Shown here: piece after piece, positions 1 through 40,580 of the stretch
How the letters are laid out: each line of letters starts with the position of its first letter
Numbering within the stretch: position 1 is the stretch's first letter
Assembly (NCBI GenBank): GCA_955652585.1
Contig: CATPBF010000009.1
Span: 1-40,580 of the forward strand
Origin: Candidatus Dormiibacterota bacterium
Lineage (GTDB): Bacteria > Chloroflexota > Dormibacteria > Dormibacterales > Dormibacteraceae
Length of the DNA stretch: 40,580 nucleotides
Direction: 5' to 3'
Made by a program: the position numbers and the translations under genes
Notes under the pieces: generated by a model
What the model was told of the DNA's origin: nothing
Database searches by the model: none
The model's input: only the letters and a program-made list of their open reading frames with translations

Positions 1-684
1 GATCTGTTCCGGGTCGAAATCCCACGGACGGGGCAGGGCCATTGATTCGTCGGTCCAACCCTCGGCGCCCTGACGAAGCGCTTCCGCGGTGTTGGCTCTA
101 CTGAGCTTCTGCCAGGCAGGGTCACGCATGATGGCTCGATCCTCTGGCGGCGCGTCCGAGAGGACGCCGGCCATGCCTTCATCCCCGAGGAGGCGCACCC
201 GAATCTGCGCCAGCAGCTCATGGAGCGCATCCCATCCGCGCTCGGCGGCCGCATAGCCGGCGGCGTTGACCCCGACCAGGCCCTTGACCTCATCCGGTTC
301 GAGCGGCGACGCGCCCACTATCACCGAGACGGCGGCAATGCGACCCGGGTGTTTGGCGGCCACGGCCAGCGCGTGTGGGCCGCCGCCGCTCGTCCCCATC
401 ACCGGCAGACGATCGAGCTGGTGATGGTCGAGCAGGACCGCCAGATCGTCGGCAATGTCGGCCACCCCGCGACCCGGTAGCCGACTCGATCCGCCGTAAC
501 CCGGCCGGTCGGCCATCAGGTAGCGGACCCCGAGGCCACGCAAGATCGCCGGATCGGGGTGACGGTAGAGTCTGGACCCCGGCGTGCCTTGCAGCCGCAG
601 TACAGGCGTGCCGCCCGGCTCGCCCCACCAGCGCCACGCCAGCGTACGGCCGCCCCGTCGTTGGAGCTCACCGTCTTCGAACAT
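1..684 (-). CDS. alpha/beta hydrolase (proline iminopeptidase-like); 3' end runs off the window
   Basis: Not in the ORF track because no stop lies in the window. My translation from the ATG at 684-682 reads MFEDGELQRRGGRTLAWRWWGEPGGTPVLRLQGTPGSRL...LPVMGTSGGGPHALAVAAKHPGRIAAV. The G-x-S-x-G nucleophile elbow (GTSGG) is where the fold expects it. Confidence 0.7.
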   Translation of the reverse strand, partial: MFEDGELQRRGGRTLAWRWWGEPGGTPVLRLQGTPGSRLYRHPDPAILRGLGVRYLMADRPGYGGSSRLPGRGVADIADDLAVLLDHHQLDRLPVMGTSGGGPHALAVAAKHPGRIAAVSVIVGASPLEPDEVKGLVGVNAAGYAAAERGWDALHELLAQIRVRLLGDEGMAGVLSDAPPEDRAIMRDPAWQKLSRANTAEALRQGAEGWTDESMALPRPWDFDPEQI

Positions 685-844
685 CAAGCCGTCTTCGGTC
701 ACAGGCACTTGTTCAGCCTAAGTCCTTCAAGGGAACGCGATTAGTTCGTGGCGGCATCGCAAATTGACGCTCAAGCTGACTCCTTACTCCCCACCCGGGC
801 TTCTCCCGCGCCTGCGGCGCGGGGGCCCCAGTGGACGAGGCCGA

Positions 845-865
845 CCTCCCCACAAGGTGGGGAGG
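845..865 (-). terminator. perfect 9-bp stem / 3-nt loop hairpin downstream of the RDD gene
   Basis: CCTCCCCAC-AAG-GTGGGGAGG lies 10 nt past the RDD stop codon. A second GC hairpin, CGCGCC-TGC-GGCGCG, lies nearby. There is no U-tract, so any function as an intrinsic terminator is inferred. Confidence 0.4.
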
Positions 866-874
866 CGAATACCT

Positions 875-1321
875 TCAGGAGTAAACGACCAACGTCTTCG
901 CGATCTTGTCGTGCCAGCCCTGGTGACGCGAGTCGAAGGCGACCCAGATCACCCCGATGAAACAGGTCACGAATGACAGCCACAGGCCCAGCCAACGAAT
1001 GACAGCACCGGCCACCCCCAGCTCGGAGCCATCCTCTCGGATGACACGCAGCTTGAGCAGGCGCATCCCGAGGGTTCGCCCGCCGCCCCAATGCGACCAG
1101 AAGAGCACGAAGTAGATGAGAGCAACCAGGATGGATCCACCTGCGCCCGTGGTCACGCGCTGCCCATTCACGATCTGCTCACTGTTGCCCGTGATAACCA
1201 AAAACGGGAAAGCACCGCCAACGAGGCTGAGCAGAAATGCGTCCACCAGGTAAGCCCATGTGCGGACAAAGAATCCCGCAGGCGCCAGCTGCGACGGCGG
1301 CCAGGTGGCAGCCAGGCTCAA
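875..1321 (-). CDS. RDD family membrane protein
   Basis: 148 aa with three hydrophobic segments and the R...D...D family signature (RTWAYLVDAF, GMRLLKLRVIREDG, WHDKIAKTLVV). Confidence 0.8.
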   Translation of the reverse strand: MSLAATWPPSQLAPAGFFVRTWAYLVDAFLLSLVGGAFPFLVITGNSEQIVNGQRVTTGAGGSILVALIYFVLFWSHWGGGRTLGMRLLKLRVIREDGSELGVAGAVIRWLGLWLSFVTCFIGVIWVAFDSRHQGWHDKIAKTLVVYS

Positions 1322-2649
1322 TCTAGATCGGGCGCATCCACGAGCTGTCGGAGGCGGTCGGCAAGCTCCGAAACTGCAATACGCTCTTGTTTGGTGGAAT
1401 CGCGCTGGCGGATGGTCACCGCTTTGTCGTTGAGCGTGTCGAAGTCGATCGTGACGCAGAACGGGGTGCCGATCTCGTCCTGGCGCCGATAGCGCCGGCC
1501 GATGTTTCCGCCTGTCTGGTCGTATTCGACGCGGAAGTAGCCCTGCAGCAATACCTGCACATCGCGCGCGACCTTGATCAGGTCTTCCTTCTTTGAAAGC
1601 GGGACCACCGCCACTTGCACCGGCGCCACATTCGGGTGTAGGTGGAGAACCACGCGGGGTTCGTTGTTGACCACATCCTCGTCGTACGCGTCCACCAGCA
1701 GTGTGATGAAGATCCGCTCCACGCTCACCGCCGGCTCGATCACCCAGGGCAGGTAACGCTCGTTCGTCTCGGGGTCCAAGTAGGTCAGGTCCACCTTGGA
1801 GCGCTCCTGGTGGACGCGCAGGTCAAAGTCTGTGCGGTCCGCTACGCCCTCGAGCTCCCCCCAACCGAACGGGAACTCGTACTCGATGTCGGTCGTCTGC
1901 TTCGAGTAGTGCGACAGCGATTCCTTCGGGTGGTCGTAATAGCGCAGGCGATCCTTGCTCAGGCCCAGGTCCTCCACATACCAACGCAATCGCTCCTCGC
2001 GCCAGTAGTGAAACCACTGATCGTCCTCGCTCGGTTTCACGAAAAACTCCATCTCCATCAGCTCGAACTCACGCACGCGGAAGACGAAGTTGCCAGGCGT
2101 GATCTCGTTGCGAAACGCCTTGCCCTGCTGGGCAATACCGAATGGGACCCGCACTCGTGTCGAGTTGATGACGTTCTTGAAGTCGACGAACATGCCCTGC
2201 GCGGTCTCCGGTCTGAGGTAGACCTCCGACGAGGTGTCCTCGACTGGACCCACATGGGTCTTGAACATCAGGTTGAACATGCGCGGCTCGTCCAGCGGCC
2301 CTCCACACTCCGGGCACCTGTCGCCCTTGATGTGATCCGCGCGCCACCGCTTCTTGCATGTGCCCAGGCACTGGCGAAGGGGGTCGACGAAGTTCGTAAG
2401 GTGGCCGGAGGCGGCCCACACCGCCGAGGGCATGATCAGCGTGGATTCCAGGCCCACCACGTCGTCGCGCAACTCCACCATGTGGCGCCACCACAGGTCG
2501 CGGATGGCCCGCTTCATCGCGACCCCATAGGGTCCGTAGTCATAGAAGCCCGACACCCCGCCGTAGATCTCGCTCGATGGGAAGATGAAGCCGCGCCGCT
2601 TCGTCAGCGCGACCACCTTTTCCATCAGCTGGTCGCGAGGAACGGTCAA
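1318..2649 (-). CDS. glyQS: glycine--tRNA ligase (alpha2 class II type)
   Basis: The N-terminus KRRGFIFPSSEIYGGVSGFYDYGPYG and the class II motifs are recognisable along the full length. The true start may be the ATG at 2625 (MEKVV...) rather than the TTG at 2649. Confidence 0.95.
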   Translation of the reverse strand: MTVPRDQLMEKVVALTKRRGFIFPSSEIYGGVSGFYDYGPYGVAMKRAIRDLWWRHMVELRDDVVGLESTLIMPSAVWAASGHLTNFVDPLRQCLGTCKKRWRADHIKGDRCPECGGPLDEPRMFNLMFKTHVGPVEDTSSEVYLRPETAQGMFVDFKNVINSTRVRVPFGIAQQGKAFRNEITPGNFVFRVREFELMEMEFFVKPSEDDQWFHYWREERLRWYVEDLGLSKDRLRYYDHPKESLSHYSKQTTDIEYEFPFGWGELEGVADRTDFDLRVHQERSKVDLTYLDPETNERYLPWVIEPAVSVERIFITLLVDAYDEDVVNNEPRVVLHLHPNVAPVQVAVVPLSKKEDLIKVARDVQVLLQGYFRVEYDQTGGNIGRRYRRQDEIGTPFCVTIDFDTLNDKAVTIRQRDSTKQERIAVSELADRLRQLVDAPDLD

Positions 2650-2683
2650 GAGCCGACCCCCAACGGCACCGATGTCGTGCTCA

Positions 2684-2723
2684 ACGCCCCTCTCCCTAAC
2701 CCTCTCCCCTGCGGGGAGAGGGG
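2684..2723 (-). repeat. REP-like C/G hairpin element, copy 1 (between the VOC stop and the glyQS start)
   Basis: The plus strand reads ACGCCCCTCTCCCTAACCCTCTCCCCTGCGGGGAGAGGGG: a CCCTCTCCC unit, then TAA, then a CCCTCTCCCC-tetraloop-GGGGAGAGGG hairpin. Confidence 0.8.
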
Positions 2724-2736
2724 ATTGCCACCCAGT

Positions 2737-3123
2737 TCAGCCCTCTTCGAGGACGGAGAGGATGTTGCCGGCCGGGTCCTTGAACCAGGCTATGTCGGGG
2801 CCCCCGCCTGTGGCTGCGCCGCGGGCAATGCCGCGTGCGTCGGTCATATTCCCGTAGTGCTCGAACTTCACGCCGGCGGCGGTCAATTGATCCACCGCTC
2901 GGTCGATGTCGTCGACCGGGAAGTTGAGGATCGTGTATGTCGCCGGAACGTGGTCGGGCTTGGAGTACACGAAGGTGGGGTTGCCGCCGGCGATCTTCAG
3001 TCGCAGGCCTTGACCGCCTTGCTCCACCTCGAGCCCTAGGGTCTCGCCGTAGAAATTCTTGGCTGCTTCGAGGTCGTTGACCGCAAAACCGCTGAATGCT
3101 TTTGTGTTTCTAAACATAATCAC
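2737..3123 (-). CDS. VOC family (glyoxalase/bleomycin-resistance fold) protein
   Basis: 128 aa. The pattern FAVNDLEAAKNFYGETLGLEV...AWFKDPAGNILSVLE is a typical paired beta-alpha-beta-beta-beta module. The likely start is the ATG at 3117, preceded by GGGAGAGGGG from repeat copy 2. Confidence 0.85.
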   Translation of the reverse strand: MIMFRNTKAFSGFAVNDLEAAKNFYGETLGLEVEQGGQGLRLKIAGGNPTFVYSKPDHVPATYTILNFPVDDIDRAVDQLTAAGVKFEHYGNMTDARGIARGAATGGGPDIAWFKDPAGNILSVLEEG

Positions 3124-3160
3124 GCCCCTCTCCCTAACCCTCTCCCCTTCGGGGCGAGGC
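3122..3160 (-). repeat. REP-like C/G hairpin element, copy 2 (inside the recO 3' end)
   Basis: ACGCCCCTCTCCCTAACCCTCTCCCCTTCGGGGCGAGGC, with a degenerate 3' arm. It encodes the RecO tail ...SPRRGEG, and the element's TTAG supplies the recO stop codon. Confidence 0.8.
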
Positions 3161-3952
3161 GACAGACCTCATCTGGTGAAGGAACTGTAGCGACTTCAGG
3201 CGCCGGTCCAGGTGATGCTCCAGCTGCACCGTCAGCACTCGCTCCACTGCATCCATCAACTCCCCGTCCAGCTTCAAGCGCCGATACGTCGCCAGGTCAC
3301 CACTCGCCATCAAACGCAGCACCTTGATCGCGGCGAGGGGGACTATAGGAGGTGAGGCCAGCGGCGCCGCGCAGTCGTCGCACAGGAACCCGCCCGCCGT
3401 CGGGCTGAAAACCGCCGGTTTCGCCGGCAGCGTCTTTCCACATGACGCGCATTCAATGAGCTGCGGCGAGTACCCGAGCAGGTCGAGGGCGGCCATCAAG
3501 AAGTATGCCGACGCGCGGCGCGGATCGGTCTCGCGAGCCAGCTCGTCGAGGGCCATCACGGTGAGCTCATATACCCCATCGACCGGGTGCCGGTCCTCGC
3601 ACACGCGCTCCGCCAGCTCCGCAATCAACGCCGCATGCGACATGTACTCGACGTCGCCCACGATGCGCTCGCCTGGCATCCTCTGCACCTGGGCGACGAC
3701 GTCCAGGTCGCCACGGCCCTTGGCCAGCAGCACATCGATATGCCCGTACAGCTCGAGCGACGGGCCCAGCTTGCTCTCCGGTCGGCGCACCCCCTTCGCG
3801 ATCGCACCCACCTTGCCGTGCGCGCGGGTCAGGAGCGTGAAGATGCGGTCCGCCTCGCCGTAGTCGAGCTTGCGGAGCACGACCGCGTGGTCACGATATG
3901 TGGCCAGTCGGTTCCTCCATGTCGCTCGTATCCTGCGCGTCCGCGCGGCCAT
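3134..3952 (-). CDS. recO: DNA repair protein RecO
   Basis: Contains VVLRKLDYGEADRIFTLLTRAHGKVGAIAKGVRR (OB fold) and a C-terminal Cys4 zinc motif (CASCGK...FLCDDC). The start is uncertain: the ATG at 3952 overlaps the upstream gene by 62 nt. Confidence 0.9.
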   Translation of the reverse strand: MAARTRRIRATWRNRLATYRDHAVVLRKLDYGEADRIFTLLTRAHGKVGAIAKGVRRPESKLGPSLELYGHIDVLLAKGRGDLDVVAQVQRMPGERIVGDVEYMSHAALIAELAERVCEDRHPVDGVYELTVMALDELARETDPRRASAYFLMAALDLLGYSPQLIECASCGKTLPAKPAVFSPTAGGFLCDDCAAPLASPPIVPLAAIKVLRLMASGDLATYRRLKLDGELMDAVERVLTVQLEHHLDRRLKSLQFLHQMRSVASPRRGEG

Positions 3953-5282
3953 CGGCCTGCGAGGGATGCGCGAAGCCCGACGCGGCGAGCGCTTCCTCGG
4001 GCCACGGCTGGTCGGATTTCAAGCGCACGGTCTCGATGCGGCGACCCTTCACCTTCTCCACTGTCCAGAGCGCTCGTCCGCCTCGAAAGGAATCGCCGGC
4101 CACCGCAAGCTTGCCCAGCATCGCGTGAACGTACCCGCCGACCGAGTCGTAGTCGCCGGACTCCTCGATCGCGAGCCCAAGTCGTGAGTTGAGCTCCTCG
4201 AGCGGAAAGCCCGCATCGACTCGAGCCTCGTGGTCGTTGAGGATCGTCAGCATGTCCTCCTCGCCGGAGTCGTACTCGTCACGGATCTCGCCGACGATCT
4301 CTTCGAGCAAGTCCTCCATCGAGACGAGGCCCGCGGTGCCTCCGTACTCGTCGACCACGATCATCATGTGGACCTTCTCGGTCCGCATCTCGAGCAGCAG
4401 CTCGTCCACCTTCTTCTGCTCGGGCGTGTGTTTGATCGGGCGCAGGATTTTGTCGATGTCGAACTTCTGGGCGCTGCTGAGCGTGTAGTAGAGCAGCAGG
4501 TCCTTGGCGTGGAGCAGGCCGACGATGTGGTCGAGGTCATCCTCGTAGACCGGCATCCGCGTGTGCCGGTGCTCCTTGAAGATCTTGACGATGTCCTTCA
4601 GGCTGGACGTCTTCTCGATGGCCACGATATCCGTGCGCGGGATCATGATCTCGCGCACGGTCTTGTCGCCGATCTCGATGATCCCGTGGATCATCTGGTG
4701 CTCTTGCTCCTCGATTACGCCCGCTTCTTCGGATACGTGCAGGAGGGTCAGCAGCTCTTCTTCGGTGAGGAACGGCGCTCGCGCGGCGCGACCGCCGGTG
4801 AGGGCACGGGAGATGATCGTGACCGCCCATAGGATCGGGCCGAGGAAGCTCGCCAACCTGTCGACCGGGCCTGCTGTGGCCAGCGCCACGCGCTCCGCGT
4901 AGCGGATGGCGAGCGTCTTAGGCGTGACCTCGGCGGCGATCAAGAGCACGACAGAGAGCACGAAGGAAACGACCAGCGCGAGCCACAACCGCCATGCGCT
5001 AGGCACCCCCCAACTCGTGAACAGCGCATCGGTGAGCAGCGTGGTCGAGGTCGAGGCGACGATGAGGGCCAGGGTGTTCGTGAACAGGACTGTGGAGAGG
5101 TAGCGATTCGGGTCCGATCGCAGCTTCTGCAAAATGGCCGCGGACTTGCTCCCCTGCTCGGCCAGGAAACGGACTCGCAACCGTCCGACCGAGGTGAGCG
5201 CAGTCTCGGTCCCGGCAGCCAGCGCGGCCGCCACGAAGCAGACGACCAAGACGATTACTTCGATCCATTCCTGTGCGTTCAT
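3891..5282 (-). CDS. CNNM/HlyC/CorC family transporter (DUF21 membrane domain + CBS pair + CorC_HlyC)
   Basis: N-terminal membrane domain with TETALTSV...RYLSTVLFTNTL, a central CBS pair (VREIMIPRTDIV, IVGLLHAKDLL) and a C-terminal CorC domain. Confidence 0.9.
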   Translation of the reverse strand: MNAQEWIEVIVLVVCFVAAALAAGTETALTSVGRLRVRFLAEQGSKSAAILQKLRSDPNRYLSTVLFTNTLALIVASTSTTLLTDALFTSWGVPSAWRLWLALVVSFVLSVVLLIAAEVTPKTLAIRYAERVALATAGPVDRLASFLGPILWAVTIISRALTGGRAARAPFLTEEELLTLLHVSEEAGVIEEQEHQMIHGIIEIGDKTVREIMIPRTDIVAIEKTSSLKDIVKIFKEHRHTRMPVYEDDLDHIVGLLHAKDLLLYYTLSSAQKFDIDKILRPIKHTPEQKKVDELLLEMRTEKVHMMIVVDEYGGTAGLVSMEDLLEEIVGEIRDEYDSGEEDMLTILNDHEARVDAGFPLEELNSRLGLAIEESGDYDSVGGYVHAMLGKLAVAGDSFRGGRALWTVEKVKGRRIETVRLKSDQPWPEEALAASGFAHPSQADGRADAQDTSDMEEPTGHIS

Positions 5283-5291
5283 GAGGAAGGA

Positions 5292-6284
5292 CTAACTGAA
5301 AAGCTCGCTGACGCTCCGGTTCTCGTGTACCCGGATGATCGCCTCGGCGAGCAAAGGCGCAACCGAAAGGACCGTCACCAGCTCGGGGTCGAATTTCTCA
5401 GGGGCGATCGGCACTGAATCGGTGACGATGACCTGTTCGATATTCGCCCTCTTCAGACGCTCGACGGCGTCTCCCGTCAGGACCGGGTGGGTGGCCGCGA
5501 TGAGGACCCTGCGTGCGCCCTGCTTGTGCAGCGCCTGCGCCAGCTTGGAGATGGTGCCGCCGGTGGTGATGATGTCTTCGACCACCACGCAGTCACGGCC
5601 CTTCACGTCACCGGAAACCGCGATCACCTCCACCTCATCGTCACCTGAGCGCCGCTTGTAGCCGAACGCGATCGGCGCCTGGAGCTGGTTGGCGACCGCC
5701 TCGGCTCGGCGTCCTCCACCCGCGTCGGGGGCGACCACCGTGAGGTGCTGCAGGTTCAGAGTAAGCAGGTATTCGGCGATGATCCGATGGGGCGAGAGGT
5801 GGTCCGTCGGCACGTCGAAGAAGCCTTCGATAGCCTCGGCGTGGAGGTCGAGCAGCAGCAGCCGGTCGGCGCCGGCGAGCGTGATGAAGTTCGCGACCAG
5901 CTTGGCGGAGATGGGTTCGCGGGGCTGGGTCTTGCGCTCCTTGCGCGCGTAGCCGTAGTAGGGCACGACGGCGGTCACCCGTCCGGCCGAGGCGCGTCGC
6001 AGCGCGTCGAGGATGATGAAGAGTTCCATCAGGTGCTCGTTCACGGGGGGAGAGGTGGGCTGGATCACGAACACGTCGTGCCCGCGCATCGAGTCCTCGA
6101 TCTTGACGTTGATTTCGCCATCGGGGAAGCGGCGCAGGCGGGGGTCTGTCAGCGGGACGTCGAGCTTGGTCGAGATGAGCTGGGCCAGATCGGGGTTGGC
6201 GCTGCCCGCGATCAGCTTGAGGGCGCCCCAGGGTGAGGCCTCTTCGCCCGTGAACTCGACTGCGGTGGTCAATCTGCCGATCAC
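5292..6284 (-). CDS. prs: ribose-phosphate pyrophosphokinase
   Basis: Contains FPDGEINVKI, VVPYYGYARKERK, LDLHAEAIEGFF and the PRPP loop VVVEDIITTGGT. The GTG start at 6284 overlaps the glmU stop by 4 nt. Confidence 0.95.
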   Translation of the reverse strand: MIGRLTTAVEFTGEEASPWGALKLIAGSANPDLAQLISTKLDVPLTDPRLRRFPDGEINVKIEDSMRGHDVFVIQPTSPPVNEHLMELFIILDALRRASAGRVTAVVPYYGYARKERKTQPREPISAKLVANFITLAGADRLLLLDLHAEAIEGFFDVPTDHLSPHRIIAEYLLTLNLQHLTVVAPDAGGGRRAEAVANQLQAPIAFGYKRRSGDDEVEVIAVSGDVKGRDCVVVEDIITTGGTISKLAQALHKQGARRVLIAATHPVLTGDAVERLKRANIEQVIVTDSVPIAPEKFDPELVTVLSVAPLLAEAIIRVHENRSVSELFS

Positions 6285-7621
6285 TCGATCAATCCTTCCG
6301 GCTTCACGCCCCTCTCCCCGACCCTCTCCCCTTCGGGGAGAGGGGGCTTCTTCCGTATCACCCTAGCTGGAACTCCCACCGCTGTCGCGCCGTCGGGTAC
6401 GTCTTTGGTGACGACCGAGCCGGCCCCGGTGCGAGCTCCTCGACCAAGTTTGACTGGAGCCACGAGCATCGTGTCCACCCCGACGAACGCGCCGTCTCCG
6501 ATCTCGGTGCGGTTCTTGTGGGCCCCGTCAAAGTTGGCCGTGATCGTACCCGCCCCGATGTTGGCATCCTCGCCGAGGTCGGTGTCGCCGAGATAGGAGA
6601 CGTGCGGCACCTTGCTGTTTCTCCCCACCCTGGTCCGCACCAGCTCCGCGAAGCTGCCGATGTGGACGTCTTCGGCGATCTCGGTGCCAGGCCGGATCTT
6701 CACGAAGGGGCCACAGTCAGAGCGGTCGCCGATCTTCGCGTCCTCTATATGCGCGTACGGGCCGATCCGGCAATCCTGTCCGATCTGCGTGTCGCCCTTG
6801 ATGACCGAGAAAGGTTCTACGGTCGTGTCCTGGCCGATGGTCACGGTCGGGTCGATGAAGGTGGAATCCGGGTCGACGATCGTGACGCCACCGTCCATCA
6901 AATGATCGAGGATTCGCCTTCGAAGGATGCCCGTCGCCGTGGCCAGGCGGACGCGGTCCTTGATGCCCATCGCCTCGTTAGGATCCGCAAGCCGCACGAT
7001 GTTGACCGGCTGCAGGTGCAGGAAGACGTCGGTGAGGTAGTACTCACCGGCCTTGTTATCGTTCGAAATGCGCGCAAGCGCTTCTTGAAGGCGACCCCCA
7101 TCGAAGCAGTAGATGCCGACGTTGAACTCGTGGACAGTTTGTCGCATCTCGTCGCTCGCGTCTTTCCGTTCGACGACCCTCTCGAAGTCCCCATTGTTAG
7201 AGCGCACGATGCGGCCGTCATCGCGCCTGGGGTCGTCGACGCTGGCGAGCGTGGCCGGACGCTTCGCATTTCGGTGCGAGTCGACGACGCGCCTGACCGT
7301 GTCGGCAGTGAGCAGGGGTGAATCGCCGTTGACGACGAGGACATCGCCGTTGAGGCCTTCGACCTGCTGGAGGGCGTGGGCAGTGCCGCGTGGGTCGCGC
7401 TGGAAGACGACCTCCACTTTCCCATCGAGGTGCGCGGCCACTTCGGCGTGATGGGGGTTGACGACCACGTTGATGTGGTCGGCGCCGGCTTCCTTCACGG
7501 CGTCGATGACCCAATCGATCATCGGGCGGCCGCACAGCACATGCAGGACCTTCGGAGTCCGCGACCGCATGCGGGTGCCGTGACCGGCGGCCAGAATGAC
7601 GGCCGTTAGCGATTGGCTCAA
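6281..7621 (-). CDS. glmU: bifunctional UDP-N-acetylglucosamine pyrophosphorylase / GlcN-1-P acetyltransferase
   Basis: N-terminal VILAAGHGTRM nucleotidyltransferase loop and C-terminal left-handed beta-helix hexapeptide repeats. The last ~23 aa (PPLPEGERVGERGVKPEGLIE) are encoded by repeat copy 3. Confidence 0.95.
   Translation of the reverse strand: MSQSLTAVILAAGHGTRMRSRTPKVLHVLCGRPMIDWVIDAVKEAGADHINVVVNPHHAEVAAHLDGKVEVVFQRDPRGTAHALQQVEGLNGDVLVVNGDSPLLTADTVRRVVDSHRNAKRPATLASVDDPRRDDGRIVRSNNGDFERVVERKDASDEMRQTVHEFNVGIYCFDGGRLQEALARISNDNKAGEYYLTDVFLHLQPVNIVRLADPNEAMGIKDRVRLATATGILRRRILDHLMDGGVTIVDPDSTFIDPTVTIGQDTTVEPFSVIKGDTQIGQDCRIGPYAHIEDAKIGDRSDCGPFVKIRPGTEIAEDVHIGSFAELVRTRVGRNSKVPHVSYLGDTDLGEDANIGAGTITANFDGAHKNRTEIGDGAFVGVDTMLVAPVKLGRGARTGAGSVVTKDVPDGATAVGVPARVIRKKPPLPEGERVGERGVKPEGLIE
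6306..6346 (-). repeat. REP-like C/G hairpin element, copy 3 (inside the glmU 3' end, upstream of prs)
   Basis: ACGCCCCTCTCCCCGACCCTCTCCCCTTCGGGGAGAGGGGG. The TAA of the other copies is CGA here, so the glmU frame reads through the element. Confidence 0.8.
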
Positions 7622-7638
7622 GATTTAGCCCTTGCGGG

Positions 7639-7986
7639 TTGAGCGGAATTATACGGGCAGGGGCTCTACGCCTCTTGGGTGAGCACCATCACGAAGCCGA
7701 CTTCGAACAGGGCGTCATGGTCGATGTCGGGCCTGGCGTCGGCGCGCTCGTCATCTACACCGGCGAGGACCTGCGCAGTCAGGAGATCGAGATCAGCCCC
7801 GTATCGAATGATGCAAAACGCATGCACACGGACGTTCTGCGACGGAAGACCGCGGGCGGCTATGTATTTGCCGCCGTCTTCGGATCGCTGGTCGAGGGCG
7901 AGTATCGACTCTGGCATCCAAGCCGCCCGAGCCCGGTGCCGGTTCGGATCGCCGGCGGTGAGGTGACGGAGCTGGACTGGCGCTGA
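7639..7986 (+). CDS. small hypothetical protein (about 90-115 aa, probably a beta-sandwich)
   Basis: The ORF has coding-like composition (GALVIYTGEDLRSQEIEISP...GGYVFAAVFGSLVEGEYRLW). The ATG at 7714 is a more plausible start than the TTG at 7639. I cannot name the family with confidence. Confidence 0.5.
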   Translation: MSGIIRAGALRLLGEHHHEADFEQGVMVDVGPGVGALVIYTGEDLRSQEIEISPVSNDAKRMHTDVLRRKTAGGYVFAAVFGSLVEGEYRLWHPSRPSPVPVRIAGGEVTELDWR

Positions 7987-8007
7987 GCCTGTTGGGCCCA
8001 GCGCCAG
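7977..8007. terminator. 9-bp perfect inverted repeat between convergent genes
   Basis: CTGGCGCTG-(13 nt)-CAGCGCCAG spans the stop codon of the 7639 ORF and ends 8 nt before the DUF4331 stop. It could act as a bidirectional terminator. Confidence 0.4.
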
Positions 8008-8014
8008 CTTCCAA

Positions 8015-9418
8015 TCAAGACGGTGTGTCGAACCCGCTTTCCGGTGTGTTGAGGTAGGGGAACCCAGGCAGGTAGGAGACCGGAGGCGTGTTGGTGGCGG
8101 GGTCCTCGACGTCGTAGATCGCGCCCGCGGCGCCGTCGGCGGTGAACACCCCGGTTCCGTGAACGACCTGGTAAGTGAGCCCGGCTATGGCGCGAAGCTC
8201 AATGGTCACCACGTCGTCGAAGACACGGCGGCCGTTCGGGTAACCCGCGGCATCTCCTCCGAGAAGCCCGAGGATGCTCGGCTTGCTGTTCGGAGCGATC
8301 GCCATGTTCAACCTCAGCATGTCCGCCGGGGTCGAGCCGGTGAAGTTCTGGAAACCGGGGATGATCCCAGGCGGGATGCCGGTGAGCAGGATGGCGACGA
8401 GGTCGTCCCGCACCGCGCTGAGGCCGGCAAGCTTCGGGAAGACGCCCGGATATAGGACCGGCAGCAGCCCTGCAAGCTCAGGGTGCTGGACGTAGTGCAG
8501 GAACTGGGAATCGGACTTCGGCGGCAGCGAGTTCCAGAGGTCTTTCTTGCTCATCGGCACAATGACCTCGTTGAAGAGCGGATTGCCTAGTCGCGAAACC
8601 TGCACCCATGGCCCGCTTTCGACATCTTCGCCCGCGCCGCCCTCTTCACTGTCGTTGCGGATTCGCGCCTGCCGGCGGTACGCGGCTGTCCAGACCCCGA
8701 CGCTCGCTTTGGGGTCGCCTACCCCGCTGAACGTGCTGGATCCGTCTCGCGTCAAGTCGCCGATGGGCACTTGCAGCGCGATGGTGTGAACGTTCAAGTG
8801 CTGGGTCCCGTTGACGCCCGGCGTCACCATCGGCAGCGGGAGCAGGTGAAGATTCTGGAAGGGCCGCAGCGCGCCAAGGTCGAAGATCGAGCCGAGGTCG
8901 ACATAGAAACCCTCCTGGCGCTGGCCGGCGAACACTTTGGTGCCGCCCGCGACGGTGTGGATGGCGCTCTGCACGATCGATGCGTACGCGATCTTCGGCG
9001 TCGACCGCGGTCCCACGTTGCAAGGCGGGCAGGCCAGTCCTGAACCAAGAGTGGTGGACTCGCCGTCGACGATTCGCGTGAGGGAGTAGAACTGCGGGCG
9101 ATTCCAGCTGGCGCTGTCGATCGTCGTGATCTGACCCGTGTTGTAGAGGAACGTGTTGGCGTTCTTGATCTGAGTGTGGAAGCGGAACTGATACGTGACG
9201 TCGGGTCGGGCGTCGCCGTCGTTATCGACATAGATCGCGTAGAGGACGTCGTCGCCGAACTCGAAAAAGTTGGGGCCGCCGTCTGGACCCTCGAGGGGAA
9301 TGTAATTCGCGATCAACGTCACCGTCCTCGAGGCGTCGGGGCTCACGAAGGCGTAAAGGTCCGTGCTGTCGGCGACCGGGTCTTTGGCGATGGCCGGTGC
9401 TTCGCGATGCGAGGACAT
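8015..9418 (-). CDS. DUF4331 domain-containing protein (no signal peptide)
   Basis: The N-terminus MSSHREAPAIAKDPVADSTDLYAFVSPD is the hallmark DUF4331 start. The RBS GGGAGTGAG precedes the ATG. Confidence 0.9.
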   Translation of the reverse strand: MSSHREAPAIAKDPVADSTDLYAFVSPDASRTVTLIANYIPLEGPDGGPNFFEFGDDVLYAIYVDNDGDARPDVTYQFRFHTQIKNANTFLYNTGQITTIDSASWNRPQFYSLTRIVDGESTTLGSGLACPPCNVGPRSTPKIAYASIVQSAIHTVAGGTKVFAGQRQEGFYVDLGSIFDLGALRPFQNLHLLPLPMVTPGVNGTQHLNVHTIALQVPIGDLTRDGSSTFSGVGDPKASVGVWTAAYRRQARIRNDSEEGGAGEDVESGPWVQVSRLGNPLFNEVIVPMSKKDLWNSLPPKSDSQFLHYVQHPELAGLLPVLYPGVFPKLAGLSAVRDDLVAILLTGIPPGIIPGFQNFTGSTPADMLRLNMAIAPNSKPSILGLLGGDAAGYPNGRRVFDDVVTIELRAIAGLTYQVVHGTGVFTADGAAGAIYDVEDPATNTPPVSYLPGFPYLNTPESGFDTPS

Positions 9419-9437
9419 GTCTTATCTCACTCCCAAA

Positions 9438-9716
9438 TCATCGCGACAGGGCCGCCGAGTGCAAGCGCACGGCGAGCTCACGGTCGCGGATGATGAACCG
9501 TTCAGAACCGACGAGGAACGCAATCTCGCCGGTGGCGAGATCCCGCACGTGCGCGATGAACGGGCCGCCAACGATCGCATTGCGCGCGCCGGCCTTTGGC
9601 GCTGCAAGTTGGAGCTTCAAAACGGCGGCCATGCCTGGGACGAGTCCCAGGGTGCCTGCGAATAGGACGCCAATCGAGCTTCGCGTCAAGAATTTCCGAC
9701 GGGTCAGATCCTTCAT
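9438..9716 (-). CDS. small twin-arginine (Tat) signal protein
   Basis: MKDLTRRKFLTRSSIGVLFAGTLGLVPGMAAV gives the T-R-R-x-F-L motif followed by an h-region. A strong RBS, AAGGAGGGG, precedes the ATG at 9716. The track's start at 9764 is an upstream extension. Confidence 0.7.
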   Translation of the reverse strand: MKDLTRRKFLTRSSIGVLFAGTLGLVPGMAAVLKLQLAAPKAGARNAIVGGPFIAHVRDLATGEIAFLVGSERFIIRDRELAVRLHSAALSR

Positions 9717-9826
9717 ATCCCCTCCTTCGAAACCGGATGACTTCGACAGTGGATACGCAGTCATGGAGGGGGAGGATCATCGCGAGGTAGCAAGCGCCTC
9801 GGGCGCGGCTCGTTAGGCTTCCTAGA

Positions 9827-11071
9827 GTGGCAAGGCTGAACGGCCTCGCGGCCTTGGCCGTATTCGTGACCGCCTGCGGTGCGGCTGCCCCGACGGCGGC
9901 CAACTCGCCGTCCCCCTCTCCCAGGTCAACGATCGCGACCCCGAGTCCGACGCCCAGCCCCTCGCTCACACCGAGTGCGGCCCCCCAACCGACGCCGCTT
10001 CCGCAGGTCACCTGCCATGGCGGCGCCACCGCAGGGCCGATGTTTCTGATGGGCGAAGCGTGGACCACCGTGCAGGTGCTCTACGACGTGACGGACCCGG
10101 TGCGTCCCCGACTCCTCTGCAAGATCGCCAACACTTCGGCGCACCTGTTCACCGGCGACACATTCGAGTACTTGAAGCCGGTGTCGGCGACCGAAACGGA
10201 TGTGATGCTCCACGCGCTCGGGAGCGGCAACGAAAGCCACGCCGGCAAGTTCCCGTTCTACGTGACGACTGGTTCGTGGCTGGCGGACCAGACAGTGATG
10301 GCTTACACCATGCCGCAAGCCCCTGACAACGCCAATTTCCCGGCCGGCGGCACGCAGGTCTGGCTCTACGCGCAGCGACGGACGGCGCTCCTGTACACGT
10401 ATCGGACCGGGATCGGGGACTGCATCTGCCGGTTTGGCCTGCCACCGCCGGTGCTGGCGGTGTCGCCCGACGGCCAGTACGTGGTCGCGGGCTGGATCGC
10501 GGGCAAAGGCTCGGAGCCCTTGGCCCTCTATCGCGTTTCCGACCGCGCCAGGGTGACCTCGTTTGACCCCAGCGTAACGGGGGCCTTCTGGGATCGGACC
10601 GGCCACCGTTTGTTTCTGGTCAGCTTCGCGCCGACCGCCGCCCAATCGTGGACGCCTGAGACCGGCGTGTCCGGGCTGACCGGGGCCGCAGCCTGGTCCT
10701 ACTTGGCGGGCATGTCGCCGAATGGAGGCCAGGTCGCTTACACGGCGTACGTCGACCCGAACAATGCGATCGACCCGCACATCTACGCCTACGACTTGAA
10801 GGCAGGCTCCACCCGGTTGCTGGTCGACCAGCTTCGCACCCAGGTTCTCTTTGTGAAGGATGGTTGGGTCTGGTCGCTCGACGAGCGTCCCTGCTTGCCC
10901 GCCGACCAATGCCCGGGGGCGACCACGCCCACTGGGAGGGTCTATGCAATGGACCTGTCCACCGGGGCGGAGCGGGAAATCACTTGGGGTTTCGGCGACG
11001 ACCCTCATGGGCAGGCCGGAATCTACGGCTGGGGCGTGTTCGCCCCTGGGGAGTTCTGGCCGGCCACCTGA
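9827..11071 (+). CDS. lipoprotein with a Pro/Ser/Thr-rich linker and a probable beta-propeller (TolB/PD40-like) body
   Basis: Signal peptide plus lipobox (LAALAVFVTAC), an SPSPSP/TPSPTPSP linker, then repeated SPDG/SPNG-type blades. Confidence 0.65.
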   Translation: MARLNGLAALAVFVTACGAAAPTAANSPSPSPRSTIATPSPTPSPSLTPSAAPQPTPLPQVTCHGGATAGPMFLMGEAWTTVQVLYDVTDPVRPRLLCKIANTSAHLFTGDTFEYLKPVSATETDVMLHALGSGNESHAGKFPFYVTTGSWLADQTVMAYTMPQAPDNANFPAGGTQVWLYAQRRTALLYTYRTGIGDCICRFGLPPPVLAVSPDGQYVVAGWIAGKGSEPLALYRVSDRARVTSFDPSVTGAFWDRTGHRLFLVSFAPTAAQSWTPETGVSGLTGAAAWSYLAGMSPNGGQVAYTAYVDPNNAIDPHIYAYDLKAGSTRLLVDQLRTQVLFVKDGWVWSLDERPCLPADQCPGATTPTGRVYAMDLSTGAEREITWGFGDDPHGQAGIYGWGVFAPGEFWPAT

Positions 11072-11115
11072 TCGATTCGCCCACGGCTGGGGAATACTGT
11101 GTTGCTGTGAGCGAG

Positions 11116-13617
<2,502 letters not shown>

Positions 13618-13622
13618 CCCAC

Positions 13623-13666
13623 TCTTAACAGGCAGGGTTCTCGTCGTCAGTTTGATTGCGGATGCT
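13623..13666 (+). promoter_or_regulatory. 17-nt box (copy D, 15/17 match) + 21 nt + -10-like GATGCT
   Basis: TCTTAACAGGCAGGGTT begins 5 nt after the lon stop. GATGCT at 13661-13666 is followed after 10 nt by an in-frame GTG (13677) of the DUF559 ORF, with no SD. Confidence 0.4.
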
Positions 13667-14129
13667 GCCGTTTGCAGTGCCGCTATCCCGAGTCGATCTA
13701 GCCCGATATCTGCGACGCACGATGAGCGGCATCGAGTGGGACCTGTGGTCGCGGATGCGCGCCAAGCAGGTGGCTGGTTTCAAGTTCCGCCGCAAGGCAT
13801 TGATCGGACCTTACATCGTTGATTTCGCGTGCCTGTCAGCGCGCCTGGTGGTCGAGATCGGCGGCGAGATGTTCGATCGGTCACCGCCTGGTGACGCGGC
13901 CCGGGCAGCCTGGCTCGAGTCTCGAGGCTTTCGCGTCATACGGTTCACACCCGTGGATGTTGCCGAGCGCCTTCCCCACGTTCTGGACACCATCCGCGTC
14001 GAGCTCGCCGCGCGACCGCGGTTTACGTCGTCCTATGCTCGGAGAGAGCCTAACGGCGCTGGGCCCGGGCCAGGATTTTCTCGTGCGCGGCGATTTCGGC
14101 GGCGTCGTCCAGTGGCGCGAGCTCCGTGA
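13656..14129 (+). CDS. DUF559 (Vsr-like endonuclease fold) protein with a degenerate core motif
   Basis: ARYLRRTMSGIEWDLWSRMRAKQVAGFKFRRKALIGPYIVDFACLSARLVVEIGG...GFRVIRF matches the DUF559 pattern. The start may be 13662 or 13677. The last ~80 nt overlap gatD on the opposite strand. Confidence 0.8.
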   Translation: MRMLPFAVPLSRVDLARYLRRTMSGIEWDLWSRMRAKQVAGFKFRRKALIGPYIVDFACLSARLVVEIGGEMFDRSPPGDAARAAWLESRGFRVIRFTPVDVAERLPHVLDTIRVELAARPRFTSSYARREPNGAGPGPGFSRARRFRRRRPVARAP

Positions 14130-14793
14130 TGCCGCGCCGCGCGAGCGCGCTGGTGACCAGATGGTCGGCCAGGTGCGGGTTCTTGGGCAGCAGCGAGCCG
14201 TGAAGGTAGGTCCCGAGGATGCCCCCCTGGATGCAGCCTTCGGTGTGGTCTTCACCGTTGTTGCCAAAGCCCATGCGCACGCGTCCAAGGGGCTTGGCCT
14301 TCGGCCCGAGGTAAGTTCGGCCGCTGTGATTCTCGAAACCGACCAGGGTTTGCGGTTGGATGTCGGGCAGGTCAGTGTCGACGACCACGTCGCCGATGAA
14401 TCGCTGCTTGCCGGCCTCAGTGCGCACGTCGATGAGGCCGATGCCAGGGAACCGCTCGCCTTCTCCGGTCTGGTAGTACTGGCCGAGCAGCTGGTAGCCG
14501 CCACACACCGCGAGCACGCTGGCGCCTGAGGCCACGGCGCGCTCGAGTGCAGTTTGCTTGGTCTCGAGAAGGTCTTCGTACACGAGCGCCTGCTCGCGAT
14601 CCTGGCCGCCGCCGAAGAAGAAGACATCGACGTCATCGATGCCTTCGGTGGTCCCGCGCCCAAGCTCGATCAGTCGCGCGTCGAAGTCGCGCCATTCGGC
14701 GCGCTTGAGCAGGGTGAGGATGTTGCCGCGATCGCCGTAGATGTTCATGAGGTCCGGGTACAGCCAACCGACGGTTAACGTCTTCCTCGCCAT
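14050..14793 (-). CDS. gatD: lipid II isoglutaminyl synthase, glutaminase subunit (CobB/CobQ-like GATase)
   Basis: Contains LYPDLMNIYGDRGN, the nucleophile context AVCGGYQLLG and a C-terminal YLHGSLLPKNP. It sits immediately downstream of murT. Confidence 0.9.
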   Translation of the reverse strand: MARKTLTVGWLYPDLMNIYGDRGNILTLLKRAEWRDFDARLIELGRGTTEGIDDVDVFFFGGGQDREQALVYEDLLETKQTALERAVASGASVLAVCGGYQLLGQYYQTGEGERFPGIGLIDVRTEAGKQRFIGDVVVDTDLPDIQPQTLVGFENHSGRTYLGPKAKPLGRVRMGFGNNGEDHTEGCIQGGILGTYLHGSLLPKNPHLADHLVTSALARRGITELAPLDDAAEIAAHEKILARAQRR

Positions 14794-14797
14794 TTAT

Positions 14798-16180
14798 CTA
14801 CGTCTCCCAGTAGGGCTTGGCCCAACCGCGCCGGACGAGCTCGGCGCGCAGATCGAGCATCGCGGTGTAAGTGCAGAGCACGTGCGCGGTCTCTCCTTCG
14901 GGCGTGGCTCTGATTAGTGCGTCCAGTGCGAGCGCGGGGTCGGGCTCGGGCGGCGTCGCGATTGGCGCGGTTAGGCCCGCGTACTTGAGCCGTACGGCGA
15001 GGTCATCGGCCCGATTGCCCGCGGGCACCACCACCTGCGCGCGTCCGCGCAAGCGCTCGAAATCGACATCCCAGATCCAGGAGACGTCTGTGCCATCGGC
15101 GCGACGATCGTTCAGGCCGATCAAGAAGTTGCGGCCGCCGGCGAGATCGACCGCGGTCCGTAGGGTTTCGTTGAATCCGGCCGGGTTCTTGGAAAGGACG
15201 AGATTGAGCCTCCGACCCTGAGCCTCGAGGCGCTCCTGCCGGCCGAAAGCCGCGCGAAAGGTGCGGAGGCGTTCGGCGATGAATGCCGGGTCAAGGCCGA
15301 GCGCGTCACCGGCTGCAAATGCGGCGAGCGCGTTGTAGCAGTTGTAGAGGCCGCCCAGCGGCAGCTCGATACGCACGCCGCTGACGCCCATCGCCAGGCT
15401 TTCGAACCCATTGAGGTCGATGTGTGTCGCGGCCAGGTCTGGCACAGGTCGGGCGAAATCTCCATTGGGACAGCGATAGACCCCGTCGTGGCCGACATAG
15501 ACGGCGTCGAACACGAGACTGGCGCCACAACGCGGGCACGTCCTCGCGTCAGCGGCATGGGGCAGCTCGCGCGTCGCAACCGAGGTATCGTCGAGCCCGA
15601 ACCAGAGCGGGGGCCGGTCGAGGTTGAGGCCGATCTCGGCGACGCGAGGATCGTCGGCGTTCAGGACGGCTCTGCTGTCGGCGGGTAGGCGTTTGAGAGC
15701 CGCTTCGATCCTCTTGGCGATCGTCTCCAGCTCACCGTAGCGGTCCAGCTGGTCGCGAAACAGGTTCAGCACGATCGCGGCGCGCGGTTGGATCTCGTCG
15801 ACGGCGCGCTCGAGGCTGGCCTCGTCGATCTCGAAGACACCCCAATCAACTTTTAGTTTTCCGTTGGCGCCTGCCTTTTCCAGCGCGGCTGCGGTCGCGC
15901 CGAAGATGAGGTTGGCGCCGGCACGATTGGACACGACACTGTGCCCGGCGCCTTCCAGCAACCAGCTGATGAGGCGCGCGGTCGTGGTCTTGCCATTCGT
16001 GCCGGTGATGACGATGGCGCCGTGCTTGAGGTCGCGCGACATCTTGCGCAGCACGTCGGGGTCGATGGCGCGGGCCACATCTCCAGGCAGGGTCGTTCCA
16101 CCGCCTAGACGGCTGATCCTCGCGAGCGCGCCTGTGGCCTTGCCCGCCCACACCGCGGCCGTGCGCCGCATCAGGCCCAC
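14798..16180 (-). CDS. murT: lipid II isoglutaminyl synthase, Mur-ligase-like subunit
   Basis: GTNGKTTT P-loop, a Cys-rich insert (CPRCGASL...YRCPNGD) and a C-terminal DUF1727-like region (DGTDVSWIWDVDFE). Confidence 0.9.
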   Translation of the reverse strand: MGLMRRTAAVWAGKATGALARISRLGGGTTLPGDVARAIDPDVLRKMSRDLKHGAIVITGTNGKTTTARLISWLLEGAGHSVVSNRAGANLIFGATAAALEKAGANGKLKVDWGVFEIDEASLERAVDEIQPRAAIVLNLFRDQLDRYGELETIAKRIEAALKRLPADSRAVLNADDPRVAEIGLNLDRPPLWFGLDDTSVATRELPHAADARTCPRCGASLVFDAVYVGHDGVYRCPNGDFARPVPDLAATHIDLNGFESLAMGVSGVRIELPLGGLYNCYNALAAFAAGDALGLDPAFIAERLRTFRAAFGRQERLEAQGRRLNLVLSKNPAGFNETLRTAVDLAGGRNFLIGLNDRRADGTDVSWIWDVDFERLRGRAQVVVPAGNRADDLAVRLKYAGLTAPIATPPEPDPALALDALIRATPEGETAHVLCTYTAMLDLRAELVRRGWAKPYWET

Positions 16181-16926
16181 GCCGCGACGCTGTGCGTGAC
16201 CGTGGTCCAGCAGTCGAGCGATTTGATCGCCTTCAGCGCTTCATCCCGAACCGCAAAGCGTCTGAAGAACGCCGACCCGCTGCCGGTCATCTGCCACTCA
16301 TGACCGAGTCGCTCGGCGAAATCCTTGACGCGGCTGTCGGTACGCTCGGCGGCGCGACGCAGCTCGTTCGGCGGCCGGCCTTTCGTCTCGTCCCATGCAC
16401 CGTAAACGCTTGCGGTCGAGAGTTCGATACCCGGCCAGGCGATCGCATACCAGGCGGGCTCGGTCGGCAGAAGCCTCAGGCGCTCTCCGATCCCTTCGGC
16501 CAGGGCGCACCCGCCGGCGAGAAAAAATGGCACATCGGCGCCGAGTGCGCGTGCGATTTCGTCCAGTTTCACGTCCACCCCATGAATCATTTTCAGCGCC
16601 CTCAACGCGGTGGCTGCGTCCGAGCTGGCTCCTCCAAGACCTGCTCCGGGCGGGATGCGTTTGTGCAGGTGGAAGTCGGTCGGCAGCTCGCGGCCCACCG
16701 ATTGCTCGACGGCGGCGAGGGCCTTGACGACTATGTTGTCGATGGCCGTGGGAACGGGCAGCCCGTCGGCCACAAAAGACGTGCGTCTGGCGGGCGCCGC
16801 CTCGAGGAGATCGTGCAGAGCGACCGATTGCAAATGCGTCTGAATGTCGTGGAGCCCATCGCTGCGCCGTCCGCTGACTTTGAGGTCCAGGTTGAGCTTG
16901 GCGCGCGCGGGCAGCGCGACTTTCAA
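16171..16926 (-). CDS. ispE: 4-diphosphocytidyl-2-C-methyl-D-erythritol kinase
   Basis: N-terminal AKLNLDLKV...R.DG.H and the GHMP kinase loop PPGAGLGGASSDAA. It overlaps murT by 10 nt and the upstream gene by 4 nt. Confidence 0.9.
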   Translation of the reverse strand: MKVALPARAKLNLDLKVSGRRSDGLHDIQTHLQSVALHDLLEAAPARRTSFVADGLPVPTAIDNIVVKALAAVEQSVGRELPTDFHLHKRIPPGAGLGGASSDAATALRALKMIHGVDVKLDEIARALGADVPFFLAGGCALAEGIGERLRLLPTEPAWYAIAWPGIELSTASVYGAWDETKGRPPNELRRAAERTDSRVKDFAERLGHEWQMTGSGSAFFRRFAVRDEALKAIKSLDCWTTVTHSVAAWA

Positions 16927-17447
16927 CTGCGGCTGGGTCGAAGGTTCGCTCGGTACTTGGCGGCGCGGTCCTGGTAGTGCTTTGCAGCAGTGCCCACCCA
17001 GCTCTCCGACGATCCGTCCAATGGCTTCCGCACTGTGGCCGGAACGCCTGCCGCCATGTGGCCGGCAGGCACAGACTTGCCTTCACCAAGCACGGCTCCC
17101 GCCGCCAGCATCGAGCCCGCGCCAAGCCTGCTGCGCTGCAGCATGGTCGCGCCCATCCCCACGACCGCCCCTTGCTCAACGACGCAGCCCTCCAGCAGTG
17201 CGGAATGGCCGACGCTCGCGTTGCGTTCGATCAGCGTCGGTAGGTCATGCGCGCAGTGCACGACCACGTTGTCCTGGATGTTGGCGCCTTCACCGACCTT
17301 GATCGAAGCCTCGTCGCCGCGCAGCACGGCCCCGAACCAAACACTCGCGCCGGCGCCGACCTCAACGTCACCGATGAGGACCGCGGTCGGCGCGATGTAG
17401 GCGTCGGGATGCACGGATGGGCGCTTCCCGCTGAGCTCGAACTCCAC
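16923..17447 (-). CDS. gamma-carbonic-anhydrase-like / LbH (YrdA/PaaY-type) protein
   Basis: Hexapeptide repeats PSVHPDAYIAPTAVLIGDVEVGAGASVWFGAVLRGD...IGEGANIQDNVVVH. Confidence 0.85.
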   Translation of the reverse strand: MEFELSGKRPSVHPDAYIAPTAVLIGDVEVGAGASVWFGAVLRGDEASIKVGEGANIQDNVVVHCAHDLPTLIERNASVGHSALLEGCVVEQGAVVGMGATMLQRSRLGAGSMLAAGAVLGEGKSVPAGHMAAGVPATVRKPLDGSSESWVGTAAKHYQDRAAKYRANLRPSRS

Positions 17448-17454
17448 TGGCCTC

Positions 17455-17460
17455 TATAAT
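17455..17460 (+). promoter_or_regulatory. consensus TATAAT -10 hexamer upstream of rpsT
   Basis: A perfect TATAAT lies 38 nt upstream of the rpsT GTG, in the short region between the divergent gamma-CA and rpsT starts. No good -35 was seen. Confidence 0.3.
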
Positions 17461-17497
17461 CCTAGCTTCGTGCTCTTCTCCCACCTGGAATCGAAAC

Positions 17498-17914
17498 GTG
17501 GCTAAGCGAACCGCATCGGCCAAGAAGCAAGCGCGCGCGAGCGTGCGCCGGACGCTGCGCAATCGGGCAGTGCGCTCAGAGGTCAAGACGAAGATCGTCA
17601 AGGCCCGCCGCTCGCTAACCGGCGGCCCCGTCGCGGAGTCGGACCGCTACGCCATCGCGTTGGAAGCAATACGCGCGCTCGATCGCGCCGCCTCCAAGGG
17701 CATCCTGCACCGCAACAACGCGGCGCGCCGGAAGGCCCGCTTGACCCGACAGCTGGTCAAGCTCGGTGGGGTTCCGGCCGCCGGGGCGGCCGCGGCCCAG
17801 GGCGGCAAGTCCAAGAAGGGCGCGGCGCCGGCCAAGGGCGCCGCTTCCGTTGCGGCCGGCAAGGCCAAGGCCCCAGACAAGAAAGCGGCCGCGAAGAAGC
17901 CCGGCTCGAAGTAG
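17498..17914 (+). CDS. rpsT: 30S ribosomal protein S20 with a Lys/Ala-rich C-terminal extension
   Basis: The S20 core is AKRTASAKKQARASVRRTLRNRAVRSEVKT...ASKGILHRNNAARRKARL. It is followed by about 50 aa of AAGAAAAQGGKSKKGAAPAKG...KKAAAKKPGSK. GTG start. Confidence 0.9.
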   Translation: MAKRTASAKKQARASVRRTLRNRAVRSEVKTKIVKARRSLTGGPVAESDRYAIALEAIRALDRAASKGILHRNNAARRKARLTRQLVKLGGVPAAGAAAAQGGKSKKGAAPAKGAASVAAGKAKAPDKKAAAKKPGSK

Positions 17915-17921
17915 TCCCGGA

Positions 17922-18872
17922 CTACATTCGGGCCAGGAGCACATCGAGACCCAGCTCTGGGTCGATCTGCCCCGACTTCACCTCCCATTCGTAATCGCGG
18001 ATCGCTCGCAAAGCCGCTTCCAGGCTGTTCGGGTCTGTATCGCGGGCGGTCTCGAATGCCTTCTGGAGAACAAAAGGGTGCTCGCTCATCTGCGACTTGA
18101 CGTCGGCCAGCGACTCACCCCGATCCTGTCGAGCGCGCACGGCCAGAACAAGTGCGACGTGCCGCGCCATACGGTAGGCGACCGAGGTCGGCTGGATCCC
18201 GCCCCGGGCAAGCCCGCGAGCGATGTTGAGCGCCTCTGGGGTCGGGTGCGGGAGCAGGTTGTCGGTGAGCTTGAAGATCTCGTCCTCGCGTCCTCCCGCG
18301 AGCAGTTCGCTTATTACCCCGGCAGTCAGCTTCGAGCCTGACGCCTTGTACGCGGCGAGCTTAGCCAGCTCGGAGTCAATCACGGTGAGGTCCGGAGGCG
18401 TCACGCGCACGACCTGGGCTGCGATCGCGGGCGTCAGACCATGATCGTTTGCTCGCTTGGCGGCCCACTCGCCAAGGGCCCTCCCTTTGAGATGCACCAT
18501 TTCCTCGACCGTGCCGCCGGCAGCGGTCACGGCCTTCGCGAGCCGGTTGGTGGCCCCGAGCCGGCCTGCCACTGTGATCAGGACCCGGGTCGTGGCCGGG
18601 ACATCGGCCAGTGCGGGCGCGAGGCTTTCAGCGCGCGCGGCGGGCACCATCGTCGCCGCGACGACTCGATATGGATCGAGGAACGGCGCCTGCAGCACGG
18701 AATCCTGGAGGCGCGCGACGTTGAGGCCCTGGCCCTCCAGGCGGTCGAAGCCAAAGTCGGAGACCAGCTCCGACCGCCAGGCGTCAAGGGTCGTTCCAGC
18801 CTTCTCGTCGACAAGGAAGCGCTCCTCGCCATGGAGAAGGAGGATGGCGACGTTGCGTTTGGGATTCGCCAT
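17922..18872 (-). CDS. holA: DNA polymerase III delta subunit
   Basis: Starts MANPKRNVAILLLHGEERFLVDE at the ATG at 18872. It occupies the conserved position after comEC and is convergent with rpsT. The track's start at 19085 is an arginine-rich extension. Confidence 0.85.
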   Translation of the reverse strand: MANPKRNVAILLLHGEERFLVDEKAGTTLDAWRSELVSDFGFDRLEGQGLNVARLQDSVLQAPFLDPYRVVAATMVPAARAESLAPALADVPATTRVLITVAGRLGATNRLAKAVTAAGGTVEEMVHLKGRALGEWAAKRANDHGLTPAIAAQVVRVTPPDLTVIDSELAKLAAYKASGSKLTAGVISELLAGGREDEIFKLTDNLLPHPTPEALNIARGLARGGIQPTSVAYRMARHVALVLAVRARQDRGESLADVKSQMSEHPFVLQKAFETARDTDPNSLEAALRAIRDYEWEVKSGQIDPELGLDVLLARM

Positions 18873-18910
18873 GTCTGTACTGCTGCGATCGTAACCGCGC
18901 CCTGCGCGTT

Positions 18911-21151
18911 TCACATGGGAAGCGTGATCGTGCCCTCCTGGTCCGTGCGCAAGACCGTCGGAGGGAAACCGCGCGCGAGCCGCCCCGAGGAAAGCGAAGC
19001 GACCAACTGCGCGGTCGACGTCGCGTGCTCCAGGTCCGGCGAAAGTCGACTGCGGCCACCGGAGGGCAGAAGCAGATACGAACAAGTGCCTGCGAGGCGT
19101 CCGGTGGCGACGGTCTGAGCATCGACATCGAGGTCGCTAAGGTCGCAGAAGCTGCGGCCCGATTGAGCCACCACGCGTAGTCCGAGGTAAGCGGCGCCGA
19201 CCTGATCACCAGGGGCGCCTGGCTCTGGTGATAACACCTCGAGCCTGAAACCGGCTGACTCGAAGAGGTCGCCGGCGCGTGCTCGCACGACGCGGGCGCC
19301 GCGGGCGACAGCCTCGTAAGCGGCGGTCCGCCATGCTGACCCGGTGAGCTTAGCGTCGGGGATCAGCAGAGTCCCCGCCGCCCGATTCAGGCCGGCGAAA
19401 CCCGCAATGTGGCCGAGGCCAGGAGCGGTGATAGCGACCAGGTCTAATCGGGCCTGCCAGGGTGGAAGAATCTGCCCAAGCTCGTCGCTCAGCCGGGCGG
19501 GGCTTGGCCCGGCGTCGACCAGGATGGCTCCTTGCGGGCTCCGGAAGAGGACAGCCTGCCCGTTGCCGACGGCGAGCACGCTGACCTGTGGTGGCGCATT
19601 CGCCCACATGCACAGGGCGGTGCCGGCGATCAAGGCCGGGGCCGCGATCGCGCCGGCCAATGCCAGGGAGCGGCGTCGCGGGCTGACGTGGCCGGCGCTG
19701 AAGACGGCGCCCAGACCGGCGTAATAGGCGAGGCCCGCCCAGGTCGGGAATCGGACGACCGGGATCGCGGCCGCAGGCAGCCGTGCCAGCAGATAAGACA
19801 CCTGTTCGATGTAAGCGAGCAGCCCGGCCATTGGCAGCGCCGCGAGCCTGGCCAGCTCGGGAAAGAGTGAAAGGGGGCCAAGGGCGAGGCCGGCGGCGAC
19901 GATCGCCGGGAGGATCGGCAACACCAACGCGTTTGCGACGGGAGCCACAGGTGAGAGCAAGTGGAAATCGGTAGCCATCATCGGGAGGGTGCCAACCAGC
20001 GCTGCGCAGGTGACCGCGAACGGCTCTCGGACGATGTGCGGCAGCCACTGCAGGCGCGACTCGATGCAGGGCGTGAGCAGGATGATCGCGGTCGTGCCTG
20101 CGAACGAGAGTTGGAACCCTACGTCCCACGCGAATTCTGGCCGCCAGGCGAGCATGGCGGCCGCGGTGGTCGCGAGTGAAGTCCATACGTGGGATGGTCG
20201 ACCGAGGTTGGCGGCGGCGATGGCCAAACCTCCCATCACTGCCGCGCGGATCGCCGCTGGGGTGGCGCCGCCGGCGAGGGCATAGAGACCGATAAGACAA
20301 AGAGCGGGCCAGGTCGCGTATCCGCGGAGGACGGGCCGCAGCGCGCCCTGAACAATGCGCGCGAAGACGGCGACCTTAAGGCCGCTGAGCACCAGCAGGT
20401 GAACGAGCCCGGTCGCGATGAGCGCTTGCTGGAGCGTGGGGGGGATTCCCTGCCTAATGCCGAGCACCAGGCCAAGGAGGACAGCCGCATGTGGCGCGGG
20501 CAGCGCAGCGACCAGGGCGGCGATATAGCGGGCTCGCAGCCACGACGGCAATGCGGCGATTCCGGAGGCGGGGTTGCTCACGTTGATCCCGGTCGTGTCC
20601 AGTTCGAGGTATGCATGGCGCTGGGCCAGGTATGCGCGGCGATCGAATGACGGCAGGTCCCGAGGCAATACGAGCTTGCCGGTGGCGTTCAGCTGATCGC
20701 CGATGCCGGCCTCCGCAGGCCCTCGCCACCGCACCATCAAGTTGCCGACGCCAACGACCTGCGAGCCGCCGACGAGAATGACATCGGGTTCGACCAGGAC
20801 TTCCGAGCCTCCCGCAGCCGCCCGACTGTCGTCGGCGACATGGCCGGTAATGGTCGCGGTCTGCCCCGCCAGGGCAACCGCGCGGGTCGCGACGCCCGGA
20901 TCGAAGGCCGGGAGCTCTGCGCGCCCGACGCCGAGCAGCGCTGCCATCAGAGCGAGCGCGAGCACCGCGGGCCGGACTGCGAGCGCGAGGGCCAGGCATG
21001 GAATGGCAAGCGCGACCGCGAGCGCGCCGACCCACGATTGCGACGGCGCAATCACCACAGCGGCCGCCAGCGCGACCGACCATGAAACCGCGATCACGAG
21101 AAGAGGGACCCGCGCGAGCGAGCGGAGGTCGCGGCTGCGGGGCTCGTTCAT
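18911..21151 (-). CDS. comEC: ComEC/Rec2 DNA internalisation channel protein (C-terminal MBL domain degenerate)
   Basis: Polytopic competence domain (GLVHLLVLSGLKV, FQLSFAGT) plus a C-terminal beta-lactamase-fold region. Its ATG forms an ATGA overlap with the comEA stop. Confidence 0.9.
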   Translation of the reverse strand: MNEPRSRDLRSLARVPLLVIAVSWSVALAAAVVIAPSQSWVGALAVALAIPCLALALAVRPAVLALALMAALLGVGRAELPAFDPGVATRAVALAGQTATITGHVADDSRAAAGGSEVLVEPDVILVGGSQVVGVGNLMVRWRGPAEAGIGDQLNATGKLVLPRDLPSFDRRAYLAQRHAYLELDTTGINVSNPASGIAALPSWLRARYIAALVAALPAPHAAVLLGLVLGIRQGIPPTLQQALIATGLVHLLVLSGLKVAVFARIVQGALRPVLRGYATWPALCLIGLYALAGGATPAAIRAAVMGGLAIAAANLGRPSHVWTSLATTAAAMLAWRPEFAWDVGFQLSFAGTTAIILLTPCIESRLQWLPHIVREPFAVTCAALVGTLPMMATDFHLLSPVAPVANALVLPILPAIVAAGLALGPLSLFPELARLAALPMAGLLAYIEQVSYLLARLPAAAIPVVRFPTWAGLAYYAGLGAVFSAGHVSPRRRSLALAGAIAAPALIAGTALCMWANAPPQVSVLAVGNGQAVLFRSPQGAILVDAGPSPARLSDELGQILPPWQARLDLVAITAPGLGHIAGFAGLNRAAGTLLIPDAKLTGSAWRTAAYEAVARGARVVRARAGDLFESAGFRLEVLSPEPGAPGDQVGAAYLGLRVVAQSGRSFCDLSDLDVDAQTVATGRLAGTCSYLLLPSGGRSRLSPDLEHATSTAQLVASLSSGRLARGFPPTVLRTDQEGTITLPM

Positions 21152-21747
21152 AGCGTCAGGTAGCGGCGCGCGACGACGTAGTCGGCTTCGCTCATGCCGA
21201 GGATGTCGACGAGCTCGCGTGTGTTTTGAAAGCCGCCGAAGCTAGTGCGGTAGTCAATGACGTCCTGCGCGAAAGCGCTGGTGAAGCCCGGGACGACCTC
21301 GAGCTCTTCGAGCGTGGCGGAGTTGAGGTTGGTCCGCACGATGACCGTGGTCCCGGCGGAGCCTTTAGCAAATGGGACCTTGATCTGTTCCCCATCCTTG
21401 AGGCTGCCGGCCAGGTTGGGGAGGCGAGTGATGTCCGCTTCCACGGAAAGCCCGCCGGCCGAGGCGATGGCGTCGTAGACGCGATCCCCGCGCTTCATAC
21501 GGTAGAGGCCGGGATGCTCGACCGCGCCGACAACGTGGACGAGTAGGCCCGCGGGAGCGGGGACGTCGACGTTGCCGGCGGCGGCGGCAGCGGCAGCAGC
21601 TGAATCTGCGGCGCCCACCGGGCTGGCGTGCGCGGTCGCCGACGTGTAGAGGTAGGCTGCTACGACGGCGCCGATCCCAAGCAGGACCGGGACGGCGAGG
21701 GCGAGCAGAGGCTTCCAGCCGGGAATGAAGCTGAGGTAGTTGCGCAT
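21148..21747 (-). CDS. comEA: ComEA DNA receptor (membrane anchor + SLBB + helix-hairpin-helix)
   Basis: An N-terminal membrane helix, an SLBB-like GLYRMKRGDRVYDAI and the C-terminal HhH region NLNSATLEELEVVPGF...A..VIDYR. There is no SD before the ATG. Confidence 0.9.
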   Translation of the reverse strand: MRNYLSFIPGWKPLLALAVPVLLGIGAVVAAYLYTSATAHASPVGAADSAAAAAAAAGNVDVPAPAGLLVHVVGAVEHPGLYRMKRGDRVYDAIASAGGLSVEADITRLPNLAGSLKDGEQIKVPFAKGSAGTTVIVRTNLNSATLEELEVVPGFTSAFAQDVIDYRTSFGGFQNTRELVDILGMSEADYVVARRYLTL

Positions 21748-21754
21748 GTCGGCG

Positions 21755-21798
21755 AGGCTAGGGCGCAGGCGTGCGGGCGAAAACCCAGCCTGTTAAGG
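21755..21798 (-). promoter_or_regulatory. 17-nt box (copy A) + 21 nt + TAGCCT (-10, TAnnnT) + 7 nt + comEA ATG
   Basis: The minus strand reads CCTTAACAGGCTGGGTT-TTCGCCCGCACGCCTGCGCCC-TAGCCT-CGCCGAC-ATG. This geometry fits a leaderless transcript starting at the A of the ATG. Confidence 0.5.
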
Positions 21799-21813
21799 GC
21801 CTCGGCAAACGGC

Positions 21814-21887
21814 TGGTTCCGGGGGAAGGATTCGAACCTTCGGTCGAGGATCCAAAGTCCTCTGCCTTACCTCTTGGCCACCCCGGA
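21814..21887 (-). tRNA. tRNA-Gln (anticodon UUG)
   Basis: A cloverleaf folded by hand: UCCGGGG acceptor with U1:A72, D-arm GCCAAGAGGUAAGGC, anticodon stem GAGGA/UCCUC with loop CUUUGGA, T-arm AAGGUUCGAAUCCUU and an encoded CCA. Confidence 0.9.
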
Positions 21888-22012
21888 AGGTTGACTGGTT
21901 ACCAATGGTGGCCCAGTGACAAACACGGGGCCCGGCGGGCCCTAAAGAGTATGCGGAACGCTTTGACTGTTCAGACGTGACCTCCGGCGGGTAATGGACG
22001 TTGGATCTTCAT

Positions 22013-22453
22013 ATGAGAGCTGTAGTTGTGCTGCTCCTGATTGCGGCGACCGCCGCTTGTGGTGCGTATCGATTTCCGAGCGAGTCCCCGTCTGCGACCG
22101 GGACGGTGACCGGCCACGTGATGGCGGTTCCGTGCGCGCCCGTCCAGCCGGCGAACCAGCCACCGTGCGCCGGCCGGCCGGTGCCTGGTTTGGAGATCGA
22201 TTTCGCCGGCAATGGCACCGCCGTGAGCACCCGAACCGACTCGAGCGGCGCCTATTCGATCCAACTGCCCGCCGGGACCTGGAAGGTGAGCTTCAAGACC
22301 TTCATGCGGATCGTCAGCGGCCCGCCCACGGTGACCGTCCAGGCGGGTTCCAGCGTGGTTGCCGACTATCTCGTCGACTCGGGAATTCGCGTTCCGATCG
22401 CTAAGGAACCATCCCAATCCCCCACCCTCCCAGTGGGGGTGCGGGCAGCGTAG
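22013..22453 (+). CDS. small lipoprotein with a carboxypeptidase-regulatory-like (beta-sandwich) domain
   Basis: Starts MRAVVVLLLIAATAAC (lipobox), then GTVTGHV...GLEIDF...TRTDSSGAYSIQLPAGTWKV. The ATG at 22013 is preferred over the TTG at 22001. Confidence 0.7.
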   Translation: MRAVVVLLLIAATAACGAYRFPSESPSATGTVTGHVMAVPCAPVQPANQPPCAGRPVPGLEIDFAGNGTAVSTRTDSSGAYSIQLPAGTWKVSFKTFMRIVSGPPTVTVQAGSSVVADYLVDSGIRVPIAKEPSQSPTLPVGVRAA

Positions 22454-22491
22454 TGCGGGCGGCCCGAAGGCCGCAACCCAGCCTGTTAAGG
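22447..22491 (-). promoter_or_regulatory. 17-nt box (copy B) + 22 nt (contains a GCGGCC-TTCG-GGCCGC hairpin) + TACGCT
   Basis: A perfect box starts 5 nt after the leuS stop. No ORF start lies at the expected distance. It points antisense into the 3' end of the lipoprotein gene. Confidence 0.3.
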
Positions 22492-22496
22492 CTGCT

Positions 22497-24956
22497 TCAG
22501 GGGACCAGGTTGATCAGCTTGTCCGGGACGTAGATGACCTTCGACGGCCGGCCGCCGTTGAGGGCCACGCGGACCTTCTCGCTCGCCAGTGCCAGGGCGA
22601 GCGCTTGCTCCTCCGACAGCCCGGTCGCCGCCGTCAGCCGGTCCCTCACCTTGCCGGCGACCTGAACCACCAGCGTCATCTGCGGCTCAGCCGCGGCGGC
22701 GGCGTCGAACTCCGGCCAGGGCGCGTCCGCGAGCAAGCCGCGCTCAGGTCCACCCTCTCCCAACCGCTCCCACATCTCCTCGCTGACGTGCGGTCCGATC
22801 GGGTTCAACAGCTTGACCAGGGTGCGCACCGCGGAATCCCACACCGCATCGCGCGCTCCGCCGCGCTGCAGGTAGTCCTGCATCGCGTTGGCGAGCTCCA
22901 TCAGATACGCCACCGCGGTGTTGAAGCGCAGGTCGTCGTAGTCCTCGGTCACCTTCCTGACCGTCTGGGCAACCTTCCGGCGCAACAGCGCTTGATCGGT
23001 ACCGGCCGCCGATGCGCTGGACACCTCGATCGACTGCGGCTCGAGAACCAGGCGCCACACCCGTTGCAGGAAGCGGACCACGCCATGCAGTCCTTGATCG
23101 GTCCATTCCACATCCTCTTCGGGGGGACCGATGAACATCTCGTAGATGCGCCCGGCGTCGGCGCCCTCCTTCTCCACCAGCTCGTCCGGCGACACGCCGT
23201 TGCCGGCGGACTTCGACATCACCTGTCCGAAGCGCTTGACCATGCCCTGGTTGAAAAGTCGAATGAACGGCTCCGAAACGTCGAGCATCCCCGCGTCGAA
23301 CAACACCTTGGCGAAGAACCGCGAGTAAAGCAGATGCAGGATCGCGTGTTCGACCCCGCCCGTGTACTGGTCGACCGCCATCCAGTGGCTGGCGAGCTCG
23401 GGATCAAAGGGCTCCTTTTCGTCGTGGGGGCTCGCGTAGCGCAGGAAGTACCAGGACGAATCGACGAAGGTGTCCATCGTGTCGGTCTCACGCCGGGCCT
23501 CGCGTCCGCACTTGGGGCACGTGGTGCGCCAAAACTCGGGGTTGTCGGCGAGCGGCTTGTATTCCTTGGGGAGCAGTACAGGCAGCATGTTCGTGGGCAT
23601 GGGCACGATGCCATCGACCTCGCAGTACACGACTGGAATCGGGCAGCCCCAATACCGCTGCCGCGAGATGAGCCAGTCGCGCAGGCGGTACTTCACCGTC
23701 CGCTTGCCCAGGCCTTTCTCTTCGAGCCAGGTCACGATGCGATCGAAAGCGGTCTTGCTGTCGAGGCCGTCGAACTGGCCGCTGTTCACCATCACACCAG
23801 GTCCGACGTAGGCCTGGCTGAGGTCGTCGCCGGCGCCGCCAGCGGGCGCGATGACCTCGCGGATCGGCAGGTTGTACTTCCGCGCGAAGTCGAAGTCGCG
23901 CTCGTCGTGCGCCGGCACAGCCATGATCGCTCCGGTGCCGTAGGTCATGAGTACGTAGTCGGCGACCCAGATCTGGATCTTCTCGCCGTTGACAGGATTG
24001 ATGGCGAAACCGCCGGTGGGAACGCCGGTCTTCTCGCGTTCGGTCGAGAGGCGGTCGATCTCGCTCGCCTTGCGAGCTTTGGCGACGTACTCGCGCACCC
24101 GAGCACGGTTGGCGTCGGTTGTCACTTTCTCAACCAGCGGATGCTCGGGAGCCAGCACCATGAAAGTCGCGCCGAACAAGGTATCGGGTCGGGTCGTGAA
24201 GATGCGAATCGACTCCCCCTCGTGCCCGTCCACTGGGAAATCGACTTCCGCACCCTCGCTGCGGCCGATCCAGTTCGTCTGCATCAGCCGGACCTTGTGC
24301 GGCCACTTATCGAGCAGCTGTAGGTCGTTCAGCAAGCGCTCGGCGTAATCGGTGATCTTGAAGAACCACTGCTCGAGATCTCGCTTCTCGACCTCGACGT
24401 CCGCATGCCGCCAGCAGCGGCCATTGATGACCTGCTCGTTGGCCAGCACCGTTTTGTCGACCGGGCACCAGTTGACCGGAGCCATGGCGCGGTACGCCAA
24501 CCCGCGCTCATAGAAGAGCAGGAACAGCCACTCCGTCCACCGGTAGTAGTCCGGCAGGCAACTCGTGACCTCGCGGTCCCAGTCGTACAGGATCCCCAAC
24601 ATCTGGAGCTCGCGCTTCCCCTTCGCGATGTTCGCGAGCGTCCATTCTTGCGGGTGCATGTTTCCGCGCTTCATGGCCGCGTTCTCCGCGGGCAGGCCGA
24701 ATGCATCCCAGCCAAACGGGTGCAGCACCTCGAACCCCTGCATGCGCTTCATGCGCGCCAGGACATCGCCCATCACGTAGTTTCGGGCATGTCCGACGGT
24801 CAGATCGCCTGATGGATACGGGTACATCACGAGGTCGTAGTACTTGGGCTTTGGCGACCTGTCCGACGCCTTCATCACCCCGCGCTCGGTCCAGATCTTC
24901 TGCCACTTAGGCTCGATCTCCTGCGGAACGTAGGTACTACGCCGGGTGATGCTCAT
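22497..24956 (-). CDS. leuS: leucine--tRNA ligase
   Basis: Starts [26 protein letters not shown], with a HIGH-type region ([14 protein letters not shown]) and a KMSKS variant (VMSKSAGN). The ATG at 24956 is preceded by GGAAG in an AT-rich spacer. Confidence 0.95.
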
Positions 24957-25811
24957 GTGAACTTCCAATTCTATTTTTCTACGCCGGCGTTCGATCAGAG
25001 GGCCGAGTTCGTGGCCGACGATCGCACCGAGCACGAGCGCCGCACCCGCCCCCTGCAGCGCGTTCAGACGCTGGCCCGCCAACACGATCGCCGCGGCCAA
25101 GGCCCAGGCGGGCTCGGTGGCGAGGATGAGCGCGGTGCGGCTGGCGTCGAGGTGTGCCTGGGCCCAGGTCTGGACGTAGAACGCGACCGCCGATGCGAAC
25201 ACACCCGTGATCACGATCGCGAACCACACCTGCCCTGATGGGAGGTGGGTCAGCGAAGGGGTGCCGCCGATACTGAACAGCACCGCGCACGTCGCCATCT
25301 GCACCATCGCCAGTGGCGCGGCGCGCAGGCCGGGCGACCATTGGCTCAGAAGGACGATATGCAGCGCATAGAGGACCGCGCACACCATGACGAGAAAGTC
25401 GCCAAGTCCAACTCCGGCCCCGCCGCCCGCGAGCATCAGGGTTCCGATGAGCGCAAGGACGACCGCGATCACGGTCCGGCGATGCACCGAGACCCCGAAG
25501 AGCCGATCGATCAAGGGAGTGAACACGACGAACAGGCCGGTGATGAGGCCGGCGTTGCCGGGGCTGGTCGTCGTCTGGCCGACCGTCTGGAACAGGTAGC
25601 CGCCGGCGAGCACGGTCCCCGCGACGACGCCCACCCAAAGTTCGCGTCGCGACGGCAGCCTGTGCACGATGACCACCATCACCAGCGCAGCGAGCAGAAA
25701 CCTTAGCTCGAGGAAAGGCAGGACCGGGTACTGTGTGATCGCGTCCTTGACCAGGACGAACGTCCAGCCCCAGACCGCGGTCACCATCAATAGAAAGAAG
25801 ACGTAGATCAA
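24957..25811 (-). CDS. EamA/DMT family transporter, with no stop codon before leuS (in-frame read-through)
   Basis: About ten hydrophobic helices with two EamA-like halves ([12 protein letters not shown]..., [19 protein letters not shown]). The frame continues directly into the leuS ATG. The real start is probably the ATG at 25787. Confidence 0.8.
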
Positions 25812-26296
25812 TGGATCGACTGTGGGCGCCGTGGCGCATGGAGTACATCACCGGCGAGCAGCGGCCTGGATGCCTGTTCTGCCGCGTACTCGAGAATCCC
25901 GAAGACCCGGATGCCGAGCTCGTCGTGTGGCGACCACAAGGGGCGATCGTGATGCTGAACAAGTTCCCCTACAACGCCGGCCACGTGATGGTCGCCCCCG
26001 CCGCGCACGAGGGCGAGGTCGACAACCTCGACGACGGCCAGACCGCCGACCTCATGCGCGCCCTGAAGCGGTCGGTCGCCGTGCTGCGTGCGAGCCTCGA
26101 GCCGCAGGGCTTCAACATCGGCGCCAATACCGGCCGCGCCGCCGGCGCCGGCATTCCAGACCACGTGCACTTTCACGTGGTGCCGCGGTGGGACGGCGAC
26201 ACGAACTTCATGCCGGTGCTGGCCGAGGTCAAGGTGGTCAACGAGCACCTGCTGCGGACCGCGGCGAAGCTGCGGAAGGCTTTCTCAGCCAGCTGA
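25811..26296 (+). CDS. HIT family (histidine triad) nucleotide hydrolase/transferase
   Basis: Contains [16 protein letters not shown] and the histidine triad HVHFHVVPR. Confidence 0.9.
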
Positions 26297-27752
26297 CCCG
26301 ACCACCCACGACGGTCGCCACTACGCGGCCCTCGTCGACCACGGTCAAATCGCACAGCATCCCGCGAGTCAACGCGCCGAGGTCGTTTTCCATTCCCACA
26401 GCAAATGCTGCCCCGGACGTGTATGCGCGCAGCGCCGGCGCGCGCGATACGGCGAGGTCGGGATGCCATTTCGCGCGGCGCCGCCAGTCGGTGGCCGCGT
26501 CGATGCCGAGCAGCGGATCGGCGGTCTCGACCGGCGCGTCGGAACCGAATGCCAGTCGGGCACCCGCACGCTCCAGAGCGCCCCACGCGTATGCGTGCCC
26601 GCTCACCGTCGGCCAGTACGCATCGGCCAGCTCGCGGTCGGCGACGGCGTGAATCGGCTGCATGGAAGCGATCGCGCCGATGTGCGCGAACCGCGGCATG
26701 TCCTTGGGATCGACGCACTGCGCGTGCTCGATGCGCGGCCTCCAGAAACGCCATGCCCTGCGGTGTGGGGCCAGCGCGTCGAGCGCCCTGCGGACCGCGC
26801 CGTCCCCGATCGCGTGCAGGCACACGTTCAGCTCGGCGCGTGCGCACCGTTCGAGCATGTCGAGCAGGTCCAGTTGCGGGAGTCGCACAGTGCCCGAACC
26901 ATCGAGCATTTCTGCGGTCCGGCTGCCTAATGAGCCGTCGAGGAACGCCTTCACGCCCCAGATCCGAAGCCACGGGTCGCCCCATCCGGAACGCACGCCG
27001 ATCCGTTCGGCGTGGTGGAGGTCCGCGATGGGGAGGTTGTACGTGATCCTCAGCGGCAGCTTGCCTCGCGCGTGGAGGCGCTGAAAGGAGGCGAAGCCCC
27101 TCGCGCTGTCCATGGAATGCACGGACGTGAGGCCCAGGCGCGCGAGTGCCGCCAGCGCCCGCGTCATCGCGGCATCGAAGTCGCGGTCTGTCGCCCTCGG
27201 CATGTTGGCGGCCACGAGCTCCATTGCCGTTTCGCGAAGGATCCCTGTTGGCTCACCCTGATCGTCGCGGTCGATGACGCCGCCTGGGAGATCGTGAGTG
27301 CCCCGGTCGATGCCCGCTTGTTTCAGGGCCGCCGACGAGACCCAGGCCGAGTGGCCGTCCTTGCGACGGAGGTACACGGGCCGGCCGCCGGCGGCGTGGT
27401 CGAGGTCGCGGCTGGAAGGGAAGGCAGGGTCCGACCACGCGTCGTTGTACCAGCCCGAGCCGACCACCCAACCGTCTTTCGGCAGCCGCGCTGCCCACTT
27501 CTTCACGCGTGTGAGGACGTCTTCAAGGCTGTCGGCGCCGGTCAGATCGAGCGTGAGGTGGCGCTCGGCGAGGCCCTCCAGGTGGATGTGTGAATCGATC
27601 AACCCGGGCCATGCGGCTCCGCGCAGCCGGACCACCTCGGCGCCGCGACCCGCCGCCTGGCGTGCCCGCACGCCAACACCGATGATCCTTCGGTCAGGGC
27701 CGGCGGCGACCTCGGGCTTGCAGCCCGCGAATAGCACCGCGCCGCTCTTCAC
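26238..27752 (-). CDS. amidohydrolase family protein (YtcJ-like, amidohydrolase_3)
   Basis: Contains GLIDSHIHLEG, central LHAIGDGAV, and C-terminal FGSDAPVE and GGRV. It overlaps the HIT 3' end by 59 nt (convergent). Confidence 0.85.
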   Translation of the reverse strand: MKSGAVLFAGCKPEVAAGPDRRIIGVGVRARQAAGRGAEVVRLRGAAWPGLIDSHIHLEGLAERHLTLDLTGADSLEDVLTRVKKWAARLPKDGWVVGSGWYNDAWSDPAFPSSRDLDHAAGGRPVYLRRKDGHSAWVSSAALKQAGIDRGTHDLPGGVIDRDDQGEPTGILRETAMELVAANMPRATDRDFDAAMTRALAALARLGLTSVHSMDSARGFASFQRLHARGKLPLRITYNLPIADLHHAERIGVRSGWGDPWLRIWGVKAFLDGSLGSRTAEMLDGSGTVRLPQLDLLDMLERCARAELNVCLHAIGDGAVRRALDALAPHRRAWRFWRPRIEHAQCVDPKDMPRFAHIGAIASMQPIHAVADRELADAYWPTVSGHAYAWGALERAGARLAFGSDAPVETADPLLGIDAATDWRRRAKWHPDLAVSRAPALRAYTSGAAFAVGMENDLGALTRGMLCDLTVVDEGRVVATVVGGRVSWLRKPSAASPRSAAGAR

Positions 27753-27789
27753 AAACTAGGGTCCCCGCGAAATTGAAAATTTCGCAGGG

Positions 27790-28923
27790 TCATAGGCCGT
27801 ACGTCTTGGCGATGATCTCCTTCATGATCTCGTCCGAGCCGGCGCCGATGCGCCCGAGCCGCGCGTTGCGCCAGGCCCTTTCGACGGGGAATTCGTGCAT
27901 GTACCCGTGCCCGCCGAGAATCTGAATCGCGTCATCCGCGACCTCGACTGCGACCTGCGTGGCGAGCAGCTTGGCCTGGGAGATCTCCCGCACCGGGTAC
28001 TCGCCTTTGTCCCATTGCGCCGCGGTCTGGTAGACGAACGCCTGCACGGCCGCGATCTTGGTGCCCATGTCGACAAGGCGGTGCTTGATGACCTGGAACT
28101 CCGATATCGGGTGGCCGAAGGCGTGTCGGTTCTGGGCATAGTTCATGGTGTACTCGAAGGTGCGGGACGCGCCCGCGATGGCTCCGGCGGCGGCGATCAT
28201 CCGCTCGCCCTGCAGCTCCCACATGATGTTCTTGAAGCCGTCCCCCTCCTCACCGATCAGGTTGCCGACCGGGACGTGGCAGTCCTCGAACAGCAGCTCG
28301 GCCGTGTCGGACGAATGCATCCCGAGCTTCTTGAGCGTGCGCGTGACCTGGAATCCGGGCGTGCCCTTCTCGATGACAAGCAGGTTGTAACCCTTGTGGC
28401 CGCGGTCGCGGTCGGTCTTGGTGACGACGAGCGCCCAGTGGCAGCGGGCGCCGCTCGTGATGAAGATCTTCCTACCGTTGACGACGAAGTGGTCGCCGTC
28501 GCGCCTGGCGGTGGTTGTGATTCCGGCGACGTCGCTGCCGGCGTCTGGTTCGGTGATCGCCAGCGCCGCAATGTGCTCTCCGCGGATCGCGGGGGCCAGC
28601 CATTTGCGCTTCTGCTCCTCGGTCCCGAACTTGAAGACCGGAGGCGTCGCCATCTCGGTCTGGACGTCGACCGCCATGGCGAGCCCGCCTAGGCCGGCCT
28701 TCGCCATTTCCTCGGACAGAACGACGGCCGAGAAGTAGTCGCCGCCCTGGCCGCCGTACTCGGGCGGGTAGCGCAGGCCCAGGAATCCGAGCTCGCCGAA
28801 GCGTTTGAAGATGGAGTCCGGGAACGTCTTTTCCTCCCACTCCTCGAGGTGCGGCTGCACCTCGGTGGTGAGGAACTTCCGGATGTGCAGCCTGAGCTCC
28901 TCGTGGGCGTCGGTGAAGTACAT
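27790..28923 (-). CDS. acyl-CoA dehydrogenase
   Basis: Starts MYFTDAHEELRLHIRKF..., with ITEPDAGSD, an FITSG-type region and C-terminal QILGGHGY...RIGAGSDEIM. The ATG at 28923 was chosen over the track's 29007. Confidence 0.9.
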   Translation of the reverse strand: MYFTDAHEELRLHIRKFLTTEVQPHLEEWEEKTFPDSIFKRFGELGFLGLRYPPEYGGQGGDYFSAVVLSEEMAKAGLGGLAMAVDVQTEMATPPVFKFGTEEQKRKWLAPAIRGEHIAALAITEPDAGSDVAGITTTARRDGDHFVVNGRKIFITSGARCHWALVVTKTDRDRGHKGYNLLVIEKGTPGFQVTRTLKKLGMHSSDTAELLFEDCHVPVGNLIGEEGDGFKNIMWELQGERMIAAAGAIAGASRTFEYTMNYAQNRHAFGHPISEFQVIKHRLVDMGTKIAAVQAFVYQTAAQWDKGEYPVREISQAKLLATQVAVEVADDAIQILGGHGYMHEFPVERAWRNARLGRIGAGSDEIMKEIIAKTYGL

Positions 28924-29021
28924 CGGGATGGAGTGTAGGCCGGAACGTGCTGGGGCCTGCTTACGGTATGATTCGCCGCCTTGGATCCCCTTCGGGAACT
29001 GACGCACGCCTAGGAGACAGT

Positions 29022-29120
29022 TTGGGCTCGGTAATCAAGAAGCGGCGCAAGAAGATGCGCAAGCACAAGCACAAGAAGATGCTCAAGAAGACACGCTGGG
29101 CACGGCGCGCCCACGCGTAA
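29022..29120 (+). CDS. bS22-type (AURKAIP1/COX24-like) highly basic ribosomal micro-protein, 32 aa
   Basis: Not in the ORF track. A TTG start follows an AGGAG RBS (29012-29016). The translation is (M)GSVIKKRRKKMRKHKHKKMLKKTRWARRAHA*, which closely resembles the actinobacterial MGSVIKKRRKRM..KKKHRKLL pattern. Confidence 0.75.
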   Translation: MGSVIKKRRKKMRKHKHKKMLKKTRWARRAHA

Positions 29121-29132
29121 GATGACTCGCTG

Positions 29133-29795
29133 ATGCTGGGCTGGATCGTACTTGCGATCGTCATCCTCGTGGTTCTTTGGCTTGTCTTCACCTACAACGG
29201 GCTGATCTCAGCCCGGAACCGGACCCAGGAAGCCTGGTCGGAGATCGACGTCGAACTCAAGCGACGCCACGACCTCATCCCCAACCTTATGAACACGGTG
29301 CAGGGCTACATGGGGCACGAGCGCGGCACCCTGGAGGCCGTCACCAATGCCCGCGCCAACGCCGTCGCGGCGGGCGCAACCGGCGACCCGGCCAAGATCG
29401 GCGCCGCCGAGAACATGCTGAGCCAGAGCCTGCGCAGCCTGTTCGCGGTGTCGGAGAACTACCCCGACTTGAAGGCGATTACCGCCTTCACCAACCTGCA
29501 GGAGACCCTGACCGCGACCGAGGACAAAATCGAGTTCTCGCGGCGCTTCTACAACGGCAACGTCAGGGACTACAACATCAAGCTGCAGACCCTGCCCACT
29601 TCGCTCATCGCCGGGGCGCTCGGGTTCAAGGCGTTCGGCTTCTTCCAGGCCGACGAGGGTGACCGGGCGGTGCCGGTGGTGAACTTCGGCAACTCGCCGT
29701 CGGCGGGCGGCCCTCCGGGGCCAGGCTCGCTGCCTCCGGCGGCTGGTTCGGGGCCGCCCCCGATGGGCTCGTCGGGGCCTCCGCCACAGAGCTAG
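29133..29795 (+). CDS. lemA: LemA family protein with a Pro/Gly-rich C-terminal tail
   Basis: An N-terminal membrane helix, then YNGLISARNRTQEAWSEIDVELKRRHDLIPNL...ENYPDLKA...RRFYNGNVRDYN. Confidence 0.9.
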   Translation: MLGWIVLAIVILVVLWLVFTYNGLISARNRTQEAWSEIDVELKRRHDLIPNLMNTVQGYMGHERGTLEAVTNARANAVAAGATGDPAKIGAAENMLSQSLRSLFAVSENYPDLKAITAFTNLQETLTATEDKIEFSRRFYNGNVRDYNIKLQTLPTSLIAGALGFKAFGFFQADEGDRAVPVVNFGNSPSAGGPPGPGSLPPAAGSGPPPMGSSGPPPQS

Positions 29796-30835
29796 CCACC
29801 GGCTGACTTCGCCCAGTCGGAGTCAAACCGCGAGCTGTACGCCGACACGGCGCGCGGGTCCTCCGTTTCGATGTCGAGCTCGTGATTGACGCCCAACCCC
29901 GACAGCGTCCAGTTGGCAGAGCCCAGGATCAACTCGCCGTCGAAAAGTCCGATCTTCGCGTGGAGCAGCGCGCCCTTTGGGACCGGATACCAACGCACCG
30001 ATACGCCGCTCGATGAGAGCACCGCGTACGCATGGCGGTTGTAGGGCTGGTTGGGGTCAAGAAGGACTCTGACCAGCGCTCCGCGACGGTGGGCGGCCGC
30101 GAGGCCGGCAATGACCTCCGGATCGGTGAACGTATAAACCTCGACCAGCGCGCGTACTCGCGCACGTCCGAGAGCACCCTCGAGAATTGCCCTGATCTCT
30201 TCGCCCGGCGCGGTCTGGGCAATCTGCGACGGCGCCGGCGCAAGCGGCGCCGGGTGGCCTCCGGCCAGGTCCCAGTCCTGCACGAAGATGCGCGCCAGGC
30301 GCGAGATCTCTGCCTGCACGCGCGTCTCGAGGACGTAATCGTGGTTGCGGCTGCTGTGCGCGCCCCAGTTCATGCCGCCGACAACCGCCTCGCCGTCTGC
30401 GATCAAGAGCTTTACATGGTCGATCTGATGGCGCACATCATCGACCGGGTACACGCGCTCGGGTACATGGAACGTGTCGAGGAGTGCGGCCGACCGACGG
30501 CTGGCGTTCACCGTTGGATCTGTGATCACCTGCACCGCCACGCCTCGCGCATATGCCGCGCCGAGCTCGGACACGAGATCTCGCCGGCCCAATTCGTACA
30601 TTTCCACCATGACTCGGGTGCGAGCTGATTCGATGAGCTTCGCGACCAGCTGGAAGATGTCGGCGTCCTGCCACAGAGTCACGGGCTCGGGGCGCCCCGA
30701 CCCCGATGTCGGAAGCGCCCCGCCCACACCCGGCGCCTGCGCGACCTGAGCTGCGTTGGCGATCGGCGCCGCGGTGGGGGGAACCGAGCACGCCGTCAGG
30801 CCAACCGTCAGCAGCAGGAACGCAAATCGCGCCAT
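29792..30835 (-). CDS. secreted lipoprotein of the phospholipase D / Nuc superfamily (two HKD motifs)
   Basis: Starts MARFAFLLLTVGLTAC (lipobox). HKD motif 1 is HVKLLIADGEAVVGGMNW and HKD motif 2 is HAKIGLFDGELILGSANW. There is no SD before the ATG. Confidence 0.85.
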   Translation of the reverse strand: MARFAFLLLTVGLTACSVPPTAAPIANAAQVAQAPGVGGALPTSGSGRPEPVTLWQDADIFQLVAKLIESARTRVMVEMYELGRRDLVSELGAAYARGVAVQVITDPTVNASRRSAALLDTFHVPERVYPVDDVRHQIDHVKLLIADGEAVVGGMNWGAHSSRNHDYVLETRVQAEISRLARIFVQDWDLAGGHPAPLAPAPSQIAQTAPGEEIRAILEGALGRARVRALVEVYTFTDPEVIAGLAAAHRRGALVRVLLDPNQPYNRHAYAVLSSSGVSVRWYPVPKGALLHAKIGLFDGELILGSANWTLSGLGVNHELDIETEDPRAVSAYSSRFDSDWAKSAGG

Positions 30836-30846
30836 GGCGAGAACGA

Positions 30847-30890
30847 ACGGTATGGGTACGAAACAAGGGCGCCAACCCAGCCTGTTAAGG
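30847..30890 (-). promoter_or_regulatory. 17-nt box (copy C) + 21 nt + TACCGT (TAnnnT) + 11 nt + ATG of the PLD-family gene
   Basis: The minus strand reads CCTTAACAGGCTGGGTT-GGCGCCCTTGTTTCGTACCCA-TACCGT-TCGTTCTCGCC-ATG. The box begins 10 nt after the stop of the upstream DUF62 gene. Confidence 0.45.
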
Positions 30891-30900
30891 CGGGGTTAGA

Positions 30901-31671
30901 TCAGAGCAGATCCACCCGCATGCCCGGCCGCGCGCCGAGCACCCTGTCCGCGCGTGCCTCTCGAATGCCGACCTCCAGGTACCCCATGCTGCCGATGTAG
31001 ACGAACGGTTCGTTCGGACGCGCTTCCGCATAGGTCTTCGCCGAGGCGGTGATGTAGTGGTTGTGTATTCGCATCGGCCTGACTGGTGGCTTGAGGTTCG
31101 TCACGAGGTTGCCGAACCCATCGGTCCAGAGCACGCGCGGGCCTGAGTCGTCGAGCATCGTCGGCGGCGCCGTCGGGTGGCCCAGCGACTCGAGCGGCAC
31201 GCCCGACGCCAGTGCGGCGGCCGCGGGGGCGAACACATCACGTCCTTCGAAGGTCGGAGCGCCCCCCGGCACGGACGGCAGCTCCACCGCCTGCTGCATG
31301 CCCACCTCGTCGATGACGATCCCGAACAGCCCGTTGTCGGGGCCGACATAGAATCGCCCGCCGGCACGAATCACCAGCCGCCGCCGCGAGCTGCCGACCC
31401 CGGGGTCGACAACAGCCATGTGCACCGACCCGGCGCCGAAATGTCGCGTGCCCGCGAACAGCATGAACGCGCCCGCGAATACGTCGAATCGCGGGACCTC
31501 GTGACTGACGTCGACAAGTGTCGCGTGCGGGCAACCCGCGAGCACCACCGCCTTCATCGCGGCGACCAGGGGTGAGCCGGTGCCGAAATCGGAGGTGAAG
31601 GTGACGATAGGCGGCCCGGCCGGTATGCCGTGGCTACCAGTAGCGTGTCTCCTTCCAGGGATCTGCTTCAT
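30901..31671 (-). CDS. SAM hydroxide adenosyltransferase / SAM hydrolase family protein (DUF62)
   Basis: VTFTSDFG...VDVSHEVP...VHMAVVDPGVGSSRR...VGPDNGLF is the family signature. The start is uncertain: 31671 overlaps the upstream gene by 38 nt. Confidence 0.85.
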   Translation of the reverse strand: MKQIPGRRHATGSHGIPAGPPIVTFTSDFGTGSPLVAAMKAVVLAGCPHATLVDVSHEVPRFDVFAGAFMLFAGTRHFGAGSVHMAVVDPGVGSSRRRLVIRAGGRFYVGPDNGLFGIVIDEVGMQQAVELPSVPGGAPTFEGRDVFAPAAAALASGVPLESLGHPTAPPTMLDDSGPRVLWTDGFGNLVTNLKPPVRPMRIHNHYITASAKTYAEARPNEPFVYIGSMGYLEVGIREARADRVLGARPGMRVDLL

Positions 31672-32239
31672 CGTGGTATCCGCGCTGCTCCCAGAAACCG
31701 AGCCGGTTGCGATCCATGAACTCTAGCCCGCGCAACCACTTCGCCGACTTCCAGAAGTATTTCGAGGGCACGAATAGCCGTAGCGGCCACCCGTGGTCGG
31801 GCGTCAGATCCTGCCCATTCCACGCGTAGCACAACAGGTTCTGCTCAGCGTCCAGCACCTCGAGCGGGACCGAGGTTGTGTACCCGTACTCGGAGTGAGC
31901 CATGACGTACTTCGCCTCAGGCTTGGGCTTGGCAAGTTCGAGGATCTCGCGAAACGGGACGCCGGTCCAGGTGTCGCCAAGGCGGCTCCAGCCGGTGACG
32001 CAGTGGATATCCGCGACAACGTCTTTCGTGGGGAGGGCCCGAAGCTCTTTGTAGTTCAAAGTCAAAGGGTTTTCGATAGCGCCGAACACCTTGAAATCCC
32101 ATGTGCCGATTTCGGTTTTGGGCACCGGTCCGAAATGCAAGAGCGGCCAGCGGTCGGGCGCGGTGAGGGTCTGGCCGGGCGGGATGCGCGCCGGATCGAC
32201 ACCTTCGGGCACGCGCTTGCCTTTGAAGAGGAACGACAT
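31634..32239 (-). CDS. sulfite-oxidase-like molybdopterin-binding oxidoreductase (single-domain, YuiH-type)
   Basis: Starts MSFLFKGKRVP..., with FGPVP, the Mo-ligand cysteine context DIHCVTGWS, and GWPLRLFVP..YFWKSAKWL. The ATG at 32239 was chosen because the track's extension runs across tRNA-Ala. Confidence 0.85.
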   Translation of the reverse strand: MSFLFKGKRVPEGVDPARIPPGQTLTAPDRWPLLHFGPVPKTEIGTWDFKVFGAIENPLTLNYKELRALPTKDVVADIHCVTGWSRLGDTWTGVPFREILELAKPKPEAKYVMAHSEYGYTTSVPLEVLDAEQNLLCYAWNGQDLTPDHGWPLRLFVPSKYFWKSAKWLRGLEFMDRNRLGFWEQRGYHDEADPWKETRYW

Positions 32240-32341
32240 CTGGCGAGTATAGGAATCGGCGTCGCGCGGCCTCTTGTTCCCGGCTCGGAGACCAATTCGA
32301 GCCGGGCTATACTGGCCTTTCCCGTCGAGTACGTGAGCAGT

Positions 32342-32417
32342 GGGTCCGTAGCTCAATTGGGAGAGCGCTTGAATCGCACTCAAGAGGTAAGGGGTTCGAA
32401 TCCCCTCGGATCCACCA
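32342..32417 (+). tRNA. tRNA-Ala (anticodon CGC)
   Basis: GGGUCCG acceptor with the G3:U70 identity pair, D-arm UAGCUCAAUUGGGAGAGC, anticodon loop AUCGCAC, T-arm GGGGUUCGAAUCCCC and an encoded CCA. Confidence 0.9.
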
Positions 32418-32506
32418 TCCCGACCCCGACTCGGAGGAATAGTCAAGACCTGTGGATTGGCGTGCCACGATGAGGTGGCAAAATCAGTTGCAGGAAGCGC
32501 ACGAAG

Positions 32507-33166
32507 TTGTCGGAGCGATCAGGAACCCTCGCTGACGATCCTTTCAGCGGTCGGCGCCCAACCAGTCACGAACGGCTGACGGGACTGCCCTGGGATGCGT
32601 CGTACCACAACGGCCCTGCGCCTTGGGATATTGGCCAGCCGCAGCCAGCAATAGTGCGTTTGGCAGCCGAAGGCGGATTCGCCGGAGCGGTGCTCGATGC
32701 GGGCTGCGGGACCGGCGAGAACGCTCTTCACGTCGCCTCGCTGGGTTGGTCGGTTCTGGGCGTTGACGTGGCTGAGACGGCACTGGCAATCGCCCGAGCG
32801 AAGGCCGACGACCGTGGGATCGAGGTTGAGTTCGCTACGGCTGACGCATTCCAGTTGGAGCGTTTGGGGCGCAGGTTTGAGACGGTGCTGGACTGCGGAC
32901 TGTTCCACACCTTCGACGGCGACGAGCGACCAGGATACGTGGCGAGTCTAGCGTCGGTGACTGAGCACGATGGAACCCTGTATGTGTTGTGCTTCAGTGA
33001 CGATGGTCCCGATACTGGCCCACACCCCATCAGTCAGCAAGAGCTGAGAGCGGCGTTCAACCCAAGCAATGGATGGAGCGTCGCCGCCATCGAACCGGAC
33101 CGGGTTCAGACGAGAGACCACCACGACGGTGCACCGGCTTGGTTCGCGACAATCAAACGGATCTAG
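32507..33166 (+). CDS. class I SAM-dependent methyltransferase (TPMT/TehB-like)
   Basis: Motif I VLDAGCGTGENA, then VLGVDVAE and ADAF. The TTG start is uncertain. Confidence 0.8.
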   Translation: MSERSGTLADDPFSGRRPTSHERLTGLPWDASYHNGPAPWDIGQPQPAIVRLAAEGGFAGAVLDAGCGTGENALHVASLGWSVLGVDVAETALAIARAKADDRGIEVEFATADAFQLERLGRRFETVLDCGLFHTFDGDERPGYVASLASVTEHDGTLYVLCFSDDGPDTGPHPISQQELRAAFNPSNGWSVAAIEPDRVQTRDHHDGAPAWFATIKRI

Positions 33167-33206
33167 ACGCCGGTCTGGTCGGCCCGGTGAGCGATCCCGT
33201 TGATCA

Positions 33207-33563
33207 TCAGCACGCTTCCTGGTGCTCGGCCGCGACCCGCTTGGGCACGACCATCCGCCACGCATCCAGCACCAGTTCGCGCATCTCTCGTTCGTCGATC
33301 TTGTCGAGGCGGACAAGCACCCAGTGGTACCTGAGGTCGCCCCGACTGGGCAGCATGAATTTGTGTGGGTCCCCGCCCACCAACCAGTCCCGCTGTTCCT
33401 TCGGAAACCCGAAGCCCATCACCCGTTCGTCGCGCGAGAACGCCACGTAAACGATCCGGCCCACGCGGAACTTCACGCGGCCGCCCACCAGCGCCTCGCT
33501 CGTGCGCGGCAGCGTCATCGCGAATCGCCGCACCTGCTCGACACTGACGATCGAGTCGGACAC
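33207..33563 (-). CDS. MmcQ/YjbR family protein
   Basis: 118 aa. The pattern MTLPRTSEAL..G...FRVGRIVYVAF...KFMLP...RYHWVLVRLD is typical of the YjbR fold. Confidence 0.75.
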   Translation of the reverse strand: MSDSIVSVEQVRRFAMTLPRTSEALVGGRVKFRVGRIVYVAFSRDERVMGFGFPKEQRDWLVGGDPHKFMLPSRGDLRYHWVLVRLDKIDEREMRELVLDAWRMVVPKRVAAEHQEAC

Positions 33564-33656
33564 GCGGCCATCCTGGCACAGGATCGGGCGACCAACGTGA
33601 AGCGGACCGCGGCGGGCTAGGCGGTCTCCCGGCGGCCCCCTGTGAGTAGCTAGCGC

Positions 33657-34283
33657 TTACTTGAGCCTGAAAGGCGGGTACTCATCGGTCACCAGCACAA
33701 ATGCATAGCCGCTGACTCGATTGCCCCATCGAAATACGCCAACGACGAAGCCAAACAGACCCCGTGGATACGTGCCTGTGAATAGGATCGCAAACCATGC
33801 GAGGATCACCGCGGCGAGGGCGCCAATGCCCAGAAAGATCAGAACGAAATAGTGCGGGAAGGCCAGGAGCCACTTGACGATGGGCAGCCAGCGATTGAGC
33901 TTCTGAGCATCCGGATAGGCGAACTCGAGGTGGACGGCCTGCTCCTCATCTGTTGATGGATACCGATCATCGAGCAGGGCGAGGTAGGCCGAGACGCGGT
34001 TCGAAAAGCGCATGAGGTTGAGGTTCCAGTCGAACCACCAACGCGGGTACTTTTGACGAAACACGATCATCAGGACCAGCGGTATGAACACCAGCCCGCC
34101 GCCGACGGTCATGTCCGTCATCGCCTTGTTGTTGGCGTCGACCGTCTCGGTCCCCAGCGTGCCAATCACGATGAGAATCGGGATCGCGACGAAGATCCGG
34201 AACGCTGTCGTAAGCCGGTTGAGCGGCCGGGCGGGATAATCGACGTCGAACTGTACCGGGTAGCTGCTGACCATCCGCTTCAC
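33657..34283 (-). CDS. DUF4389 domain membrane protein
   Basis: Contains YPVQFDVDYPARPLNRLTTAFRIFVAIPILIV...YPRGLFGFVVGVFRWGNRVSGY...TDEYPPFRL. The likely start is the ATG at 34274, after AAGGAGAGG. Confidence 0.8.
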   Translation of the reverse strand: MKRMVSSYPVQFDVDYPARPLNRLTTAFRIFVAIPILIVIGTLGTETVDANNKAMTDMTVGGGLVFIPLVLMIVFRQKYPRWWFDWNLNLMRFSNRVSAYLALLDDRYPSTDEEQAVHLEFAYPDAQKLNRWLPIVKWLLAFPHYFVLIFLGIGALAAVILAWFAILFTGTYPRGLFGFVVGVFRWGNRVSGYAFVLVTDEYPPFRLK

Positions 34284-34326
34284 CTCTCCTTACTGAGTTG
34301 CCGGCAACCTGCTGCCGATTGTCGGC

Positions 34327-36657
34327 TCATTCCGCGTGTAGGACCTCGACCACGTTCGTGCGCGCGGCCCATCGGCCTGGGATCGTCGCCGCGGCGATCG
34401 CCACGGCCACACCCACGATCGGGATAGCGATGAGCTCCCAGGTCGCAAAGACGTCATAAAAGGATGGTGGCGTGGTGTTGCCGCCCAGGGCGCTTAGCTG
34501 GTCGAATAGCACCCTGTACAGCGCGACACCTGCCGGCACCGCGATCAGACCACCCAGCAGCGCCAGGAAGCCCCCTGAGGTGGCGACCATCGCGATCACC
34601 TGGCGTGGGCTCATGCCGAGCGTTTTGAGGGTGGCGGTGTCGCGCAAGCGCTCGCGCGTGTTCAGCAAGACTGTGTTGAAGATGCCCGCGATCGCGATCA
34701 GCGCGATCAAGCCCGCGATGCCCAACAGGACAACTGCGATCACGCTGAGGAACGCGGTGTTACCTGTGCTGGCGGCCTGGACGTCGAGCAGGTCCGGCTG
34801 CGCCGCGGCCAGCCGCCGCACGTAGGCGTCCACGTTCGAACCGGATTTGAGCGTGACCATATAGCTGGACGGAAAAAGGTCCGGGACACCGGCCGCGAGG
34901 GTCGTCCAGTCGAGCATCAGGATGTGGCCGCCTGGTCCGGAAGTGAAGTCGTAAACGACGCCCACGATTCGCAGCTTCAGGGCCGCACCATTGACCGACC
35001 CGGTGAAACTGTCGCCCACGTTGAGATGTGCGTCCTGGAGGAAGCCTCCGTTGGCCACCACCTCACCAGGACCGCTGAACCATCGACCCGAGGTCAGCAG
35101 GTAGCCGAGCGACGCCGAGTCGCCGCGAAAGGTCAGGGTGTTGACCGGATCGGCGATCCCGTGAGCGGTGATGTTTGCGAAGGCCTGGGCGACCACGCGC
35201 CCGGTCTCCGGCTGCGAGTTGATCAGCTTGGTGGTATCGGCGTCGGCGAGGGCTGGGCTCTTCGCGACGACGACATCCACCTTTCCGATGTGTCCCTCAT
35301 AGGAGTAGATCTCGTTGAAGGTTCGGGTTTCTCCCAAGGCGACGACGACGGTGGCGACGCCGAGAACGACGGCCAGCAGGGTCAGGAGCGCCCGGACCGG
35401 GCGCGCGGTAGCGTCGCCCAGACCGAGGACGACGGATCGCGGCAGCCTGGCCTGAGATGCGAGACGGCGGAGCCACCGGCCGCTGTGGCCCCGAGGCGCG
35501 GCAGCGTTGGCGATCACGATCGCGGGCTTGAGCCGTCCCGCGCGAAACGCAGGCAACAGCGCTGCAATGGTGACGATGAGCAGCGCACCGGCAAGCGCAA
35601 GCAGGCCCAAGAGGGGCGAATAGGTCGGTTGATAGGCGAGACCCAGTGCCTGCGAGTTGCTTGCCAGCAGCGGCTGGCTGAGAACCATAGCGGCTGGAAT
35701 GCCGATGACCGAGGCGGTCGCAGTCGGAACCAGGATCTGGAGCACGAAGACACCGATCACCTGCGTCGGGGTGAAGCCGACGGCTTTCATGATCCCGATC
35801 TCGCGGTACGCGGAGATGACGATCCCCGTCACGAGGTTGGCCACGATCGCCGCCGTCGCGGCGAGCGCGAAGACACTGAACGCGACCAGCACTCCGGTGA
35901 GGATCTCAGTCGAGATGTGGAAGACGGTGCGGGCAAAGATGTAGCTGATCGAGCCGGTGATGCTGTCCGGCGGAACAGAGGCGCGAAGTGTGTCCAGGTG
36001 GGCCTGCAGCTGCGCGCTGGTCGGGTCGCTGGAGAATCGGTAGTCCATCTGGTAGAAGGACGCGCCCTTGGTGGTCAGGGAGGCGAAGGCGGATTCGATG
36101 ACCCAGGCATGCTGCTGACCGCCGACGTCCGCGCGGAGCTCGTCTATATCCACGACCACGCCCACGACGGTGAGGATGGACGCCTGCGGAACGCTGAGAA
36201 CTCTGAGCCTGTCACCGAGTGACACATGGTTGAGGTCGGCGAACGACCGGGTGAGGGCAATCTCGTTACTGCTGGACGGCCAGCGGCCGCCCGTGATGCG
36301 CAGCTGCCCAACGTCGCCCCCGGGGTTGTCCCGAGCGATGGTGGTCACGGTGTACTTGTGGCCACCCGACTGAAACTGCATGTCGGTCGCGCGGTACGGA
36401 CCTGCGAATGCCGAGGCACCGATCGCGGCGGGCGTGCCCGCGAGTGCGCCCGGATCGACCTTGCCGTCGAAATCAACCACTAGGTGGGCGCCCTTCTGCG
36501 CCTCGAACGCGGTCTGGTAAGGGTCACTTGTCTGAGCGATGAGCGTCAGCGCGATCGTGCCCGTGCCGACTGCGAGCAGCGTGGTGACGAAGACGACCAC
36601 GGCCTGCAGCCGCCGCCGCCGTAGATCTCGAAAGGCTTTGACAAGGACGGCGGTCAT
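34327..36657 (-). CDS. ABC transporter permease, FtsX/MacB-type with two FtsX modules
   Basis: 776 aa with two blocks, each a large extracytoplasmic loop plus four membrane helices (REIGIMKAVGF... and RDTATLKTLGM...). Its start overlaps the ATPase stop by 4 nt. Confidence 0.9.
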   Translation of the reverse strand: MTAVLVKAFRDLRRRRLQAVVVFVTTLLAVGTGTIALTLIAQTSDPYQTAFEAQKGAHLVVDFDGKVDPGALAGTPAAIGASAFAGPYRATDMQFQSGGHKYTVTTIARDNPGGDVGQLRITGGRWPSSSNEIALTRSFADLNHVSLGDRLRVLSVPQASILTVVGVVVDIDELRADVGGQQHAWVIESAFASLTTKGASFYQMDYRFSSDPTSAQLQAHLDTLRASVPPDSITGSISYIFARTVFHISTEILTGVLVAFSVFALAATAAIVANLVTGIVISAYREIGIMKAVGFTPTQVIGVFVLQILVPTATASVIGIPAAMVLSQPLLASNSQALGLAYQPTYSPLLGLLALAGALLIVTIAALLPAFRAGRLKPAIVIANAAAPRGHSGRWLRRLASQARLPRSVVLGLGDATARPVRALLTLLAVVLGVATVVVALGETRTFNEIYSYEGHIGKVDVVVAKSPALADADTTKLINSQPETGRVVAQAFANITAHGIADPVNTLTFRGDSASLGYLLTSGRWFSGPGEVVANGGFLQDAHLNVGDSFTGSVNGAALKLRIVGVVYDFTSGPGGHILMLDWTTLAAGVPDLFPSSYMVTLKSGSNVDAYVRRLAAAQPDLLDVQAASTGNTAFLSVIAVVLLGIAGLIALIAIAGIFNTVLLNTRERLRDTATLKTLGMSPRQVIAMVATSGGFLALLGGLIAVPAGVALYRVLFDQLSALGGNTTPPSFYDVFATWELIAIPIVGVAVAIAAATIPGRWAARTNVVEVLHAE

Positions 36658-37385
36658 CGCGACACCTCCTCGCCGCGGACGCGGATCACCTCAGAGGCAG
36701 TCCGGTCCGGGCTCTCGAGGCGCGCGTCGTCGACGATCTTCCCGTCCATCACGCTGATCACCCGCGCTGCGTGACGCGTCGCCAGCTTGGCGTCGTGCGT
36801 GACGAGCAGGATCGTCTGCCCGTGGCGGTGGAGTTCACCCAGGAGCTCCATCACCTGATCCCCGGTGTGCGTGTCGAGCGCGCCGGTGGGCTCGTCGGCG
36901 AGCAGCAGCGTCGGATTGTTGATCAGGGCGCGGGCGATCGCCACGCGCTGCTGCTGTCCGCCGGAAAGGAGCGCCGGATACCTGTCCGCCACTTCCTTGA
37001 TGGCGAGCTGCTCCAGCAGCTCGCGCGCGCGCCCAGGCACGACGTTGCCTTTGAGCTGCGCGGGGATGAGGATGTTCTCGAGCGCGGTCAGGTTCGGCAG
37101 CAAATAGAAGAACTGGAACACGAAGCCGATGTGGTCGCGCCGAAATCTGGCCAGGCCGGCCTCCCCGAGCTTGCCGAGATCTGTGCCACCCACCGTGACG
37201 GTGCCCGAGCTCGGCCGGTCCAGCCCGGCGACCAGGTTGAGCATGGTGGACTTGCCGCTGCCGGAAGGGCCCATGATCGCGGCGAACTCGCCCTTCTCCA
37301 CGGCGACCGAGACGCCGTTGAGGGCGCCGGTGATCCCACCCTGATACACCTTGGTGACTTCGGTGAGCCGGACCAGCTCGCTCAT
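36654..37385 (-). CDS. ABC transporter ATP-binding protein (MacB/LolD-like)
   Basis: Walker [11 protein letters not shown]-loop, signature [15 protein letters not shown], Walker [13 protein letters not shown]. The ATG at 37385 forms an ATGA overlap with the padR stop. Confidence 0.9.
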
Positions 37386-37915
37386 TTCGTGCTTGCCCGC
37401 TCCGCCCCGAAACGTTCTGAAGAAAGCTCGTCTATCCATTTGAGGTCTGCCTCCGTGTGAAGTAGTGCGCCGCGTACGAGCCGCGCCAGGTCGATTCGGC
37501 CGTCACGGCGAGCCCGTTCTTCCAGCCGGTTGAGATCCCGCAAGCGCTGTAGATAGGTGCGCTTCTGGCGAGCGAGGATTCCGTCCAGGTCGCCGTTCGC
37601 GATGCGGGTCGCGAGCAGGAGTTTCACGTAGATGTCCTCGTGCAGCTGCTGTGGCCCAGAGTCAGGCTGGGCGAGCCACTGCTTGAGCGCCTTCTGGCCC
37701 TCGGGCGAGAGCTCGTAGAGGAGCTTTCCGCGATCGCCGCGCGGACCAGCAGGCCGCACGAGCCCGTCCCGCTCGAGGCGCTGGAGCGTCGTATAGATCT
37801 GGCCGATATTGACTTCCCAGGTCCCACCCAACATCGCCTCAAACCGGTTTTTCACCTCATAGCCGTGGAGCGACTCCTCCGCGAGGAGCCCCATCACGCC
37901 GTACTTAAGCGACAA
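37382..37915 (-). CDS. padR: PadR family transcriptional regulator
   Basis: Winged-helix N-domain GLLAEESLHGYEV...GQIYTTLQRLERDGLV plus a C-terminal coiled-coil dimerisation domain. Confidence 0.9.
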   Translation of the reverse strand: MSLKYGVMGLLAEESLHGYEVKNRFEAMLGGTWEVNIGQIYTTLQRLERDGLVRPAGPRGDRGKLLYELSPEGQKALKQWLAQPDSGPQQLHEDIYVKLLLATRIANGDLDGILARQKRTYLQRLRDLNRLEERARRDGRIDLARLVRGALLHTEADLKWIDELSSERFGAERASTK

Positions 37916-37927
37916 CTCGCTCTCTTA

Positions 37928-37975
37928 CATACACAGTATGCATGCTTAGTATGCATACCCGGTTCGCCCTGTCAA
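37928..37975 (-). promoter_or_regulatory. padR promoter (TTGACA-N16-CATACT) overlapped by a nested CATAC/GTATG palindrome array
   Basis: An AT-rich island. The minus strand reads TTGACA GGGCGAACCGGGTATG CATACT.... The plus strand reads CATAC-ACA-GTATGCATGC-TTA-GTATGCATAC, where GTATGCATAC is a perfect 10-bp palindrome. Confidence 0.5.
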
Positions 37976-38057
37976 GCCCCATATCTGTCGGACCATCGCC
38001 CGCGACGTCGAAGTCGGTGCGCCGGTGGCGGACGGTGGGTCGAAGTTTGGTGGCGGG

Positions 38058-39953
38058 TCAGCTCCGGCTGAGGTAGCCGTCGTGCCACAGCTCGAAGACG
38101 AACAGGGTCCACAGCTGCTTGCGATTGTCGCGTCGGCCGGACAGGTGGTCTCCGATCAACATCGCCACCGCCGCCGGATCGAAAAACCCCTTGCGCGCCA
38201 CGCGCTTGGGCGACAGGACCGACAGCATCTGCTCCTTGAGCGGGCCGCGAAACCAGTTGGCGACCGGGATCCCGAAGCCTTTCTTTGGTCGATTGAGGAT
38301 GCTGTCCGGCAGCAGGCCGCGCAGCGCGCGCTTGAAAAGGAACTTCGAGCGCAGGCCGCGCAGCTTCATGTCCAGCGGAAGGCTCGTCGCGTACTCGACG
38401 AAGTCGTTGTTGAGCAGCGGGACGCGACCCTCGAGCGAGGCCATCATGCTGGCACGGTCCAGCTTGACCAGGATGTCGTTCTCGAGGTACAGCCGCATGT
38501 CCATCAAGAGGACCTCGTTGAGCGGTTCGCGCCGCCCAGCGCCGTCGTGGTCGGCAAGCGCCACGTGCGCGCTCGAGGCCAGCTGATCGCGGAGCTCCGC
38601 CGACAGCAGTGCCGTCCTTTCCTCGGCCGCGAACGATCCCATCCAGCGCTGGTGCCGCTCTGGCAAAGGATGCGCGGCGCCGCTGACAAACCGCTTGGCG
38701 CGGAAGTCGAAGCTCAGGTTGTCGCGCGAAACCGGCAGCCGCCGCACGACCGGCTCGATGAGGCCCCTGCGGAGCATCCTCGGGGTGCGGTTGTAGTAGC
38801 CGGCAAGCCGGTGCGCCTGCACGGTGGGATAGCCCGCGAACAGCTCGTCGCCGCCGTCGCCACCGAGTGCGACCTTCACATGGCCCCGAGTGAACGCCGA
38901 CAGCAGATAAGTGGGAATGATGGAGGCGTCGCCGAGCGGCTCGTCGAGCAGGACCGGGAGCTTGGGAATGAGGTCGAGCAGCATTGACGGCTCGAGGGTC
39001 AGCTCGTGATGGTCGGTGCCGAGATGCGCGGCCACCTGGCGCGCATGACGCGACTCGTCGAAGGAGCGCTCGGTAAATCCCACCGAGAAGCTCTTCACGT
39101 CGCCGCCCAGCTGGGACATCATCGCGGTCACGGCGCTGGAGTCGATCCCGCCTGAAAGGAACACGCCGAGCGGGACGTCGCTGATGAGCTCCTTGCGGAC
39201 CGACTCACGCAACACCTCGCGCAGCTCCTCACAACGCTCCTCGAGACGAGGCCTGCGCGATCCAGCCTCCTCCTCACCCAGCGTCGGCGACCAGTAGCGG
39301 TGAAGGCGGTGGATCCCGCTGCCCAGCCACCACTCGAGCGTGTGGGCGGGCGGAAGCTTGCTGATGCCGTGCACGATGCTGCGCGGAGAGGGCACGAACT
39401 CGTACGCGAGATACTCGTCCAGCGCGACGGGGTCGAGGTCCCTTCGTAGGACGGGGTCGCACAGCAGCGCCTTGAGCTCGGAGGCGAACACGAGGCGGCG
39501 GCCGTCGACCGCGTAATGCAGCGGCTTGATCCCCATGCGGTCTCGAGCCAGAAACACGCGCCCCCGGCGGAGGTCGAGCACCGCGAACGCGAACATCCCG
39601 TTCAACCGCTCGACGAGCCTCTCCCCCCACTCCTCGTAGCCGTGAACGAGGACCTCGGTGTCGGACTGGGTGGTGAACGAATGGCCGGCCACCACCAGCA
39701 GTTTGCGCAGCTCGAGATGGTTGTAGATCTCGCCGTTCTGAACGACCCAGATCGTCGAGTCCTCGTTGTGGATGGGCTGGTGGCCACCCTGGACGTCGAT
39801 GATCGAGAGGCGGCGCATGCCGAGAGTCACTCCGTCGCGGTGGATGCTCCCGTCGTCATCGGGGCCCCGATGCACCATCGCCGCGCACATCCGTCCCACG
39901 AGCTCGCGCCCCGCGTCCGGATCTTCACCGGCGACCCCGCAGATCCCACACAC
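38058..39953 (-). CDS. asnB: asparagine synthase (glutamine-hydrolysing) family amidotransferase
   Basis: N-terminal MCGICG nucleophile, RGPDD, and the PP-loop SGGIDSS in the synthetase domain. Its GTG start shares 1 nt with the stop of the upstream GT2 gene. Confidence 0.9.
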   Translation of the reverse strand: MCGICGVAGEDPDAGRELVGRMCAAMVHRGPDDDGSIHRDGVTLGMRRLSIIDVQGGHQPIHNEDSTIWVVQNGEIYNHLELRKLLVVAGHSFTTQSDTEVLVHGYEEWGERLVERLNGMFAFAVLDLRRGRVFLARDRMGIKPLHYAVDGRRLVFASELKALLCDPVLRRDLDPVALDEYLAYEFVPSPRSIVHGISKLPPAHTLEWWLGSGIHRLHRYWSPTLGEEEAGSRRPRLEERCEELREVLRESVRKELISDVPLGVFLSGGIDSSAVTAMMSQLGGDVKSFSVGFTERSFDESRHARQVAAHLGTDHHELTLEPSMLLDLIPKLPVLLDEPLGDASIIPTYLLSAFTRGHVKVALGGDGGDELFAGYPTVQAHRLAGYYNRTPRMLRRGLIEPVVRRLPVSRDNLSFDFRAKRFVSGAAHPLPERHQRWMGSFAAEERTALLSAELRDQLASSAHVALADHDGAGRREPLNEVLLMDMRLYLENDILVKLDRASMMASLEGRVPLLNNDFVEYATSLPLDMKLRGLRSKFLFKRALRGLLPDSILNRPKKGFGIPVANWFRGPLKEQMLSVLSPKRVARKGFFDPAAVAMLIGDHLSGRRDNRKQLWTLFVFELWHDGYLSRS

Positions 39954-40580
39954 TAAGAGGAGGTCCGGACGGTGGGTCTCCCGTTCGTCGCCACCTTTCG
40001 GTGGGATGGCGACCTTTCGATCACCTCGCGAACGACGTACGTGGTCTTGCCCTGCGACTCGTGGTAGGTCCGGATCGAAAGCTCAGCCAGCAGCCCCATC
40101 AGGATGAACTGGACGCCCACGATGGCGAGGAACACCGCGAGCAGCAAGAGCGGGTTGTTGTGCGCGTACGGATACGGGGGCAGGAGCTTCTGGATGATGA
40201 CTATGGCTGCAAAGACCAGTGCCAGCGCCCAAAGGCCGAAGGCGGCGAACCCGAAGAAGTAGATGGGCTTGGTCGAGTAGCTGCCGAGCAACTTGACCGT
40301 CATCAGGTCGAGCAGCACGCGAGAGGTGCGCGCCAGGGAGTACTTCGACTTGCCGAACGAACGTGGGCGGTGGTTGACGGGCAGCTCCACGATCCGCGCT
40401 CCGACCCACGACGCGTACACGGGTATGAATCGGTGCATTTCGCCATAGAGCTTCACGTCCTGGATGACCTCGCGGCGGTACGCCTTGAGAGTGCAGCCGA
40501 AATCGTTGAGCGGGACGCCGGTAACGCGGGCGATGATCCAGTTGGCGATCTTCGAAGGAAGCACGCGTGCTGCATCGTCC
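39953..40580 (-). CDS. family 2 glycosyltransferase (GtrB/ArnC/polyprenol-phosphate type); 5' end off the window
   Basis: Only the C-terminal part is seen: DFGCTLKAYRREV...MHRFIP...VNHRPR..GKSKY, followed by two membrane helices. Confidence 0.85.
   Translation of the reverse strand, partial: DDAARVLPSKIANWIIARVTGVPLNDFGCTLKAYRREVIQDVKLYGEMHRFIPVYASWVGARIVELPVNHRPRSFGKSKYSLARTSRVLLDLMTVKLLGSYSTKPIYFFGFAAFGLWALALVFAAIVIIQKLLPPYPYAHNNPLLLLAVFLAIVGVQFILMGLLAELSIRTYHESQGKTTYVVREVIERSPSHRKVATNGRPTVRTSS

Follow-up and report, generated by a model that had tools for sequence, protein, structure and literature searches.

The 17-nt box CCTTAACAGGCTGGGTT is best explained as the specificity element of a lineage-wide class of Dormibacterota promoters and as the activator-read switch of one competence-type regulon. 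This reading as a whole is favoured without being secure. It can be stated with high confidence that the box works as a regulon signal linked to promoters, and its conservation, its geometry and its set of targets were observed directly. That the factor reading it is an activator is an inference only, on which the balance is about even.

An earlier note, made from the sequence alone, had claimed three perfect copies of the 17-mer in the window (the whole stretch of DNA that was analysed, 40,580 nt). These were found at 21782–21798, 22475–22491 and 30874–30890, all on the minus strand (copies B, C and D), together with the claimed plus-strand copy with 15 of 17 matches at 13623–13639, TCTTAACAGGCAGGGTT (copy A), a variant seen again in metagenomes. 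Each copy lies 6–16 nt past the 3' end of a co-oriented gene or tRNA: copy A 6 nt past the lon stop codon, copy B 16 nt past tRNA-Gln and in front of comEA, copy C 6 nt past the leuS stop and between convergent genes, and copy D 10 nt past the stop codon of a SAM_HAT gene. As the note had supposed, the copies are not due to chance; none of 100 dinucleotide-preserving shuffles contained a match at three or fewer mismatches. A scan of the whole window with a position weight matrix returned these four sites only, with scores of 30–33 bits and nothing between 8 and 30 bits. A comparison of the flanks of the window copies revealed no homology between them, again as the note had it.

The box is a specific mixed sequence (8/17 A+T) and is not palindromic; by direct reading, only the 3-bp arms AAC...GTT are symmetric. 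It contains two conserved blocks, CTTAACA and GGGTT(G), which are not repeats of each other. Their centres are 10.5 bp apart, and both blocks thus lie on the same face of the DNA. For the site of a transcription factor, this asymmetry, the content of about 30 bits and the near absence of weak copies are unusual. DNA uptake sequences (DUS/USS) number hundreds to thousands per genome, in both orientations, with many inside genes or terminators. The box was rejected as such a sequence, since the 40.6 kb of the window contain just four copies, each with the geometry of a promoter.

The transcription units at the window copies agree with the assignments of the note when searched against Pfam. Downstream of copy B lies the comEA-comEC-holA operon (17922..21747, minus strand), with synteny kept in six further loci and an orthologous box at every comEA locus examined. 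The operon comprises comEA (21148–21747; SLBB and HHH_3) with a leaderless ATG at 21745–21747, comEC (18911–21151; Competence and DUF4131) and holA, which ends at 17922 (DNA_pol3_delta_C). The -10 hexamer of the comEA promoter, TAGCCT (21755..21760, minus strand), stands 21 nt past the box and 7 nt before the ATG. At copy D, the hexamer TACCGT (30847..30852, minus strand) follows 21 nt past the box and 11 nt before the ATG at 30833–30835 of a gene for a two-HKD PLD-family lipoprotein (29792..30835, minus strand), which has two PLDc_2 domains in Pfam and a lipoprotein-like N-terminus. Its nearest NCBIfam families are DrmC and NucT, each below the cut-off, and its nearest PDB chains are Zucchini/MitoPLD, NucT (6ehi) and Nuc (1byr); it is predicted, with fair probability, to be a secreted nuclease.

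At copy A, the hexamer GATGCT (13661..13666, plus strand), also 21 nt past the box, is not a consensus -10. It precedes by 10 nt the probable leaderless GTG at 13677 of a gene for a DUF559 protein with a Vsr-like fold (13677..14129, plus strand; Pfam DUF559, E = 2.9e-29; NCBIfam PRK09767). By direct reading, copy C has the hexamer TACGCT (22447..22452, minus strand) after a 22-nt spacer, which holds the hairpin GCGGCCttcgGGCCGC (22458–22473, minus strand). This copy lies between leuS and the gene of a CarboxypepD_reg lipoprotein, which converge, and it has no protein gene downstream. The four hexamers at 21–22 nt, the closely following start codons in three copies and the Shine-Dalgarno sequences quoted for other window genes are all present as the note had described them. 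A generic scan for consensus promoters found no promoter here.

Outside the window, the exact 17-mer occurs in at least 119 stretches, nearly all of them from Dormibacterota MAGs (about 60 assemblies), and the box is carried by at least 60 species-level Candidatus Dormiibacterota genomes and by soil metagenomes. About 15 matches in low-GC sequences of other phyla lack the -10 and were set aside as chance, and a scan of viral contigs gave only four chance matches, at 46–54% GC and likewise without the -10. A literature search for the motif string found no match, and it found nothing on Dormibacterota promoters or competence. In ortholog pairs with less than 60% protein identity, the box retains an identity of 0.90–0.98, against 0.37–0.40 in the spacer and 0.28–0.37 in the upstream flank.

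The census of targets rests mostly on loci picked for carrying the box. For this reason, it is of value that further loci were retrieved by way of their ComEA, ComM and CpaF proteins and not through the box, which avoids ascertainment bias. In these protein-fetched loci, the box is present at comEA (6/6), after leuS (5/5), at the PLD gene (2/2), at comM (3/3, or 4/4 with one locus from outside this sample) and at cpaB (3/3). There are one to three boxes per 16–19 kb, each at a promoter, and no box was found outside the predicted targets in the approximately 145 kb and 165 genes of these loci.

Such a distribution bears on whether the box is merely a piece of some dispersed repeat (REP, MITE or att), or an element that belongs to the 3' end of the gene before it. 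The copies do lie close behind lon, tRNA-Gln, leuS and the SAM_HAT gene, and a hairpin follows copy C. That hairpin is limited to close relatives, and the copies share no flank homology, terminal repeats or palindrome. Orthologous positions are kept in at least 60 species while the flanks have drifted to near-random identity, and viral contigs have no box beyond the chance matches. Because orientation and distance to the -10 and the start codon are strict and orthologous positions are conserved, a repeat can be regarded as already refuted, and almost no weight remains on this explanation. More specific versions of it fail as well. A tRNA-adjacent att site or direct repeat of an element was rejected, since repeat and tRNA have no overlap, and the order tRNA-Gln, box, comEA is kept across the phylum. 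An element of the 3' end or terminator of upstream genes was also rejected: the copies share no structure, and their orientation follows the downstream -10 and start. A phage or mobile origin was discarded, with viral matches arising by chance only and the T4SS-like module with the SSB gene standing in conserved housekeeping synteny. The PrgI-VirB4 pair has conserved neighbours too, but in one locus it lies beside tRNA-Lys and an integrase.

The fixed promoter geometry that had been claimed for the window holds across the phylum. Among 107 GC-rich Dormibacterota copies, the hexamer that begins 21 nt past the box has T in 81, A in 94 and a final T in 100; TAnnnT stands at an offset of 21 nt in 77 copies and of 22 nt in 5, and other offsets are close to zero. 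Apart from this -10, both flanks are unconserved in these 107 copies. A metagenome scan returned the same geometry with variants at box positions 1, 9, 10 and 12. At the -35 position, the TT that ends the box is fixed, G comes next in 62%, and the remainder is unconserved, varying by target class (TTG.., TTTTCG, TTCC..). An alternative -35 inside the box, TTAACA, resembles TTGACA and was rejected, as there is no conserved hexamer 17 nt downstream. The leaderless starts proposed for the window also recur outside it, with start codons 6–12 nt past the hexamer in six classes (comEA, PLD, comM, PrgI-like, cpaB and the 132-aa protein).

The same loci contain 109 leaderless promoters without the box, which have an A/T-richer TAnnnT and no -35 signal. 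The favoured -10 is TAGCCT in box promoters and TAAAAT or TATACT in box-less ones. By their sequence, and without activity data, the -10s of box promoters appear weaker than the box-less ones of the same genomes. Being weaker than promoters that stand by themselves, the box promoters look dependent on help and not self-sufficient. Since ordinary promoters of the phylum have a -10 only, while box promoters combine a weaker -10 with no -35 beyond TT, the box is interpreted as a dedicated activator site.

The ordinary promoters also speak to the notion of a general module for strong promoters in this phylum, without any regulon meaning. The targets do include numerous small RNAs, as well as some genes with no relation to uptake, and rRNA promoters were outside the compared set. 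Nevertheless, the 109 ordinary leaderless promoters do without the box, it is found at just 4 of about 40 window genes (rpsT, glyS, recO, prs, glmU and lon have none), and in the protein-fetched loci it is confined to predicted targets. This possibility is very improbable.

A repressor is harder to set aside. The box could be an operator over the -35 of intrinsically active promoters in an SOS- or RDRM-like stress regulon, with the uptake and processing genes shut down until a signal lifts the repressor. In favour are a motif that is nearly invariant and rich in information and the presence of ssb, comM, nucleases and parA in the regulon, as in damage-inducible regulons. The box holds the TT of the -35, so the strict 21-nt spacing could stem from polymerase; a fixed spacing to the -10 is expected whenever the box merely includes the start of the -35, and spacing alone is therefore no proof of activation. 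Nonetheless, the site is not palindromic, the -35 beyond TT is unconserved and class-dependent, and box-less promoters, which work without a -35, have the stronger -10s. Repression is thus considered unlikely, though it stays under consideration.

RNA polymerase itself might read the box, either through a dedicated alternative sigma factor as master regulator, comparable to ComX or SigH in the competence of Firmicutes, or through a lineage-specific alpha-CTD or sigma extension for which the box would be a sequence-specific UP-like element. The fixed spacing, the distinct flavour of the -10 (TAGCCT versus TAAAAT/TATACT) and the absence of weak sites, as with sigma promoters of narrow regulons, would suit this idea. 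Alternative sigma factors run competence regulons elsewhere (PMC8467076). However, 17 conserved bp far exceed the contacts of the helix-turn-helix of sigma region 4, and the conserved blocks lie upstream of a canonical -35, with GGGTT 21 nt from the -10. Additionally, the -10 remains of the housekeeping TAnnnT type, and no A/T tract of the known UP elements is present. Direct reading by polymerase is judged quite doubtful.

Under the preferred explanation, an activator site, the box would extend from about -51 to -35 and be centred near -43/-42, positions that assume the inferred start site, and its last two Ts would fall where the -35 hexamer begins. A TAnnnT -10, mostly TAGCCT, would follow 21 (rarely 22) nt past the box, and transcription would begin about 7 nt past the -10, often at the start codon, giving a leaderless mRNA. 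Given this start, a class II arrangement (a site at -35, a centre near -41.5 and a fixed phase to the -10) is met. A dedicated trans-acting factor is proposed to read the box, most likely an activator that sits beside or over the -35 on one face of the helix and recruits RNA polymerase to otherwise weak promoters. It would turn on as a unit comEA-comEC (with holA), the Tad/Flp pilus, domesticated T4SS-like modules, the secreted NucT/Nuc-like nuclease, ComM, an SsbB-like SSB, nuclease-fold proteins, ParA and the small G-rich RNAs. Transcription start sites, protein binding to the box, activation and natural transformation as the output are all inferred, as there are no start, expression or binding data.

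The census assigned 248 copies to about 15 recurring target classes. In DNA uptake and processing, the targets are comEA-comEC-holA, comM, a tail-less SSB and the NucT/Nuc-like PLD lipoprotein; in pilus formation and secretion, they are the Tad (Flp) pilus operon and chromosomal T4SS-like modules, which comprise PrgI/VirB3-VirB4 and a small membrane protein with VirB6-like and M23 proteins. Target annotations include SSB, TrbL_4, M23, PrgI, ChlI/Mg_chelatase, SAF, YgjP and P-loop_TraG; the VirB4 target matches PDB 4ag5 with E = 7e-29, and the SSB target has 115 aa without an acidic tail. In the Tad operon (cpaB, cpaF, tadB/C-like and TadE-like genes), the box is present in 3/3 protein-fetched loci. 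The note's suggestion of enrichment at ssb and pilus genes was borne out by the tail-less SSB and this operon, and its idea of a signal shared by DNA-uptake and nuclease-fold genes now extends to comM, the T4SS-like modules, Tad and SSB. Two marks of a competence regulon are present, comEA/comEC and a pilus or equivalent machine under the box. Processing genes under it are the tail-less SSB and comM (4/4), in a sample without dprA, recA, comF, radA or radC loci.

Other protein targets are DUF559, ParA, a 132-aa membrane protein, a YgjP-like peptidase and a small RHH protein; apart from DUF559, these have no obvious link to DNA uptake. Small RHH proteins were seen near or under the box. Two candidate binders, a 55-aa RHH protein with the box at its own promoter and a conserved 168-aa protein beside ssb, matched no Pfam family.

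Several known systems resemble the box without being equivalent to it. CRP-S sites with Sxy/TfoX govern the competence regulon of Pasteurellaceae, Vibrionaceae and Enterobacteriaceae through a 22-bp palindrome, TGCGA-N6-TCGCA, bound by a CRP dimer. The likeness lies in a long site at or upstream of the -35, in promoters of comEA-type genes, comM, ssb and pilus genes, and in dependence on a dedicated factor, which for the box is inferred; the content of the two regulons is strikingly parallel. However, the box is 17 bp long, asymmetric, unrelated in sequence and from another phylum, and it does not qualify as CRP-S. The cin-box (com-box) of streptococci stands before late competence genes, among them comEA/EC, ssbB and pilus genes, and is read by sigma-X (ComX) (PMC8467076). 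There too, a short conserved promoter signal defines a competence gene set, but the cin-box is an 8-bp element at the -10 (TACGAATA) for an alternative sigma factor, whereas the box lies upstream and retains a TAnnnT -10; no match can be claimed. In Bacillus subtilis, a ComK box consists of two AAAA-N5-TTTT dyads whose helical spacing varies. Such boxes are activator sites, as is inferred for the Dormibacterota box, and lie upstream of the -35 at competence genes, the comE operon and ssbB among them; in Dormibacterota, by contrast, there are no A/T dyads and nothing is conserved upstream of the box, so that it is not a ComK-type site.

In architecture, class II marbox promoters come close. There, one monomer of MarA, SoxS or Rob reads two sub-sites; the site is asymmetric, about 20 bp long and placed on the -35 with fixed orientation and at a fixed distance from the -10, and its sub-sites are one helical turn apart; in these features of the site the box is similar. 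Sequence and regulon are unrelated, though, and no AraC-family candidate was identified for the box. In Actinobacteria, the PafBC-dependent, RecA-independent motif lies at about -26, directly upstream of the -10 of DNA-damage genes. Like the box, it belongs to high-GC Terrabacteria and keeps a fixed distance to TAnnnT at DNA-metabolism genes that are often leaderless; the Dormibacterota box differs in standing further upstream and in serving uptake, pilus and T4SS genes. UP elements, which belong to strong promoters (those of rRNA, for instance), are A/T-rich tracts that reach from -40 to -60; a box with 8/17 A+T and about 15 target classes is distinct from them.

The combination of machines also has precedents. 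The uptake system of Helicobacter pylori includes NucT. It joins the ComB T4SS with ComEC (PMC13395361), and transformation of Micrococcus luteus depends on a Flp/Tad pilus (PMC4322843, PMC8467076). Dormibacterota resemble M. luteus in combining ComEA/ComEC with a Tad pilus, and H. pylori in joining T4SS-like parts and a NucT-like PLD nuclease to ComEA/ComEC. The difference is that in Dormibacterota both kinds of machinery carry the same box, their function being inferred. To our knowledge, no shared cis signal is known in M. luteus or H. pylori; a study of M. luteus that seeks regulators of the comEA/EC promoter reports no motif (PMC8467076). In Patescibacteria, a sister lineage, a chromosomal, relaxase-less T4SS of the monoderm type occurs, sometimes beside comF, recG or radA (PMC12102498). 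Both lineages thus have a domesticated chromosomal T4SS, and the Dormibacterota modules stand in conserved chromosomal synteny, but the latter are scattered and linked by the box, whereas no common promoter signal has been described for the former.

Dormibacterota (formerly AD3) are abundant in soils. We know of no cultured, genetically tractable member, nor of any competence cis signal or master regulator in high-GC Terrabacteria. With a box of about 30 bits and strict geometry, the regulon can be defined computationally in any MAG. The box can serve as a bait sequence in the search for the regulator and as a marker for the induction of competence in soil metatranscriptomes. The regulon predicts that the Tad pilus, T4SS relics, ComEA/EC, ComM, the tail-less SSB and the secreted PLD nuclease work together, which also bears on the use of domesticated T4SSs in the clade of Chloroflexota, Dormibacterota and Patescibacteria. 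A more far-reaching proposal, of a competence control system not recognised before, can be put forward only tentatively: a factor confined to this phylum and without relation to ComK, ComX or Sxy-CRP might co-activate a hybrid uptake machine (Tad pilus, domesticated relaxase-less T4SS parts, ComEA/ComEC and a NucT-like surface nuclease) along with ComM/SSB and functional small RNAs.

These small G-rich RNAs are the largest target class, accounting for approximately 35–40% of box copies, and they form a new multi-copy family whose co-regulation with DNA-uptake genes needs explaining. From the sequence around it, and with no expression data, copy C is taken to drive one of them. The 5' part of this putative RNA (22413..22441, minus strand) consists of the C-tract CACCCCCAC followed by GGGAGGGTGGGGGATTGGG, which has four G-tracts of the G-quadruplex type; the C-tract/G-tract motif is kept in eight other loci. 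Rfam searches of the RNAs downstream of the box, with gathering thresholds and with E-values, matched no family. At pilE of Neisseria, a G4-associated sRNA is known. Under the tentative proposal of a hybrid machine, RNAs prone to form G-quadruplexes or R-loops could, by analogy, act as regulators or as recombination or priming sites. When the small RNAs were aligned with MAFFT and folded with RNAalifold, their 5' hairpin was missed, the 3' arm being misaligned, and the hairpin was assessed instead by counting arm complementarity with an arm-swap control. A predicted hairpin of the small RNAs would present GGGGGAGGG.

The 17-nt conserved promoter element, hereafter the box, is present in the window in four copies. 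Copies B, C and D are exact matches to CCTTAACAGGCTGGGTT on the minus strand (21782-21798, 22475-22491 and 30874-30890), and copy A, TCTTAACAGGCAGGGTT, agrees at 15 of 17 positions on the plus strand (13623-13639). No match to CCTTAACAGGCTGGGTT was obtained in 100 dinucleotide-preserving shuffles of the window, even when three mismatches were allowed. A PWM scan of the window, whose G+C content is 62-69%, returned only these four sites at 30-33 bits, and the range of 8-30 bits was empty. There is no homology between the flanks of the four copies. According to Pfam and tRNA searches, and in the order along each copy's strand, copy A lies between lon and a DUF559 gene, copy B between tRNA-Gln and comEA-comEC-holA, and copy D between a SAM_HAT gene and the gene of a two-HKD PLD-family lipoprotein (PLD). 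Copy C follows leuS between convergent genes and has no downstream protein gene. The -10-like hexamers TAGCCT, TACGCT, TACCGT and GATGCT are found 21-22 nt 3' of the box, and start codons follow 7, 11 and 10 nt further on at copies B, D and A, respectively. The earlier note had reported these copies as being beyond chance, with the same coordinates, unrelated flanks, neighbours and spacing, and all of this was confirmed. A generic E. coli-type promoter scan predicted no promoter at the window's box sites. The box is missing from rpsT, glyS, recO, prs, glmU, lon and the remainder of the window's ~40 genes. A general strong promoter can be ruled out, as the box is absent from most window genes and, in loci fetched through protein alone, is confined to predicted targets.

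The box is linked to promoters throughout the phylum and carries about 30 bits. In a scan of one genome per species, the exact 17-mer was found in at least 119 stretches, overwhelmingly from Candidatus Dormiibacterota MAGs. These stretches represent ~60 assemblies, including older 'Chloroflexi CF_xx' bins; a few bins carry other labels, yet their gene contexts are identical. Some 15 low-GC matches from other phyla have no hexamer 3' of the box and are expected chance matches, and viral contigs gave four matches only, all by chance. A metagenome scan, in which box positions 1, 9, 10 and 12 were degenerate and the hexamer was obligatory, added 120 further loci; ~115 of these were GC-rich and had the same contexts.

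The orientation of the box and its distance to the -10 hexamer and to leaderless starts are strict. Among 107 GC-rich exact copies, the position 21 nt 3' of the box reads T(81) A(94) g c c T(100), and neither the upstream flank nor the spacer is conserved. Dormibacterota loci totalling 798 kb have TAnnnT at an offset of 21 (n = 77) or 22 (n = 5) from the exact box and essentially nowhere else. The same pattern holds for copies with one to four mismatches, and with five or more the signal is lost in noise. Transcription is inferred to start ~7 nt after the hexamer. The box is also kept at orthologous promoters while the flanks drift: where ortholog pairs share less than 60% protein identity, identity is 90-98% in the box, as against 37-40% in the 21-nt spacer and 28-37% in the upstream flank, with an ascertainment caveat. 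A repeat or MITE is ruled out by the non-homologous flanks and the strict orientation and distance, and an att site or 3'-UTR element by the geometry and the evidence from orthologous positions.

Within the box, two blocks, CTTAACA and GGGTT, are essentially invariant. Spaced 10.5 bp centre to centre, the blocks lie on the same side of the helix; neither a direct nor an inverted repeat relates them. Directly 3' of the box, 62% of copies have a G and none has an A, which makes the final TT plus G the start of a -35 hexamer with a 17-nt spacer. Beyond this, the -35 hexamer is unconserved and varies with target class, being TTG.. in the small RNA, PLD and ssb classes, TTTTCG in the comEA class and TTCC.. 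in three membrane-protein classes. As the box holds the TT of the -35, and TT alone would fix the spacing, a repressor overlapping the -35 is possible.

Comparison with ordinary promoters bears on how the box is read. Upstream of long high-GC3 ORFs in the same Dormibacterota loci, TAnnnT is sharply over-represented 6-12 nt 5' of the first start codons; this indicates leaderless mRNAs, which appear to be common in the phylum. The 109 box-less leaderless promoters have A/T-richer hexamers (TAAAAT, TATACT, TAGGAT) and no -35-region signal at all, so box promoters combine a weaker -10 with an additional 17-bp element. It can be inferred that a dedicated factor binds the box and that this factor activates. 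A class-II-type activator, which would sit at the box, is favoured because the site abuts the -35 position, the box phase is fixed, the core promoters look weak beside ordinary promoters of the same genomes, and the -35 hexamer itself is unconserved. Reading by a dedicated sigma factor, or by the polymerase itself, is less likely, since 17 conserved bp upstream of a canonical -35 exceed what region 4 reads and the -10 is a housekeeping-type hexamer.

The target set is compact and dominated by DNA uptake, pilus/secretion, DNA processing and small RNAs. A census of 248 box copies, most from loci retrieved via the box itself, gave ~15 recurring classes, annotated with Pfam. The largest is a small G-rich RNA family (~70 copies, plus 7 of a longer variant), followed by PLD (26-29), comEA (25), an 82-90-aa two-TM protein with an SD-containing leader, after which come a TrbL_4/VirB6-like protein and an M23 peptidase (23), a monocistronic 132-aa membrane protein (20) and a G-rich RNA after leuS that includes window copy C (15-17). 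Smaller classes are SSB (11), a 95-aa PrgI/VirB3-like protein followed by a VirB4 ATPase (9), ParA (7), a YgjP-like peptidase (4), a 55-aa RHH protein (4), DUF559 (3), a cpaB-like SAF protein followed by CpaF (3), a secreted protein (2), DUF222-HNH (1) and comM (1 in this box-based census). The SSB, whose gene the earlier note had named as worth checking, has 115 aa and ends in ...KKPEEAAA; it lacks the acidic tip and is therefore SsbB-like. For PLD, the nearest NCBIfam models were the nucleases DrmC and NucT, both below cut-offs, and the nearest PDB sequences were Zucchini/MitoPLD, NucT 6ehi and Nuc 1byr. The VirB4-class ATPase matched VirB4 4ag5 (E = 7e-29) and also TrwK in the PDB sequence search. 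In L036 (-6103), L073 and L222, a G-rich-family small RNA comes first and is followed by a degenerate box that belongs to the soj-like parA itself (e.g., CCTTAACATCTGGGGGT, 22 nt, TACAAT, leaderless ATG); in L117 (+5126), an exact box stands directly before parA. The ~55-aa RHH-like protein (…KAPVVKQLYRLNVEPRVVDQLAKLA…), for which no Pfam family was found, also has an exact box (L007:1513-1824 (+), L039:4014 (+), L077:252 (+), L064:3716-3963 (-)), with a non-consensus hexamer (GAAACT or GAGAAT) and an SD-containing leader. It is possibly an autoregulated component or a candidate box-binding protein.

Loci fetched through protein alone, as homologues of ComEA, ComM or CpaF, provide tests free of ASCERTAINMENT bias. 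In L244-L249 (ComEA homologues at 75-81% identity), the box lies 5' of comEA in 6/6 (CGTTAACAGGCTGGGTT, CCTTAACTGCCTGGGTT), 3' of leuS in 5/5 (e.g., TCTTGACAGGCGGGGTT) and 5' of the PLD gene in 2/2, every copy with TAnnnT at 21 or 22 nt, and it is absent from a lon gene that has no DUF559 neighbour. All three ComM-fetched loci (L250-L252) show the box, 21 nt, TAGCGT or TAACGT, 6-7 nt and a leaderless start; their comM boxes and that of the first comM case have a common site-specific GGGCT ending. The CpaF-fetched loci (L253-L255) have one box each, 5' of cpaB, with TAAGGT at 21 nt. A complete Tad-type operon begins with this cpaB, followed by cpaE (in one locus), cpaF, two genes of TadB/C size and three small genes, one matching TadE. 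No other box with correct geometry was found in the protein-fetched loci (~145 kb, ~165 genes). The competence reading had predicted pilus genes and comM as targets, and these tests bore out both predictions; pilus genes were also among those in which the earlier note had suggested looking, and its proposal of a promoter-linked DNA-uptake signal is supported and considerably extended by the geometry and targets in other genomes. All 120 best ComM homologues (P0121-P0240) have at most 395 aa; full-length ComM has ~500 aa. In L251:1213-3498, a 291-aa comM is followed 16 nt downstream by a large serine recombinase gene. It appears that an integrated element splits comM in many Dormibacterota, or that assemblies break there.

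Two further target groups resemble parts of type IV secretion systems. In L027:554-2611 (+), the box precedes an 86-aa two-TM protein, a TrbL_4/VirB6-like protein and an M23 peptidase; then come a box variant (often TCTTAACAACCTGGGTT), the 115-aa tail-less SSB and a highly conserved 168-aa protein whose C-terminus is RHH-like. This order is repeated in L017, L018, L041, L085, L099, L106, L119, L177 and L229, and the housekeeping surroundings (168-aa protein, amine oxidase, UppP) are shared by at least 10 species. The 95-aa PrgI/VirB3-like protein and the VirB4 ATPase form an isolated box-driven pair (L180:1667-4685 (-), L116:4618-7243 (-), L150:8931-11742 (+)) next to conserved genes for a 196-aa protein, an alpha/beta hydrolase and a small membrane protein, and no relaxase or coupling protein was seen near it in these loci. 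In L116, the pair adjoins tRNA-Lys and an integrase-like gene. The module and the pair are chromosomal and vertically inherited, and do not represent a mobile element. They fit a report on the sister phylum Patescibacteria, in which chromosomal, relaxase-less, monoderm-type T4SSs are sometimes found beside comF, recG or radA (PMC12102498).

Functionally, the box is like the cis signals of known competence regulons, but it fails their sequence definitions: it is not palindromic, unlike CRP-S/Sxy sites, it is not at -10, unlike the cin-box with ComX, and the A/T dyads of ComK boxes are missing. By analogy, its geometry is closest to class II marbox promoters, and in lineage and style (leaderless, TAnnnT), it would be closest to the PafBC-dependent motif of Actinobacteria. 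In the literature, no comparable motif was found, the box sequence string gave no match, and no relevant paper on Dormibacterota promoters and competence was found. The regulon joins a Tad pilus to ComEA/EC, as in the machinery of Micrococcus luteus (PMC4322843), and its T4SS parts and NucT-like nuclease are reminiscent of Helicobacter pylori (PMC13395361). For M. luteus, no cis motif was reported (PMC8467076). The box is interpreted as a competence-type regulon signal of new sequence in an uncultured phylum, and the factor reading it is presumably new as well.

The co-regulation of the small G-rich RNAs is unexplained. The multi-copy family of ~60-80 nt (L058:5676-5770 (+), L053:2225-2319 (-), L079:4045-4139 (+) and ~70 other loci) has no members in the window and no matching family in Rfam. 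A 5' hairpin, whose loop shows (N)GGGGGAGGG(N), is followed by single-stranded GGGAGGGCCC leading into a terminator-like hairpin, and between the two G-motifs, the middle base changes in concert and stays identical (A/A, C/C, T/T). Support for the 5' hairpin comes from more than 45 different complementary arm pairs, with a mean stem of 5.7 bp vs 3.8 bp in an arm-swap control. Several paralogues occur per genome, at syntenic positions across species. In 18/59 of the small-RNA promoters, a TTTTCGAA-like, partly palindromic A/T-rich tract lies mid-spacer between the box and the -10 (e.g., L089 (-1984), L091 (-5133), L079 (+3996), L019 (+7697)); it is rare in other target classes and may be a second operator. 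G4-type motifs occur in 43/140 of the 110-nt windows downstream of boxes vs 0.8% of random windows.

The RNA downstream of copy C (window 22345-22446 (-)) contains a canonical four-tract G-quadruplex motif, GGGAGGGTGGGGGATTGGG, and a C-tract 5' of it that is able to pair (CCCCCACU/GGGUGGGG; folding z = -2.2). It runs antisense to the 3'-terminal part of the convergent lipoprotein gene. The last ~20 codons of this CarboxypepD_reg lipoprotein ORF (window 22001-22453 (+); …PIAKEPSQSPTLPVGVRAA*) overlap the complement of the G-rich motif; since the ORF ends earlier in the relative L034 (…DSGIRVSN*), the tail in the window is probably a run-on and not conserved coding sequence. A terminator-like hairpin, GGGCCCGCCGGGCCC, with a T-rich tail lies just upstream of tRNA-Gln (window 21928-21942 (-)) and could be the end of a ~500-nt antisense transcript begun at copy C. 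The spacer of copy C, between the box and the -10, holds a perfect hairpin, GCGGCCttcgGGCCGC (window 22458-22473 (-)), which is found in close relatives only (L110, L102, L042, L128) and may be a leuS terminator nested in the next promoter. Window 22497-25811 (-) is a single 1104-aa ORF with an EamA transporter domain and then a complete leucyl-tRNA synthetase; these are two overlapping genes in relatives, and the ORF is either a fusion or a frame change.
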